Assembly (NCBI GenBank): GCA_037444405.1
Contig: JBBIML010000010.1
Location: forward strand, 112,930-176,929
From: Armatimonadota bacterium
Lineage (GTDB): Bacteria; Armatimonadota; Fimbriimonadia; Fimbriimonadales; GBS-DC
Length of the DNA stretch: 64,000 nt
Direction of reading: 5' to 3'
Shown here: positions 1 to 64,000 of the stretch, in pieces
Position numbering within the stretch: position 1 is the first letter of the stretch
How the letters are laid out: every line of letters starts with the position of its first letter
Position numbers and translations under genes: made by a program
Notes under the pieces: model-generated
What the model was told of the DNA's origin: nothing
The model's input: the letters and a program-made list of their open reading frames with translations, nothing else
Databases searched by the model: none

Positions 1-1066
1 AGCCATAGTAATACCAGTTGTTCGGGTCGGAGCCTGTCTGCATGCGGAACAGGGTGGTCAGGTAGTAGCTGGGTGGCAGGTCGGGCACGCGCTGGAGCAG
101 CGCCTGCCAGAAGGCGGGATTGCCCCCGTAGCTGCGCATCGGCTGATCCCACGGGCTGAACGCCAGAAACACAATCGCGCCCAGCCCATAGGAGCGTGTG
201 GCAATCAGCGGGACGCCGTTTTGCTGGAGCAGGACAGCGCTGTCGGGCGCAGGGCGGCTCAGCGTGATGCTGACTCTGCCCGCAGGCGGCTCCTGCCCGC
301 AGAACGCGCCCACCGCCCGCAACGAGTCGAGTTCGCCCAATCCCTGCACCTGCACGGGCAGCAGCGGTTGCAACGCTGGATGCTGGAGGTAGAGCGCGCC
401 CGCGCCGCCCGGCGCAATCAGCGTGCCGCCCAGTCGAACCCAGTTCAGCAGCGCCTGCCACTGCTCCGCGCTCATGCGCTCCGCGCCCGCGCCCAGCACA
501 ATCACGCTCACCCCACTGCAGGCAATCGCCATCGGCGGGAACAGCTCCGAACGGCAATACGCCACCTCATAAGTGCCCTCCCGTTGATAGGACGAATAGG
601 GATACGGGCGCATGACCGACACGCGCGGACGGATTTTAATCGTGCGCAGGAACTGCATCCCGCCAATCGCATCGCCCACGCCCACCACCAGGCGGTCTTC
701 CTCACCAATCGGGCTCAGGGGCTGCTGCGCCTCGACCGACACGCCGGGCGCGGAAAAGCGCACCACGATGTTGAAAGAGCCGAAGCCGCCAACGATGGGG
801 CAGGCGATAAGCCGCTTGCGCCCACCCGCAGGCAGCTCCAGCGGGTAGCGGTACTCGCGCTGATAGCTGAAGCCCTCCTGCGCGACGCTCACCACCCCCC
901 GCAGGTTGCCACTCCGATTGCGCACCTCGATCAGCAGGGGCAACGCGCCATTAATACTCGGTCGGTTGCCGAACAGTGGTTGCACCAGCAGCTCCACTGG
1001 CTGCGCCCAGCCCATCAGCCAGACGCTCATCAAGAAGCCTGCCAACCAGCCACGCCCGGTTGCCAT
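1..1066 (-). CDS. Hypothetical exported/membrane protein, truncated by the window edge (possible GATase-like domain)
   Basis: I read an open frame manually on the minus strand from ATG at 1066 (MATGRGWLAGFLMSVWLMGWAQPVELLVQPLFG...WQALLNWVRLGGTLIAPGG...). It has a signal-peptide-like N-terminus. It is absent from the ORF track, presumably because it runs off the edge. Confidence 0.65.
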   Translation of the reverse strand, partial: MATGRGWLAGFLMSVWLMGWAQPVELLVQPLFGNRPSINGALPLLIEVRNRSGNLRGVVSVAQEGFSYQREYRYPLELPAGGRKRLIACPIVGGFGSFNIVVRFSAPGVSVEAQQPLSPIGEEDRLVVGVGDAIGGMQFLRTIKIRPRVSVMRPYPYSSYQREGTYEVAYCRSELFPPMAIACSGVSVIVLGAGAERMSAEQWQALLNWVRLGGTLIAPGGAGALYLQHPALQPLLPVQVQGLGELDSLRAVGAFCGQEPPAGRVSITLSRPAPDSAVLLQQNGVPLIATRSYGLGAIVFLAFSPWDQPMRSYGGNPAFWQALLQRVPDLPPSYYLTTLFRMQTGSDPNNWYYYG

Positions 1067-1133
1067 CCACCTCACCACTGGATAAGATTCTACCCTCCCA
1101 GCATATTCTCCTGCCTGCATCGCAACAACGAAT

Positions 1134-1177
1134 CCCCTTCCCCCCAGCGTCGGGAGAGGGGGCAAGGGGGTGAGGGC
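1134..1177. repeat. REP-like palindromic repeat, family A (CCCTCTCCC..GGGAGAGGG / GGGTGAGGG)
   Basis: ccccttcccccagcgtcgggagagggggcaagggggtgagggc; the same motifs recur in many intergenic regions. Confidence 0.75.
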
Positions 1178-1194
1178 AAGGTACAATCTTTTCG

Positions 1195-2277
<1,083 letters not shown>

Positions 2278-2378
2278 CCCGCCCAAAAACCCCCAAAACT
2301 CACAGGTGCTGCCGTGCCGTTGTGTGGAACGATGGTACTGGCGTGAGAGGGTTCGCCTTCGCACGCAGGGAGAGAACC

Positions 2379-2744
2379 ATGCGAAATCGGAAGGCAAGCC
2401 GGCGGGGGTTCACGCTCCTGGAGATTATGGTCGTGGTATTCATTCTGGGCATCCTGATCACGATTGCGGTGCCCAGCTGGATGAACGCGCGCTCGCGAGC
2501 GCAGGCGCGCACCTGCTCCGCCAATCTGCGCCAGATTCACCAGGCGAAAGAGATGCACGCACTGGCAAATCGCCTGCCCGATGGGACACCCGTACAGATG
2601 AGCGACCTGGTGCCGCAGTATCTGCAGGCGGAGCCGTTCTGTCCTGCAGCTGGCGGCGCGGCGTACACGGTCAACCCCGTCGGCACCGCTCCCACCTGCC
2701 CCACTGGCTTGCCGAACCACACCGTCGACTGGAGAGGGGATTAG
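2379..2744 (+). CDS. Type IV pilin/pseudopilin (prepilin N-terminal cleavage/methylation domain)
   Basis: RRG|FTLLEIMVVVFILGIL class III signal; C-terminal Cys residues (FCP, TCP). Confidence 0.88.
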   Translation: MRNRKASRRGFTLLEIMVVVFILGILITIAVPSWMNARSRAQARTCSANLRQIHQAKEMHALANRLPDGTPVQMSDLVPQYLQAEPFCPAAGGAAYTVNPVGTAPTCPTGLPNHTVDWRGD

Positions 2745-2747
2745 CGT

Positions 2748-3230
2748 ATGCGAACATGCAGAGGCTCGGCACTCACGGAACTGCTGATTGCGGTATTGCT
2801 CGTCACCCTGCTGGTGCTATCCATCGCTGCCATTACGCCGACAACCAGCCGCATGCAGACCCAGGCACAGCAGTACACCTACGCGCTGAACCTCGCTCAA
2901 ACAGTGCTGGAGCGCGTGCGTACGCTTGAGTTCAATCAGATCACCTTCGAGGGCTTGCAGCAGAACGGGCTGGCACAAACGCTGGTGCTGAGCGAACCGA
3001 ATCACTTCATCGCTCAGTTCACCACTGTGTCCACACCAGGGGGAGGCACCATCAATCTCGGCACGAACCTGCGCGAAGCGGTCGGCACCATCGAGGTGTT
3101 CAATCTGACGACCAACAACGACATCGCCATCGGGCTGAAGACGATTTTCGTGACGATTCAGTGGCGGGAGCCGCGCACCAATCGCGTTCAGCAGGTTCAG
3201 CTGGCGACCTCCGTCGCCAGCCTGCAATGA
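2748..3230 (+). CDS. Minor pilin-like protein (PilV-like)
   Basis: RG|SALTELLIAVLL degenerate prepilin signal; operon position. Confidence 0.7.
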   Translation: MRTCRGSALTELLIAVLLVTLLVLSIAAITPTTSRMQTQAQQYTYALNLAQTVLERVRTLEFNQITFEGLQQNGLAQTLVLSEPNHFIAQFTTVSTPGGGTINLGTNLREAVGTIEVFNLTTNNDIAIGLKTIFVTIQWREPRTNRVQQVQLATSVASLQ

Positions 3231-3234
3231 AGCG

Positions 3235-3336
3235 CCCCCTCTCCCCTCTGGGGAGAGAGTTGGGGTGAGGGGTTCGAGCAAGCAGGGGAGATCATGCCCC
3301 CTCACCTGTACCCTCTCCCCCGCTGGGGGAGAGGGC
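3235..3336. repeat. Pair of family A REP-like palindromes
   Basis: ccccctctcccctctggggagagagttggggtgagggg and cccctcacctgtaccctctcccccgctgggggagaggg. Confidence 0.8.
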
Positions 3337-3366
3337 TATACGGAATCACAGGGGAGGATGCGACCA

Positions 3367-3927
3367 ATGAGACGAAAACGCAGCCGCGCACGCGGCTCGA
3401 TGATGCTGGAGCTGGTGTTCGCCAGCGCGCTCTCGGTGATGGTGATTGCGCTGCTGGTGGCAACGGAGCTGGGCGCCCTGCGCGCCTATCAGCGCGCCCT
3501 CAACCAGAACACCGCCAGCCGCGGCGCCTATAACGCCCTGCGCGAGATTCGCGGGCTTGCCCAGCAGGCGGTCAGCGTGACAATTAGCGGCGGCACGCAG
3601 GCAACCCTGCTGATGCCCCAGCGCGACGCCAGCGGCGCCATCCGCCTGCCCATCCAGCCCGATACAGCGAACCCGTTCAGACTTACCGTCAACTTCTCGG
3701 CAGGCACGCTGACGCTCACCAGCAACGCGGGCACCCGTGTCCTGCTAACTGGTGTCCGCGACCGCACGCCGCAGGGCACAACCTACACGCCCTTTTCTTT
3801 CACCCAGTACGCGCCAGGTGTGGCGGCGCTCCATGTGCGCCTCAGCGTCCAGCAGGGCAATACCACCACAGCCACCACCGCATGGTTCGAAGAAACTATC
3901 CTGTTGCGCAACGCACCAGTTCAGTGA
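3367..3927 (+). CDS. Minor pilin-like protein (PilW-like)
   Basis: ARG|SMMLELVFASAL prepilin-like signal; C-terminal ETILLRN is typical of PilW/PulJ-like proteins; an alternative ATG is at 3358. Confidence 0.7.
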   Translation: MRRKRSRARGSMMLELVFASALSVMVIALLVATELGALRAYQRALNQNTASRGAYNALREIRGLAQQAVSVTISGGTQATLLMPQRDASGAIRLPIQPDTANPFRLTVNFSAGTLTLTSNAGTRVLLTGVRDRTPQGTTYTPFSFTQYAPGVAALHVRLSVQQGNTTTATTAWFEETILLRNAPVQ

Positions 3928-3951
3928 ACACACTATGGGGAGGGAGATACG

Positions 3952-5817
3952 ATGAGGAAGCGCACACAGCGTGGCAGCACGATGGTCACCACGCTCATCA
4001 CGGGCGGGCTGACTATCGTCACGGCAACCGCTTATCTGGATTTAGCAACGCAGGATTTACGCACGGCGAACGCTCGCATGCGCGAGGTCATCACCCAGAA
4101 TCTGGCGGAGGCAGGGCTGAACGCCTCTATGCAGCAGCTCTGGCGTGAGTTCAAAATCAGCCAGCGGTTCGACACTTTCGATAGCACCCTGCGCGACGCC
4201 TCACCCGATAGCCCTGCACGCACATGGAACGGCGTTCTCGGCACAGTGGGCAACTACACGGCGTCGGTCGTGGGCTATCAGACGATCGATTCCTACACGC
4301 GGCGCGTCACCCTGCGCGCCGTCGGCTGGCAGGATCGCAACGGCAATGGTCGGCTCGATTCAGGTGAGCCACGCCAGGTGCTCCAGCAAACTTTCGATCT
4401 GCAACTCTCGCGCTCTGGCGTGTTCGACTACGCTTACTTCGTGAACAACTACGGCTGGATGTACGGCTTCGATGGCGAGAGCCTGGTGACCAATGGCGAT
4501 ATGCGCTCCAACGGCGACTTCGAATTTCGCTACGGTCGCCCCACCATCAACGGCACGATTATCGCCGCGGCGAACGACAAGCTCACGCCCAGAGCGAACG
4601 GCTACATTATCGTGGAGGGCGGAACCGCGCCCCGACAGTGGACGACCAGCACCTATCGCTCCCGACAGGATTCGAACTACCGCGGGCAGGGACCCTATAT
4701 GCGTCAGGGCTACTCCAGCTCAGTGCATGGCGCAATTGGCAGCAGCACCTTCAACGAGTGGCGCGACTATCTGTACGAAGCCAGCGGGCAGATGATAGGT
4801 GGCTCGCCGTTTGGCGCCGTGCTTGCCGATTCGCGCGGCACACGCCGATTCGATGGCACCGTGCTGGACAACCGTCCCACCCGCGAGATGGTGCTGCCCA
4901 ACCTGAACGATCTGAACTATTATCTCAACCTCTCCCGCACATGGCGCGATCCACGAGCCACCTATCGCGACGGCACATCGAACCCCTACTACAATCAGGA
5001 GGCATTCGTGGAGGTGTGGAACCCCAGTCGCAACCGTTACGAGCGCATCTCAACCAACGGCGTCATTAACGGTAGCGTCGCGCTGATTGGCTACCGAAAC
5101 TATCCCATCCGCATTCACGGACCCGTCACCGTCACGCAGGATGTGGTCATTCGCGGCTATGTGGTGGGTCAGGGCACGCTCTACGCAGGGCGCAATGTGC
5201 ATATCGTGGGCGACATCATCTACAAGAACCCGCCCGACTTCCGTGGGGGCGACTTCAACACCGTGCTGAACAATGTGGAGAAGAAGGACGCGCTGGGGCT
5301 GGCAGCGCGAGGCAGCGTAATGATGGGCAATACGCGGCGGTTCAGCGACCCCTATCCCCTGCGCTACATGACGCCGCCCTTCACACGCGGACGCTACGAC
5401 GAGAACGGCAACTGGATCCCGCCCTTCAACGCCCTTGAACGCGACGAAACCGGACGCTACCGCTATCAGTCGGCTTATGGACGCGCTGACCAGAGCGACA
5501 TCGAACAGCTCTCCCTACAAGTCGATATCGACCAGAACGGCACCATCTCCAGCGATGAACGCGGCATTTCGCGCATCGACGCCGTGCTGTTCACGAACTT
5601 CGTTGGCGGAGGGAACCTCGCCACCGACGGGCTGGGGCTGACCATCAACGGCACCATCATTGCCAAAGATGAGGCGATGGTGCTGTGGAGCATCCCGATG
5701 TGGCTCAACTACGACTGGCGCATCCGCGAGCGCAGCCTCGACGACACACCGCTCATCAATATCGAGCTGCCGCGCGTCGCCGCCGTGCGCCGCATGGCGT
5801 GGCAGCGCGTTTATTGA
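3952..5817 (+). CDS. PilX-like N-terminal large pilin-associated protein
   Basis: QRG|STMVTTLI with no E5; NLAEAGL (PilX-N motif); Ca-binding-like loops DRNGNGRLD and DIDQNGTIS. Confidence 0.72.
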   Translation: MRKRTQRGSTMVTTLITGGLTIVTATAYLDLATQDLRTANARMREVITQNLAEAGLNASMQQLWREFKISQRFDTFDSTLRDASPDSPARTWNGVLGTVGNYTASVVGYQTIDSYTRRVTLRAVGWQDRNGNGRLDSGEPRQVLQQTFDLQLSRSGVFDYAYFVNNYGWMYGFDGESLVTNGDMRSNGDFEFRYGRPTINGTIIAAANDKLTPRANGYIIVEGGTAPRQWTTSTYRSRQDSNYRGQGPYMRQGYSSSVHGAIGSSTFNEWRDYLYEASGQMIGGSPFGAVLADSRGTRRFDGTVLDNRPTREMVLPNLNDLNYYLNLSRTWRDPRATYRDGTSNPYYNQEAFVEVWNPSRNRYERISTNGVINGSVALIGYRNYPIRIHGPVTVTQDVVIRGYVVGQGTLYAGRNVHIVGDIIYKNPPDFRGGDFNTVLNNVEKKDALGLAARGSVMMGNTRRFSDPYPLRYMTPPFTRGRYDENGNWIPPFNALERDETGRYRYQSAYGRADQSDIEQLSLQVDIDQNGTISSDERGISRIDAVLFTNFVGGGNLATDGLGLTINGTIIAKDEAMVLWSIPMWLNYDWRIRERSLDDTPLINIELPRVAAVRRMAWQRVY

Positions 5818-5818
5818 T

Positions 5819-5907
5819 GCCCTCACCCCCAGCCCCTCTCCCACGCTGTGGGAGAGGGGAGCCAAAATCCCTCTCCCTCACAGGGGAAGAGGGTACGGGT
5901 GAGGGGG
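5819..5907. repeat. Inverted pair of family A REP-like palindromes
   Basis: ccctcacccccagcccctctcccacgctgtgggagagggg ... ccctctccctcacaggggaagagggtacgggtgagggg. Confidence 0.85.
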
Positions 5908-5936
5908 CAACCCAACTTCACCGAGAACGAGGAGGG

Positions 5937-6419
5937 ATGAACATGAGAAAGCAACATCTGACACGATTTCTGGGCACGATAGCGATAGCCAGTCTCTGGC
6001 TCTTCGGCTGGAGCATCGTCTCGGAGCATCGCTCGCCGAACGAGCGACCCGAATGGTGGAAGCCTTACGAGAACGCCGCGCCAATTCAACCGTCGCCGAC
6101 GGTGGTCGTGCCGCAGGGCGATGTGCCCACCGTTGTGGAGGAAGCCGTCACGCGCAGTGCGCCCGCTGGCGTGCCTGACACGCTGGTCATCCAGCCCCAG
6201 AGTGGGGTCGCAACCGTTAGTCTGCCCCGCGCCATCGATGGCGAGCAGGTGATGCAGCAGGCGAATCGCGATATTGAGCGTCAGCGCGTGGCGTTCTGGC
6301 GTCCGTTCGCGCTGTTTGGCGGCTTCCTGTTGCTGGGCGGCGGCGCGGTGTTTGGGCTTCTGCGCTGGTGGAGCCAGCAGGTGCCCGCGCCGCCCCCTGT
6401 CCGTCGCCGCCGCTACTAA
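5937..6419 (+). CDS. Hypothetical membrane protein with N- and C-terminal hydrophobic segments
   Basis: SD GGAGG before ATG; two hydrophobic helices; basic tail RRRRY. Confidence 0.6.
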   Translation: MNMRKQHLTRFLGTIAIASLWLFGWSIVSEHRSPNERPEWWKPYENAAPIQPSPTVVVPQGDVPTVVEEAVTRSAPAGVPDTLVIQPQSGVATVSLPRAIDGEQVMQQANRDIERQRVAFWRPFALFGGFLLLGGGAVFGLLRWWSQQVPAPPPVRRRRY

Positions 6420-6438
6420 GCCACACCCTCTAAGGGGT

Positions 6439-7656
6439 CTACAGCCGTCCGCGCCCGCTGGTCAGCACGCCAGCGACGGGCGCGGGCGGCAACGCCCGAA
6501 CCGCCAGCGCGAGCGCAATCACCATATCGTCGTGGAAGCCGCGCTCCGCGCCGAAACGCACCCCTGTCGGCGTCGCGCTCACCTCAAAGTGATACAGCTC
6601 CTGCAACAGCCTGCCATCGGGCAACAGCTGCAGCTGCTCGCGCTCCAGCATCAACGCGAGGCTCTCCACCAGCGACTGCTTGACCGCGCGGGTGAAGGTC
6701 AGCCCTTCCACAGGCACGGATAACGCCGATTGCAACGCCTCCACCAGTGGGTCGCCGACACCTGTGCGGTCGCACAGCACGCGCTGAACGCCATGCTGGT
6801 CCATCAATCGGGCAATCTGCGCCACCTGCTCCGCCCACGCCAGCCCCTGCCAGCGACGGATGTCCAGCATGCGCGCCGCCTGCTGGGAGCCATGCAGAAT
6901 CGCCACCGCTGTCCAGTCCCGATAGCGTGCCCAGTCGACGCCCGCCACCACCATCCCATCGGGCTGAAGGCGCAGCAGCATGGCGCGATCGACCCACTCG
7001 GTGCGGAACAGCTGCCCCGCGTCGTCCAGGAACGCTGCGCCGTACTCCACCTGGAACTGGCGTTCGCTCATCAGCTGCGCCTGCATCAGCAGGGTGCTGG
7101 GCGAGAGCAGCGGGTTCTGCCACGAGGGGCTGCGCAGGCTCCAGACGCGCTCGCTGCCCTGCTGACCCTCCCGATAGAGCCGATAGAAGTAGTTTTTGCC
7201 GCGCGGGGTGGAGACCAGCGCGAGCCGACCGCCCGTGTCGCTGAGCATCGGCATCAGCACCTCTATCACCACCTGTTCGGGCACATAGGCGGCTTCGTCC
7301 ACCACAATCAGGTGCGCCTTGCGCCCGCGCAGGAAAAGCCCGCCGCGCGTTGCCGGGCGCGCCCACAAGCGGCTCGGACCGATGGTCAGCACGGGCGCTG
7401 GTGTGCGTCGCACCTGGGGTTTCTCACCCACCTGACGCAACAGTCCGATCACCCGCTCAAACGGGATCAGCGCCTGCTCCTGCGAAGGCGCCACGATCAG
7501 CACCATACGGGGTGCAGGCTCCAGCAGGGTGCGGGCGACCTCCACCGCAATCACTTCCGTCTTGCCCCAGCGTCGCCCGCACGCCAGCACCCGAATGGGC
7601 GCCCGCGACTCCAGAAACGCGCGCTGCCCCGCATGGGGATACCAGCCCGCAATCAT
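6439..7656 (-). CDS. Phage-type terminase large subunit (ATPase plus RNase H-like nuclease), orphan
   Basis: Walker A GRRWGKT, Walker B LIVVDEA, coupling motif STP, nuclease motifs GVDWARYRDWTA / DRTGVG / HDDMVIALALA. Confidence 0.9.
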   Translation of the reverse strand: MIAGWYPHAGQRAFLESRAPIRVLACGRRWGKTEVIAVEVARTLLEPAPRMVLIVAPSQEQALIPFERVIGLLRQVGEKPQVRRTPAPVLTIGPSRLWARPATRGGLFLRGRKAHLIVVDEAAYVPEQVVIEVLMPMLSDTGGRLALVSTPRGKNYFYRLYREGQQGSERVWSLRSPSWQNPLLSPSTLLMQAQLMSERQFQVEYGAAFLDDAGQLFRTEWVDRAMLLRLQPDGMVVAGVDWARYRDWTAVAILHGSQQAARMLDIRRWQGLAWAEQVAQIARLMDQHGVQRVLCDRTGVGDPLVEALQSALSVPVEGLTFTRAVKQSLVESLALMLEREQLQLLPDGRLLQELYHFEVSATPTGVRFGAERGFHDDMVIALALAVRALPPAPVAGVLTSGRGRL

Positions 7657-7729
7657 GGCATCTCACTCCCGCTGATGAAGCCAGCACGCTTATAGATGGA
7701 CAACCGTAGCAGCAGGTACAATCTCTGCT

Positions 7730-9319
7730 GTGAAACGGCGACTGTTGCTGGGGCTTTGGATCGGGCTAATCAGCCTCGCGCTGGCAGACCGACCCGCGTG
7801 GATGACCAGCGCGGAGAGCATCACGCCCGCCGATTTGCGGGCACACCTGGAGTTTATCGCCTCCGACGAGCTGGAAGGGCGCGACACGCCCTCGCGCGGA
7901 CTCGATATCGCGGGCATGTACCTCGTGTCCCACCTCAAGCGCTGGGGGCTGAAACCGGGCGGCGAGAACGGCACCTACTATCAGACGCTCACCATCCGCA
8001 CAGATCAGGTGCGCACCGAGTCGAGCGTGGTGCGCATTGGCACGCAGGAGTTCCGCTACGGTGAGGGCTTCCTGGCGCGCGCAGTGCCCCTCTCCATCGA
8101 AGCCCAGCCCGTGTATGTCGGCTACGGCTGGTCGAACCCCACCCAGAGCATCGATCCCTACAGGGGGCTGGATGTGCGCGAGAAGGTGCTGGTGGTGCTG
8201 GGTGGCTTCCCGAAACAGGTGGCGCAACTGGGGCTGGAAAAGGCGCAGCAGGAAGGCTGGGTTAGCCCCGAAGAGAACGCTCGCCGCCGCGGCGCCCGCG
8301 CCATCCTGCGCATCGACCCCGCGCTGATGGAACGACTGGAGCGCCAGAGCCGCATGTGGGCGCGGCGACGCATCGTTGAAGAGCTGGAACGCGAGGAACC
8401 CGGCATGCCCCTGATTGTGCCCTCCCGCGCCATGCTCGACATGCTCTGTCAGGGCGAGGAGGTGAGCGCGGACGAACTCATCCAGCGCGCCCAATCGGGT
8501 GAAGCGGGCGAACCGTTCATCTTCCGTGCCAGCAAACGCCTGCACATCGAAATCGCCGTGCAGACCACACGCGAGACCGCCCGCAATGTAATCGCGGTTG
8601 CCGAAGGTAGCGATCCCGTTCTCAAAAACGAGTATGTGGTTGTCGGTGCGCACTTAGACCATGTGGGCGTGGGCACGCCGCGCCGACCGGGCGAAGATGT
8701 CATCTACAACGGCGCGGACGACGACGGCTCGGGAACCGTCGCGCTGCTGGAGATGGCGGAAGCGATTGCACACGGCGCACGACCCAAACGCTCGATGCTG
8801 TTCATCTGGCATGTGGGCGAGGAAAAAGGGCTATGGGGTTCACGACTGTTCACCGAGCGCCCAACCGTGCCCCTGCAGAACATTATTGCTGAAGTCAACA
8901 TCGATATGATCGGGCGCAGCAAACCGCTGAACAACACCAACCCGCGCAACGCCGATCTGTCCGAACCCGATGAAATCTTCGTGATCGGTCCCAAGCTCGC
9001 CAGCCCCGATCTCGGCAAAGTGCTGGAACGGGTGAACGCGAGCTATCTCAAACTGCGTCTGAACCCGCGCTATGACGACCCCAGCGATCCCGAACGACTC
9101 TACTACCGCAGCGATCACTACAGCTACGCCCGCAAGGGCATCCCGGTCATCTTCTTCTTCAGCGGTCTGCACGAGGATTATCACCAGCCCAGCGACCATG
9201 TGGACAAAATCGGCTTCGAGAAGATGGCGAAGGTTACGCGCACCATCTACGGGCTGGTGTGGAGCCTTGCAGACCAGGAGGAGCGTCCCGCGCGTGTGAA
9301 GGTGAGCGACGATGAGTGA
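7730..9319 (+). CDS. M28 family aminopeptidase with PA domain, exported
   Basis: Signal peptide; GAHLDH, GADDDGSG, GEEKGLWGS, NIDMIG, RSDH, YHQPSD. Confidence 0.92.
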   Translation: MKRRLLLGLWIGLISLALADRPAWMTSAESITPADLRAHLEFIASDELEGRDTPSRGLDIAGMYLVSHLKRWGLKPGGENGTYYQTLTIRTDQVRTESSVVRIGTQEFRYGEGFLARAVPLSIEAQPVYVGYGWSNPTQSIDPYRGLDVREKVLVVLGGFPKQVAQLGLEKAQQEGWVSPEENARRRGARAILRIDPALMERLERQSRMWARRRIVEELEREEPGMPLIVPSRAMLDMLCQGEEVSADELIQRAQSGEAGEPFIFRASKRLHIEIAVQTTRETARNVIAVAEGSDPVLKNEYVVVGAHLDHVGVGTPRRPGEDVIYNGADDDGSGTVALLEMAEAIAHGARPKRSMLFIWHVGEEKGLWGSRLFTERPTVPLQNIIAEVNIDMIGRSKPLNNTNPRNADLSEPDEIFVIGPKLASPDLGKVLERVNASYLKLRLNPRYDDPSDPERLYYRSDHYSYARKGIPVIFFFSGLHEDYHQPSDHVDKIGFEKMAKVTRTIYGLVWSLADQEERPARVKVSDDE

Positions 9320-9836
9320 GCGCACACAGGAGCAGTTAATGGAGCAGGCAGCGCAGGCGCTTCAAGCCGCGCTCAAACGGCTGCATGTGCCCTTCAACGC
9401 CGACAGGTTCGAGTGGGAGGGTATCCTCGCGCGGGACTACCAAGCGCATGCAGGCGACGCGCGAGGCATGGGATGGCGCGGTATCCGACGCTACGGGCTG
9501 GGACGACCGCCCATTATCCCCGTCCAGTTTGCCCTGCGCTACTTCGAAATCGAGCCGGGCGGCTACTCCAGCCTTGAAAAGCATCACCATGCGCATCTGG
9601 TGATTGTGCTTCGCGGGCGTGGTCGGGCGCTGGTCGGCACGCGCCTGTTCGAGCTGAAGCCGTTCGACCTGCTCTATGTGCCGCCCGACACGCCGCACCG
9701 CTGGCTGAACCCCTATGAAGAGCCGTTCGGCTTCCTGTGCCCCGTGGACGCCGAGCGCGACCGCCCGCAACCCATCAGCGACGAGGAGTGGGAAGCCCTC
9801 CGCCAGAACCCCGAAACCGCACCTTACCTGTTTTGA
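9312..9836 (+). CDS. Cupin domain protein
   Basis: EPGGYSSLEKHHHAH...YVPPDTPHRW cupin motifs. Confidence 0.85.
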   Translation: MSERTQEQLMEQAAQALQAALKRLHVPFNADRFEWEGILARDYQAHAGDARGMGWRGIRRYGLGRPPIIPVQFALRYFEIEPGGYSSLEKHHHAHLVIVLRGRGRALVGTRLFELKPFDLLYVPPDTPHRWLNPYEEPFGFLCPVDAERDRPQPISDEEWEALRQNPETAPYLF

Positions 9837-9886
9837 CAGGTTTCTCACCTTCAGAGGGGGTTGGGGCTGACCGAAAATAGGGGGTG

Positions 9887-10603
9887 ATGGAGCCGATACC
9901 ACTGGTGCGCCTGCTGAAGCGAGGCGATTGGGCAGATGTGCGTCGCCCGTCGCCGCCTGTACCTCCACCACTGCCCGAACTGTCGGACGCCAGCCCGGCG
10001 CCGTACTCGCCTGAAACGGCTCGACAGCAAGCCGAGTCGCTCATCCAGCAGGCGCGCGCGGAAGCCGACGCTATCCGCCAGCAAGCCTATCAGGAGGGCT
10101 ATCAGGCAGGTTATAAGGCGGGCGAAGCCGACGCCCACCAGCAACTGCAAGCCGATTACCAGCAGCAGGTGGACGAGCTGCGCCAGGCAGTGAACACCTT
10201 CCTTCAGCAGCTGCACGCCGAGTTTGAGGCTTATCTGCGCCTGGTGGAGCAGGAGATGCTCGCGCTCACGCTGGAGATAGCCCGCAAAATCGTGCGCGAC
10301 GAACTGCGCCAGCACCCAGAGCATGTGCTGGGCGTGATTCGCGACACCCTGCGGCGCGTGCAGGGATTCGGACAGGTGCGCGTGCGGGTGAACCCGCTCG
10401 ATCTGGAGCTGGCGCGCCAGAATCGGGCGCACCTGATGGCGGTCATCGACTCGCTGGACGGGCTGGAGATTGTGGAGGATCGGCGTGTGGAGCCAGGCGG
10501 CTGCATCGTGGAGACGCCGCAGGGCATCTACGACGCCCGAATCGGCACGCAGTTCGAGGAGATTGAGCGGGCAATAGAAGATTCGCAGCCCGAGGCGGCA
10601 TGA
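9887..10603 (+). CDS. fliH: Flagellar assembly protein FliH
   Basis: AxxxG(xxxG) repeat AYQEGYQAGYKAG; VNPLD; GGCIVET; upstream of fliI. Confidence 0.88.
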   Translation: MEPIPLVRLLKRGDWADVRRPSPPVPPPLPELSDASPAPYSPETARQQAESLIQQARAEADAIRQQAYQEGYQAGYKAGEADAHQQLQADYQQQVDELRQAVNTFLQQLHAEFEAYLRLVEQEMLALTLEIARKIVRDELRQHPEHVLGVIRDTLRRVQGFGQVRVRVNPLDLELARQNRAHLMAVIDSLDGLEIVEDRRVEPGGCIVETPQGIYDARIGTQFEEIERAIEDSQPEAA

Positions 10604-10627
10604 AGAAACCCCTGGAGAGGGATTACC

Positions 10628-11956
10628 ATGCGCAAGCCGGATTGGTCTGCATTAATCGAGCGTGTACGACAGCTGGATGCGGTTCGCATTCATGGGCGTG
10701 TGGTGGGCGCCGCTGGCTTGTTGATTGAGTCGCAGGGACCGCCTGCGCGATTGGGCGAGCTGTGCGCCGTCGCGCGCGGGCGCAACGCCGAGCCGCTGCT
10801 AACGGAGGTGGTCGGTTTTCGCGGGGGCAACCTGCTGTTGACGCCGCTGGGCGAGCTGACGGGCGTCTCTGCAGGCAGTGAGGTGATCCCACTGCGGCGG
10901 CAGGCGTCGGTGGCGGTTGGCGAGGCGTTGCTGGGGCGCGTGCTGGACGGGACGGGCAACCCCATCGATGGCAAACCATTGCCGCCTCTGCCCCAGCGAT
11001 ACCCGCTCTATCGGGACGCGCCCACCGCGCTGGAGCGCCCGCCCCTGCGCGAGCCGCTCCCGTGCGGAATTCGTGCCATCGACGCCATGCTCACCTGTGC
11101 ACGGGGGCAGCGCATCGGCATCTTCGCAGGCAGCGGTGTCGGCAAAAGCACCCTGCTCGGCATGATCGCCCGCAACGCGACCGCCGATGTGAATGTGATT
11201 GCGCTGATTGGCGAGCGCGGACGCGAAGTGCGCGAGTTCATCGAGCAGAGTCTGGGCGAGCAGGGGCTACAGCACTCCGTGCTGGTGGTCGCGACCTCTG
11301 ACCAGCCCGCGATCGTGCGTCAGCGTGCCGCGTTCGTCGCGACGGCGATTGCCGAATATTTCCGCGACACAGGGCGCGCGGTGCTGCTCATGATGGACTC
11401 GCTCACGCGGCTGGCGATGGCACAGCGCGAGATCGGGCTGGCGGCGGGCGAGCCGCCCTCCGCGCGCGGCTACACACCTTCCGTGTTCGCGCTGATGCCG
11501 CGCCTGCTCGAACGCGCGGGCACAAGCCCCACCGGCAGCATCACCGCCTTCTACACCGTGCTGGTCGACGCCGACGATCTGAACGACCCCATCGCCGACA
11601 CCGCCCGCGCCATTCTGGATGGGCATATCGTGCTGTCGCGCGCGCTCACCCAGCAGGGGCACTACCCGCCGATTGATGTCCTCTCCAGTCTCTCGCGCGT
11701 GATGCCGAATATCGTTCGGCAGGAGCATCTGCAGGCAGCGAACCGCCTGCGCCAGATATTGAGCGCGTATCGCGACGCCGAAGATTTGATCCTTATCGGC
11801 GCGTATCAGCAGGGGATGAACCCGCTGGTGGACTTCGCGATTGAGAATCGGGAGCGTATCCAGCGCTTTCTCCAGCAGGCACTGGACGAACACGCGCCCT
11901 TTGAGCAGACCGTCCAGCAGCTGCAGGCAATCGCTGAGGATTCGATGAGGGCATAA
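10628..11956 (+). CDS. fliI: Flagellar export ATPase FliI
   Basis: GIFAGSGVGKSTLLGM, IGERGREV, DSLTRLAMAQRE, LDGHIVLSR. Confidence 0.95.
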   Translation: MRKPDWSALIERVRQLDAVRIHGRVVGAAGLLIESQGPPARLGELCAVARGRNAEPLLTEVVGFRGGNLLLTPLGELTGVSAGSEVIPLRRQASVAVGEALLGRVLDGTGNPIDGKPLPPLPQRYPLYRDAPTALERPPLREPLPCGIRAIDAMLTCARGQRIGIFAGSGVGKSTLLGMIARNATADVNVIALIGERGREVREFIEQSLGEQGLQHSVLVVATSDQPAIVRQRAAFVATAIAEYFRDTGRAVLLMMDSLTRLAMAQREIGLAAGEPPSARGYTPSVFALMPRLLERAGTSPTGSITAFYTVLVDADDLNDPIADTARAILDGHIVLSRALTQQGHYPPIDVLSSLSRVMPNIVRQEHLQAANRLRQILSAYRDAEDLILIGAYQQGMNPLVDFAIENRERIQRFLQQALDEHAPFEQTVQQLQAIAEDSMRA

Positions 11957-12030
11957 GACAACTGTGAGCCTGTACGGGCGCAGTTCCTGCGCCCAACTCA
12001 CCCGGACGCGATGGGGAGCATAAGACAGCC

Positions 12031-12495
12031 ATGAGACGATTTCGGTTCCGACTGGAGCGGGTCTTGCAGTATCGGCAGACGCAGGAGGAGATGGCGCTGC
12101 GGGCGTTGCGCACGGCTATCCAGCGGCGACAGGAGCTGGAGCGCGCGATGGAGCGCGTGCGCCAGCGCATCCAGCAACTCAGCCAGCTCGCGCTGGCGCC
12201 CGAGGAGTGGCTGCGCCGCGAGCAGGCAATCGGCGCGTTGCAGGCGCGACTGAACACGCTAAAAGAGACGCTGCCCCTGCTGATAGAGCAGGAACAGCAG
12301 GCGCGTGAGGCTTATCTTCAGGCGCGTCAGCGGCGCGAATCGCTCTCACGCCTGCGTGCGCGCGCACTCGACCATTTCCAGCAGGAGCTGAGCCGAATCT
12401 TACAGCGGGAGACGGACGAGGTGGTTGTCTATGCGTATCAGCGAAGCGTTCCAGCGGACCCTTCAGCGCGTTCAGGAGATACAGGCGCGGATTGA
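12031..12495 (+). CDS. fliJ: Flagellar export protein FliJ
   Basis: [13 protein letters not shown]-terminus, coiled coil, position after fliI. Confidence 0.8.
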
Positions 12496-12976
12496 GCAGC
12501 TGCGCGGGACGCCCCCCACGCCAGCGGCGAAGTTCCCCGACATGCCGGTGGCGCCCGTCGGTTTCCCTGAAGGGGGCACGCCGCCGCCCGGCATGCGCCT
12601 GATCAGTCCTGCGGTCGCCCGCTGGGAGCCTGTGGTCGCGCCCATCGCAGCAAAATACGGCATCGAGACCGAATGGGTGCTGCGCATCATTGAAGCCGAG
12701 TCGGGCGGCAACCCGAACGCGGTCTCGCCTAAAGGCGCGATCGGATTGATGCAGTTGATGCCCGCCACGGCGCGGGCGCTCGGCGTCCAGAACCCCTACG
12801 ATCCCGTGCAGAACATCGAGGGCGGCGTGCGCTATCTGCGCCACCTGCTGGATCGCTTTGGCGACCTGCGCCTGGCGTTAGCCGCCTATAATGCGGGTCC
12901 GGGCGCGGTGGAGCGCTACGGCGGCGTGCCGCCCTACCCTGAAACCCAGCGGTATATTCGGCGCATTCTGGGCTAA
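12431..12976 (+). CDS. Lytic transglycosylase (SLT domain)
   Basis: [35 protein letters not shown]. Confidence 0.93.
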
Positions 12977-13248
12977 CCGCCCCAGCGAAAATAGCGATAC
13001 ATCACATAGAGCAGGTACAACCCACTCACAAACGCCAGCGTGAACACGCCGATCAGCCAGCGAGCGTTATCCGCAAAGAGCAAGCTGAACAGCAGCACAA
13101 AGTAGAGCAGGGCAGTGACGCCCATCGTGGTGAACAGCTGGCGCGAGTAAGGGTTGGGCGGGCGTACCGTGTTGTGGCACACGGGGCACTCTGTAGTTTC
13201 TGGCGCATCGGCGCCCAGTTCCGCCCCACAGTATGGACAGGCGCGCAT
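12973..13248 (-). CDS. Small zinc-ribbon membrane protein
   Basis: CPYC...CPVC followed by two hydrophobic helices. Confidence 0.65.
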
Positions 13249-13267
13249 CGAAGCCGACTCCTTCACC

Positions 13268-14119
13268 TTATGGCCAGTCGTGGTACACCTCGGCGATTTC
13301 GCGTGTGAGCGGGCGGGCGCGCTCCTCGATGGCTCGCCGCTGCTCCTCGCTGAGCGGCTTGAACTCGCAGGCTGCCTGCACCAGCTGACGCAGTTGCTCA
13401 CGGCTGCCCGGCACAATCACCGCCGTGTGAACCGGATAACTGAGCGCGTAGTTGAACGCCTCCTGCACGCTCAGGCGGTTCGCGCCGACCAGCCGCCCGA
13501 TACCCATCACCTTCATCACCGCGAGACCCACCCTGTACTTCTGCGCCGCGGGCAGAAAATGGCGAATGAACGATCGCGCATGGTGGGCTTCCGTCGGATT
13601 GAGCGGGAACAGCACCATATCGAAGGGGAACCGCTCCAGCATCTGGATCAGCACCTGTGGGTCGTTGTGCCCCGACACGCCGAGGAAGCGCACCGTCTTC
13701 TGCTGTTTCGCCTTCTCGAAGGCGCGGATCGCGCCGTTGCTGGCGAACAGCCGCTCCACATCCGTCGGGTAGGACACATGGTGGACAATCCACTGGTCGA
13801 GGCGGTCGGTGCGCAGGCGTTTGAGGCTGTTTTCGAGGTCGCGCATGGCGCCGTCGTAGTCGCGCTTGTCGCTCTTGGTGCTGAGGTAAACGCGCTCGCG
13901 CCGTCCCTGGATTGCCTCTCCGAAGATGTCCTCACTGGCGCGATAGACGGTCGCCGTGTCCAGATAGTAGATACCCGCTTCGATGGCGTCCTGAATAATC
14001 GCGATAGCCTCTTTGCGGTTGTTGGGGTCTGCCAGCGCCCATGCGCCGCCCAGCGACAGGATGGGCATCTGCACGCCCGTCCTGCCAAAAGCCCGTTTCG
14101 GGATGGCTTTCTGGGTCAT
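13268..14119 (-). CDS. Aldo/keto reductase
   Basis: DTATVY, LSTK, SLKRLRTDRLD, GVSGH. Confidence 0.9.
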   Translation of the reverse strand: MTQKAIPKRAFGRTGVQMPILSLGGAWALADPNNRKEAIAIIQDAIEAGIYYLDTATVYRASEDIFGEAIQGRRERVYLSTKSDKRDYDGAMRDLENSLKRLRTDRLDQWIVHHVSYPTDVERLFASNGAIRAFEKAKQQKTVRFLGVSGHNDPQVLIQMLERFPFDMVLFPLNPTEAHHARSFIRHFLPAAQKYRVGLAVMKVMGIGRLVGANRLSVQEAFNYALSYPVHTAVIVPGSREQLRQLVQAACEFKPLSEEQRRAIEERARPLTREIAEVYHDWP

Positions 14120-15489
14120 TTCGATTCACCCTCTCGCAGCGATTTGCCATGCTCAATCTGCTTCCAGTAAGTTTCGAAGTCGAAGCCGGGGCTGTGGGCA
14201 GGCACATGGCACTGCATGCAGGATTGTGAGCCAGCCTTGCCCAGCTTATTGTTGAGCGGGTCCTGCACATGCTTGCGGGCGGGACCATGGCAGCTCTCGC
14301 AGCCGACATCTTTGAGCTGAGGCGTCTTTTCGAGGCTGACGAAGCCGCCCTCGAACTCCAGCCCAACCACATGGCAGACGACGCATTCGGGGTCTTTGTG
14401 GTGCTTCTCGTCGATAAGGGTCTGCATCGCCTTAGCGTGTTTGCTGCGCTCCCAGATTCGGTAGTCTTCGGCGTGGCAGGGTCGGCAGGCACGGCTACCC
14501 GCGAAGGTGTCGCCGTTGAGCGTGGGTCGGCGCGGCAGCTGGGTGAGCAGCCCTTCGGCATCGACCCGCGCCAGATAGCCCAGTTTGATTTGCAGCTGGT
14601 CGGGGTCGTCTTTATAGTCTTCAGTCAGGCGGATGTGATCGATTCGGACGATTGAGGGGTTCAGATACGCCAGTCCGACGAACTTGGCGTCGTTGCCGCT
14701 GAACACGAGGCGGGTGCGTCCGATCTGTCGGGGCGGGGTTGGTCCGTCGCCGTTATGCGCATAGACGATGAGGTCGAAATAGGGGTGTCGCTCGGCAATT
14801 TGCTGGGCTTCCTGCAGGCTGCCGTGCCAGAGCAGGATGCGCAGCTCGCCCGCTGTGCTGATTTGCTCGCGCAGCTCGTTCAGCTGTTGCATGGCGGGGC
14901 GCACCTGCAGGTCGGGGTTGCGCTCGCGAATTGCGCTCGCGTATTGCTCGGAGATCAGCCCCACAATCAGAACCTTCACTCTGCGTCCCGTGTGGGGCTT
15001 CTCCACCAGTGTGAACGCCTCGAACAGGGGTTGTCCCGCGCCATCCAGCACATTGCCGCACAGCAGCTTGCCTTTGAACTGTTGCTGGAGCGCCTGCAGG
15101 TAGGGCAGTCCGAGCTTGAAGTCGTACTCGCCGAGGTTGAGTGCGTCGTAGCCCATCGCGTTCAGCATGTCGATAAGCGTTTCCGCCTTGAGTTCGTCCT
15201 GTCGCCCGCCCGCTTTGGTCAGGTCGCCGTTTTCGAGGGCGAGCAGATTATGCTCTTTAGCGAGCTGTTTGAGCAGGGTGGCACGGCGCGGGATGCCACC
15301 CACCATCGGCTTGCTACAGCCGCAGGGGGTCAGGTAGCCGTTGATCTCGGAGCCAAACACTATCAGGAGCGGCTTCTCGTCGGAGGGGGCAAGCGCATGG
15401 TTAGGAGGGTGCGCCGCTGGGCGCTCGGATAGCGTCAGCAGCACAAGCAGTCCCAGCGGCGGCAACAGCCAGAGCCACAACGCCCGCAT
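14116..15489 (-). CDS. UshA/metallophosphoesterase-like domain fused to a tetraheme cytochrome c554-like domain
   Basis: Signal peptide; GYLTPCGC; ENGD and NLGEYD; four CxxCH motifs (CRPCH, CVVCH, CESCH, CMQCH). Confidence 0.85.
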   Translation of the reverse strand: MRALWLWLLPPLGLLVLLTLSERPAAHPPNHALAPSDEKPLLIVFGSEINGYLTPCGCSKPMVGGIPRRATLLKQLAKEHNLLALENGDLTKAGGRQDELKAETLIDMLNAMGYDALNLGEYDFKLGLPYLQALQQQFKGKLLCGNVLDGAGQPLFEAFTLVEKPHTGRRVKVLIVGLISEQYASAIRERNPDLQVRPAMQQLNELREQISTAGELRILLWHGSLQEAQQIAERHPYFDLIVYAHNGDGPTPPRQIGRTRLVFSGNDAKFVGLAYLNPSIVRIDHIRLTEDYKDDPDQLQIKLGYLARVDAEGLLTQLPRRPTLNGDTFAGSRACRPCHAEDYRIWERSKHAKAMQTLIDEKHHKDPECVVCHVVGLEFEGGFVSLEKTPQLKDVGCESCHGPARKHVQDPLNNKLGKAGSQSCMQCHVPAHSPGFDFETYWKQIEHGKSLREGESK

Positions 15490-17123
15490 TACGAACCTCC
15501 CGCAACCACATTTGCCGTGAGCGTGATCTGGATGCTGGATTGCTGGGGATCGTCGGTCTCGATGGTGATTTTACGCTGAGACAGCCCTGCAGGCCAGCCG
15601 CCCTTGTAGCGAATGACCAGACGGTGCTGTTTGCCGTCCTGCAGCGATTCGTGGTTCACCTCGATGGCGGGGTCATCCGCGCTGATTTTGCGAATCTGGA
15701 AGCCCTTATCGCGTCGCGCGAGGGTGACCACGCGCTCGATGGGCAGCTGGGTCTGCGGCGTGATGACCCCGAAGAACACGGTGGTGGGCGTCACGATAAT
15801 GCCCTTCTCGCACGCCACCGTGATGTTCACCTGCGGTGTGCGCTGGGAGCTGGTGCGTACGGTCACGAAGAAGTTGCTGCGTCCTGCGGGCGCGTCGGGG
15901 TTGACAGTGATGACAACTTTCTGGTGCTTCTCATCGATGCGCTGTGCCTCCGCTTTCGCGAACGGCACGCTGGTGGTCACCTGCTGAATCTCCAGCGGCT
16001 CGTCAGTGTTGGACACAATCTCCACTTCCTGGGTGGTAGGTTCACCCTCTTTGAGGGCGAGAGTGAGCGTATCGCTGGGGCGCACTTCGAAGGCGGTTTT
16101 GATGTTGGCGGTCAGGCGCAGGGTCAAGCTCGGCTGGTCGGGGTCGTTGGTGGTAACCTGAATGGTTTTGATTTGTGCCCCGCGGAAGCCGGCGGAGCGC
16201 AGCTCGGCTTCGATCACACCCTCTTTTTTCGGCTCAATCACCCTATCGTAGTGGGGTGTGACGCAGCCGCAGCTGGGTTGCGCGGTGATCTGGAGCGGCG
16301 CATCGCCCTCGTTGCGCACCTTGAAGGTGAACTTGACCGTATCGCCCTGCACGATGTCGCCGAAGTCGTGTTCCATCGGCTCAATCACGATTTTGGGTTT
16401 GGGCAGATAGACCGCAACGCGCCGACTGGCGTAATCGATTAGCTGGCGTCGGATTTGCATCAGGTTGCGGGCGCGTTCCACCTCTTCCGGAGTGGGCGCT
16501 GTGGGCAACTGCTCACTGTTCCACACAGGTCCCATAATCTCGGTGTCTTTCTGCGATTCTGCCAGCCCCAGATAGGTGCCGATTGCCTGCCCGACCAGAT
16601 GGGCGACGGATTTCGTTGTCTGGGGCATCTCGGTGTAGGGCATGTAGGTGGCGATTCGGGCGCGCACGCGGCGCTTCTCGCCCTTCTGCGGGGGCAGCAT
16701 CAGGCGAGCCTTGCCATGCATCAGGCGGAACTGACCCGCCGTGATCTCCGCCACATCTTCCTCAAACACAATCTGAATATCGGCATTCGCCTCGTCGTCT
16801 GTCCACTCCAGTCTGGGATTGCCGTTGAGAGCGGTGTTCCAGTTCTGTACCGCTTCGATAGCTGCCTGACGGAACGAATCGCGCAGATCGGGCGGGATAG
16901 TTGCCCAGCTGCCGTAGATACGGATCGTGGCGGGCACATCGATGCCCTTGAGCAGGTTGAGCGCGCCGTCGAAATCGGAGCGCGTGAGCAGGTTCGCTGC
17001 CTGATAAAGCTGATCGTTCTCGATTTTGACAGTGCCTTCAGGTGGTAGCGGCGCCTTCGGCGCGTTCTGGCTCCAGCCCGCACAGAGCAACATAAGTCCT
17101 GTCCAAAGCACGGCTCGTTTCAT
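15489..17123 (-). CDS. Exported protein: zincin-like N-terminal region plus DUF1573/Ig-like repeats
   Basis: HDFGDI...FKVRNEGDAPL..QPSCGC (DUF1573); matrixin-like AVQNWN...ADIQIVF with no HExxH. Confidence 0.75.
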   Translation of the reverse strand: MKRAVLWTGLMLLCAGWSQNAPKAPLPPEGTVKIENDQLYQAANLLTRSDFDGALNLLKGIDVPATIRIYGSWATIPPDLRDSFRQAAIEAVQNWNTALNGNPRLEWTDDEANADIQIVFEEDVAEITAGQFRLMHGKARLMLPPQKGEKRRVRARIATYMPYTEMPQTTKSVAHLVGQAIGTYLGLAESQKDTEIMGPVWNSEQLPTAPTPEEVERARNLMQIRRQLIDYASRRVAVYLPKPKIVIEPMEHDFGDIVQGDTVKFTFKVRNEGDAPLQITAQPSCGCVTPHYDRVIEPKKEGVIEAELRSAGFRGAQIKTIQVTTNDPDQPSLTLRLTANIKTAFEVRPSDTLTLALKEGEPTTQEVEIVSNTDEPLEIQQVTTSVPFAKAEAQRIDEKHQKVVITVNPDAPAGRSNFFVTVRTSSQRTPQVNITVACEKGIIVTPTTVFFGVITPQTQLPIERVVTLARRDKGFQIRKISADDPAIEVNHESLQDGKQHRLVIRYKGGWPAGLSQRKITIETDDPQQSSIQITLTANVVAGGS

Positions 17124-17208
17124 CGTTTTACACCTCCTGTTCTGACGCATGGGATGATACCCGACCTATATTATAGCCGATTTCGCCCAGCAGGTATACT
17201 GTTCGCCG

Positions 17209-18144
17209 TTGGGTCAGGCGACAGTTTCGAAAGCGGAGGCACCCAGCACGGGGCTTTTCTTGGTGCTGATCGGGTTGAATGTGCTGTGGGCGGGGGCGTA
17301 TCCTGCGGCGCGCCTGGTGATGGAGACCCACCGTGCCGAGTGGGTCGCCGCGTTCCGTTTTCTCGGCGCGGCGCTGGGGCTGGGCGCGCTGCTGCTTATT
17401 CCCGCGTTCCGTCGGACGCTGGCGAATCGCTTCCCGACACGCCCGCGCGACTTCGCCTTTGCAGCAGCGCTGGGCGCGTTTGGCGTCAGCAGCTGCTTTA
17501 TCTGCTACTTCTGGGGCGCGAAGCTCAGCACGGCGACCGAAGCCACGATCCTGGTGTCCACCGCGCCGCTGTTCTATGCGCTGCTGGCGCGCTGGTGGCT
17601 CAAAGAACCATTCCCACTCGGCAAGGTGCTGGGCATCGGCACAGGGCTGCTGGGCGCGTGGGTGATAGTGAACCGCGGGCTGATTTTGCAGGAGTTTTCA
17701 GGGGCGACGCTGGGCAACCTGCTGGTGCTGATGGGCGTGCTGATTGAGAGCGTCGATGTGGTGCTGGCGAAGTCGCTGGTGAATCGCTATTCGGGCGTCG
17801 CGGTGCTGTGGATCGAATCGCTGTTTGCAGGGGTTTCGCTGACCCTGATTGGGCTGCTGGTGGCGGGTGTGCCGCCGCTCGAACTGTCGGCTGTGCAGGC
17901 GTGGGCGCTTCTGTATCTGATCGGCGTCTGCACGGTATTCGCCTTCTCCATCTGGTTCTATCTGATGGAGCGGGCGCCGATTGGCGGGATGGGCGTGTCG
18001 ATTCTGGCGCAGACGCCCGCCGCTGCCCTGATTGGCTACTTCCTGCTGGGCGAGACGCTCCATCCGACCGTGTGGGTGGGCGCGGCGTTAATCATGAGCG
18101 GCATCTGGCTCACGCTGAGGGCGCCGGGCTTTCGCGGGCGGTGA
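17209..18144 (+). CDS. DMT/EamA family transporter
   Basis: About 10 hydrophobic helices; LKEP and LLGE motifs. Confidence 0.88.
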   Translation: MGQATVSKAEAPSTGLFLVLIGLNVLWAGAYPAARLVMETHRAEWVAAFRFLGAALGLGALLLIPAFRRTLANRFPTRPRDFAFAAALGAFGVSSCFICYFWGAKLSTATEATILVSTAPLFYALLARWWLKEPFPLGKVLGIGTGLLGAWVIVNRGLILQEFSGATLGNLLVLMGVLIESVDVVLAKSLVNRYSGVAVLWIESLFAGVSLTLIGLLVAGVPPLELSAVQAWALLYLIGVCTVFAFSIWFYLMERAPIGGMGVSILAQTPAAALIGYFLLGETLHPTVWVGAALIMSGIWLTLRAPGFRGR

Positions 18145-18146
18145 AG

Positions 18147-18189
18147 GTAGGGCGACGCATGTGATAGAGCGGTAGAGCGTTGCCCCTAC
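18147..18189. repeat. GTAG-type REP-like hairpin (family B)
   Basis: gtagggcgacgc...gcgttgcccctac between convergent genes; supplies the psuG stop codon. Confidence 0.6.
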
Positions 18190-19061
18190 CTCAGCAGGGC
18201 GGCGATCTGCCCGGCGAGGTGCGCGTTCGCAATCAGCAGGACGCGGTTCGCCTGCAGCGTGCGCCCCGCACTCAGTTCGCTCAGGCGCTGGAGCAGCCAG
18301 GGAGTCAGCTCGCCCCCACGAATGCCCTTCTGCCCGGCTTCCGCCTGCGCCTGCTGGAGCATCGCCTGCAGCTCGGCGGCATCGAGGGCGCTGTCGGCGG
18401 GCGGCGGCTGAACGAGCAACATGCCGCTCCCCAGCCCGGTTGCCCGATGGTGCAACCACAGCTCGGCTGCCTCTGAAGGGGTGTTAACCGTTGCGTCGAC
18501 GCGCAGCCCCGTGTGGCGCGTGTAGAAGCCGGGCATCTCGTCGGTGTTGTAGCCGACGACGGGCACGCCCAGCGTCTCCAGCATCTCGCGCGTGGCGGGC
18601 AGGTCTAAAATCGCCTTCGCGCCCGAACAGACCACCAGCATGGGCGTCCTGGCAAGCGTGAGCAGGTCCGCGCTCACATCCCAGCGTGTGTCACGATGCA
18701 CGCCGCCGATGCCGCCTGTTGCCATCACCTGCAACGCGGGCACACGCGCCGCAATCAGCAGGGTTGCCGACACGGTGGTTCCGCCCGTCCAGCCAAGCGC
18801 GATGGTTAGCGACAGGTTGTGGCGAGCGATTTTGCGGGCATTCTCCTCACGGGCGAGCCGCTCCAGCTCCTCACGGTTCAATCCCACAACGGGTGTGCCA
18901 TCCAGCACGCCGATGGTGGCAGGTGTCGCACCGGCCGAGCGCACCGCCGACTCCATCGCCAGCACGGTTTCGAGATTGACGGGGCGGGGCAGCCCGTGGG
19001 TCAGCACGGCGGTCTCCAGCGCGACCGCCCCTTTGCCCTCTACACGCACAGAAAGTTGCAT
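18186..19061 (-). CDS. psuG: Pseudouridine-5'-phosphate glycosidase
   Basis: VALETAVLTHGLP, TTVSAT, ATGGIGGVHR, DVSADL, GAKAILD. Confidence 0.93.
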   Translation of the reverse strand: MQLSVRVEGKGAVALETAVLTHGLPRPVNLETVLAMESAVRSAGATPATIGVLDGTPVVGLNREELERLAREENARKIARHNLSLTIALGWTGGTTVSATLLIAARVPALQVMATGGIGGVHRDTRWDVSADLLTLARTPMLVVCSGAKAILDLPATREMLETLGVPVVGYNTDEMPGFYTRHTGLRVDATVNTPSEAAELWLHHRATGLGSGMLLVQPPPADSALDAAELQAMLQQAQAEAGQKGIRGGELTPWLLQRLSELSAGRTLQANRVLLIANAHLAGQIAALLR

Positions 19062-19071
19062 GACAACGGCT

Positions 19072-20076
19072 CTACTGGCTGGCTTTGCTGATGGCGTCCA
19101 TCTCTTCGAGGGCGCGTCCGGTGCCTATCGCGACGCAGGAGAGCGGGTCTTCCGCCACATGCACGGGGATACCCGTCGCGCGGGAGAGCAGTTTATCGAT
19201 GCCGCGCAGCAGCGCGCCCCCACCCGTCAGCACGATCCCGCGCTCCACAATATCGGCTGCCAGTTCGGGAGGGGTCTCTTCCAGCACGGAGCGCACCTTC
19301 TCCACAATCTGGTTCACTGGCTCGGCGAGCGCGGCGCGAATCTCTTCGGAATGAACCGTGATGGTGCGGGGTAAGCCTTCCACCAGGTCGCGCCCGCGCA
19401 CCTCCATCGTCAGCTCCGGCTCCAGCGGATAGGCAGAGCCAATTCGGATTTTAATCTCTTCGGCGGTACGCTCGCCAATCATTAAGTTGTAAGTGGTGCG
19501 CACATGGCGCATAATGGCTTCGTCCATCTTGTTGCCCGCCACGCGCAGGCTGCGACTGATGACGATCCCTCCCAGCGAGATGACGGCAATATCGGTGGTG
19601 CCGCCGCCGATATCGACCACCATGTTGCCGCCGGGCTGGCTGATAGGTAGTCCTGCGCCGATAGCGGCTGCCATCGGCTCTTCAATCAAGTGAACCTCGC
19701 CTGCGCCCGCTTCGCGGGCTGCCTGAATGACGGCGCGACGCTCCACATCGGTGACGCCGGAGGGCACGCACACCAGCACGCGCGGGCTGAACAGCCGCCG
19801 CCTGCCCAGCACCTTGTTGAACACATACTCCAGCATTTTGAGCGTGATGGTGTAGTCGGCAATCACGCCGTTATTGAGCGGGCGCACGGCAGTGATGTTG
19901 CCTGGCGTGCGCCCCAGCATCAGGCGCGCCTCCTCGCCAACCGCCAGCACCTGCCCCGATGGACGGGCAATCGCCACCACCGACGGCTCGCGTAGCACGA
20001 TGCCCCGACCCCGCTGATAGACCAGCAGGTTCGCCGTGCCCAGATCGATGCCCAGCTCCGGATGTAGCCTCAGCAT
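19072..20076 (-). CDS. mreB: Rod shape-determining protein MreB
   Basis: [40 protein letters not shown]. Confidence 0.95.
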
Positions 20077-20223
20077 AACAGATTAGCTCTCGATTCAATC
20101 CCGACAATCGCGCCTCACAAGTATACCCTCCACAGGTCCGGGTGAGAGGACAGGAAAAGGTATTCTATAAGCGGCACAGCAAGCGATTCTAACGGCTTGC
20201 CTGCCGACAGGAGGGAGGCATAT

Positions 20224-20535
20224 ATGGCGACTTTGAAAGACCTGCTGGAGCAGAGTGTGTTGATGGGGCTGGGCGCGGTCGCGCTCACCCGTGAAACCGC
20301 GCAGAAGATGGTGGACGACATGATCAAGCGCGGGCAGGCGCAACGCGAGGAGGCGTCCGAGCTGGTGGATAAGCTGGTCAAGCGGGGCGAACAGCAGCGC
20401 GACGCCCTGCGCAAACTGGTGCGCACCGAGGTGGAGGACGCGCTCAAGGCGCTCAATCTGCCCACGCGTGACGACCTGCAAGCCATCGAGAGGCGATTGG
20501 ACGCCATCCTGCAGCGGCTGGAGAGTCAGCAGTAG
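20224..20535 (+). CDS. Phasin-family (PHA granule-associated-like) protein
   Basis: LMGLGAVALTRE...LVKRGE...LNLPTRDD; adjacent to an ABC1 kinase gene. Confidence 0.8.
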   Translation: MATLKDLLEQSVLMGLGAVALTRETAQKMVDDMIKRGQAQREEASELVDKLVKRGEQQRDALRKLVRTEVEDALKALNLPTRDDLQAIERRLDAILQRLESQQ

Positions 20536-20548
20536 GTTCTGAACATCC

Positions 20549-22207
20549 ATGCGTCCCTTAGCGCGGCGTGTGCGGAGCCTGCAGCGCTACCGTCAGGTGG
20601 TGGGCGTGCTGGCACGGCACGGGTTCGGCTCCGCGCTGGAGTATCTGAGCGTGCATCGGCGGCTCGCGCTCCCTCGCGCCGAACTCCAGCCCGAAATAGA
20701 GCCGCTCCACTCCCCTGCCGAGCATCTGCGCCTCGCCATCGAAGAGCTGGGTCCCACCTTCGTCAAGCTGGGGCAGATGCTCTCCACGCGCTCCGACTTG
20801 CTGCCAGAGCCGTTTATTGAGGAGCTGCGCAAACTACAGGACAGCGTGCCGCCCACGCCTTGGTCCGAGATTCGCGCCGTGATGGAGCAGGAGCTGGGGT
20901 GCCCGCCCGAAGAGGTGTTCCAGAACCTGGACCCGAACCCCATCGGCTCCGCCTCGCTCTCGCAGGTGCATGCCGCGACGCTACCCGATGGCACTGCGGT
21001 CGCCATCAAGGTGCAGCGCCCCGGCATCCGCGACATCGTGGAGACCGACCTAGAGATTCTGCACGATCTGGCGGCGCTGGCGCAGCGCACACCGATGGGC
21101 GAACTGTACGATGCGGAAGCCGTCGCTGAAGATATCGCTTTTATGCTGCTGAACGAACTCGATTTTCGGCGGGAGGGGCGCAACGCCGAGCAGTTCCGTC
21201 AGAACTTCGCCGACGAGCCGAAAGTGCATATCCCGCGCATCTACTGGGACTACACCACGCCGCGCATGCTGGTGATGGAGCGGGTTCACGGCATCAAGGT
21301 GGATGAGGTGGAGGCGTTGCGCGCGGCGGGGCACGACACGCGCCAGATCGCGCTCGACGCCTCGCGCCTCATCATCAAAGAGGTGCTGGAAGATGGCTTC
21401 TTCCACGCGGATCCCCACCCGGGCAACTATCTGGTGGAGGCGGATGGGCGCATCGGCGTGCTGGATTTCGGCATGGTGGGCACGCTCAGCGAGGACGACC
21501 GCATCAATCTCACCCGCCTCTATGTGGCGGTGATTCGGCAGGACACCCACTCGATATTGAATGTGTTTGCGCGGATGGGTGCGCTCTCCTCGCGCACCGA
21601 TCGCCCGCGCCTGATCCGCGCCACCGAACGACTGATCGGCAAATATCGCGGGCGCACGCTCAGGGAAAGTTCCTTCGCCGAGTTCTGGAGCGATCTAACC
21701 GAGCTGATGCGCCAGCACCATGTGCGATTGCCGACCAACCTGTGGCTGGTGGGCAAGACGCTGGCGATGCTGGAAGGCATCGGGCGCCAGCTGGACCCCG
21801 ATTATGACCTGTTTGCGGTCTCGGAGCCGTTCGTGCGGCAGCTGGCGAAGCAGGTGTGGCGTCCGCACCTGTCCACGCGCGACCTGCTGGAGCAGGTGGA
21901 CACCTGGCGCTATCTGATGCGCGAGTTGCCCGTGCTGGTGATGCAGTGGTTGCAGGGCGTGGAGCGGGGCAAGGTGCCAGTGGAGGCGCAGATTGGCGCG
22001 TCGCCCGAAACGCTCGATCGGCTCGACGCCATGATCACACGCCTGTCGCTCAGTATTCTGGTGGCGGCGTTTATTGTGGGGCTGGCGCTGCTGTTGCCCG
22101 CCACCCGCGAAATCCCGTTCGCGCCCGCGCTCACCTTCCTCGGCTTTCTGGGGGCGACCCTGCTCGGCGTGTGGCTGCTCATCTCCATCCTGCGGCGCCG
22201 CCACTGA
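20549..22207 (+). CDS. ABC1/AarF/UbiB family atypical kinase
   Basis: LGPTFVKLGQ, SASLSQVH, VAIKVQRP, FFHADPHPGN, LDFGMVG; C-terminal TM helices. Confidence 0.93.
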   Translation: MRPLARRVRSLQRYRQVVGVLARHGFGSALEYLSVHRRLALPRAELQPEIEPLHSPAEHLRLAIEELGPTFVKLGQMLSTRSDLLPEPFIEELRKLQDSVPPTPWSEIRAVMEQELGCPPEEVFQNLDPNPIGSASLSQVHAATLPDGTAVAIKVQRPGIRDIVETDLEILHDLAALAQRTPMGELYDAEAVAEDIAFMLLNELDFRREGRNAEQFRQNFADEPKVHIPRIYWDYTTPRMLVMERVHGIKVDEVEALRAAGHDTRQIALDASRLIIKEVLEDGFFHADPHPGNYLVEADGRIGVLDFGMVGTLSEDDRINLTRLYVAVIRQDTHSILNVFARMGALSSRTDRPRLIRATERLIGKYRGRTLRESSFAEFWSDLTELMRQHHVRLPTNLWLVGKTLAMLEGIGRQLDPDYDLFAVSEPFVRQLAKQVWRPHLSTRDLLEQVDTWRYLMRELPVLVMQWLQGVERGKVPVEAQIGASPETLDRLDAMITRLSLSILVAAFIVGLALLLPATREIPFAPALTFLGFLGATLLGVWLLISILRRRH

Positions 22208-22308
22208 AACGGCAGGAATCGCCCGACGCGCTGGCGAACTTTAACCATCGGGAGGCGACCCGATGAACGAGTCGCCCTTCCGAAACCCGATTGGCGGTGA
22301 ATCCGTAG

Positions 22309-22314
22309 TATAAT
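22309..22314 (+). promoter_or_regulatory. -10 element (TATAAT) upstream of the structured RNA and prkA
   Basis: Perfect TATAAT in an AT-rich patch, about 6 nt before the first paired stem. Confidence 0.65.
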
Positions 22315-22319
22315 ATAGT

Positions 22320-22678
22320 AGCGGGCAGGTGAGAAGGCATCGCAACAGGGGAGGATGCCTTCGGATACATTGACAATCGGGTGTGGCAACGAAGCGGTCT
22401 CCATCGGCAGCACATAGGCGCTCCGAAAAGCGTTGAAGTTTCGAGCGTGCCTGTGGAATATTTCCCACATGACAGCGCTGGAACCCCATCCAGAGGCAGT
22501 TCCGTCGAACCGATAATGGGAGAGGGTTCTGTTGACAGGGCTGGAGCCAATCGCCCTTCGGGGATGGGGGAGCGAGTGGGTGCTATCCTTACCTGGAGAC
22601 CGCGACGGGCGCCCACCCTGCCTGCTCGCAGTGAACGAGTGGCGGACGGTGAACCCTGTTTCACCCGACGCCACACAC
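22320..22678 (+). ncRNA. Candidate large structured RNA or 5' leader of prkA, family unrecognised
   Basis: Multiple nested complementary pairs (see findings); no convincing ORF. Confidence 0.6.
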
Positions 22679-22694
22679 AAGGGGGTTATGAACA

Positions 22695-24623
22695 ATGAGC
22701 GCAGCGGACTTCCTGCGCCAGATCGAGGAACAGCGACGGCTGGAAAAACAGATCAGCTGGGAAGGCACTTTCCGGGACTATCTGGAGATTGTGCAGAAGA
22801 ACCCGAAAGTCGCCAATCTGGCGCACGCGCGTATCTACGACATGATTATCAGCGCTGGCGTCGAAGAGCGTGGTGAAGGACAACCCAAAGAGTACAAATT
22901 CTTCACCAGCGAGCTGTTCGGACTTGACCGCACGCTCCAGCAACTGGTAGAGGAATATTTCGCGCCTGCGGCGCGGCGACTCGATGTGCGCAAGCGCATC
23001 CTGCTGCTGGTGGGTCCCGTCGGCGGCGGCAAATCGACGCTGGTGACGATGCTCAAGCGCGGGCTGGAACGCTATTCGCGCACCGACGAGGGCGCCGTGT
23101 ACGCCATCAAAGACTGCCCCATGCACGAAGAGCCGCTCCACCTCGTGCCCGAAGATCTGCGCGCCGACTTCAAGCGCCAGTTCGGCGTGCATATCGAAGG
23201 CGACCTCTGCCCCGTGTGCCAGTGGAAACTCAAACACGAATGGGGCGAGAACATTCAGGATGTGCCCGTCGTGCGCATCCGCTTCTCCGAGCGCGAGCGC
23301 GTGGGCATCGGCACCTTCAAGCCCTCTGACCCCAAGTCGCAGGATGTATCGGAACTCACTGGCAGTGTGAACCTGAGCCTGCTCACCCAGATCGGCGTCG
23401 AATCGGACCCGCGCGTCTATAACTTCGATGGCGAACTGAACAAGGCGAACCGCGGCATCATGGAGTTCATCGAAATGCTCAAAGCGGACAAACGGTTCCT
23501 GTACGAACTCAACACCGTCGCCGGCGAGCAGATGATCAAAATCGGACGGTTCGCCATGATCTACACCGATGTGGTCGTCGTCGCGCACACCAACGAGTAT
23601 GAATACAACGCCTACTTCTCCAACAAGGAGAACGAGGCGATGATCGACCGCATGTTCGTGATCAAAGTGCCTTACAACCTGCAGGTCTCCCAGGAGGTTC
23701 GCATCTACGAGAAGCTCATCCGGCAGTCCCAGTTCAGCGACGAGACCCAGGACCTGTCGAAGGTGCACATCGCGCCGCATTCGCTGCGTGTGGCGGCGAT
23801 GTTCGCGGTGTTGAGCCGCCTGAAACCGCCCAAAAAGAGCGGGCTGTCGCTGATGACCAAGATGAAACTCTACGATGGCGAGCGCCAGGTCGGCGATTGG
23901 GACCAGCGCCATGTGAAGGAGCTGCGCGAGGAGTACCCTGACGAGGGCATGACGGGCGTCTCGCCCCGATTCATCATCAATCGCCTCTCCGCCGCGATGG
24001 TCAAAGGGCGCTCCTGCATCACGCCCATCGATATCCTGCGCTCCATCCGCGACGGATTGACCGAGTACACCAGCAACGAGGAAGAACGCAAGAAGCTGCT
24101 CACCTTCCTGGACGATGTGCGCAAGGAGTACGACGAGCAGATCAAGAAGGAGGTGCAGCGCTTCTTCGTCTACAGCTATGAGGAAGCCGCGCACACCCTG
24201 CTGGAGAACTATCTCGACAATGTGGACGCCTACTGCAACAAGACCAAAGTGCGCGACCCCATCACGGGCGAGGAGATGGACCCCGACGAGAAGCTGATGC
24301 GCAGCATCGAGGAGCAGATCGGGGTGTCGGAGAACGCCAAGCGGGAGTTCCGCGAGGGTATTATGCGCTCTGTGGCGTCGCTGGCGCGGCGCGGGCTGCG
24401 CTTTGAGATTGGCAGCGACGAACGCCTGCGCGAAGCCATCGAACGCAAGCTGTTCGCCGACCTCAAAGATGTGGTCAAAATCACTACCTCGGCCCGCACG
24501 CCCGACCCCGACCAGCTGCGCAAAATCAACGAGGTGGTCGACCGCATGGTCTCGCAGGGCGGCTACTGTCACATCTGCGCGAACGAAGCGCTGCGCTATG
24601 TGGGCACCCTGCTGAACCGCTGA
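22695..24623 (+). CDS. prkA: PrkA/YeaG family AAA+ serine protein kinase
   Basis: GPVGGGKS, CPMHEEPL, DGELNKANRGIMEFIEMLK, AHTNE. Confidence 0.95.
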   Translation: MSAADFLRQIEEQRRLEKQISWEGTFRDYLEIVQKNPKVANLAHARIYDMIISAGVEERGEGQPKEYKFFTSELFGLDRTLQQLVEEYFAPAARRLDVRKRILLLVGPVGGGKSTLVTMLKRGLERYSRTDEGAVYAIKDCPMHEEPLHLVPEDLRADFKRQFGVHIEGDLCPVCQWKLKHEWGENIQDVPVVRIRFSERERVGIGTFKPSDPKSQDVSELTGSVNLSLLTQIGVESDPRVYNFDGELNKANRGIMEFIEMLKADKRFLYELNTVAGEQMIKIGRFAMIYTDVVVVAHTNEYEYNAYFSNKENEAMIDRMFVIKVPYNLQVSQEVRIYEKLIRQSQFSDETQDLSKVHIAPHSLRVAAMFAVLSRLKPPKKSGLSLMTKMKLYDGERQVGDWDQRHVKELREEYPDEGMTGVSPRFIINRLSAAMVKGRSCITPIDILRSIRDGLTEYTSNEEERKKLLTFLDDVRKEYDEQIKKEVQRFFVYSYEEAAHTLLENYLDNVDAYCNKTKVRDPITGEEMDPDEKLMRSIEEQIGVSENAKREFREGIMRSVASLARRGLRFEIGSDERLREAIERKLFADLKDVVKITTSARTPDPDQLRKINEVVDRMVSQGGYCHICANEALRYVGTLLNR

Positions 24624-24646
24624 AACCCGTGAAACCCGCCGTTTAG

Positions 24647-24736
24647 CCCCCTCACCCGTACCCTCTCCCCCGCTTGCGGGGGAGAGGGATTTGGATTCTG
24701 CCCTCACCCCTCTGGGGAGAGGGTCAGGGTGAGGGG
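24647..24736. repeat. Inverted pair of family A REP-like palindromes
   Basis: cccctcacccgtaccctctcccccgcttgcgggggagaggg ... ggggagagggtcagggtgagggg. Confidence 0.85.
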
Positions 24737-24763
24737 TTTATCCTGCCTGAATCTCCGCGTTGC

Positions 24764-26239
24764 CTATCGGGCAGGGGCCGGGAGGGGAATGCCCAGCCCG
24801 TAGCGGGCGAACACGAGGGTCACCAGCAGGACGCCGAGAATGCTGGCGATGTTGAGCGCGAAGCCCGCGCGCGCCATCTCGCCCAATCGCACCTCGCCAG
24901 AAGCGAACACAATCGCGTTCGGTGGGGTCGCCACGGGCAGCATGAACGCTGCCGACGCGCCCACCCCAACAGGAATCGTCAGCAGGCGCGGGTCCAGATT
25001 CAGCCCTGATGCCACCGCGCCCATAATCGGCAAAAAGGTCGCCGCCACCGCCGTGTTGGAGGTGATCTCCGTCAGGAAGATGATGAGCGTCGCCACCGTT
25101 AGCACCAGCCAGAGGGCGTCCAGCCCCTGCAACCCCTTCACGCTTTCACCAATCCAGCGCGCCAGCCCCGTGCTTTCGAACGCGCCCGCCAGCGCCAGCC
25201 CACCCCCAAATAGCAGCAGCACGCCCCATGGTATCTTGACCGCCGTCTGCCAGTCCAACGCAGGCTGATACGGCACGCGCGAGGCAGGCAGCAGAAACAG
25301 CAACAGCGCGGCGCTGATGGCGATGGTGCTATCAGAAAGCGGCAGGTTCAGGTGCGTCTGCAAAGGCTGACGCAACAGCCAGCCCGCCACCGCCAGCCCG
25401 AACACTGCCAGCACTATCTTCTCGCCCCCATTCATCGGCTCGCCATGCGCCAGCTGCTCCTGCAGGCGCTCCGCCAGCGCGGTCAGGCGCAGGTGGGTAA
25501 GCCGAAACTGCACCACTGCCAGCCAGAACCAGGTGAAAGGCAGCATCAGCGCGACGAAGGGCAGCCCGATCCAGAACCAGTGCGCCATATCGATGGCGAT
25601 ACCGTGCGTTTCGCGCAGGTAGCCCACTAACAGTGCGTTGGGAGCGGTTCCAATCAGCGTGCCCACGCCTCCAATCGATGCCGAGTAAGCGATGCCCAGC
25701 ATCAGTGCCGCACCGAAGGCATGCACCTCGCGCCCCACGCCCGCAGCCCGCACCCAGTGCAGGATCGATAACCCGACGGCGTACATCATCATGGCGGTCG
25801 AGGTGTTGTTAATCCACATCGATATCAGTGCAGTCGCCAGCATGAAGCCACCCACAAGGCGCGCCGGGCTGGTGCCCACCCGCCGAATCACCAGCAGGGC
25901 AATCCGTCGGTGCAGACCCCAGCGCTCCATCGCCGCCGCAATCAGGAACCCGCCCAGAAAGAGGAAGATGATGGGGTCGGCGTAGTGCGCGGCGGTCGCC
26001 CGCTCGTCCAGAATGCCTGTGAGCGGCATCCACACCAGCGGCAGCAGCGCGGTCGCAGGGATGGGGATCACCTCGGTGAACCACCAGATTGCCATCCAGA
26101 GCGCCAGCCCGACCAGCCGCCACGCGCCCACCGACAGACCCGCTGGCGGCTCCGTCATCAGCGGCGTAAGAGCGCACAGAGGTCCCATCAACAGGGCGGT
26201 CAGCCATATCCATCGGCTCGGCAGGCGTTCCGACTCCAT
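24764..26239 (-). CDS. SLC13/DASS family sodium:dicarboxylate/sulfate symporter
   Basis: SMWINNTST, GTLIGTAPN, TEITSNTA, FMLPVATPPNAI. Confidence 0.93.
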   Translation of the reverse strand: MESERLPSRWIWLTALLMGPLCALTPLMTEPPAGLSVGAWRLVGLALWMAIWWFTEVIPIPATALLPLVWMPLTGILDERATAAHYADPIIFLFLGGFLIAAAMERWGLHRRIALLVIRRVGTSPARLVGGFMLATALISMWINNTSTAMMMYAVGLSILHWVRAAGVGREVHAFGAALMLGIAYSASIGGVGTLIGTAPNALLVGYLRETHGIAIDMAHWFWIGLPFVALMLPFTWFWLAVVQFRLTHLRLTALAERLQEQLAHGEPMNGGEKIVLAVFGLAVAGWLLRQPLQTHLNLPLSDSTIAISAALLLFLLPASRVPYQPALDWQTAVKIPWGVLLLFGGGLALAGAFESTGLARWIGESVKGLQGLDALWLVLTVATLIIFLTEITSNTAVAATFLPIMGAVASGLNLDPRLLTIPVGVGASAAFMLPVATPPNAIVFASGEVRLGEMARAGFALNIASILGVLLVTLVFARYGLGIPLPAPAR

Positions 26240-26605
26240 CAGCCTCTCTGGTTCGTGATGGGCGTATGCTTTCCTCTCGCGCCGATTGCCGTTCGCACGG
26301 CTGTGCGCCTATCGCCGCGCATGGGCACTATCGCGAATTGCCTGCAGATTAATGATTTCAGCGACCTCAAATTGCGGTGGAGTGCTATCTGGATCGCTTC
26401 CTAATACTGCCTCTGTCTGACGATCGTCGGGGGCTTCGCCATGGACAATCGCGTTCCCCGCACGCCTTTCCATTCCCGTACTTCCTGCCCTGTGATTCTA
26501 CCTCTTACACAATACTCCTGCCAGTTGCAGATTCCTACTCGAAACTCCAAAAATCCCTCTCCCCCCCGCCTGCGGGCTGGTAGGGATACAGTTGTTGAAC
26601 TCAAA

Positions 26606-28159
26606 TCAGGCATCGGCAAAGATGCCCACCATCGCCGCGCCAATCGCTTCGCGCGAGAAGTCGGCGCGGCGGAACAGTTTGACCACGCGCCCGCGATACA
26701 GCACGCCGATGCGGTCGCAGTGCACCATCAGCTCGTCCAGATCGAGCGAGATGACCAGTGCGCCCATCCCGTGCTGGCACGCCTCCCGAATGGCGGTATA
26801 GGTCGCCTCGGTGCCGCGAATGTCCAGCCCGCGCGTGGGCGCGTAAGCAATCAGCAGGCGCGGCTGACCGTACAGGGCGCGTGCCACCACCAGCCGCTGC
26901 TGATTGCCGCCCGATAGGGTGGTCAGCGCCGCGCGCAGAGACGGCACTTTGACCTGGAACCGCTCAATCAGCGCGAGCGCCCGCCTCTCAATCGCTTTTG
27001 GGCGCAGCCAGCCGAGCCGCTGAAGCTCGCGCTCGCGCTGGGCGCTCAGAATCGCGTTCTCCAACACGCTCCAGCTGGCGATAATCCCGCGCCGAAAGCG
27101 GTCGTCGAACAGGAACCGCATGCCCGCCTGAAGCCTGCGGGCAGGACTCCAGCGCTCGATGGGCGTGCCGTCCAGTCGCAGGCGCCCGCGCGCGATGGCT
27201 CGCAAGCCCGCGAGCGCCTCCATCAGCTCCTGCTGACCGTTGCCGTCCACGCCTGCCAGCCCCAGAATCTCGCCAGGCATTACCTCGAGGCTCAACTCCT
27301 GCACGCCCCAGCCGCCCCGATCGGAGCGCACGAAGAGCGATTCGATCGCAAGGCGCGGCACGACATCTGAGGGTTTTGCCCCCTCACCCTCAGATGCTCC
27401 TTCTGGGGGTGAGGGGCTTGCTCTATCGCTGGGCGGCTCCTCGCCGATAATCCAGCGGGTGAGCGTTGCGGCGTCGGTCGCGCTCACGGGCGATTCGGCG
27501 ACCTTGCGCCCGCCCCGCAACACCGTCACCCAGTCGGCATATTCCAGCACCTCCTGCAGCTTGTGCGTCACCAGCAGAATGGTACGCCCGTCGGCTTTCA
27601 GGCGCAACAGCGTGCTGAACAGCGTCTGCACATCGGCAGGCGAGAGCATCGCCGTCGGCTCGTCCAGTATCAGAATCTCGGCGTTGCGCCAGAGCAGCTT
27701 CAGAATCTCCAGTTTCTGGCGGGACGCCACGCTCAGCTCTTCGGCGGGGCGGTTCCAGTCGGCTTCGAACTGGAGGCTCTGTGCCAGTTGCTCGGCTCGC
27801 TGGCGTGCCGCGCGGCGGTTCAGAATGCCCAGCGCTCCCGCCTGCTCCGCGCCCAGCATCAGGTTGTCCAGGATGCTCAGTTCGGGGATGATGCTGTAGT
27901 GCTGGCTGACCATGCCGATGCCGTGCGCGATGGCGTCGGCGGGGCTGGCGAAGCGCACACGCTGCCCTCTAAGATAGATTTCGCCTGCATCGGGCGTATA
28001 GTAGCCGTACAGGATGCGCATGAGGGTAGTCTTGCCCGCGCCGTTCTCGCCGACAATCGCGTGCAGGGTGCCCGCGCGCACATGCAGGTCGACACCGTCG
28101 TTCGCCACGAGGCTGCCGAACCGCTTCGTGATGGCGTGCATCTGCACAATCGCGTCCAT
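26606..28159 (-). CDS. ABC transporter ATP-binding protein with two ABC domains (sugar/nucleoside CUT2 type)
   Basis: GENGAGKTT, LDEPT, LSGGNQQ, PTRGLD. Confidence 0.92.
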   Translation of the reverse strand: MDAIVQMHAITKRFGSLVANDGVDLHVRAGTLHAIVGENGAGKTTLMRILYGYYTPDAGEIYLRGQRVRFASPADAIAHGIGMVSQHYSIIPELSILDNLMLGAEQAGALGILNRRAARQRAEQLAQSLQFEADWNRPAEELSVASRQKLEILKLLWRNAEILILDEPTAMLSPADVQTLFSTLLRLKADGRTILLVTHKLQEVLEYADWVTVLRGGRKVAESPVSATDAATLTRWIIGEEPPSDRASPSPPEGASEGEGAKPSDVVPRLAIESLFVRSDRGGWGVQELSLEVMPGEILGLAGVDGNGQQELMEALAGLRAIARGRLRLDGTPIERWSPARRLQAGMRFLFDDRFRRGIIASWSVLENAILSAQRERELQRLGWLRPKAIERRALALIERFQVKVPSLRAALTTLSGGNQQRLVVARALYGQPRLLIAYAPTRGLDIRGTEATYTAIREACQHGMGALVISLDLDELMVHCDRIGVLYRGRVVKLFRRADFSREAIGAAMVGIFADA

Positions 28160-28162
28160 CGG

Positions 28163-28957
28163 CTACTCCTCTGCGGGGTAGAAGGCGTGGAAGTGATGGG
28201 GCGGGCTGTGTCCGCGCCCAACAGCAACGGCGGTGCGCAGGGCGGCGGTCAGGTAGTCTTTGGCGCGGCGGACGGCGGTCGGTACATCGTCGCCTTTTGC
28301 CAGGAAGGCGGCAATCGCGGCGGAGAAGGCGCAGCCGGTGCCATGCGTGTGGGGTGTGTCGATATGCTCGGCAGGCAGCCACAGAAACCGCTCGCCGTCA
28401 TAGAGCAGGTCGTCGGCGCGGTCGGGCAGGTGCCCACCCTTGACCACCACCCAGCGCGGTCCCAGCGCGTGGATGGCTCGCGCCGCCTCCTGCATGGCGG
28501 CTTTATCCTGCACCGGGAAGCCTGTCAGCACGCTCGCCTCGCCCAGATTCGGCGTGACAACGAGCGCGAGGGGCAACAGTTCGCGCCGTAAAGCCTCCAT
28601 CGCGTCCTCGCGCAGCAGGCGGTCGCCGCTCTTGGCGACCATCACGGGGTCCACCACCAGATTGCGGATGTTCCAGCGGCGGACGCGCTCCACCACGACG
28701 CGGATAATCGCCTCGCTGAACAGCATGCCTGTCTTGGCGGCGTCGGCGCCAATGTCGCTCATGATAGAGTCGATCTGTTGCCCCACGAAGTCGGGTTCGA
28801 CGGGGAACACGCCCTGCACGCCGAGCGTGTTCTGGGCGGTGAGCGCGGTGATGGCGCTGGTGCCGTACACGCCCAGCGCGGCGAAGGTCTTCAGGTCCGC
28901 CTGAATGCCCGCTCCGCCCCCCGAATCGGAGCCAGCAATCGTGAGTGCCCTGCGCAT
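28163..28957 (-). CDS. thiD: Hydroxymethylpyrimidine/phosphomethylpyrimidine kinase
   Basis: TIAGSDSGGGAGIQADLK, DPVMVAKSG, THGTGC. Confidence 0.96.
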   Translation of the reverse strand: MRRALTIAGSDSGGGAGIQADLKTFAALGVYGTSAITALTAQNTLGVQGVFPVEPDFVGQQIDSIMSDIGADAAKTGMLFSEAIIRVVVERVRRWNIRNLVVDPVMVAKSGDRLLREDAMEALRRELLPLALVVTPNLGEASVLTGFPVQDKAAMQEAARAIHALGPRWVVVKGGHLPDRADDLLYDGERFLWLPAEHIDTPHTHGTGCAFSAAIAAFLAKGDDVPTAVRRAKDYLTAALRTAVAVGRGHSPPHHFHAFYPAEE

Positions 28958-28972
28958 GATGAGGAGTGTACC

Positions 28973-29605
28973 CTATCGGAGACGGCTTTCGATGAGGGCG
29001 ACGATTTCGGGGTCGTGGCTGCGGCGGGCGACCTCCAGCACCGTTTCGCCCAGCAGGCTGCGGGCGCCGGGGTCAGCGCCATGTTCGAGCAGCAGGCGCA
29101 CGGTGTCGCGATGCCCGTTCTCGGCGGCGAGCATCAGCAGGGTGCGCCCGTTGCGGTCGCGCTCGTTGGGCGAGATGCCGCGCGCCAGCATCGCTTTCAG
29201 CACGCGCGTGCGCCCATACACCGCCGCGTAATAGGCGGGCGAGTTGCCCGGCGTCATCTCGCGCAAGTAGCCCGTGCGGTCGCGCGCACCCAGACTCGCA
29301 CCATGCTCAATCAGCAGGAGCGCGATGTCTTCATGTCCGCGTGCAATCGCAAGAGTCAGCGCGGTGAGACCGGAGCGCGTAGCAGCGTTCACCGAGGCGC
29401 CCCGTTTCAGCAGGGTCGCCACCTGCGCCCGATCGCCCTGCTCCACCGCCTGCAGCAACTGCTGGTTCAACTGGCGATTGCGCTCGCGCAGATGCCGAAA
29501 CTGAGGCGAGAGCATCACAATCACAGCCAGCACAATCGGCAGCACGAAAAAGCCGATAATCAGCGCCTTCTGCCACTGCGCCCGCGCCGCATCCGTCTCC
29601 GCCAT
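28973..29605 (-). CDS. Membrane-anchored ankyrin repeat protein
   Basis: N-terminal TM helix; GLTALTLA, GRTLLMLAAENGH, LLEHGAD repeats. Confidence 0.85.
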   Translation of the reverse strand: MAETDAARAQWQKALIIGFFVLPIVLAVIVMLSPQFRHLRERNRQLNQQLLQAVEQGDRAQVATLLKRGASVNAATRSGLTALTLAIARGHEDIALLLIEHGASLGARDRTGYLREMTPGNSPAYYAAVYGRTRVLKAMLARGISPNERDRNGRTLLMLAAENGHRDTVRLLLEHGADPGARSLLGETVLEVARRSHDPEIVALIESRLR

Positions 29606-29660
29606 CCGATTCGATGATACCCCCTGAACGGGTACAATCTGGTGCGGAGGCACACGCGAA

Positions 29661-30005
29661 ATGAAGATGCCGAAGATACCCGGTGGACAGATGCGCCAGC
29701 TGATGGAGGAGGCGCAACGCATGCTGGCGGAAGCCGAACAGTTCGAGCAGGAGATGGAGCAGCTGCAGGTGCAGGCGACGGCGGGCGGCGGCGTGGTCAA
29801 AGCGACCGTGAACGGCAAGGGTGTGCTGGTCAGCCTCGAAATCGCCCGCGAGGTGATTGACCCCGACGACCCTGAGATGCTTCAGGACTTAGTGGTGAGC
29901 GCGGTGCGCGAAGCGCAGGCACAGGCTGAAGCCGTCCGAACCGAACGCATGCAACAGATTACAGGCGCGTTCGGCGGGCTGGGCGATATCAAGCTGCCGT
30001 TCTGA
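29661..30005 (+). CDS. ybaB: Nucleoid-associated protein, YbaB/EbfC family
   Basis: AGGGVVKATVNG, DPEMLQDLV; upstream of recR. Confidence 0.93.
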   Translation: MKMPKIPGGQMRQLMEEAQRMLAEAEQFEQEMEQLQVQATAGGGVVKATVNGKGVLVSLEIAREVIDPDDPEMLQDLVVSAVREAQAQAEAVRTERMQQITGAFGGLGDIKLPF

Positions 30006-30009
30006 ACCG

Positions 30010-30609
30010 ATGGCACTCTTTCCACCCGCGTTGCGTCAGTTGATTACGCTGCTGGAGCGGTTGCCGGGCATCGGACCCCGCTCGGCGCAGCGGCTCGCAC
30101 TCTACCTGATCCGTCGTCCCCCAGACGAGGTGGAACAGCTCGCGAGCGCCCTGCTCAACGCCCGCCACAGGGTGCGCCTGTGCGAGCGATGCTTCTTTCT
30201 AAGCGAACAGCCCCTGTGCGAAATCTGTCAGGACAGCACGCGCGACGCCAGCCTGCTCTGCATCGTTGCTGACCCGCGCGATGTGGTCTCGCTGGAGCGA
30301 CTGGAACAGTATCGCGGGCTGTATCATGTGCTGCACGGGCTGATCTCGCCCGCAGAGGGCGTCCAGCCAGAAGACCTGAAGATTCGGGAGCTGATAGAGC
30401 GCGTGCGAGCGCAGCCCCCGCAGGAGGTAATCCTGGCGACTCCACCCACCGTGGAGGGCGACACCACCGCGCTCTATCTGGCACGGCTCCTCAAGCCGAT
30501 GGGGATTCGAACCACGCGCATCGCCTACGGCATGCCCGTCGGCGGCGAGCTGGACTACGCCGACGCCGCCACGCTTGGCTACGCCCTCAGCGGCAGACGC
30601 GAAATCTGA
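30010..30609 (+). CDS. recR: Recombination mediator RecR
   Basis: LPGIGPRSAQRLA HhH, C4 zinc finger, Toprim EGDTTA, GGELDYAD. Confidence 0.96.
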   Translation: MALFPPALRQLITLLERLPGIGPRSAQRLALYLIRRPPDEVEQLASALLNARHRVRLCERCFFLSEQPLCEICQDSTRDASLLCIVADPRDVVSLERLEQYRGLYHVLHGLISPAEGVQPEDLKIRELIERVRAQPPQEVILATPPTVEGDTTALYLARLLKPMGIRTTRIAYGMPVGGELDYADAATLGYALSGRREI

Positions 30610-30612
30610 AAT

Positions 30613-30636
30613 CACGGGCAGGAATGCCCGTGCTAC
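30613..30636 (-). repeat. GTAG-type REP-like hairpin (family B)
   Basis: Minus strand reads GTAG-cacgggca-ttcc-tgcccgtg. Confidence 0.6.
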
Positions 30637-30672
30637 TTACGCGCGAAATCTAAACGAAGGAGGAAACCCGAA

Positions 30673-32034
30673 ATGTTGTTAGCCGACCGACTGGCACACT
30701 ATGCAACGGAGCTGCGCTATGAGCAGTTGCCGCCCGAAACGGTGCATGAGGTCAAGCGCCGCTGGATCGATTCGATTGCGTGCGCGTTTGGCGCGTGGCG
30801 GGATGAGACCGCCGAACTCGTGCGCCGTGTGGCGACGCAAGTGAGCAGTCCCTACGGGGCGACGATAATCGGCACGCGCCATAAAGCCTCGCCCGACTGG
30901 GCAGCGTTCGCCAACGGGCTGCTGATTCGCTATCTGGATTACAACGATACCTACCTCTCCAAAGAACCTGCCCATCCCAGCGATAATCTCGCGGCGGTGC
31001 TGGCGGTTGCGGAAGCGGAACGCGCCGACGGCAAAGCGGCGATCCTCGCCACCGTGATTGCCTACGAGATTCAGTGCCGTCTGTGCGACGCGGCGAGCTT
31101 GCGAACGCGCGGCTGGGACCATGTGAACTACGGGCTGTTCTCGGCGTCGGCAGCCGCTTCGCGCTTGATGGGGCTTTCCGCTGAAGCCACCAAACACGCC
31201 ATGAGCATCGCGGGCGTGTCGGGGCTGGCGATGCGCCAGACCCGCGTGGGCGAACTCTCGGCGTGGAAAGGGTGCGCCTTCGCGAACGCGGCGCGGCACG
31301 CCACTTTCGCCAGCTGGCTCGCCAAACACGGCATGACAGGTCCCTCCGAAATCTTCGAGGGCAAGATGGGCTTCATGAAGCAGGTGTCAGGCGAGTTCAC
31401 GCTCGGCGCGCTCGGCGGGGAAGAGGGACGCGGGTTTATGATTAACGAAACCTACATCAAATACTACCCTGTGGAGTATCACGCCCAGAGCGCGGTGTGG
31501 GCAGCGCTGGCGCTCCGCGAACAAATCGGCGGCGACATCAGCCAGATTGAGGCGGTGGAAATTGACACCTTTGAAGCCTGCTACTCCATCATCGGCTCGG
31601 AACCCGAAAAGTGGGAGCCAAAAAGCCGCGAGACCGCCGACCACAGCCTGCCCTATATTGTGGGCGTTACGCTGGTGGATGGCAAGGTCGACCTCAGCTC
31701 CTTTGACGAAGCGCGCTACACCGACCCGAACCTGCTGGCGTTCCTCAAAAAGATTACCGTGCGCCATGACCCCAGCATGGACGCTCGCTACCCGGAGGGC
31801 ATCCCGAACCGAATCACGCTCCGCCTGAAGGACGGGCGCACGCTGACGGAAGAGAACACCTTCCCGCGCGGACACGCTCGCAACCCCATGAGCGATGAAG
31901 AGGTGGAAGCCAAATTCTATGTGCTGACCGAATGGGCGCTCCCGCGCGAGCGACAGGACGCGGTGTTGCAGTTCCTCTGGAATCTGGACTCGCAGGCGAA
32001 CCTCCAGCCGCTGATGGAGATGCTGGCGGTTTGA
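30673..32034 (+). CDS. prpD: MmgE/PrpD family protein (2-methylcitrate dehydratase-like)
   Basis: RYLDYNDTY, HPSDN, GWDHV, WKGCA, RETADHSLPY. Confidence 0.88.
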   Translation: MLLADRLAHYATELRYEQLPPETVHEVKRRWIDSIACAFGAWRDETAELVRRVATQVSSPYGATIIGTRHKASPDWAAFANGLLIRYLDYNDTYLSKEPAHPSDNLAAVLAVAEAERADGKAAILATVIAYEIQCRLCDAASLRTRGWDHVNYGLFSASAAASRLMGLSAEATKHAMSIAGVSGLAMRQTRVGELSAWKGCAFANAARHATFASWLAKHGMTGPSEIFEGKMGFMKQVSGEFTLGALGGEEGRGFMINETYIKYYPVEYHAQSAVWAALALREQIGGDISQIEAVEIDTFEACYSIIGSEPEKWEPKSRETADHSLPYIVGVTLVDGKVDLSSFDEARYTDPNLLAFLKKITVRHDPSMDARYPEGIPNRITLRLKDGRTLTEENTFPRGHARNPMSDEEVEAKFYVLTEWALPRERQDAVLQFLWNLDSQANLQPLMEMLAV

Positions 32035-32049
32035 ACCCCTCTAAGAGCG

Positions 32050-32116
32050 GTAGGGGCGCACAGCCGTGCGCCCCTACAAAGACACCCCCCTCCCCCAAAC
32101 CTTCGGGAGAGGGGGC
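32050..32116. repeat. GTAG-type REP (family B) followed by a family A copy
   Basis: gtaggggcgcacagccgtgcgcccctac, then ccccctcccccaaaccttcgggagaggggg. Confidence 0.8.
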
Positions 32117-32130
32117 AAGGAGGTAAGAAC

Positions 32131-32862
32131 TCAACACCCGCTGCCAAAGTTGAACAGCACGATGAGCAGGTCCGCGTCGTCGACCACGCCGTCGCCGTTC
32201 ACATCACCGTCACAGCGCGTATGCAGCAGGAACGCCTCGGTGCGTCCCGTCGCCGCGTTGAAGCCCACGCCCACGATGTACCGCCCGTCGGGGCTGATGG
32301 CGGTGGCTTCTATTAGATTGGAGCCGCCCGTGAGCAGGCTGGCGTAGGTAGCGTTCAGGTCTTCCATCCCGCCTGCTTGCGTCCAGCGAAAGGCGTGCTG
32401 CTGACTGCTGGCGAATTCCGCCCAGCCCACGACCACCGCGCCGTCCGCCGAAACGCCATAAGCCACGCTCCGATATCCACCGAGCGTGCCGAGGTCTTGC
32501 ATCCCCCCAGCCTGCGTCCAGCGAAAGGCGCGCGGAAAATCGCTGGCATTGTGTGCCCAGCCGACAACCACTGCGCCATTCGCCGAAGCGTCCCAAGCTG
32601 CACTCCTATCTCCACCGAGCGTGCCGAGGCTCTGCATCCCGCCTGCCTGCGTCCAGCGAAACGCGCTGTAAGAACCGCTGGCGTCGAATGCATAGCCCAC
32701 GACCACCGCGCCGTCCGCCGAAACGCCATAAGCCGCGCTCTCATTCCCACCGAGCGTTCCTAACCAGGTAAGACTCTGCGACCAACCCACGGTCGCGCTC
32801 AACGCCAACACCACCGTTGCGCTCACCAGCGCGTGGCTCCGATTCGAAAATGTCCGCTTCAT
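32131..32862 (-). CDS. Secreted HAF-repeat protein with dockerin-like C-terminus
   Basis: Signal peptide; 3x LGTLGG..S.A..(V/A)SA(D/N)GAVVVG..AFRWTQAGGM; ends CDGDVNGDGVVDDADLLIVLFNFGSGC. Confidence 0.88.
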   Translation of the reverse strand: MKRTFSNRSHALVSATVVLALSATVGWSQSLTWLGTLGGNESAAYGVSADGAVVVGYAFDASGSYSAFRWTQAGGMQSLGTLGGDRSAAWDASANGAVVVGWAHNASDFPRAFRWTQAGGMQDLGTLGGYRSVAYGVSADGAVVVGWAEFASSQQHAFRWTQAGGMEDLNATYASLLTGGSNLIEATAISPDGRYIVGVGFNAATGRTEAFLLHTRCDGDVNGDGVVDDADLLIVLFNFGSGC

Positions 32863-32978
32863 CGTTTGACCTCCTTTGCTCCACCCTGCGCTCGAAGCGC
32901 AGAGGCTACAATTATATACTATTATACCCCATTTTTCACCCAATGGCAAGGGGTGGCGTATGTTGGGGGGCGGGCATG

Positions 32979-33220
32979 GTAGGGGCGCATGGCAGTGCGC
33001 CCCTGCCACACCTACAGGGTATCGTGGGGCGTGGGAGACGCTGCGTTGGGCGCGAGGCGCGTGATCGGACACCCCGCCCGCGCGATGGTAGCATGGGGAG
33101 AAGAAAGGTTTTGGCGCCTGTTCCTAATATGACACAGTAAAGACGCGATCCCTGCACGCCTCTCGCAAGCGGCTGGTGCTGCTGGCAATCGGGTAGAGGC
33201 GCACAGATGCGCGCCTCTAC
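32979..33220. repeat. Two GTAG-type REP hairpins (family B)
   Basis: gtaggggcgcatggcagtgcgcccct (32979) and gtagaggcgcacagatgcgcgcctctac (33193-33220, overlapping the metG stop). Confidence 0.75.
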
Positions 33221-34770
33221 CGTTGCAGGCGCGGGAAGAGAGGTTTCGGCGGCTGAAGCGGATGACCCGCGGGCAATCGCTCCAGCCAAGGCGCCTCGCT
33301 CCAGCGCGGCACCTCCGGCAGGTTCAGAAAGGCAGCCATCGCACGGGCGACCGCCGGCATCACGGGTTCCACCAGCATGCAGAGCAGGCGCACCGCCTCC
33401 AGCCCCGCGTACAGCACCGTCCCTGCCCGCTGAGTCTCACCCGCCTTCATCAGCGACCAGGGCGCCTGCTCGTCATAATAGCGGTTAACCGCTGCGATAA
33501 TCTCCCACGCTTCGCGCAGTCCGCGCGGGAAATCGACCGCCTCGTACGCCTCCGCCACCCGCGCCACCTGCTGACGGAACACCGCCACCAGCCCATCGTC
33601 CACCTGAACCCCTGAAGGCACGCGCCCCTCAAAGTAGCGATGCACCATCGACAGCGTGCGATGCACCAGATTGCCCAGGTCGTTCGCAAGGTCGCCATTA
33701 TAGCGCGTCTCCAGCCCCAGCAGGCTGAACTCGGCGTCCGAATCGGTGGGCATCTCGCGCAGCATGTAGTAGCGGAAGGCGTCGACCGCGTAGGGCAGCT
33801 CACAGCCGGACGCCTGCGAGAGCATCTGCGCCACCTCTAACGGCGCATACACATTCCCCAGCGACTTGGACATCTTCTGCTGGTTCACCACCCACCAGCC
33901 GTGCCCATAGAGGCGAACGGGCAACGGGATGCCCAGCGCCATCAGCATCGCGGGCCAGATGGTCGCATGGAAGCGCGGCAAAATATCTTTGCCCATTAGC
34001 TGCAAATCGGGCGGCCAGATATCGAGATAGTCCTCCCCGCGCTCCAGCCAGTCGGTCGCGGTGAGGTAGTTCAGCAGGGCGTCGAACCACACATAGACCA
34101 CCGCGCCGCTCTCATCGTCGGGCACGGGCACGCCCCAGTCGGTACCCGAGCGGCTCACTGCCACATCCTGAAGCCCTTCGGCGATAAAGCCCAGCGTCTC
34201 GTTGCGCCGCACCTCTGGCTGAACGAACTCGGGGTGGCTCCCAATATGCTCGCGCAGGCGCGATTCGTAAGCGGAGAGCCGAAAGTAGTAGCACGGCTCG
34301 TCGCGCCACTCCAGCGGCTTGCCGCAGTCAGGGCACGCTCGCTCCGCGCCAATCTTGCTGGATGCCCAGAAGGTCTCGCACGAGATGCAGTACCAGCCCT
34401 GATAGCGGCCCCTGTAAATATCGCCCTGCTCGCGTAGGCGGCGGAACACCGCCTCCACCGTGCGCTTATGGCGCTCTTCGGTCGTGCGGATGAACACATC
34501 GTACTCGATGTGCAGCGACTGCCAGGTGCGGGCGAACACCTCCGCCATCTCGTCCACAAACTGCTGGGTCGGCTTGCCCTGCTCCTGCGCGACGCGATGC
34601 ACTTTGGGCGCGTTCTCGTCCGTGCCCGTGAGGAAGTAGACCGCGCGCCCGCGCTGCTTCTGGAACCGTGCGCAGGCATCCGCCACAATCGTGGTGAGCG
34701 CCGTGCCAATGTGCGGCACGCTGTTCACATAGTAAATCGGCGTCGTGATGTAGTAGCACCGTTTGCCCAT
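33217..34770 (-). CDS. metG: Methionine--tRNA ligase (short form)
   Basis: YITTPIYYVN, HIGT (HIGH-like), LTGTDE, YVWFDAL, GKDI, KMSKS. Confidence 0.95.
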   Translation of the reverse strand: MGKRCYYITTPIYYVNSVPHIGTALTTIVADACARFQKQRGRAVYFLTGTDENAPKVHRVAQEQGKPTQQFVDEMAEVFARTWQSLHIEYDVFIRTTEERHKRTVEAVFRRLREQGDIYRGRYQGWYCISCETFWASSKIGAERACPDCGKPLEWRDEPCYYFRLSAYESRLREHIGSHPEFVQPEVRRNETLGFIAEGLQDVAVSRSGTDWGVPVPDDESGAVVYVWFDALLNYLTATDWLERGEDYLDIWPPDLQLMGKDILPRFHATIWPAMLMALGIPLPVRLYGHGWWVVNQQKMSKSLGNVYAPLEVAQMLSQASGCELPYAVDAFRYYMLREMPTDSDAEFSLLGLETRYNGDLANDLGNLVHRTLSMVHRYFEGRVPSGVQVDDGLVAVFRQQVARVAEAYEAVDFPRGLREAWEIIAAVNRYYDEQAPWSLMKAGETQRAGTVLYAGLEAVRLLCMLVEPVMPAVARAMAAFLNLPEVPRWSEAPWLERLPAGHPLQPPKPLFPRLQR

Positions 34771-34858
34771 CGCTATCCCGATAGAGTTTACCTGCTGGCG
34801 CATGGGGTATAATATCGCTGGCTGCACCTCCTATGGGCAGCCGAAAGGAGGATCAACG

Positions 34859-36382
34859 ATGATGAACCGATGGCTTCTGGGAACGGTTAGCATGCTGGGC
34901 GCAATCAGCATCGCCCTTGCGCAACCGCGCGTCGTGATTAACGAGTTCGCTTACGACGATACGGGCACTGACGATGTGGAGTTCGTCGAACTCTACAACG
35001 CCGATACGGTGCCGGTGGACATTTCGGGCTGGGTGCTGGAAAGCGGCGACCTGGTATCGGGTGATAACAACGCCGACTATACCATCCCCGCGGGCACAGT
35101 GCTTCAACCCGGCGACTACTATGTGATTGGCTCCGGGAATGTGCCGAATGTGGACCTTGTGGTGGGCACCAACAACCTGTTCGAGAACGATAACGAGTGG
35201 ACGGTGCTCAGGATGCCTGACGGCACGGTGGTGGATGCGATTGCCTATGAGACCAATAAGAACCCCGATCTCACTGCGTGGGTGCCTGCTGGTGTGATTC
35301 CGCAGCTGGGTCGGGGCATCTGGGGCAACTACATTACTTTGCAAGCCAGCGGCACCACCGATGACACCCTGCTCTCGCTCCAGCGCTGGAAGGACGGACT
35401 GGACACCAACGATAACGGGCGCGACTTCGGGCATATGCCCTGGACGCCCGGCGCATCCAATAACACCACGCCCACGCCCTTCAGCGACGACTTCAACGCC
35501 AGGAATGTGTATGACCTCGTGCCGAACCTGAGCGGCTCGTTCCGCGCCCCGCGCGTGATCGACCCAACCCAGTGGGATAGCACCTACACCACCACACCAA
35601 ACCCGAACTCGATCCCCTACTCGCCCGATGGCGGCAACGCGATGATCGCCTGGGACTGGGCAGGCGGCGGCAACATGGCGACCTCCACCTTCGCCTTCCA
35701 GAACCGCGCCGGCTACGAACTCTATATCCACATCGATAACACCATGCCCGTTCCGGGCGAACTGGAATCGTGGATGATCGGGCTAATGGGCACTGCCGAC
35801 TCGTTCTACAACATCCCGTTCCGCTATCTGGTGAATGCATGCGGCGTGACAGGTGTCGGCTGGCTGTTCAAACGCGCGAACACCACCAGCGACGAGGTGG
35901 CGGTGAAGCTGCGCCTGGTCGATGCGGGTCCGGGCGGCGACAGCAACCCTAACGGCACGATGCAGTGGACCACCTTCGGCGAGATCGACCTGAGCGGCAT
36001 TACGCCCGGCTGGTATCGCCTACGCCTGGAAGTGAAGGGCAACAAGGTGCGCGGTATCTTCGGCGGCACCTACGGCTCCACTTCTGACGGCACGATTATT
36101 GAGGGTACCACCAGCGGCTGGATCGGCGCGTTTTACATCGGCTACCGTGAAGCCTACGCTACCGACCAGTTCACTAATCCCGTACGCATCGACGCGCTGA
36201 ACCTGTTCATCCCCGTCGATGGCGATGTGGATGGCAACGGCTGTGTGGATGACGCCGACCTGCTGGAGGTGCTGTTCAGCTTTGGGCAGACAGGTGCCTC
36301 ACGCGCCGATGTGAACGGCGATGGCACAGTCGACGACGCCGACCTGCTGACCGTGCTGTTTGACTTCGGCAGCGGCTGTTAG
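34859..36382 (+). CDS. Secreted lamin-tail-domain protein with duplicated dockerin-like C-terminus
   Basis: VVINEF..D..EFVELYN...DISGW (LTD); ends DGDVDGNGCVDDADLL...DVNGDGTVDDADLLTVLFDFGSGC. Confidence 0.85.
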   Translation: MMNRWLLGTVSMLGAISIALAQPRVVINEFAYDDTGTDDVEFVELYNADTVPVDISGWVLESGDLVSGDNNADYTIPAGTVLQPGDYYVIGSGNVPNVDLVVGTNNLFENDNEWTVLRMPDGTVVDAIAYETNKNPDLTAWVPAGVIPQLGRGIWGNYITLQASGTTDDTLLSLQRWKDGLDTNDNGRDFGHMPWTPGASNNTTPTPFSDDFNARNVYDLVPNLSGSFRAPRVIDPTQWDSTYTTTPNPNSIPYSPDGGNAMIAWDWAGGGNMATSTFAFQNRAGYELYIHIDNTMPVPGELESWMIGLMGTADSFYNIPFRYLVNACGVTGVGWLFKRANTTSDEVAVKLRLVDAGPGGDSNPNGTMQWTTFGEIDLSGITPGWYRLRLEVKGNKVRGIFGGTYGSTSDGTIIEGTTSGWIGAFYIGYREAYATDQFTNPVRIDALNLFIPVDGDVDGNGCVDDADLLEVLFSFGQTGASRADVNGDGTVDDADLLTVLFDFGSGC

Positions 36383-36464
36383 CCCTCACCCCCGTGCCCC
36401 CTCTCCCGAAGCTTTGGGAGAGGGGGTCTAAATCCCTTCCCCCTTGAAGAGGCTGGGTGAGGGG
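36382..36464. repeat. Inverted pair of family A REP-like palindromes abutting a GGTATAAT -10 element
   Basis: ccctcacccccgtgccccctctcccgaagctttgggagaggggg...gggtgaggggtataat. Confidence 0.8.
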
Positions 36465-36491
36465 TATAATCTCCTGACAGGGGAGCGAACG

Positions 36492-37250
36492 ATGAGAACA
36501 AGGGGCTTTACGCTGATCGAATTGCTGGTCGTGATCGCGATTATCGCCATCCTGGCGGCGATTCTGTTCCCCGTGTTCGCGCAGGCACGCAACAAGGCTC
36601 GCCAGACCGCCTGCATCAGCAACATCCGCCAGTGCTGGCTGGCGCTAACGATGTACCGGGACGATCACGATAGCGTGTATCCCTATGGGATTGACTTCAA
36701 CCCAAGCCGACAGCCGAATGACTGTACCCGCTGGGATCGATCCCAGATTATTTTTACCTGGGAAGGTCCCGTGACTCGACCGTATGTTCCCGATTGTATT
36801 ATGTATGGAACCGCTTTTCCCGTGTGGCTTCCGACCGCTCAGGGACGCCGTGCGATTATAGAGCCATACCTCAAAGATGATAAGGTCATTTACTGTCCGA
36901 ATGTGCCCGACTGCTGGCTGCAAGGCAACTGTCCAAACCCTTTTATGGTGGGCAACTTCAACAATGGTTACTTCTATGACCCGGCACGCACTCGTGGACG
37001 CTCCAGCTACTACTACCCGTACTACGATTGGGGAGCTTTCCGATACACTGGTTCCTCTCCTGATGAAGCAAACCGTCTGGCAGCTGAGAACTTGATCTGG
37101 GGGCGCTCGGGCGACACGCTGGACGAGCGGGTGCGCATCCTGCTGGATAACTACCTCTATCAACAGCGCCATATTCAGGGCGGCAATATCGCCACGATGG
37201 TGGTTGTCCACCAGAGCGGAGCCACCAAAGTCTGGAAATGGCAACAGTAG
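36492..37250 (+). CDS. Prepilin-type N-terminal cleavage/methylation protein (DUF1559-like)
   Basis: [39 protein letters not shown]; degenerate H-X9-DG end (RHIQGG...HQSGATK). Confidence 0.88.
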
Positions 37251-37366
37251 ACTAACCCGAAGCGACTGGGAGGGACATACCCGCAAATGCGCCCCTTCCA
37301 AATATTTTGCGTCTGAATACCCGTCGAGCAGGAATCGCCCCGAAGGCGGGGTATAATAAAAGGGAA

Positions 37367-37380
37367 TTGAAGCGCTTCAA
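37367..37380. promoter_or_regulatory. LacI-family-type operator downstream of a GGTATAAT promoter
   Basis: Perfect palindrome TTGAAGCGCTTCAA with central CG, about 10 nt after the -10 element. Confidence 0.7.
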
Positions 37381-37424
37381 AAGCGTGGGCAACCCACCAC
37401 CGAAGCGCGAAGGAGGCTCAAACG

Positions 37425-38228
37425 ATGAGGCGAAGGGGCTTTACGCTGATTGAGCTGCTGGTCGTGATCGCGATCATCGCCATCTTAGCGGCGATGCTAT
37501 TCCCGGTGTTCGCGCAGGCGCGCGAAAAAGCGCGTCAAATCACCTGCACCAGCAACGATAAACAGATGGGCATGGCAACGATGATGTACCTCAACGACTA
37601 TGACCAGCTCTGGTTCCCTGCATGGGTGGAAGTGCCCGGACCTGGCAACGGGCACTGGTTCTTCAAAATCTCGCCCTATATCAAATCGGGCACCGGCGCC
37701 GACTGGAGTACCTATCGACGCGACCGCAATGTGGAGATTCGCATCTGCCCGTCGGGTGTCGCCGTCGCTTTCAACTACAGCATGAACGGGCATGTCAGCC
37801 TTCTGCGCCAGGACTGCCCTCTGGGCCCTTACACCTGCTATGATCCCGATTCGGAAGCCATCTTCACTCACCCTGCCGAGACAATTATTTATGGTGACGC
37901 AACTCAGCTGGAGGGCTGGGACTGGGCGTCGTCAGCGAACTTTTGCTGGTGGCCATCGCAGGCGACCTGCTGGAACGGCGGGCGGTTCCCGCAGGGCGAT
38001 GAGGACCCGCTCTGGCGGATTGTGGATCGCGACCTGCCCGCCTCCGTGTGCGATCCGCGACAGAGGGACTGCTCGAATCTCGGCTATGGACAGGTACGCT
38101 ACCGCCATCAGCGGTTCGCTGTGTTCGTCTTCGCGGATGGACACGCCAAAGCGATTCGACGCGGCGCCGTCAAAGTGCCCTGGAACTGGTCAATCACCGC
38201 CCAGCACGAGAACGACTGGGCACGGTGA
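37425..38228 (+). CDS. Prepilin-type protein with H-X9-DG C-terminal motif (DUF1559-like)
   Basis: [37 protein letters not shown]. Confidence 0.92.
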
Positions 38229-38320
38229 AGCAGGAGCGCCGCCATCAGCCTGCAATCCCCCACCATGCTGGAAGGAATTGCAGGCTGAACGACTAAACAG
38301 AGTGTGCGGAGGGAACAGCG

Positions 38321-38569
38321 ATGCTCAGGCAAGAGATACCGACGCCTGTGGCGATAGGGGTTATCGTGGTGGTGCTGCTAATTGTGGGCTTTCTGGTCTA
38401 TCGGTTTGTGTTTGCGCCTGCGCCCACCGTGAGCACCATTCCGGAGGTGCCGATGCCGTCGCCCAGCGCGACAGCGCCGCCGGCTCCGGGAGGTCAGCCG
38501 CAGGCGCCTGCGAATGACCCGACCCGTGCGCCTTTCACACCGCCGCCTGGCTACGGCGCACCGCGATAG
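38321..38569 (+). CDS. Small single-TM Pro-rich protein
   Basis: QEIPTPVAIGVIVVVLLIVGFLVY followed by a Pro-rich tail; SD GGAGG. Confidence 0.7.
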   Translation: MLRQEIPTPVAIGVIVVVLLIVGFLVYRFVFAPAPTVSTIPEVPMPSPSATAPPAPGGQPQAPANDPTRAPFTPPPGYGAPR

Positions 38570-38585
38570 AGTCGCTAACAGGCGT

Positions 38586-39260
38586 TCAGATGTTCTCCTC
38601 AACGCCCAACTCGCGTAGCCGCTGGGCTAACCGTTCGGCACGCTGGCGTTCCTGCTCGGCGCGGGCAATCGCTTCCTGCAACGCCTGCTTGACCGCTTCA
38701 AATCGCACGAAACGGTTGCCCTCCGCGTCATACACGCTAGGGTCGTCTCCTTCACCGCGTTCGAACCGAATCCCCAACAGGGGACTGACCCAGCCCTCCA
38801 TGTTCTCGATCGGCTCCAGAAAATCGCCCTTGCGAATCGCGCCGTACCACTGACCTGTGTCGGGATCGTAGATGTAGTACTCCTGCACGCCGAAACGGTC
38901 GTAGAAAGCGTGCTTGAAGCCCCAATCCGCCAGCGTGTTGCCAGGTGAAACGACCTCGAACACCACCTGGGGCGCGACGCCATCCTCTTCCCACTGTTTG
39001 TAGTAGCCGCGATGCCCCTTCGGGCGCCCAATCACCACCATCACATCGGGCGCCGTGCGAATATCGGGGCGCCCCTCCACCGGGTACCAGAACAGATCCA
39101 TCGCCACGAACACATCCGCGCGACTGGCAAACATTGCCTCCAGATTATTTTTCAGCAGGGTCATCACATTCGCCTGTATCGTGTTGCTTGCCATCGGTTG
39201 TCCATCTGTTTCCGGGTAGACAATCTCCGCTTTTGGCGCTTCGGATGCCGTCGCTTGCAT
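38586..39260 (-). CDS. Uma2/DUF820 family endonuclease-like protein
   Basis: YPETDGQPMA, APDVMV, PQVVFEVVSPGN, GVQEYYIYDP, RAERLAQRLRELG. Confidence 0.92.
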   Translation of the reverse strand: MQATASEAPKAEIVYPETDGQPMASNTIQANVMTLLKNNLEAMFASRADVFVAMDLFWYPVEGRPDIRTAPDVMVVIGRPKGHRGYYKQWEEDGVAPQVVFEVVSPGNTLADWGFKHAFYDRFGVQEYYIYDPDTGQWYGAIRKGDFLEPIENMEGWVSPLLGIRFERGEGDDPSVYDAEGNRFVRFEAVKQALQEAIARAEQERQRAERLAQRLRELGVEENI

Positions 39261-39284
39261 CGCTCATCACCCCCATCAGTATAC

Positions 39285-40319
39285 CTATTTGCTGGCGAAG
39301 GGCGCCAGCGCGGTTCGAATCGCCTGTATCTTCGCCATCAGCTCGGCGAACTCGTCGGGTCGCAACGATTGGGCGCCATCGGAAAGCGCGCGTTCCGGTT
39401 GCGGATGCACTTCGATCAGCAAGCCGTCCGCGCCCGCTGCCACCGCCGCCAGCGCGACGGCAGACACATAGCGGGCATGCCCGATTCCGTGGCTGGGATC
39501 CACAATCACAGGCAGATGCGAATGGTAGCGCAGGATGGGCACCGCATTGATGTCCAGCGTGTGGCGGGCGTAGGTGCGGTCGATGGGCACGATCCCGCGC
39601 TCGCACAGCATCACCTGCTCGTTGTCCTGCATCAGCAGGTACTCGGCGGCGGCGAGCCACTCGTCGATGGTGGCGTGCGGCGCGCGCTTGAGCAATACGG
39701 GCTTGCCCGAGCGCCCCGCCGCCACCAGCAGCGGGAAGTTCTGCATGCTCCGCGCCCCAATCTGCAGAATATCCACATACTCCGCCACCAGCTCCACATC
39801 GTGCGGGTCCAGCACCTCGCTCACGGTCGGGATACCCACTTCCTGGCTCACGGCTTTCAAGATTTCCAGCCCTTCGCGCTGAAGACCCTGAAACGAGTAG
39901 GGCGAGGTGCGCGGTTTGTACGCGCCGCCGCGCAGGATGCTGGCGCCCGCCGCTTTCACCGCCCGCGCCGCGCTCAGCGTCTGCTCATAGCTCTCCACAG
40001 CGCACGGACCCGCCATCACCACGAAGTGCCCCGCGCCGATGCGCACCTCGCCGACGCGCACCTCCGTGTCATGCGGATGGAAATCGCGTGAGGCGAGCTT
40101 GTACGGGCGCGACACATGCACCACCTGATCCACGCCCGGCATCGCCGACAGAATCTCGTCCAGCAGCGGGCGCAGGTTCGGCGGAATCGCGCTCGGTATG
40201 CCCACCGCCGTGCGCTCACCACCCGGCAACGGCTGCGCCTTCAGCCCATGCGACTCGATGGTCTGAACCACCGCCTGAATCTGCTCTTCCGTCGCTTCCT
40301 TCCGCATCAGCACGATCAT
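39285..40319 (-). CDS. aroF: 3-deoxy-7-phosphoheptulonate (DAHP) synthase, type I-beta with N-terminal regulatory domain
   Basis: AGPCAVES, RGGAYKPRTSPYSFQG, QIGARSMQN, DPSHG, EVHP, SDG. Confidence 0.93.
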   Translation of the reverse strand: MIVLMRKEATEEQIQAVVQTIESHGLKAQPLPGGERTAVGIPSAIPPNLRPLLDEILSAMPGVDQVVHVSRPYKLASRDFHPHDTEVRVGEVRIGAGHFVVMAGPCAVESYEQTLSAARAVKAAGASILRGGAYKPRTSPYSFQGLQREGLEILKAVSQEVGIPTVSEVLDPHDVELVAEYVDILQIGARSMQNFPLLVAAGRSGKPVLLKRAPHATIDEWLAAAEYLLMQDNEQVMLCERGIVPIDRTYARHTLDINAVPILRYHSHLPVIVDPSHGIGHARYVSAVALAAVAAGADGLLIEVHPQPERALSDGAQSLRPDEFAELMAKIQAIRTALAPFASK

Positions 40320-40419
40320 CGCCGACTCCCCTCTATCACACAGCTGGCTTCCCAAGTATACCCTGCCTTACGCCATTCTGCACAGCGTCAGGTATGCTTT
40401 TTGAGGGAACCATCAGGAA

Positions 40420-42408
40420 ATGAATCGAATCGGCTGGATGGTGGGGCTGGGGTTATTGTTGATCGGGATCGGCTGGTGGCTGATGCGCCCCAGAGCCAGC
40501 TCCATCGAACCGCCACAGGAGGCACCCGCGATGCAGGATCGGCTAACCGCGCCCGATTTTCCCGAAGGGCTGGAATGGCTCAACACCGACCGACTACTCA
40601 GCCTGCGCGACCTGCGCGGCAAAGTGGTGCTGCTCGACTTCTGGACCTACTGCTGCATCAACTGCATGCATATCCTGCCCGACCTCAAGCGGCTGGAACA
40701 CAAATATCCCGACGAGCTGGTGGTCATCGGCGTCCACTCCGCCAAGTTCTTCACCGAGCAGGATTCCCGCAACATCCGTCAGGCGATTTTGCGCTATGAG
40801 ATTGAGCATCCTGTCGTGAACGATAACCAAATGCTCATCTGGGATCGGTACGGTGTGCGCGCCTGGCCCACCCTGGTGCTGATCGACCCGCAGGGCAAAA
40901 TCGCCCATTACCGTTCGGGCGAGGGGGTCTATGCGGCGTTTGACCCGATTATCGCGAAGGTGATAGCGGAGTTCGACAGGCGCGGTCTGCTGGATCGCAC
41001 GCCGCTCAGGTTCAAGCTGGAGCGCGAGCGCAAGCCCATCACCCCGCTCAACTTCCCTGGCAAGGTGCTGGCAGATGAAGCCACCAATCGCCTCTTTATT
41101 GCCGATTCGAACCACCATCGCATCGTGGTGCTGTCGCTGAAGAACAACAGCGTGCAGATGGTGATTGGCAGTGGTCAGCCGGGCTTGCAGGATGGCGATT
41201 TCGCTGCTGCCCGCTTCCGCAACCCGCAGGGCATGGCGTTTGACCCAGCCAACGAAACACTCTATATCGCCGACACCGACAATCACGCCATTCGCAAAGC
41301 CGACCTGCGCACGCGCAGGGTAGAGACGCTGGCGGGCACAGGCGAACAGAGCCGCTTCTACCCGCCGCAGGCAGGCGCTGGCAAGCAGACCGCGCTCAGC
41401 TCCCCATGGGATGTGGTGCTGCACGGGGAGATGCTCTATATCGCGATGGCGGGCTGCCACCAGCTCTGGCGACTGAACCTGCGCACGGGTCAGGTCGAGC
41501 CGCACGCGGGCACAGGGCGCGAAGCGCTTATCGACGCGCCGTTGTCTATGGCGGCGCTGGCGCAACCCTCGGGCATCACCACCGACGGCACGCGCCTCTA
41601 TTTTGCCGATAGCGAGGTCAGCAGCATTCGCGCCGCCGATATCGACCCGAATGGGCGCGTGGAGACGCTGGTCGGCGGCGACCTGTTCGACTTCGGCGAC
41701 CGCGATGGTGTCGGGCGGGAGGCGCGCCTGCAGCACCCGCTCGGCGTCGCCTACCATAATGGCATGCTCTATGTCGCCGACACCTACAACAACAAAATCA
41801 AACGCCTTGACCCCCGCACGCGGCGAATCGAAACATTTCTGGGCACGGGCGAAGAGGGCGCACGCGACGGCGAGAACCCCACCTTCGATGAGCCCGGTGG
41901 ACTGAGCGTGGCGCACGGCAAGCTCTACATCGCCGACACCAACAACCACCTCATTCGTGTGGCGGATTTGCAGACCCGTCGCGTGTCGACACTGGTCATC
42001 AGGGGGCTGGAGCAGCTGAGACCGCCCGCGGAAGTGATGCGCCCGCAGGTGATGGAGCTGCCCGAAGCGGCGGTCGCGCCCAAAAACAGCCGTCTGCGCC
42101 TGCAGATTCGCCTGCCCGACGGCTACAAGCTCAATCCGAACGCCCCTTCGCGCGTGTCCATCAAGGTTAACGGTGCTACCATCGATGGGCAAACCGCGAT
42201 CGACCGTTCCCTGACCACCACCGCGCTGGAGCTGCCGCTGAAACTCAGCGGGCGTACCGCCACGCTGGAAATCGATCTGCTCCTTTACTACTGCCAGAGC
42301 GGGCGTGAGGCGCTCTGCTTCATTCGTGAAGCCCAGCTCAAACAGCCCCTGCGACAGAATGGCAACCCTGCCACTGTCTCCATCGAATACACGGTGCCGC
42401 CGCCCTAA
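40420..42408 (+). CDS. Thioredoxin-like plus NHL-repeat protein (NHLRC2/SOQ1-like)
   Basis: [17 protein letters not shown], repeated YIADTxNH NHL motifs, N-terminal TM helix. Confidence 0.9.
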
Positions 42409-42457
42409 GGGGATTGAGGCTCGCGCCCCTCTGGGGCAGGGGTATACTTCTGACAGG

Positions 42458-43456
42458 ATGGCGATTGAGACAGAGAAATGGTTGACAGAGGGTGAGGCGC
42501 GTGCCGTCGCAGAGCAGGCTCGACAGCTGATTCTGGCGGTGGAGCAGGTGATTCTGGGCAAGACGGAGACCGTGCGCCTGATGGTGATTGGTCTGCTCAG
42601 TCGGGGGCATCTGCTGATTGAGGATATTCCTGGCGTCGGCAAGACCACGCTCGCCCGCGCGATTGCCCGCGCGATCGGCGGTCAGTTCCGACGGATTCAG
42701 TTCACTCCTGATCTGCTGCCTGCCGATGTTACAGGTTCGGTCATCTACAACCAGAAAGTCGGGCAGTTCGAGTTTCACCCTGGCCCCATCTTTGCCAATA
42801 TTGTGCTGGCGGATGAGGTCAATCGCGCCACGCCAAAGACGCAATCCGCGCTGTTAGAGGCGATGGAGGAGCGTACCGTGTCCATCGAGGGCACGACTCA
42901 CCCCCTGCCGGAACCGTTCCTGGTGATCGCGACGCAGAACAACATCGAGATGGTGGGCACCTATCCGCTGCCCGAAGCGCAGATGGACCGCTTTTTCGCG
43001 CGGGTCTCGCTCGGTTATCCGTCCCCTGAAGTCGAGGCGCGCATTCTGGAGACGCGCCAGATCCATTCGCCGCTGGACGAGCTACAACCCGTGCTGACGC
43101 CTGAACGGTTGCTGGAGTTGCAGGAGGCGGTGCGACGGGTCTATGTCAGCCCTGCGGTGCGGCAATACATCGTGGGTGTGGTCACGGCGACGCGCCATCA
43201 CCCGCAGATTATGCTGGGCGCCAGCCCGCGCGGCTCGCTGGCGCTGATGGTTGGCTCGCAAGCCTTGGCGGTGCTGAACGGGCGGCATTATGTGTTGCCC
43301 GACGATGTGCAGCGGATGGCAGTGCCTGTGCTGGCGCACCGGCTCATTTTGCGAGCCGACCTACAGGGCGTCCAGCCTCGCGCAGAACAGGTTATCCTGC
43401 AGATTCTGAGGGAGGTGCCCGTGCCTGTGGGGGAGGTCGTTGGACAGAATGGATAG
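42458..43456 (+). CDS. MoxR family AAA+ ATPase
   Basis: [48 protein letters not shown]. Confidence 0.95.
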
Positions 43457-44537
43457 AGAGAGCCTGCGCAACGCGAAACTGATGGCGCTGATGGCAGCCA
43501 CCTCGTTCATCTTTTGCTCGGGCGTGACCACAGGCAACCGTCAGATGTACTGGATGGCAAGCCTGCTGGGTGTGCTGTTGGGTGGCGCGTACCTGCTGGT
43601 ACACTGGCTGACGCCGCGGGCGCAGGTGGCTCGCCAGTTGCCACCAGAGGTGCGCGAAGGGGAACTGTTCGCCGTTGCGCTGGAGGTGGTGCTGCCGTTG
43701 CGCTGGTTGCCACTCTGGTATCGTGTCCACGATCGAGTCTCATCCGGACTGAACGCCCACGAGGCGCCCATGCTCGTGCTACCTGGCAAGCATGCCCGGA
43801 TCAGCTACTCGGTCATACCGCTGCGACGCGGCAAGCACACCGTTGGTCCAGTGGAGCTGATTGTTTCCGACATGCTGGGTCTATTCGAGATGAGGCGGCT
43901 GCTGCCCGTCACCGATCAGGTGCTGGTGTTGCCGCGTCCTGTGCCGTTGCCGAACCGAATCTGGGAGGGGGGCGGACGCGGGCGGGCGCATCAGGTGGCG
44001 ACCCGCAGCCAGCAACAGGGCGAAGGCACCGACTGGCACGGTACGCGCGAATATGTGCCCGGCGACCCGCTGCGCCGAATCAACTGGCGGGCTACCGCAC
44101 GGCATCAGCAATGGCATGTGCAGGAGTTCGAAACAAGCCACCTTGCGCCGCTGCTGATCGCCATCGAGCTGGCACCTCGCTGGGAGCGTGAAGCCGACGG
44201 CGTGTGCCCCCATTTTGAGCGAGCCATCCGACACATCGCCTGGCTGGTGATGGAAGCCCCGCGCAGCGGCATTCGAGTGCTGTTGACTGCGCCCGGCTGG
44301 GATGGGATTCAGGTAGAAAACGCTTCGCGACAGGCGACGATGAATGCGCTACGGGCGCTGGCGACGCTCCAGCCTGAGTCGAGCGTTTCCCTGGCACAGC
44401 AGCTGCCTGCGCTGATTCAGCAATACAGCGGGCAATATGCTATCTGCCTGTTTGTGCCACCTGCCGAGCGCCGGCACTACGAGTCGCTTGTTCAGCCCTA
44501 TCTCCAGCAGGGTTATATCGTTGAGGTGTATGCGTGA
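43449..44537 (+). CDS. DUF58 domain protein
   Basis: [19 protein letters not shown] motif; follows moxR. Confidence 0.88.
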
Positions 44538-45780
44538 GACACGGCAGGAACCACCCGCGAAATGGGTGCTGATGGGCGTGCCGGTGCGCCCCGGCATCGC
44601 GATGGGACTGGGCGCACCCCTCTATCTGCCCACGCCTGGTACGCCCGCATGGTTAGATCCGCGCCTGTTCGCCGCAAACGAAGAGGAGTGGCTGGCTATC
44701 GAGTACCGCATGCCGACCGAGCCGTTAGAGGTGATTGCCTTTGTGCATCGGCTGGACGATGTGCCGCCGCTGCTGGCACCGAATGTGCGCGTGGTGGGCT
44801 GGGTGGTCGAGCAGGAGCCGTCACCGCCACTACCCGGTGTGCCTATCGTGCAAGTCGCTCGCCTGCCGCGTATCCTGCCTCCAGAACCGCTGACCATTAT
44901 CGACGCTAACGCGGGGATTGTTTATATTGAGCCGAGCGCGCAGACACTAAACCGCTATCAGGCGCAACTGTTGCGCGTGGCGAGCCAGACCCGCTTCTAT
45001 CTGGAGATGGAGCATCTGCCCAGCCGCACCTGGGATAACCGCGAGCTGCCCGTCGGTGCATGGATGCAGAGCTGGGATTCGGTGGAGGTAGCCGTTCAGC
45101 ATGGCGCCGATATTATCGCCGTGCGGAGCCAGCACCCTCCCGATAATTTTGGCACGCTGGGACAGACGCTGGGCGGTAAGCCGCTCTGGTGGATCGCGCC
45201 TGCCGATTTGCTGTGGGATGAGTCCCTCATCCCCGCCCTCTGGAAATGGAGCGCAACAATCGCCCTTACCTGCCTGCTGGAGCAGCCCTCCAGCCATGCG
45301 TCGGAGCAGGTCGCCATGTGGTGGACAACAATGGAAGCAGCCCGCGAAGCGCTCAAACGCGACCACCAGCCCATCGGTACACTCTCAGTGGGGATCGCCA
45401 TTCGCTGGCGGCAACCCCGCCAGCAGCCTCCATCTGATGCCAGACAGACGCCTGTGAAAACCCTCTGCTGGTTCGGACAGGCGCTCAGCCAGAATCGCAC
45501 AGTGGAAGCCCTGCTGTCGCAACAGAGCTGGGCAATCCGATATGGTCGGCAGCGCGCGCTGGTGCTGGATGTGGTGGAGCCTGTTCAGCTCGCAGTCGCG
45601 CTGGGGCTACAACCCCATGTGCTCCTGGTGCCTCCAGAACAGGTTCAAATCACCAAGCAGATGATAGCGCGATTAGGCATCGACGAGTGCCACCACTGGC
45701 TTCTGCAGCGCCTGCAAGACTGGGAGGATGCAGAGATTGTTCGGCAACCTGAAACCTGGCTTCAACTCCGCACGGGCTGA
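44530..45780 (+). CDS. Degenerate PTS enzyme I-like (PEP-utilizing fold) protein
   Basis: GVPVRPGIAMG, IIDANAGIVYIEP and AVQHGADIIAVRS resemble EI segments; no TSH phospho-His motif. Confidence 0.55.
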   Translation: MRETRQEPPAKWVLMGVPVRPGIAMGLGAPLYLPTPGTPAWLDPRLFAANEEEWLAIEYRMPTEPLEVIAFVHRLDDVPPLLAPNVRVVGWVVEQEPSPPLPGVPIVQVARLPRILPPEPLTIIDANAGIVYIEPSAQTLNRYQAQLLRVASQTRFYLEMEHLPSRTWDNRELPVGAWMQSWDSVEVAVQHGADIIAVRSQHPPDNFGTLGQTLGGKPLWWIAPADLLWDESLIPALWKWSATIALTCLLEQPSSHASEQVAMWWTTMEAAREALKRDHQPIGTLSVGIAIRWRQPRQQPPSDARQTPVKTLCWFGQALSQNRTVEALLSQQSWAIRYGRQRALVLDVVEPVQLAVALGLQPHVLLVPPEQVQITKQMIARLGIDECHHWLLQRLQDWEDAEIVRQPETWLQLRTG

Positions 45781-45813
45781 AAGCGGGTATCCTCTCGATA
45801 GAGGGTCATATCA

Positions 45814-46734
45814 ATGCAGGTAGAAGGGCAGGAGTTTGTGCGTCCCTTTCGTGTGGGCATCGGACAGATCAAGCCGTTCAAGGGCAACTACAAGCGCAAT
45901 CTGGAACGCATCGGTGAGATGATGGCGCAGATTGTGCGCGAATCGTTGCCCGTGGATGTGCTGGTGCTGCCCGAAACAGTGACCACAGGTTACTTTATTG
46001 AGGGCGGCGTGCGTGAGCTGGCAATGCCCGCTTCGCAGCTGCTAAGGGACCTCGCCCAGCTCTATGCGAATTGCAAGCCTGATCGTGCACTTGACATCTG
46101 CCTGGGTTTTTATGAGCGGTATCGCGGTGAGGATTACAACGCAGCACTTTATGCAACTTTGGAACCAAAACATGAACAGTCACGAATCGTGCATGTGCAT
46201 CGCAAGTTTTTCTTGCCGACCTATGGCGTTTTTGAAGAGGAGCGATTCGTGGCTCGTGGCACGCGCCTCGATGTGTTCACCACCCGATTCTGTCAGGCGG
46301 CAGTCTTGATTTGTGAAGATGTATGGCACTCTGTGACACCGATGATTGTGGCGCTGAAGGGCGCCCAGGTCATCTATGTACCGACTGCATCGCCTGCGCG
46401 AGGCTTTCATGGCGAGCAAATCGAAAATGTGGCTGTCTACGAACGCATGCTCACCCAGATTGCCGGTGAACATGGACTGTTTATCATTCAATCCAGTCTG
46501 GTGGGGTTTGAAGGCGGAAAAGGCTTCGTGGGCGCCTCACTGGCGGTTGATCCGTTTGGCAAGGTGATTGCGCAGGCGCCACTGGGTCAAGAGGCGCTGC
46601 TGATTGTAACCATCGATCTGGACGACCTGGCGATTGCACGCGCCCAACTGCCACTGCTATCCGACCTGCGTTCCACACTGCCCGACATCGCCCTGCAGAT
46701 CAACGCGATTGTTCAGCAGGAACGGTTGAGATAG
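45814..46734 (+). CDS. Carbon-nitrogen hydrolase (nitrilase superfamily, NAD synthetase glutaminase-like)
   Basis: E-K-C triad: LPET, RKFFLPTYGVFEE, ICEDVW. Confidence 0.9.
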   Translation: MQVEGQEFVRPFRVGIGQIKPFKGNYKRNLERIGEMMAQIVRESLPVDVLVLPETVTTGYFIEGGVRELAMPASQLLRDLAQLYANCKPDRALDICLGFYERYRGEDYNAALYATLEPKHEQSRIVHVHRKFFLPTYGVFEEERFVARGTRLDVFTTRFCQAAVLICEDVWHSVTPMIVALKGAQVIYVPTASPARGFHGEQIENVAVYERMLTQIAGEHGLFIIQSSLVGFEGGKGFVGASLAVDPFGKVIAQAPLGQEALLIVTIDLDDLAIARAQLPLLSDLRSTLPDIALQINAIVQQERLR

Positions 46735-46769
46735 CTGTGCGGTATAATCGAGATGGAGGTAGACAAACA

Positions 46770-47114
46770 ATGCGTCGACGAGGCATGCCGATTGGTCTTA
46801 TTGGAGCAGTGGTCATTTTGCTGGCGTTTGTCATCTGGTACGGCTGGAGTACGCAGATTGCGCCCTACATAGCGGAACAGCGTGCCCGGCAACAGCAGCA
46901 AGAGTCGAACTTGCCGCCGCCATCCGAGGCTGAAATCAAAGCGCAGCTGGAGAAGAATAAGCAAATGGTTCAGCAGCAGCAACCACCAGCACCTGCAAAG
47001 ACAGAAACCCCAAAGCCGAAGCCATCATCCAGTCCACAGCCTTCGCAACCGAATCCAGAGCGCGAAGTGGTGGAATACTGGTGGATGTATACACAGAATA
47101 AAACGAAGAAGTAG
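46770..47114 (+). CDS. Hypothetical single-TM Gln/Pro-rich protein
   Basis: SD GGAGG, N-terminal TM helix, upstream GGTATAAT. Confidence 0.65.
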   Translation: MRRRGMPIGLIGAVVILLAFVIWYGWSTQIAPYIAEQRARQQQQESNLPPPSEAEIKAQLEKNKQMVQQQQPPAPAKTETPKPKPSSSPQPSQPNPEREVVEYWWMYTQNKTKK

Positions 47115-47139
47115 AACATGTTCAACAGGAGAGGCGACG

Positions 47140-48054
47140 ATGCTGTCACGCATACTTGTGCTGCGGGTGGCAGAGTGGCCCCCGTTTAAAAACTGGATCA
47201 CGCATAGCCCGATGACTCGCGGGCTGGTTAGTCGCTTTATTGCTGGTGAGGATCTGGATACCGCCATCCAGGTCACGCACCAGCTGAATGCTCAGGGTTT
47301 CCTGGTCGCTCTTGATTATCTGGGCGAATCGACCACGCGCCCTGAAGAAGCAGAAAATGCTGCCCGCCAGTATATAATCCTGCTGGAACGGATTGCTGAA
47401 ACGGGCGTGAATGCCTGCATTTCCATTAAGCTCACCCAGCTGGGGTTAGACCTTGGCTACGAGTTGTGTCGCCAGCATCTGGAGTGTGTGTTGAAAACCG
47501 CGCAGGAACTGCAGAACTTCGTCTGGATCGATATGGAGAGCAGTCGCCATACCGATGATATTTTGAAACTGTTCATAGAGATGTACCCGCGCTACCCGAA
47601 CAGCGGTACCGTTTTACAAAGCTATCTCTATCGCACGCCGAGCGATCTGGAGCGGTTGCTGGAGCTGGGAGCGCGTATCCGACTGGTCAAAGGTGCCTAT
47701 GCAGAGCCGCGCGAAGTCGCCTATCCCGATAAGCGCTCAGTCGATCGCCAGTTCAGAATCTTGATGGAGCAGCTGCTGGAGCGCGGGCGCGAGCCAGCCA
47801 TCGCCACACACGATGTGCGGCTTATTCAGCACGCGAAACGCTATGCGATGCAGATTGGGCTGCGCAAAGACCAGTTTGAATTTCAATTGCTTTACGGAAT
47901 CAGCCGTGAGTTACAGAAGCAGCTTGTTGCTGAGGGTTACCGCACGCTCATCTATGTGCCTTATGGTGAGCAGTGGTATCCCTACTTCTCACGCCGTCTG
48001 GCTGAACGCCCTGCCAATCTCTACTTCATCCTGCGCAACCTCTTCCGCCGATAG
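47140..48054 (+). CDS. Monofunctional proline dehydrogenase
   Basis: RFIAGE, SIKLTQLGL, IDME, RLVKGAY, IATHD, RRLAERPAN. Confidence 0.94.
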   Translation: MLSRILVLRVAEWPPFKNWITHSPMTRGLVSRFIAGEDLDTAIQVTHQLNAQGFLVALDYLGESTTRPEEAENAARQYIILLERIAETGVNACISIKLTQLGLDLGYELCRQHLECVLKTAQELQNFVWIDMESSRHTDDILKLFIEMYPRYPNSGTVLQSYLYRTPSDLERLLELGARIRLVKGAYAEPREVAYPDKRSVDRQFRILMEQLLERGREPAIATHDVRLIQHAKRYAMQIGLRKDQFEFQLLYGISRELQKQLVAEGYRTLIYVPYGEQWYPYFSRRLAERPANLYFILRNLFRR

Positions 48055-48663
48055 CTACTCCCCTTCCTCCTTCTTTCGAAGGAGCTGCTCTCGCTCTTTG
48101 ATCAGGGGCAGCACCTGTCGGAACTCGTCGGTACCCGCCTGATAGAGCCATTCGTAGGTCACCGACTCGACGCTGGTAATGATGGCGCCTGCATGTTGCA
48201 AGCGCAGCAGGGCATACTTCCATTCGCGCTTGCCCCGGCTGGCAACCGCATCGTAAGGCACATGCACCTGATAGCCTGCCTTTAATAAATCCAGTGCGGT
48301 CTGCAGGATGCAGATGTGCGCCTCGATACCCGTCAGCACCACCTGCTGGCGCCCGGTTTCCTGCAAGGCTCTCGCAAACGGTTCCACACTGAAGCAGCTA
48401 AAGCAGAGCTTGTCAATAGGGGCGGTCGGTTCAGGTAGCAGTGGCTGAAGTGACGGCACAAGGTCACCGAGCCGCTCCCGATTTTGCAGGGTCGCCAGCA
48501 CGGGCACATCCAGCTGTTTGGCAACCTGCAGCAGAAATCCGATATTCTGCTCAATTAGCGCCGCTACCGTGATTGCCTCCAGAAACGGTGCCTGCATATC
48601 GACTACCACCAGCACCGAACGCTCTCGGCTCAACAGCAGTTCTGATCGTTCCATCTCATTCAA
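48055..48663 (-). CDS. Isochorismatase-family hydrolase
   Basis: VVDMQ, DKLCFSC, GIEAHICILQTALD. Confidence 0.9.
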   Translation of the reverse strand: MNEMERSELLLSRERSVLVVVDMQAPFLEAITVAALIEQNIGFLLQVAKQLDVPVLATLQNRERLGDLVPSLQPLLPEPTAPIDKLCFSCFSVEPFARALQETGRQQVVLTGIEAHICILQTALDLLKAGYQVHVPYDAVASRGKREWKYALLRLQHAGAIITSVESVTYEWLYQAGTDEFRQVLPLIKEREQLLRKKEEGE

Positions 48664-49855
48664 CCTCCATCTGAATAACGGTGTTTACCGGGTCAGGCAA
48701 CGGTTTGGGCAAGCTAATCTGCACCCGATCGCCCTGCTGGTCTACTTTCAGGGGCTTGCCTGTTGCTAACAGGCGCACTCGCCGGATTCGTACAGCGGGT
48801 AATTGCACGCTGATATGGGATGGTTCAGGTGGCTTCCAGACATGGAAGTAGATGGCTCGCTGTGTGCGTGTGGCAGTGCCCCATGGTGTAGTTTCAAAGA
48901 CGCGCCCGCGTGTGCCGTAAATCGCTTTGCCATTCTTCTGGAGCCACAGTCCCATTTGCTCAAGCCGCTCCTGATGTTCTGCCTGAATAGTGCCGTCAGG
49001 CTTCGGTCCCACATTTAGCAGCAGATTGGCATCCCTGCCTGCACATTCAGCTAACAGGCGAATCAGTTGTTCAGACGATTTGTGGTTGTTGTCGTGGGCA
49101 TTATAGCCCCAGCTGTTGTTGATAGTGAGGCATGTTTCATAGAGTGCGCCTTGCATCGGCATTGCTTTGTTAAAGCCAGCTGTATTTTCGCCTGGCAAAT
49201 CCTGTTCGAAGGTCTGAATATCCTCATCGGGTAGAGGTTGCTGGTGGTGATTGTTGCCTATCAGGATGCCAGGGGCTATGCGGCGCATCTCGCGATATAG
49301 ATTGGTGAGTTTCCAGGTGGCATCAAGGTTTTCGGGCTTATGCCAGCAGCCATCAAGCCAGATTCCGAAAGGCTTGTACTTGCGGATAAGCTCCAACACC
49401 TGCCCGTGCCAGTAGCGTGTGTAGGCGTCCCAGTCAGAATTGTAGGCTGGATGATGCCAGTCCAACGGTGAGTAGTAGAACAGGATGGCTACACGCTGTC
49501 GACGGCACTCGCGCACCAGTTCACCGATTGCATCGCGCTGATAGGGAGACTTCGTGATCTTATAGTCGGTCAGATCGCTGTCATACATACAGAAGCCGTC
49601 GTGATGTTTGGCGATGATGGTGATGTAGCGCATGCCTGCTCGTTTTGCCAGTGCAACCCATTCACGCGGATTATAGCGCACAGGATTGAACTGGTGGATC
49701 AGCTGCTCATATTCCTGAACGGGGATTTTCTCGTGGTACATCGCCCATTCGCCCCGTCCCAGCATGGAGTAGACGCCCCAGTGAATGAACATTCCAAACC
49801 GCATCAGGCGGAATCGTTCGCGTGCCCGTTGCCTCGCAGGATTCATCTCCATCAC
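48656..49855 (-). CDS. Alpha-L-fucosidase (GH29)
   Basis: FGMFIHWGVYS, KHHDGF, WLDG, NLLLNVGP. Confidence 0.92.
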   Translation of the reverse strand: MMEMNPARQRARERFRLMRFGMFIHWGVYSMLGRGEWAMYHEKIPVQEYEQLIHQFNPVRYNPREWVALAKRAGMRYITIIAKHHDGFCMYDSDLTDYKITKSPYQRDAIGELVRECRRQRVAILFYYSPLDWHHPAYNSDWDAYTRYWHGQVLELIRKYKPFGIWLDGCWHKPENLDATWKLTNLYREMRRIAPGILIGNNHHQQPLPDEDIQTFEQDLPGENTAGFNKAMPMQGALYETCLTINNSWGYNAHDNNHKSSEQLIRLLAECAGRDANLLLNVGPKPDGTIQAEHQERLEQMGLWLQKNGKAIYGTRGRVFETTPWGTATRTQRAIYFHVWKPPEPSHISVQLPAVRIRRVRLLATGKPLKVDQQGDRVQISLPKPLPDPVNTVIQMEVE

Positions 49856-49882
49856 CTCTCTGGCTCATATGGTTGGGAACGA

Positions 49883-49898
49883 CTTTTCACATGAAAAC
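49883..49898. promoter_or_regulatory. Candidate parS-like site
   Basis: cTTTTCACATGAAAAc versus consensus tGTTTCACGTGAAACa, just downstream of parB. Confidence 0.4.
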
Positions 49899-49906
49899 TC
49901 CTCTAC

Positions 49907-50779
49907 CTAAAACCCATGGGGGGCGATCGTTTCCAGGATCCGCCCCAGCTCCTCTTCTGAGTAGAACTCGATCACAATCCGCCCTGCCCCTCCCTCCATA
50001 TAAACCACCTTCACCTTCGTGCCCAGATACGCGCTCAGATTATGCTCCAATGCCCTGACCTCTGGAGGTGGAGGGGAGGGTAGGGGATGAGAGCGCGGAC
50101 CTGGATTAACAGGCTGTTCGGGCGAGCGCAACTCACGCGCGCGCAGCTCTGTTGCCCGCACGCTCAAGCCATCGGTGGTAATCTGCTGCCACAGCTGGCG
50201 TTGCTGCACGGGGTCTTTGACCATCAGCAGTGCACGCCCATGCCCCTCACTGATGAGACCGCTCTGAATGCTCTCCTGAATATAGGGAGGCAGTTGAAGC
50301 AGGCGTAGAGTGTTCGAGATAGCAGGTACACTCTTACCCACGCGCTGCGCTACCTGCTCCTGGGTTAGTCCGAACTCCTCCATTAGATGTCTGTAAGCCA
50401 GCGCTGCATCGATGGGATTGATGTCTTCACGCTGAAGATTCTCAATTAAAGCCATCTCCAGCATCTGCTGCTCGGATGGCGTGCGCACGATGGCAGGAAT
50501 ACGCTCCAACCCTGCCATCTGCGCCGCGCGCAGGCGACGCTCACCTGCGACCAGGATGTATTCTTCCGCCCCTTCCTTGCGCACGATAATCGGTTGCAAA
50601 ACGCCTACCTGTCGTATCGACTCTGCCAGCTCGCGCAACGACTCCTCATCAAAGGTTCGGCGCGGTTGATAGGGGTTCGGGCGAACCTGCGCAACAGGTA
50701 TCTCCTGGACCATGTTGCTTTCCAGATCGCCTTGAGCAAGCAGAGCGCTCAACCCTTTACCCAGCCCGCGACGCACCAT
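49907..50779 (-). CDS. parB: Chromosome partitioning protein ParB/Spo0J
   Basis: GLGKGLSAL, NPYQPR, AGERRLRA, ENLQREDI, HTH. Confidence 0.96.
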   Translation of the reverse strand: MVRRGLGKGLSALLAQGDLESNMVQEIPVAQVRPNPYQPRRTFDEESLRELAESIRQVGVLQPIIVRKEGAEEYILVAGERRLRAAQMAGLERIPAIVRTPSEQQMLEMALIENLQREDINPIDAALAYRHLMEEFGLTQEQVAQRVGKSVPAISNTLRLLQLPPYIQESIQSGLISEGHGRALLMVKDPVQQRQLWQQITTDGLSVRATELRARELRSPEQPVNPGPRSHPLPSPPPPEVRALEHNLSAYLGTKVKVVYMEGGAGRIVIEFYSEEELGRILETIAPHGF

Positions 50780-51557
50780 AAGCTTTCACCTCCTGTGCAA
50801 ATGCCTGATACGCGATTGCACCCCGCGAACGGGGATCGTACTCTACCACAGGCTGACCATAGCTGGGCGCCTCGCCAACGCGCACATTACGCGGAATCAC
50901 CGTGCGTGCCACTTTGACCCCGAAAAATTTGCGCACCTCAGCCTCCACCTGCTCTGCCAGCTTCGTGCGGGGATCATGCATCGTCAGCAGAACCTTCCAG
51001 ATTTCAAGCCTTGGGTTCAGGTGCTGCCTGACCAGATCGATGGTCTGCATCAGGCGCGAGAGACCTTCCAGCGCGTAATACTCGCACTGAAGCGGCACAA
51101 TCAGTCCATCCGCTGCTACCAATGCATTGACTGTTAGCAGTCCCAGAGAAGGTGGGGTATCAACGATAATCCACTGGTAGCGCTCTCGCAAGGGGGTCAG
51201 CAGCGTGCGCAGCACGGTTTCGCGGGCGATGCGCGTGGCAAACAGCAGATCGATCCCCGCCAGCTCGATGCTGGCAGGGATCAGATACAGATGAGCACGC
51301 CCAGTGGGTACAATCACCTTTTCTATAGGGCATTCCTCCTGCAGCGCGCTGAAAAGGTCGTACTCCAGCTCAGCAGTGGAAATACCCAGCCCGCTGGTCG
51401 CGTTCATTTGCGGGTCGGTGTCCACCAGCAGCACCTCATCACTCTGCGCCGCCAGCGCCGCTGCCAGATTGACAGCGGTGGTGGTCTTACCAACACCGCC
51501 CTTCTGATTGACAACTGCCAGAAGCCAGCCCGCGTTTGCCACGGCAGCTGGATTCAC
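50757..51557 (-). CDS. parA: Chromosome partitioning ATPase ParA/Soj (start may be GTG at 51542)
   Basis: NQKGGVGKTTT, DTPPSLG, QCEYYALEG, EAPSYG. Confidence 0.96.
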   Translation of the reverse strand: MNPAAVANAGWLLAVVNQKGGVGKTTTAVNLAAALAAQSDEVLLVDTDPQMNATSGLGISTAELEYDLFSALQEECPIEKVIVPTGRAHLYLIPASIELAGIDLLFATRIARETVLRTLLTPLRERYQWIIVDTPPSLGLLTVNALVAADGLIVPLQCEYYALEGLSRLMQTIDLVRQHLNPRLEIWKVLLTMHDPRTKLAEQVEAEVRKFFGVKVARTVIPRNVRVGEAPSYGQPVVEYDPRSRGAIAYQAFAQEVKAYGASRAG

Positions 51558-51633
51558 GGCGGGTCCATCGATTCCTGCAAAAATGGGGCGTTAGGGGGAC
51601 AGTAAGTGTCCCCCACAAGTTGTCGGGTCACAT

Positions 51634-51921
51634 TCAGCGGATGCGGTCTGCCAGCATGCGCCGAATAATCGCGCTGGTAACCATCTCCGCGGAGACCGTG
51701 TATTCGCCTGTGGCTATCTGCTGTTTGAGTTCGTTCACGCGCTCCTCGCGCACATCGGGAGTAGCACAGAGTTCACGCGCTACTTCCTGTGCCAGGCGAC
51801 GATTCTCCTCCTCCGAAACCTGCACAGGTTCAGGTACAGGCTCCAGAGGCGGATTCGTCTGTTGATGGCTCCGATGAAAGGTCGCCACCACTTTGCGTAC
51901 CTCTTCCAGCGAGATTTGCAT
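51634..51921 (-). CDS. flgM: Anti-sigma-28 factor FlgM
   Basis: PDVREERVNELKQQIATGEYTVSAEMVTSAII matches the FlgM C-terminal motif. Confidence 0.85.
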   Translation of the reverse strand: MQISLEEVRKVVATFHRSHQQTNPPLEPVPEPVQVSEEENRRLAQEVARELCATPDVREERVNELKQQIATGEYTVSAEMVTSAIIRRMLADRIR

Positions 51922-51968
51922 CGTTTCTGCCTCCTTCTCTTGCTGAATGGTTTCAGCAAGCCGGAGAC

Positions 51969-52050
51969 AGGCAACCCGGCTATCTGCTATTTCCAGCAGA
52001 CCCCTGGGCTTTGCGTCCCTGCATCACTGCAGGTTTGCCCTTTTCTGCCT
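51969..52050 (-). ncRNA. c-di-GMP-I (GEMM) riboswitch
   Basis: Minus strand AGGCAGAAAAGGGCAAACCTGCAGTGATGCAGGGACGCAAAGCCCAGGGGTCTGCTGGAAATAGCAGATAGCCGGGTTGCCT: GGCAAACC / GGGACGCAAAGCC / GGTCT / AGCCGGGTTGCC core, GNRA loop GUGA. Confidence 0.9.
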
Positions 52051-52069
52051 CGGCTCACTTCACTGCCTA

Positions 52070-52096
52070 TTATCGGCAGATATGCCCCGAATCTGG
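52070..52096 (-). promoter_or_regulatory. Sigma-28 (FliA/SigD) promoter
   Basis: Perfect -10 GCCGATAA (52077-52070); the -35 (CCAG) at 15-nt spacing is weak. Confidence 0.65.
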
Positions 52097-52140
52097 AGTC
52101 TCTCCATTTTCGGTAGTATCATCTGCCTTCTGGAGTCGTG

Positions 52141-54120
52141 CTATACGCGCGTCTGCTCCAGAATCCTGCGTAAACGCTGAATCTCATCGCGTAAAATCGC
52201 CGCCCGCTCGAACTCCAGCGCTTTAGCAGCCTCACGCATCTCCTGCTCCAGCTTGTTGATAACCAGCGGTAAATCCTCAAAGGCGACGCGATCAGTATCC
52301 ACCACACGATAGGCTTCACGCTCTTCCGCTACCCTGTAGGCACGCACGGTCTCGCGAACCTCTTTGCGAACCGTTTCGGGTTCGATCCCATGCTGGCGAT
52401 TGTATTCCAGCTGAATCTGGCGGCGGCGATTGGTCTCATCGATGGCACGCTGCATCGAGCCAGTGATTCGGTCGGCGTATAGAATCACCTGCCCGAACTT
52501 GTTGCGAGCTGCGCGCCCGATGGTCTGAATCAGAGCGGTCTCGGAACGCAGGAACCCCTCCTTATCGGCATCTAGCACCGCCACCAGCGACACTTCGGGC
52601 AGGTCAAGCCCCTCTCGCAGAAGGTTCACACCCACCACCACATCATACACGCCCAGCCGCAGGTCGCGCAGAATCTCCGCTCGCTCCAGAGTTTGCACAT
52701 CGGAGTGCAGGTACTGCACGCGAATGCCCAGCTCCTGCAGATACTCGGTGAGGTCTTCTGCCATCTTCTTGGTCAGCGTGGTCACCAGCACGCGCTCGTC
52801 ACGCTCGATACGGCGTCGGATCTCGCTGACCAGATCGTCGATTTGCCCCGCAGTCGGGCGCACGATAATCTCTGGATCGACCAGCCCTGTCGGGCGGATA
52901 ATCTGTTCCACAATCTGCTTGCTTACTTTGCGCTCGAACGGTCCCGGCGTCGCCGACACAAAAATCACCTGATTCACGCGCTCCAGAAACTCCTCGAAGC
53001 GCAGCGGGCGGTTATCCATCGCGGAGGGCAGCCGAAAGCCGTACTCCACGAGCGTCTTCTTGCGCTGCAGGTCGCCGTTGTACATGCCGTGTAGCTGGGG
53101 TACCGTCTGGTGTGACTCGTCGATGAACACGATAAAATCGTCCGGGAAGTAGTCCAGCAGCGTGTAAGGCGGTTCGCCAGGCTTGCGCCCATCGAAGTAG
53201 CGCGAATAGTTCTCGATGCCGTTACAGTAGCCCAGCTCGCGCATCATCTCGATGTCCATCTCGGTACGCTGGCGAATACGCTGTGCCTCCAGCAAGCGTC
53301 CCTGCGACTCAAAGTAGCGCACCTGTTGCTCCAGCTCCTCGCGAATCTGCTCGATAATCTGGTCAAGCCGATCCCAGGGTGTCACATAGTGAGTGGCGGG
53401 GAAGAAGGTGGCTCGTTCCAGCTCAGCGATGATTTCGCCTTTGAGCGGGTCATATTCGTAGATGCGTTCCACTTCGTCACCGAACAGCTCGATGCGGGTC
53501 ACCAGCTCCTCATCGGCGGGTTGCACATCGATCACATCGCCCCGAATGCGGAAAGTGCCGCGCCCCAGCACCATATCAGAACGCACATATTGCAGTTCCA
53601 CCAGACGCATCGCCAGCTCACGCGGGTCCAGAATATCGCCGCGCTTCACCGTGACAATGCTGCGCAGGTATTCCTGCGGTGAGCCAAGCCCATAGATACA
53701 TGACACGCTGGCAACCACCACTACATCACGGCGCTCCAGCACCGCCTGCGTGGCAGCATGGCGCAGGCGGTCAATCTCGTCGTTAATAGAGGCAGTTTTC
53801 TCGATATAGGTGTCGGTCTGGGGGATATAGGCTTCTGGTTGATAGTAGTCATAGTAACTGATGAAATACTGCACGGCGTTTTCGGGGAAGAAGGCACGAA
53901 ATTCCTGACAGAGCTGGGCGGCGAGCGTTTTGTTATGAGCGATTACCAGCGCGGGGCGCTGCACCTCCGCAATCACGGCAGCCATCGTGAAGGTTTTGCC
54001 CGTGCCCGTCGCGCCCAGCAGAGTCTGAAAATCGTAGCCCTTGCGAAGCCCTTCCACCAGCTTCGCAATCGCCTGCGGCTGATCACCACGCGGGGTGAAC
54101 TCGGTATTGAGCCGAAACAT
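52141..54120 (-). CDS. uvrB: Excinuclease ABC subunit B
   Basis: [43 protein letters not shown]. Confidence 0.98.
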
Positions 54121-54173
54121 ATCGGCTCGATTATACCCAGAAGGGGTACAATACCCCCTGCAGGAGGCTCGAC

Positions 54174-54938
54174 ATGTTGCTACAGGGTAAACGCGGGATT
54201 ATTTTCGGCGTGGCAAACCAGCACAGCCTGGCGTGGCGGATTGCACAGCGATGTGCCCAGCATGGCGCCAGCCTCGCCATCACCTATCAAAACGAGCGAT
54301 TTGAAGACAAGGTGAACCGTTTAGCTGCCGAGTTGCCCGATGCGTTCACGCTACCGTGCGACCTGAACAACGATCAGGAGATCGCCGCAGTGGCGAACAC
54401 CCTGCGTGAGCGGTGGGGAACGGTTGATTTCATGGCGCACTGTGTGGCGTACGCGCTGCGTGAGGAGCTGGCAGGTCGCTATCTGGACACATCGCGCGAG
54501 GGGTTCAAAATCGCGCTGGAGACCAGCGTCTACACCTTTGTGGCGGCGGTGCGTCAGCTGGAGCCGATTCTGACCGACGGCGCTTCCATCCTGACGCTCA
54601 CCTATCTGGGCAGTGAGCGTGTGGTGCCAGGCTACAATGTGATGGGTGTGGCGAAGGCGGCGCTGGAGGCGAGCGTGCGCTATCTGGCATACGAGCTGGG
54701 CGAGCGCGGTATCCGTGTGAACGCGCTCTCGCCAGGTCCCGTCAGCACGCTGGCGGCGCGAGGCATTCGCGGGTTCACCTCGATGATGGAGTATGTCCGC
54801 GAGCGGGCGCCCTTCAAACGCGATACCGATCCCGAAGAGGTGGCGGACGCCGCGGTCTTCCTCTTCAGCGAGATGGGACGCGGCATCACGGGCGAGGTCA
54901 TCTATGTGGATGTCGGCTATCACATCCTGGGGATGTAG
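54174..54938 (+). CDS. fabI: Enoyl-ACP reductase
   Basis: [31 protein letters not shown]. Confidence 0.95.
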
Positions 54939-54940
54939 CC

Positions 54941-56302
54941 ATGCCGACCCGCTCACGCTCGCGGATGCTGCCTGGGCGCCCCCTGCCCGTTGAACGCCTG
55001 GCGCGCCCCTTTCAGGAGTTCGCCCAGCGAGAATCGTCCAGCGGCGTTCTGTTGATATTGTGCGCCATAGTTGCGTTATTGTGGGCAAACTCGCCGCTGG
55101 CGGCAACCTATTTTCGGCTCTGGCAGACGCCCGTGGAGGTGCGTTTTGGCGAGTGGCTCATGCTGGACAAGCCCCTGCTGCTCTGGATCAACGATGGGCT
55201 GATGGCGATGTTCTTCTTCATTGTCGGGATGGAGATCAAGCGCGAGCTGCTGGTGGGCGAGCAGGCATCGTGGCGTCAGGCGATGTTGCCGATTACTGCC
55301 GCTGTGGGGGGGATGGTCGCGCCCGCACTGATTTTCTACGCGCTGAACGCAGGCACGCCCGCAGTGCGTGGCTGGGGCATTCCAATGGCGACCGATATCG
55401 CCTTCGCGCTGGGCGTGCTGGCGCTGCTGGGCACGCGCGCGCCACTTGCGCTGAAGGTTTTTCTCAGCGCGCTGGCGATTATTGACGACATCGGCGCAGT
55501 GCTGGTGATCGCCCTCTTTTACACCGAAAGCCTGAACACGAACGCTTTCCTCTATGCCCTGTTCGCGTTTGGTGGAATGCTGCTGGCGAATCGGCTGGGC
55601 GTGCGCAACCCGCTCGTCTACTTCATCATCGGCTGTGTGATGTGGTACTTCATGCTGAAATCGGGCGTGCATGCGACGATAGCGGGCGTGCTGGGCGCAC
55701 TGGCAATCCCTGTGCGCCAGCGAATTGCGCCTGACGAATATGTCGCCTGCGTGCGCGAATATCTGCGCCGACTGGAAAGCTCCCGGCATCCAGCAACAAT
55801 TATTCTGGACCCGATCCAGCAATCGGCGGTAGAGGCGATAGAGCGCGCTTCGGAGCGGGTGCAGTCGCCCCTGCAGCGACTGGAACATATCCTGCATCCG
55901 TGGGTGGCGTTTGCTATCCTGCCGCTGTTCGCGCTGGCGAATGCAGGCGTAATGGTGGTGGGCGAGCAGAGCGGGATTGAGTGGGGCAGTCGCGTGCTGT
56001 GGGGCGTCGCACTGGGGCTGCTTGTGGGCAAGCCGCTCGGCATCACGCTGGCGTCGTGGCTGGCAGTGCGGGTCGGGCTGGCACGACTGCCAGCAAGCAT
56101 CGGCTGGATGCACATTCTCGGAGTGGGCTTGCTGGGTGGAATCGGCTTCACGATGGCGCTGTTCATCGCGCACCTCGCCTATCAGGAGCCAATGCTCAAT
56201 CTGGCGAAGATGGGCGTGCTGCTCGGCTCCATACTGGCAGGTGCTGCAGGGCTGCTGCTTCTGCGCCTGTTCACCCGCCCTCAAGCCGAGCGAGCAGAGT
56301 AA
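54941..56302 (+). CDS. nhaA: Na+/H+ antiporter NhaA
   Basis: WINDGLMA, EIKRE, PMATDIAF, LAIIDD, GIGFTM. Confidence 0.96.
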   Translation: MPTRSRSRMLPGRPLPVERLARPFQEFAQRESSSGVLLILCAIVALLWANSPLAATYFRLWQTPVEVRFGEWLMLDKPLLLWINDGLMAMFFFIVGMEIKRELLVGEQASWRQAMLPITAAVGGMVAPALIFYALNAGTPAVRGWGIPMATDIAFALGVLALLGTRAPLALKVFLSALAIIDDIGAVLVIALFYTESLNTNAFLYALFAFGGMLLANRLGVRNPLVYFIIGCVMWYFMLKSGVHATIAGVLGALAIPVRQRIAPDEYVACVREYLRRLESSRHPATIILDPIQQSAVEAIERASERVQSPLQRLEHILHPWVAFAILPLFALANAGVMVVGEQSGIEWGSRVLWGVALGLLVGKPLGITLASWLAVRVGLARLPASIGWMHILGVGLLGGIGFTMALFIAHLAYQEPMLNLAKMGVLLGSILAGAAGLLLLRLFTRPQAERAE

Positions 56303-56308
56303 AACTGC

Positions 56309-57196
56309 CTAATCGGAGCGCACCATCCCGCCGAACAACCAGCCGCCAAACAGCGCCACCAGCAGGAAGAAGTTGGCAAATGAGAATCCCAGCCGCACAA
56401 AATCGCCAACCTCCTCCACATCGATCAGCACCAGCACCAGATCGAACAGGATGCGAACCAGCGTGTAGCCCAGCAACAGCCCAATCAGCGACCAGTTGAT
56501 GTCGGTTTTGAGAATGAGCGCGAGCAACCCGCTGGCAAGGAAGTAAAGCACCAGCGTGGCGATGGGTCCACAGCAGAACAGGCTCATCAGCATCACAAGA
56601 GCGACATCGCGATAGTCTTCCACATCGTCGATGGTGCCAATCAGATGGGAGCCGGGCATCCACATACCAAAAATAAAAAAGTAAACGAGATTGCTCCAGA
56701 GCGCCCATTCAGGTCGCTGGCTGAGAATGATCACATTGATTGCCGCCAGCGGCAGCGCCACCGCCAGAAACCGCTCCAGCCGCAGGAAGAAGGGCAGCCC
56801 TTCGTGGATTTCGTACAGGATGCGAACCTCTCCGGGCGCGACGGTGGGTGTGGTGACGGTTGGGGGCGGGCGTGGGGCGCCCGGAGGCGCCATCGGCGTC
56901 GCGGTAACGGGCGGTACTGGTGATGTGGGGGAAGGCGTTGATGCGCCCGGAGGCGCCATCGGCGTGGCAACCACATCGGACGGCGGCGCGGCTGATGGCG
57001 GGCTACCCGATGGCGGCGGGCTACCCGACGGCGGTGGGGTTGTCATCACCGTCGGGTCGCTGGATGGCGCAGGTGAGCCGGGTATCTGGGGCTTATAGCC
57101 GGGCGGCGCCAGCGCGCCGGTCGCCATCACCCGCTTGCACCACTCGCACACATACGGATCGCGACTGTCCATTCCACACCAGCGACAGCGATTCAT
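56309..57196 (-). CDS. Hypothetical zinc-ribbon, Pro-rich, multi-TM protein
   Basis: CRWC..CEWC, repeats PPPSGSPPPSGS and ATPMAPPGA x2, C-terminal TM helices. Confidence 0.7.
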   Translation of the reverse strand: MNRCRWCGMDSRDPYVCEWCKRVMATGALAPPGYKPQIPGSPAPSSDPTVMTTPPPSGSPPPSGSPPSAAPPSDVVATPMAPPGASTPSPTSPVPPVTATPMAPPGAPRPPPTVTTPTVAPGEVRILYEIHEGLPFFLRLERFLAVALPLAAINVIILSQRPEWALWSNLVYFFIFGMWMPGSHLIGTIDDVEDYRDVALVMLMSLFCCGPIATLVLYFLASGLLALILKTDINWSLIGLLLGYTLVRILFDLVLVLIDVEEVGDFVRLGFSFANFFLLVALFGGWLFGGMVRSD

Positions 57197-57879
57197 CGTG
57201 TGCCTCCCTGTTGCTGCTTGAGTGTCAGTGAGCCAAGCATCTGATCGAACACCTGCTGGTAAGCCTCATACGAGCTGACGGGACAGTAGGCGTGAATGTG
57301 GATGACCTCCTCGCTGGAGATTGGCGCGGTGAACACATAACCTTTCACCCACATGTTGAACAGCGGGATGGGATGCGGAATCATGCGCTTATACTCGCTG
57401 CGGATGCCCCGCACGCCGCGCACCGTCACGATGGAACGCTTCTCCTCGTTAAAGTTGAGGTAGAGCGGATCGTCGCGCAGGGCAGCGATGCGCTCATCGT
57501 GGCGCTTGCGCACCAGCGCAGCGATATCCACACGCACATTCGGGTTGGTCGGTTGCGGAGCCAGCTGACCCAGCTGGCTCAGCGGGTTCGGCGTCTCCTG
57601 CAGCGGGCGGAAGTAGACTTCGAAGCCCGTGCGCCGACCCCGATAGAACCCCACATCGTTGCTCATTAATCCGAGTTCGGGCAACGCGAACAGCTTGCCA
57701 AACTCGGGATCGCCCGCGCGGAACCGCTTCGGCTTGCGGATGGTGAAGCGCGGCGTGTCATAACTCTCCCACTCGCTGGGGGACGGCACCCGATAGCGCG
57801 GATTGGCGAGGATAAACATCTCTACAATCAGCGCCAGTGCGCCCAGTATCCACAGCCCACGAATCGCCCAGATGCTCAT
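57193..57879 (-). CDS. Hypothetical membrane-anchored protein
   Basis: SD GAGGAGG, N-terminal TM helix, C-terminal FDQMLGSL (PsbP/DcrB-like ending). Confidence 0.6.
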   Translation of the reverse strand: MSIWAIRGLWILGALALIVEMFILANPRYRVPSPSEWESYDTPRFTIRKPKRFRAGDPEFGKLFALPELGLMSNDVGFYRGRRTGFEVYFRPLQETPNPLSQLGQLAPQPTNPNVRVDIAALVRKRHDERIAALRDDPLYLNFNEEKRSIVTVRGVRGIRSEYKRMIPHPIPLFNMWVKGYVFTAPISSEEVIHIHAYCPVSSYEAYQQVFDQMLGSLTLKQQQGGTR

Positions 57880-57965
57880 ACGAGCGACCTCCTCATCACT
57901 ACTATACGAGAACCTGCTGCTGATTCCTGCTTCCCAATCGCCATCGTGCGGGTATACTCCTTAAC

Positions 57966-58679
57966 ATGGCGAAGTTCAGGGAAGGCGATCGGGTGCGCGT
58001 CAAACAGCGCGCGGCGACAGACAGGGAGACGCAGGAGGGTTCCTACGCGCCCTATCTCGCCAGCACCACCGGCACCGTGCTGAAAGTCTACACCCCGCAA
58101 CAGATAGCCGTCCGTCTCGATATTGAGAGTCTGCCAGAAGAGGTACGCCTGCGCCACGCGGAACAGCAGGAGGCAATCTATCGGCGATGGTTCGACTCGC
58201 TCTCGGAGGAGGCGCGCAACCGCCTGACCGAAGAAGAGAAGGCGTTCCAGCTGAACTATGTGGTGTTGCTTGCCGAGAGCGATCTGGAGGCGTACAGCCC
58301 CTCTCGTGGCGGCGCGCGCTCGCGAACGCAGACGCCCAACGCCTCTGCCCAGCCCGAAGCGAAGGAAAAGAAGCGGGCATCAGCACGCACAACCGCCACC
58401 CAGCAGCCGAAACGCCGCGCCAGAGAGCCAGCCGAAACGCCCGCAAAGCCCGAAAAGCCGTCGCGCAGGTCGTCCGCCAGCGAGAGCAAGCCGACCCGCG
58501 CTGCTCGCAAGGTGGCGGCTGATAAGGGCAAGCCCTCACGCGCTGCTAAGGAGAGCCGTACTGCCTCTCGCAAGCGGGCAAAGACAACCGCGGAAGTGTC
58601 TCCTTCGCGCCCGACGCCCGAACAGCTCGACCTGATGGAGGTCGCCTACCTCAAAGCGCGCCAGCGCAAACCGCGCTAA
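57966..58679 (+). CDS. Hypothetical protein: SH3-like N-terminus plus basic low-complexity tail
   Basis: KFREGDRVRVK...GTVLKVY; K/R/A/S/P-rich C-terminal half. Confidence 0.7.
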   Translation: MAKFREGDRVRVKQRAATDRETQEGSYAPYLASTTGTVLKVYTPQQIAVRLDIESLPEEVRLRHAEQQEAIYRRWFDSLSEEARNRLTEEEKAFQLNYVVLLAESDLEAYSPSRGGARSRTQTPNASAQPEAKEKKRASARTTATQQPKRRAREPAETPAKPEKPSRRSSASESKPTRAARKVAADKGKPSRAAKESRTASRKRAKTTAEVSPSRPTPEQLDLMEVAYLKARQRKPR

Positions 58680-59401
58680 GGCTTGCGGGCAATCGCCACC
58701 AGGCTCACCCCGAACGGCAGGTTCACCCGCTGAACCAGCCGCGCCTCCCACTCCTGCAGCCGAACCAGCCAGCGGTTCAGTCGCGCACCGACAGGCACCA
58801 GCGTGGCGGCAGGCGGCGTGCGGCGCAGCCGATCCAGCCAGCGGAACAGGGCAATCGGCACAAACAGTAGCGCAACCGTGTAGGAGAGTTTCTGCACTTC
58901 GAAGCCTGCCTCGCGCAGGCGCGACGCCAGCTCCCGCGCCGTATAGCGTCGATAGTGATGCAGCGCCACATCGTGCTTGCTCCAGAGGAACCGATAGGCA
59001 GGCACGGTGATAATCAGCACGCCGCCCGACTGTAGCACGCGCCAGAACTCCCTGAGTGCAGGGCGCTCATCGGGCAGATGCTCCAGCACATCCAGCGCGG
59101 TGATGGCGCGAAAGCAGTCTGAGCGGAACGGTAGGGCTTCCAGCCGCGCCTGCAGCAGGGGGAACTCGCCACGCTGGCGAGCGTAGCGCAGCGCGAGCGG
59201 CTCAATATCCACGCCCACCACACGCCCCAGAGTATGGAGTTCACACAGCATCGCGCCTGTGCCGCAGCCCGCATCCAGAATCCACCCCTCCCCTGATGGC
59301 AGAGACGCCTTTAGCAGCCGCATCACCAGCCGCCGCCGACCGACAAACCACCAGTAATCGGTCTCGAACTGGAACATCCGCCCATACTCTTCCGCCTGCA
59401 T
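58676..59401 (-). CDS. Class I SAM-dependent methyltransferase
   Basis: ILDAGCGTG, LDVLEHL, HDVALHHYRRY. Confidence 0.9.
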   Translation of the reverse strand: MQAEEYGRMFQFETDYWWFVGRRRLVMRLLKASLPSGEGWILDAGCGTGAMLCELHTLGRVVGVDIEPLALRYARQRGEFPLLQARLEALPFRSDCFRAITALDVLEHLPDERPALREFWRVLQSGGVLIITVPAYRFLWSKHDVALHHYRRYTARELASRLREAGFEVQKLSYTVALLFVPIALFRWLDRLRRTPPAATLVPVGARLNRWLVRLQEWEARLVQRVNLPFGVSLVAIARKP

Positions 59402-59463
59402 CGTCCCTTACAGGATTGTACCTGCAACTTTTTGCAGGTGGAAGGTATACTTTGCCCTGACCT

Positions 59464-60564
59464 ATGCGAGCCTATCTGGTGCTGGAGGATGGGAGCTGGT
59501 ACGCGGGTGAAGCGATTGGTGCGGAGGGGCACACCACCGGCGAGCTGGTGTTCAACACCGGCATGACGGGCTATCAGGAGGTGCTGACCGACCCCTCCTA
59601 CGCGGGGCAGATCGTGCTGATGACCTATCCCCTCGTCGGCAACTACGGGCTGAACCCCGACGATCAGGAATCGTTTCGGGTTCAGGTAGCGGGCTTTGTG
59701 GTGCGCGAAGCGTGCGAATCGCCCTCCAACTGGCGCGCCCGCCTCACCCTGCACGACTATCTGGCGATGAATGGCGTGGTGGGCATCAGCGGCGTCGATA
59801 CACGCGCCCTCACGCGCCGAATCCGCGAACACGGCGTGATGATGGGCACCATCACCACCGACGAAACGCCTGAAGAAGCCTTCGAACGCCTGCAGTCCAC
59901 ACCGCGCTACGACGAACACGACTTCGTGTTCAGCGTTACCACACCCGAACCGTATAAGTGGGGCTATAACGGGCTGGAGCCGATGGACGCGCCCGATGAC
60001 CGCTACCGCTATCGCGTGGCGATTCTGGACTGCGGCGTGAAGTGGAACATCCCGCGCCGATTAGCCAGTCTCGGCGTGCGCTCGATCATCCTGCCCGCCA
60101 CCACAGCTGCCGAGCAGATTCTCGCCCTGAAGCCGGATGGGGTGCTGCTCTCACCCGGTCCGGGCGACCCCGCGCGGCTGGGCAGCGTGGTGGCGACCAT
60201 TCGTGCGCTGATTGGCAAAGTGCCAATGGCGGGCATCTGCCTGGGTCATCAGCTGCTCTGCATGGCGCTGGGGGCGCACACCTACAAGCTCAAGTTCGGG
60301 CATCGCGGCTGCAACCATCCCGTGAAGAACCTGCTCACGGGTCAGGTCGCCATCACCTCGCATAATCACGGCTATGCGGTTGTACCCGAGAGCCTGGAGG
60401 GCACGGGGCTGGAAGTGACGCATATCCAGCTGAACGACGGCACGATTGAGGGCGTGCGCCACCGCGACTGGAAGCTGATCACCTTGCAGTTTCACCCTGA
60501 AGCGGCGCCCGGTCCGTGGGATAGCCGCCCCTTTTTCGGCGAATTTCTGCGCTTGATGGGCTAA
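59464..60564 (+). CDS. carA: Carbamoyl-phosphate synthase small subunit
   Basis: GELVFNTGMTGYQE, TDPSY, SPGPGDP, GICLGHQ, QFHPEAAPGP. Confidence 0.97.
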   Translation: MRAYLVLEDGSWYAGEAIGAEGHTTGELVFNTGMTGYQEVLTDPSYAGQIVLMTYPLVGNYGLNPDDQESFRVQVAGFVVREACESPSNWRARLTLHDYLAMNGVVGISGVDTRALTRRIREHGVMMGTITTDETPEEAFERLQSTPRYDEHDFVFSVTTPEPYKWGYNGLEPMDAPDDRYRYRVAILDCGVKWNIPRRLASLGVRSIILPATTAAEQILALKPDGVLLSPGPGDPARLGSVVATIRALIGKVPMAGICLGHQLLCMALGAHTYKLKFGHRGCNHPVKNLLTGQVAITSHNHGYAVVPESLEGTGLEVTHIQLNDGTIEGVRHRDWKLITLQFHPEAAPGPWDSRPFFGEFLRLMG

Positions 60565-60568
60565 CCCC

Positions 60569-60598
60569 TTGACTTTTTCGCATGCGATTGGATATAAT
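60569..60598 (+). promoter_or_regulatory. Sigma70-type promoter of the str operon
   Basis: TTGACT-N18-TATAAT. Confidence 0.85.
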
Positions 60599-60604
60599 AC
60601 TGGC

Positions 60605-60830
60605 TCGGATACGCGCCTGTGCTGGGCAGGCGTGTGTCGGGAGGTTCATAAGCGAACGATGAACCGAACCAGCAGACGGCACTGTGCAACTGCACACGGG
60701 GCTTATCGGAGGCGCGGACACCGCAAGAGGTGTCCGAGACCTGGCTGAGTGCGCCTGAAGGCGCACTGCCGAAGAGCCTCTCGCCCCGCGTGTGAGAGGC
60801 TCTTTTTCTATGCCCAGCATCAGGAGGCAG
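60605..60830 (+). promoter_or_regulatory. Structured rpsL leader RNA
   Basis: At least five hairpins plus a long-range loop pairing next to the SD. Confidence 0.65.
60772..60808 (+). terminator. Intrinsic terminator-like hairpin inside the rpsL leader
   Basis: aagagcctctcgc/gtgagaggctctt stem followed by a U-run. Confidence 0.6.
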
Positions 60831-60834
60831 TCAG

Positions 60835-61245
60835 ATGCCGACAATCAATCAGCTGATACGCAAGGGTCGGAAACCGAAGGTCCGGAAGACGAAGTCGCCG
60901 GCGTTGCAGGGCTGTCCGCAGCGGCGGGGCGTCTGCACCATCGTGCGCACCATGACGCCCAAGAAGCCGAACTCCGCCCTGCGCAAGGTCGCGCGCGTGC
61001 GCCTGACCAACGGCATCGAGATCACCGCCTACATCCCGGGTATCGGGCACAACCTGCAGGAACACTCGGTGGTGCTGGTGCGCGGCGGGCGCGTGAAAGA
61101 CCTGCCGGGCGTGCGCTACCATATCATTCGCGGCACGCTCGATTGCGCCGGCGTCGAAGTTCAGCCGACCACGCGCAATCAGGATCGGCGCATGCAGGGG
61201 CGCTCCAAATACGGCTCCAAACGCCCCAAAGCCGCCAAAAAGTAG
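60835..61245 (+). CDS. rpsL: 30S ribosomal protein S12
   Basis: [35 protein letters not shown]. Confidence 0.99.
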
Positions 61246-61253
61246 CGAGGTGA

Positions 61254-61733
<480 letters not shown>

Positions 61734-61750
61734 GAGGAGGTTGAACATCG

Positions 61751-63847
<2,097 letters not shown>

Positions 63848-63873
63848 AACTAACACAAGGAGGAGGATGAACA

Positions 63874-64000
63874 ATGGCACGACAGAAATTTGAGCGGACG
63901 AAGCCGCATGTCAACATCGGCACGATCGGTCATGTCGACCACGGCAAGACCACCCTCACCGCCGCCATCACGCGCGTGCTGAGCAAACACGGTCTCGCCG
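63874..64000 (+). CDS. tuf: Elongation factor Tu, partial (runs off the window)
   Basis: [33 protein letters not shown]. Confidence 0.97.

Follow-up and report, generated by a model that had tools for sequence, protein, structure and literature searches.

On balance, positions 22282 to 22694 of the window (the whole stretch of 64,000 nucleotides that was analysed) are probably the control region of prkA, in which one or more promoters of the ECF type, arranged as a tandem array, would be combined with a long folded leader. The leader is a new RNA family, absent from Rfam and not found in our literature search, and it belongs to a known kind, the structured 5' UTR of a stress gene together with an ordinary kind of promoter. 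PrkA/YeaG, YeaH and SpoVR form a widespread stress and starvation module, the control of which is poorly understood beyond a few model bacteria. The host belongs to an Armatimonadota family of the order Fimbriimonadales, a hot-spring, thermophilic and uncultivated lineage represented by metagenome-assembled genomes.

The leader is situated between an ABC1-kinase gene (20549-22207) and prkA, and the gene after prkA lies on the opposite strand. The open reading frames that overlap the leader, 21910-22695 (-), 22179-22676 (-) and 22381-22698 (+), gave no Pfam match. An upstream open reading frame was rejected on reading the sequences, in which AUG..UAA frames over the conserved motifs differ in frame between the sequence groups g1, g3 and g5 defined below. 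A mobile element was likewise rejected; the stretch is single-copy in the genome and a plasmid match was absent. The coordinates of all features are collected in Table 1.

When Rfam 15 was searched with cmscan (4227 models, covering among others riboswitches, RNase P, 6S, tmRNA, OLE, GOLLD, ROOL, raiA and group II intron domains), no match to the leader was obtained at the gathering score, and positions 22150-22800 searched alone on both strands gave zero matches at E<=10. The description of the RNA as an unrecognised family, made in an earlier note on this DNA, was thus borne out. The sole Rfam match in the window was a c-di-GMP-I-GGC riboswitch at 51966-52048 on the minus strand, and in the prkA-upstream DNA of 20 related loci Rfam found tRNAs only. 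Our literature search found no relevant prkA riboswitch or structured RNA motif of Armatimonadetes. The resemblance to a group II intron that the earlier note had seen in the segment GTGCTATCCTTACCTGGAGAC was not supported: this segment is the 3' strand of P4b/P4, Rfam gives no match of any kind at E<=10 and the leader varies in length between genomes.

The E. coli rpoS leader is a long structured 5' leader of a stress regulator, and candidate riboswitches and leader motifs have been found through comparative genomics. The prkA leader resembles these in being cis-encoded and several hundred nucleotides long, in having long-range helices and in lying just 5' of the Shine-Dalgarno (SD) sequence of a stationary-phase or stress gene. 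It differs from them in that it has no conserved inhibitory SD hairpin, is confined to one family and matches none of the 4227 Rfam families.

It was found that the element is new but narrowly distributed, occurring in one bacterial family and with one gene. The leader stretch is present once in its own genome, and BLAST-level similarity to it was confined to the same genus (3 of 3 genomes). PrkA itself was found in 23 of the 24 sampled genomes of the family at 83-99% identity, and alignment of the prkA-upstream DNA showed that promoter and leader are conserved throughout the family. An HMM of the leader matched 24 of 60 prkA-upstream regions in the genome collection, all of them from family members, and 29 of the 79 metagenome loci examined. 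At the HMM-positive genome loci PrkA was in every case at least 86% identical, and none had a PrkA of 80% identity or less. The unique leaders, 48 in number and 236-424 nt long, fall in four main sequence groups, g1 (the genus of the window), g3, g4 and g5. Each of the 4 family genomes searched had the pattern GRAAMYYC-N14-26-TCNAACCRATAAT once, and none of 397 genomes of other Armatimonadota had it (reversed control, 0). A core covariance model, R1, recovered all 48 known leaders, had exactly one match in 22 of 29 whole genomes of the family and, among 27 loci from other Armatimonadota, had no match at E<=1. All checkable R1 matches among the matches listed lay 100-250 nt 5' of prkA. The seven R1-negative family genomes were three with divergent g1 or g5 leaders that were detected otherwise, the single g2 and g6 genomes (the g6 leader reached only E 0.06 with R1), one in which no PrkA was found and one that is only 65% complete.

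Table 1. Features of the prkA control region and its surroundings; positions are those of the window, and g1 and g3 are sequence groups of leaders.
Feature	Position	Strand	Sequence or pairing partner	Remarks
Putative promoter P1, ECF-sigma type	22282..22314	+	-35 GAAAC 22282-86; -10 CGTAGTATAAT 22304-14	17-nt spacer; from motif and conservation
5' leader of prkA	22315..22694	+		about 375 nt; presumed start a few nt past the -10
Closing stem	22320..22330 with 22617-22629	+	AGCGGGCAGG 22320-29 / CCTGCCTGCT 22617-26	10/10 paired in the window
5' hairpin	22333..22362	+	GAAGGCATC 22333-41 / GATGCCTTC 22354-62	9/9 paired in the window
Junction motif	22373..22380	+	ACAATCGG	ACAAYYGG or AGAAYYGG in other genera
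P3, 5' strand	22379..22387	+	GGGTG(T)GGC; partner GCCCACCC 22611-22618	
P4, 5' strand	22394..22403	+	GCGGTCTCCA; partner TGGAGACCGC 22594-22603	
P4b	22409..22413	+	AGCAC; partner GTGCT 22580-22584	g1: 73% paired, 3 pairs changed on both sides
P5 hairpin	22416..22452	+	AGGCGC...GTGCCT	in the window sequence
Hairpin or DNA palindrome	22453..22468	+	GTGGAATATTTCCCAC (conserved TGGAAYAWTTCC)	conservation without covariation; fits RNA hairpin and DNA operator alike
Promoter-like element P2	22480..22517	+	GGAAC 22480-84; CGTCGAA 22503-09; CCGATAAT box 22510-17	18-nt spacer; coincides with the invariant core motif GTCKAACCGATAAT
P6, candidate helix	22484..22491	+	C-tract CCCCATCC 22484-91 / GGATGGGG 22562-69	in the window sequence
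P7 hairpin	22494..22530	+	loop holds GTCGAACCGATAAT	g1: 90% paired, 2 pairs changed on both sides; g3: only 53%
3' hairpin	22639..22674	+		lineage-specific: window and locus L007 only
Shine-Dalgarno and prkA start	22679..22697	+	AAGGGGGT 22679-86; ATG 22695-97	kept in all family sequences
prkA	22695..24623	+		642 aa; AAA_PrkA and PrkA C-terminal domain (Pfam E 2e-123, 7e-89)
Terminator-like hairpin 3' of prkA	24661..24688	+		monocistronic unit

A second type of prkA leader, seen in other Armatimonadota (loci L045-L051, L059, L064 and L138-L144), is similar in that it is about 330 nt long, has a conserved promoter of its own and contains several hairpins besides a long-range helix. It differs in its sigma70-like promoter, TTGACA..GGTATAAT, and in carrying, about 50 nt before the ATG, a GC-rich hairpin with a short U-run after it. 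Homology of our leader to this type or to the leaders of Chthonomonadaceae was rejected, as the HMM found nothing at E<=10 and R1 nothing at E<=1. The presence of unrelated long prkA leaders in other Armatimonadota suggests that control of prkA through a leader is widespread in the phylum.

We accepted a folded 5' leader RNA as real because every genus has P3, P4, the closing stem and several hairpins, in differing sequences and with some compensatory changes. The strongest argument for the predicted fold is that P3 and P4 stand at the same places with a different sequence in each genus and with complementarity retained. P3 in g1 (GGGUG.GGC/GCC.CACCC) was 87.5% paired, with one pair changed on both sides; it reads GGCGUUCGG/CCGAACGCC in g3 (99% paired), GGGUGUAUCGC/GUGAUGCACCC in g5 and GGUGUGU/ACACACC in g4. 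P4 was 94% paired in g1 (GCGGUCUCCA/UGGAGACCGC) and 80% paired at the same place in g3 (UCGCCUCA/UGAGGCGA), in each group with two pairs changed on both sides. A repeat of CCTGCC gives the closing stem two registers, of which the minimum free energy (MFE) structure uses 22321-30 / 22620-29; in the g1 alignment the GGCAG/CUGCC core of this stem was invariant, 76% of the helix was paired and two pairs were changed on both sides, and the g3 closing stem was 96% paired. The 5' hairpin was 80% paired in g1 and its equivalent 98% paired in g3, each with two pairs changed on both sides. For P5 in g1 the outer part was 88% paired with no such change and the inner part 49% with two; the g3 equivalent was 89% paired with three. 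An extra hairpin of g3 was 96% paired.

The pairing of the C-tract was more complicated. Across genera P6 was 81-85% paired, with 7/9 pairs changed on both sides, in an alignment fitted with R1 (A4), and in g4, g5 and g3 the helix of C-tract and G-tract is long and changes in a coordinated way (91% paired in g3). In g1 only 65% was paired column-wise, with two pairs changed on both sides, and the G-tract at 22562-69 has a rival partner there, the TTCCC of the GGAA hairpin (TTCCC/GGGGG, 96% column-wise), in which two pairs show coordinated change (196:303, UA5/CG3). All the pairings that the earlier note had listed were present at the positions it gave when the strings were located by script, and so were the TATAAT at 22309-14 and a CTTCGG near 22557.

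Additionally, the fold as a whole was examined. The MFE of positions 22316-22700 (385 nt) was -162.6 kcal/mol, compared with -142.8 +/- 6.1 for 100 dinucleotide shuffles (z -3.27, no shuffle as good). The reverse complement gave z -4.73, so the fold energy of the window sequence alone does not tell the strand. RNAalifold predicted 64 pairs, nine of them with compensatory change, on the genus alignment A2 of 10 sequences. A g1 model that combines the window MFE structure with the comparative helices was scored on A2, where 79.6% of cells were paired against 42-51% with the 3' partners slid by 1-3 columns, a difference that is inflated by the derivation of the model from the same sequences. The model had 20 pairs changed on both sides, the slid versions 6-10. 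In 0 of 500 shuffles was its paired fraction or covariation score reached, although such counts are not probabilities because the sequences are related. A hand-made g3 model, also derived from the sequences it was scored on, was 89.8% paired against 34-47% when slid, in a plain MAFFT alignment of 15 sequences (A6). When the 35 nt past the ACAAYYGG motif were paired with the 3' region, the best long-range duplex had a mean z of -2.43 against 200 shuffles, and z was below -2 in 13 of 20 lineages. Covariation scanned all-against-all in the 10 genus sequences gave a result too noisy for use, and counts of G.U against A.C pairs, which are biased by the choice of structures, were not counted as evidence.

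It could be argued that the region acts purely at the level of DNA, with two tandem ECF-type promoters and operator palindromes, and that the pairings are by-products of inverted repeats and a high G+C content. In favour of this are the strong conservation of P1 and P2, the conservation of GGAA-N3-TTCC in the absence of covariation, and the better z-score of the minus strand of the region in the window. Cognate and non-cognate duplex energies between genera were also weakly separated, 12-37% of cross-genus partners pairing as well as the cognate ones. We consider this explanation distinctly unlikely, since each genus retains complementary segments of 8-12 nt that lie 150-230 nt from each other and differ in sequence from genus to genus, and operators do not explain such long-range complementarity. 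In addition, compensatory changes were found in P4 (123:343, CG/UG/UA), in P4 of g3 (68:245, CG/UA) and in P5 (94:111, AU/GC), and, with a mean advantage of 9.4 kcal/mol, the plus strand was the more stable one in 16 of 20 lineages, the two strands being equal in g3. The claim of a conserved structured RNA upstream of prkA is upheld for the plus strand, presumably the transcribed one, linked to prkA and with outer helices kept across genera with differing sequences.

The 3' end of the leader was less conserved. Among the 10 genus-level sequences, four (L008, L009, L112 and L118) have no hairpin corresponding to 22639-22674 and four (L113-L116) have an unrelated insert, so the final hairpin described in the earlier note is present in the window and is not a conserved feature. 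Two further proposals fall with it as conserved features. Kissing of its loop with that of the 5' hairpin could be scored in only two sequences, those of the window and of L007, the latter of which breaks one of the six pairs; the alternative pairing GTGTGGC/GCCACAC, put forward as a switch, depends on the same hairpin. That the loop CCGAU pairs with AAUCGG of the junction was rejected on reading the sequences, in which the junction variation is uncompensated.

We also looked at the accessibility of the SD. In the window the SD GGGGG was 91% unpaired in the ensemble at 37 °C. When 18 of 23 sequences were computed, no common SD-sequestering helix was found and the SD partner differed by genus. 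In most genera 10-20 nt separate the end of the last helix from the SD, and no terminator-like site was found on the plus strand within the leader or before prkA. Consequently neither form of a riboswitch expression platform, a terminator or an alternating SD-sequestering helix, was found in the leader. The same results bear on the idea of an independent non-coding RNA gene upstream of prkA that acts in trans. Such a gene would fit the strong promoter of its own and the compact closed fold of about 300 nt. It is highly improbable, given the lack of a terminator-like site between the element and prkA, the short distance from the last helix to the SD, and the pattern and R1 genome searches, in which the element was never found away from prkA.

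In published descriptions, ECF (group IV) promoters have a -35 GGAAC with an AAC core and a -10 CGTT separated by N16, the -35 of E. coli sigmaE is GGAACTT, and the alphaproteobacterial EcfG motif is GGAAC-N16-CGTT (PMC1540707, PMC7083833). Judged by its sequence, P1 is a predicted promoter of the ECF type: the -35 has the AAC core, the spacer is within 16-18 nt, the -10 is CGT-like, and in the alignment of upstream DNA conservation starts at the -35. The form G[GA]AAC-N17-CGTA(G)TATAAT stands before the leader in 43 of the 48 unique leaders, and in one more with N16. The promoters of prkA, yeaH and spoVR resemble these in their GGAAC or GAAAC -35 with the AAC core, their spacer of about 17 nt and a -10 starting with CGT (CGTA in P1, CGTC in P2), or CGTT or GGTA before spoVR and GGTA before yeaH, and in serving a small set of stress-associated genes. 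They differ in that the -10 of P1 runs into a TATAAT-like extension, that a CCGATAAT box accompanies them at varying positions and that two copies flank the structured leader.

The customary partner genes of prkA are unlinked to it in this genome, yeaH (DUF444) being on contig C14 and spoVR on contig C8. Promoters of the same type precede them, for example GGAACCTGCCGACAATTATCTGCGTTAATA upstream of spoVR and GGAACTTTCGCCGATATACATGGTATCTTAA upstream of yeaH. Of the 26 distinct upstream regions of spoVR, 23 have G[GA]AAC-N15-20-(GTAY or GTTA), and of those of yeaH 22 of 26 have it; the CCGA.A. box was found in 25 of 26 and 20 of 26, respectively. In one genome (G008) prkA, yeaH and spoVR are adjacent on one strand, and there the upstream DNA of yeaH and spoVR is without the motif. 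Because the P1 type of promoter precedes the unlinked yeaH and spoVR, it is probable that a single alternative sigma factor controls all three genes together. Matches to Sigma70_r4_2 number 22 in the genome. A search for a wider regulon in the own genome with GRAAC-N0-6-CCGAYAAT gave 3 matches, against 2 for the reversed control, and thus no enrichment.

The most invariant part of the leader, which would be taken for an RNA core, is GGAAC-N18-CGTC.AACCGATAAT, and this is the form of P2 with fixed spacing. All 48 leaders have [GA][GA]AAC-N18/19-GTCNAACC.ATAAT, with a spacer to GTC of 18 or 19 nt and of variable sequence. The CCGATAAT box of P2 recurs in the yeaH and spoVR promoters, in spacers that seem to be untranscribed, and its position relative to the -35 and -10 differs among the three genes. 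From these sequence features, P2 is probably a second promoter, a regulator site or both. A third promoter beginning at the (G/T)AAC of the core was rejected on reading the sequences, the spacing fitting g3 only. The predicted P2 transcript (22515-22725) was no more stable than its shuffles (z -0.24) and had no clear SD trap, so that a difference between P1 and P2 isoforms has no computational support.

The invariant core nucleotides might be explained as a promoter-like DNA element equally well as by a riboswitch junction. In a riboswitch, GGAAC...GUCKAACCGAUAAU, ACAAUYGG and UGGAAYA would form a pocket in the P3/P4/P6/P7 junction, and binding would alter access to the SD, that is, act on translation. 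The multi-helix junction, in which the unpaired nucleotides are highly conserved and the stems vary and covary, agrees with such an aptamer, as does its fixed position just 5' of the SD. Furthermore, the C-tract ACCCC is complementary both to the internal G-tract and to the SD AAGGGGGU, the g1 G-tract has two mutually exclusive partners, as a switch would need, and other Armatimonadota prkA leaders are also long and conserved, some with terminator-like hairpins. Nevertheless, we regard a riboswitch as rather unlikely. The core has the form and the 18/19-nt spacing of the family's own promoter type, and because this spacing is fixed and CCGATAAT is reused in the promoter spacers of yeaH and spoVR, a DNA-level role of the P2 region would be a better explanation than an RNA pocket. 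The absence of a terminator and of a conserved SD-sequestering helix, and the restriction to one gene and one bacterial family, also speak against it. The term riboswitch-like used in the earlier note is thereby weakened, and the folded conserved leader to which it was applied stands.

A bolder proposal sees in the leader a large cis-regulatory RNA of a new class that serves the PrkA stress module, and in which the junction (GGAAC, GUCKAACCGAUAAU, ACAAUYGG) would bind a starvation or stress signal or a protein and so toggle the C-tract between the G-tract and the SD. We think this doubtful. If it were true, the resemblance of the core to a promoter would be due either to coincidence or to an adaptive overlap, in which the same nucleotides act as an RNA pocket when the transcript is long and as the promoter from which short transcripts start.

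In the control region that we favour, P1 would start the transcript at about 22315-22320, and P2, of the same form and about 165 nt into the leader, would account for those apparently unpaired nucleotides that vary least. A single ECF-type sigma factor would act at P1 and possibly at P2, and would drive yeaH and spoVR as well. The leader of the P1 transcript would adopt a closed multi-helix fold with the closing stem, the 5' hairpin and the long-range helices P3, P4 and P4b, which bracket the P2 region, together with P5 and probably also P6 and P7. The SD would be left single-stranded, 10-70 nt past the last helix. The fold would set the stability or the translation of the long P1 mRNA, unlike the shorter P2 mRNA, which would be without the 5' strands, and sensing of a ligand would not be required of it.

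These results carry a caution for the search for RNA motifs, in that invariant 'loop' nucleotides can be promoter elements. The control region is a candidate for promoter-dependent 5' UTR isoforms or for a new leader RNA. For the Armatimonadota, the analysis yields a concrete regulon and a sigma-factor motif that are open to testing: prkA, yeaH and spoVR are dispersed yet share one promoter type, and prkA alone has a long conserved folded leader with an internal promoter-like element.

Within the Fimbriimonadales family that keeps the folded 5' leader, PrkA (encoded in the window and at loci L006-L028) is unusually conserved, with amino-acid identities of 83-99%, yet its leader is strongly divergent. 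PrkA was matched in 23 other genomes of the family, and in 21 of these the identity was 92-99%. A different, highly conserved prkA leader occupies the roughly 330 nt directly 5' of prkA at other Armatimonadota loci (L045-L051, L059, L064 and L138-L144), where the PrkA proteins are about 79% identical. We found no match to this second leader type in Rfam, and no similarity between it and the leader studied (22315-22694); its elements are listed in the table. Inside the window, the sole Rfam match was a c-di-GMP-I-GGC riboswitch aptamer (RF03167), with a bit score of 60 (gathering threshold 59; E 1.2e-11).

Positions and elements of the features described
Feature	Location	Sequence element
prkA in the window	22695-24623	
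c-di-GMP-I-GGC aptamer	51966-52048 (-)	
Second-type leader, promoter		TTGACA..GGTATAAT
Second-type leader, long-range helix		GCCAGU/ACUGGC
Second-type leader, GC-rich hairpin, then short U-run	~50 nt 5' of ATG	GCGCCUCGUG..CACGAGGCGC
prkA, yeaH, spoVR cluster	G008:C6:256-5546	
Two-piece spoVR match	G012:C1:2937737-2940148	
Two-piece spoVR match	G017:C66:7995-10406	

The arrangement of prkA and its usual partner genes was also examined. In the window's genome (G000), prkA, yeaH and spoVR are scattered over three contigs (C10, C14 and C8); a single cluster holds all three in genome G008, and yeaH adjoins spoVR in G004. In genomes G012 and G017 (loci L222, L223, L226 and L227), the spoVR match is split into one part covering residues 1-263 and another covering residues 256-400. 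The two parts are separated by about 1.2 kb inside one open frame of 886-1020 aa, which suggests an in-frame insertion, e.g. an intein. Upstream of spoVR in genome G007 (L205), the promoter spacer box is duplicated in tandem, CTTGCCGATAATA occurring twice, so that GGAAC would be placed 13 nt further from the -10 element.

In the prkA leaders of Chthonomonadaceae (L054-L056, L066 and L067) there are terminator-like hairpins with U-runs directly after them, such as GCCCCGGCAGAGAG..CUCUGCCGGGGC with UUUUG, and this hints at control of prkA by attenuation in these bacteria.

Follow-up and report, generated by a model that had tools for sequence, protein, structure and literature searches.

A c-di-GMP-I riboswitch between a sigma-28-type promoter and flgM in Armatimonadota: a predicted translational ON switch for an anti-sigma factor

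In the 64,000-nt stretch of DNA analysed here (hereafter, the window), a sigma-28-type promoter is followed on the minus strand by a c-di-GMP-I riboswitch and then by the anti-sigma factor gene flgM. On folding models and conservation, this series probably forms a translational ON switch, and I would give this reading a probability of roughly 70%. It was preferred because the leader can form two mutually exclusive helices, because the predicted ligand-free minimum hides the Shine-Dalgarno (SD) sequence, and because enforcing the aptamer helix P1 exposes it. An ON switch by which c-di-GMP raises FlgM is the most likely mechanism in silico. The riboswitch class is known, while its regulatory target and direction were not found described before.

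The flgM gene (51634..51921, minus strand; ATG at 51921-51919) encodes a protein of 95 aa, of which residues 42-86 match the Pfam family FlgM (PF04316; E = 3.9e-12; 46.6 bits against a cut-off of 25). By this match the ORF belongs to the FlgM family, as the first-pass annotation had proposed from the letters, and its putative anti-sigma function rests on the Pfam score and on the context. The gene lies outside any flagellar cluster. It is flanked by uvrB (52141-54120) and by parA and parB (50757-51557 and 49907-50779), all on the minus strand, and each of the two flanks, uvrB and parA, recurs in 21 of 30 related loci. A GC-rich hairpin, GGGGGACA-cuuac-UGUCCCCC, is found 3′ of the flgM stop codon (51594-51614) with a T-run about 10 nt further on (51579-51583). 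This hairpin, seen by eye and unflagged by the terminator scan, may terminate transcription weakly between flgM and parA. Elsewhere, the genome encodes a FliA/WhiG-type sigma factor (TIGR02479, 245.5 bits against a cut-off of 189.6), two flagellins together with a weaker third Flagellin_N match that was taken as a putative FlgL, and five GGDEF-domain matches. Thus, with FlgM, all parts of the proposed circuit exist in this genome. The structure of the FlgM-FliA complex of Aquifex has been solved.

A cmscan search of the whole window, which the first-pass annotation had named as a check, gave a single match at 52048-51966 (-). Against the c-di-GMP-I family RF01051, the match is full-length (1-87) and scores 61.8 bits, 27 bits above the cut-off of 35. 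It is the one RF01051 match in the 2.68-Mb genome (98.9% complete). Including the full P1, the aptamer spans 51964..52054 (minus strand), and it consists of the three helices P1, P2 and P3 with a GNRA loop (GUGA) on P2. Among 25 sequences of the window's family, P1 is 91.6% paired with 4 compensatory changes, P2 is 100% paired with 4, and P3 is 97.1% paired with 2; the covariation score of the aptamer in these sequences was matched by none of 500 shuffles. The ligand-contact residues G20, A47 and C92, numbered as in the Vc2 structures, correspond to G52039, A52012 and C51971 in the alignment to the Rfam consensus. The specificity base G20, which lies within AAGGGCAAACC and had been singled out in the first-pass annotation, is present in all 30 relatives listed.

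The core of P1 is formed by GAGGCAG (52051-52045) and CUGUCUC (51970-51964); it is extended by GCC/GGC pairing, with C51963 bulged. CUGUCUC and C51963 together make up the switching strand CUGUCUCC (51963..51970, minus strand), which serves as the P1 3′ strand and also as an anti-SD sequence. It can pair either with 52045-52051 in P1 or with 51927-51934, where its complement GGAGGCAG (51934-51927) is the SD sequence itself. The ribosome binding site (51924..51934, minus strand) has GGAGG at 51934-51930, overlapping a copy of the P1 5′ strand, GAGGCAGAAA. This 10-mer occurs exactly twice in the window, at 52051-52042 and at 51933-51924. Its chance expectation is 0.08 per window, and two or more copies were seen in none of 100 shuffles. 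Between the switching strand and the ribosome binding site lies a connector hairpin, CUUGCUGAA-ACCA-UUCAGCAAG (51939..51960, minus strand; arms at 51960-51952 and 51947-51939), which is present in both predicted states and brings the anti-SD beside the SD. The repeat, the two alternative partners of the P1 3′ strand and the hairpin had all been read from the letters in the first-pass annotation, and each was recovered here at these positions.

How the two helices compete was assessed by nearest-neighbour folding, a method that ignores tertiary contacts of the aptamer, ligand energy and co-transcriptional kinetics. Without ligand, the fold of lowest predicted energy is the one that masks the SD, at -62.7 kcal/mol (z = -4.85 against shuffles), and the pairs of the SD-masking helix have probabilities of 0.98-1.0 in the ligand-free ensemble. 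When P1 is enforced, the fold has -58.4 kcal/mol, and the SD and the AUG are unpaired. Positions -14 to +3 are unpaired with a mean probability of 0.71 when P1 is enforced, as against 0.37 when the P1 5′ strand is blocked. The gap between the two folds amounts to 4.3 kcal/mol at 37 °C and 1.6 kcal/mol at 70 °C; tight ligand binding in the c-di-GMP-I class can supply more than a gap of this size. No terminator-like element was found on the minus strand of the window leader. The models support the competition between P1 and the anti-SD helix as the predicted ground-state behaviour of the leader.

The putative -10 element GCCGATAA (52070..52077, minus strand) agrees with the sigma-28 consensus at 8 of 8 positions and lies 20 nt upstream of the Rfam aptamer match. 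The -35-like CTCCAG (52093..52098, minus strand) aligns with the CTAAAG of relatives and matches it at four of six positions. Relative to the bipartite consensus TAAA-N15/16-GCCGATAA, the window has TCCA-N16-GCCG; its -35 TCCA matches only two of the four bases of TAAA, and therefore the strength of the promoter in the window is uncertain. The same spacer is found at the flagellin promoter of the same genome, where a perfect CTAAAG-N16-GCCGATAA precedes a flagellin gene on contig 24. Since copies of GCCGATAA are not in themselves rare (the octamer occurs 234 times in the 2.68 Mb of the genome), the promoter call rests on conservation. With at most 3 of 14 mismatches, CTAAAG-N15/16-GCCGATAA was found in 72 of 88 related flgM leaders, as against 1 of 88 control windows taken 250 nt downstream, and the motif is perfect in 23 of the 88 leaders. 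In the window's family, 24 of 25 leaders have a -10 that matches at seven or more of the eight positions at a fixed distance from P1. At the aligned -35, most genera have CTAAAG, and three genera, among them that of the window, have CTCAAG or CTCCAG. A scan of the region gave no sigma-70-like promoter. These observations support a conserved promoter that is, by its motif, of the sigma-28 type, in agreement with the first-pass annotation. Read-through from uvrB, whose stop codon lies 63 nt upstream of the -10, may also reach flgM.

In the genome of the window, 44 sites have at most two mismatches to the motif. In a biased sample of 20 downstream ORFs, hand-picked from those behind the 44 near-matches and compared with Pfam, four are flagellar: a flagellin, a FliK-like protein, an FlgE/F/G rod protein and an FlgB-like rod protein. 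Near-matches to the sigma-28-type motif, with two mismatches, also precede two type II/IV secretion ATPases that contain an MshEN domain (G000:C14:7393-9084 and G000:C25:33963-35603); MshEN is a reported c-di-GMP-binding domain. As for the uvrB-flgM spacer, GACTCCAGA occurs twice in it, at 52129-52137 and 52092-52100, and the second copy includes the -35-like CTCCAG. A short hairpin, TGGAG-aga-CTCCA, overlaps this second copy, and it has a terminator-like score when read on the plus strand.

Is the switch conserved among relatives? The window's family was sampled with 25 genomes of six genera. The SD-masking helix comprises eight pairs, and 94.5% of its cells are paired. One of the eight pairs changes on both sides and six vary by single changes compatible with wobble pairing; the 3′ strand of this helix would be conserved in any case because it is mostly the SD itself. 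P1 comprises ten pairs in the family, and the switching strand is compatible with both helices across the 25 genomes. The connector hairpin is paired in 84.4% of cells, and four of its nine pairs change on both sides. In one genus (L010 and L014), the switching strand contains an additional A, and a C-to-U change after GGAGG matches it. The duplex of the anti-SD with the ribosome site is more stable than with shuffled sites (p <= 0.05) in 19 of the 25 family leaders, with a mean of -13.7 against -8.2 kcal/mol. When P1 was enforced, the modelled accessibility of the ribosome site rose by more than 0.1 in 21 of the 25 family leaders and fell in none. The idea of the first-pass annotation that c-di-GMP switches on an anti-sigma factor inside a sigma-28 loop thus gains support in silico. 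Over the order, the same model gave a rise in 28 of 48 leaders, a fall in one and no clear change in 19. Direct anti-SD complementarity was found in 0 of 9, 0 of 3 and 2 of 10 leaders of three sister families, whose platforms differ, with narrow windows that miss shifted P1 strands. Therefore, the mechanism is documented for the window's family and not for every lineage.

In the order as a whole, 52 of 61 genomes have an RF01051 match, and almost always exactly one. Since these small genomes have a single c-di-GMP-I match, c-di-GMP may have no RNA-level target in them other than FlgM. An FlgM-like ORF begins 24-46 nt downstream at 48 of the 50 order aptamer loci examined, and the remaining two loci are additional aptamers in genomes where another aptamer is linked to flgM. 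Two genomes of the order (G037 and G047) have two RF01051 matches. Their second aptamers (L009:1501-1594 and L011:1501-1593) score higher, 72-75 bits, and precede an ORF that exceeds 492 aa and continues beyond the end of the locus. Among the 48 ORFs behind order aptamers, 36 match Pfam FlgM at E <= 0.001, and the other 12 FlgM-like ORFs (alignment A1) miss this threshold. By eye, several FlgM-like proteins of one genus (g3) are without the GxY segment that precedes the conserved RR..AD motif of the C-terminus.

The proposed mechanism is as follows. The transcript would begin a few bases downstream of GCCGATAA, with about 12 nt preceding P1. In the absence of c-di-GMP, CUGUCUCC (51970-51963) is predicted to pair with GGAGGCAG (51934-51927), with the connector hairpin stacked between the two strands, so that the SD is hidden. 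Upon binding of c-di-GMP, P1 would close and the switching strand would pair with GAGGCAG at 52051-52045, leaving the SD and the AUG free. FlgM would then be translated, and this ON direction is the one expected in vivo. FlgM would presumably bind and sequester the FliA-type sigma factor and thereby shut the late flagellar promoters, including that of flagellin and its own. Therefore, high c-di-GMP would lower motility via the flagellar checkpoint. The whole circuit would constitute a negative feedback loop around sigma-28.

Two rival accounts concern the way in which the leader acts. The aptamer may be real while the ligand represses flgM, or acts via RNA stability or Rho, in which case c-di-GMP would lower FlgM. 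This account draws on precedent, since Cd1 of Clostridioides difficile, the best-studied flagellar c-di-GMP-I riboswitch, is an OFF switch (PMC5386303). It also draws on the leaders whose accessibility did not clearly change (19 of 48 in the order and 22 of 40 in the phylum), and folding models can mislead. However, the minus strand of the leader is without a terminator-like element, the SD is unpaired when P1 is enforced, and only 2 of the 88 modelled leaders lose accessibility upon P1 formation. Lower anti-sigma factor at high c-di-GMP would, moreover, raise late flagellar expression, against the usual direction of c-di-GMP action, which is established knowledge. Repression is thus considered unlikely. 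A still less likely account is that the helix over the SD forms constitutively or in response to temperature and has nothing to do with the aptamer, the repeat being a by-product of purine-richness and GCCGATAA being no working promoter. A repeat of the 10-mer is hardly expected by chance (0.08 per window), both helices share exactly the same switching strand, which fits both of them in 25 genomes, and 72 of 88 leaders have the promoter motif at a constant distance, compared with 1 of 88 controls. These points outweigh the facts that SD sequences are purine-rich and conserved regardless, that GCCGATAA occurs 234 times in the genome, that the gap between the folds narrows with temperature, and that close relatives seem to be hot-spring bins.

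The remaining alternative concerns the ligand, and it appears to be the least probable of the three: the RNA would sense 3′3′-cGAMP, as a GEMM-Ib member, or the unknown ligand of the c-di-GMP-I-GGC variant. The name that cmscan ranks first for the window aptamer is in fact that of the variant (RF03167, 60.0 bits against a cut-off of 59), because of clan competition. Yet, RF01051 outscores RF03167 in bits (61.8) and stands 27 bits above its own cut-off, whereas RF03167 is 1 bit above. The two families differ at the first base 3′ of GACGC, which is A52012 in the window. The window reads GACGCAAA there, the same as the RF01051 consensus, while the RF03167 consensus is GACGCGAA, in which G replaces A at the intercalating position. 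The comparison of this distinguishing base was made between the window aptamer and the two Rfam consensus lines. In three relatives (L059, L060 and L061), cmscan likewise names the aptamers as the GGC variant, with 59.5-63.4 bits. As for cGAMP, an A at position 20 is the mark of the GEMM-Ib class, reportedly from work of Kellenberger and of Nelson in 2015; position 20 is G (G52039) in the window, and this G is kept in all 30 relatives listed. Both the GEMM-Ib and the GGC assignments were rejected on these bases. Since G20/A47/C92 is canonical, the window aptamer is, by its sequence, a canonical c-di-GMP-I aptamer and an ordinary member of its class, neither of the GGC variant nor of the A20 cGAMP type. 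The translational ON switch governed by c-di-GMP remains the preferred reading.

The survey of flgM leaders across the phylum, which the first-pass annotation had suggested, was performed with an even sample of 151 Armatimonadota genomes. RF01051 matches were found in 72 of them and FlgM in 101. Among the matches listed, 42 genomes have the aptamer and the FlgM domain on one strand, with the aptamer 152-263 nt upstream, and ten further genomes of the order, with weak aptamer matches, were linked by coordinates. In total, the aptamer is linked to flgM in at least 52 of the 101 FlgM-bearing genomes, about 150-265 nt upstream of the FlgM domain. These genomes, at least 52 in number, belong to 15 families, or to 18 families when those seen only in the order search are included. 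At 40 phylum loci, the promoter motif is widely kept, and GGAGGCA(G/A)A or GGGGGCAAA is a frequent form of the ribosome site. In these loci, which represent 13 further families, accessibility with P1 went up in 17 of 40 leaders and down in one, with no clear change in 22.

At ten of the phylum loci, a U-run follows a segment complementary to the aptamer core. For instance, L103, L104, L106, L110, L115-L117 and L124 (families f25, f22 and f37) have a segment such as GGGUUUGCC and a U-run 3′ of the aptamer. In the minimum-energy fold, this type of segment pairs with the aptamer core AAGGGCAAAC, giving a terminator-like helix. In these U-run leaders, the predicted helix may be a terminator that competes with the ligand-bound aptamer fold, which would make them an ON platform of a different build, working by anti-termination. 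The platform appears to differ between families: in some the SD is masked, and in others the aptamer core pairs with the 3′ arm of a terminator-like helix. Outside the phylum, no Rfam match was found at any of the 34 flgM loci examined. No aptamer was found at 30 flgM loci from a sample of 30 genomes of Bacillota (the phylum of Brevibacillus), and the flgM loci of a Clostridia MAG, of a bin titled Bathyarchaeia, of Brevibacillus and of Salsuginibacillus gave no Rfam match. It is tempting to view the promoter-riboswitch-flgM cassette as the ancestral master switch by which Armatimonadota, across the phylum, change between swimming and settling, with its platform rebuilt between families and its ON direction kept, although I hold this broader reading only tentatively and would not quite bet on it. 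On that reading, selection would have preserved the rule that c-di-GMP makes FlgM through a turnover of mechanisms.

No description of a riboswitch upstream of flgM was found in the literature searched, in which subscription journals were outside coverage, and no paper was found on c-di-GMP riboswitches in Armatimonadetes. The first-pass annotation had regarded the wiring as unusual. This stands as far as published descriptions are concerned, but the wiring is conserved across the phylum and is not a one-off. Known routes by which c-di-GMP curbs motility include PilZ brakes, transcription factors, an OFF riboswitch on an early flagellar operon, and the arming of an anti-sigma factor in Streptomyces. 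If the proposal is true, a riboswitch that turns on a classical anti-sigma-28 factor would be a further and very direct route, in which one short RNA couples the second messenger to the flagellar checkpoint inside the sigma-28 feedback loop. The RNA would also be a natural ON-type c-di-GMP sensor from probable thermophiles. The cassette is worth testing, being conserved in a poorly studied phylum and containing the only c-di-GMP-I match in many genomes, and the RNA of about 150 nt is short enough for in vitro work and for heterologous reporters.

How does the cassette compare with known systems? Vc2 of Vibrio cholerae is the type example of the RF01051 c-di-GMP-I family. The window aptamer resembles it in the three-helix architecture, in the GNRA loop on P2 (GUGA here) and in G20/A47/C92, and its score is well above the cut-off. 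It differs from Vc2 in the flgM gene context and in the promoter type, and it is the only copy here and in most genomes of the order. With regard to the promoter, flgM of Salmonella has a class 3 promoter. The flgM promoter of C. difficile depends on sigma-D (PMC5386303). The likeness to such sigma-28- or sigma-D-dependent flgM promoters is that the anti-sigma gene is transcribed by its target sigma factor, which results in negative feedback. The difference is that no riboswitch between the promoter and flgM was found described in those systems.

Cd1, which precedes the flgB operon of C. difficile, has a sigma-A promoter and acts by premature transcription termination (OFF) on an early operon that encodes sigma-D (PMC5386303). 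The two systems share a class I (GEMM) aptamer in a flagellar gene leader and a lowering of flagellar expression by high c-di-GMP, which is a prediction in the present case. In contrast to Cd1, the window leader has a sigma-28-type promoter, an SD-masking helix without a terminator, a predicted ON direction and an anti-sigma factor as its target. The closest system in logic seems to be the RsiG-c-di-GMP-sigma-WhiG complex of Streptomyces, where the ligand binds a protein complex in an organism without FlgM (PMC7005675). There, too, c-di-GMP reinforces an anti-sigma factor, and the sigma factor held by it belongs to the flagellar FliA/WhiG clade. By comparison, the ligand would act here on the flgM mRNA and raise the synthesis of the anti-sigma factor.
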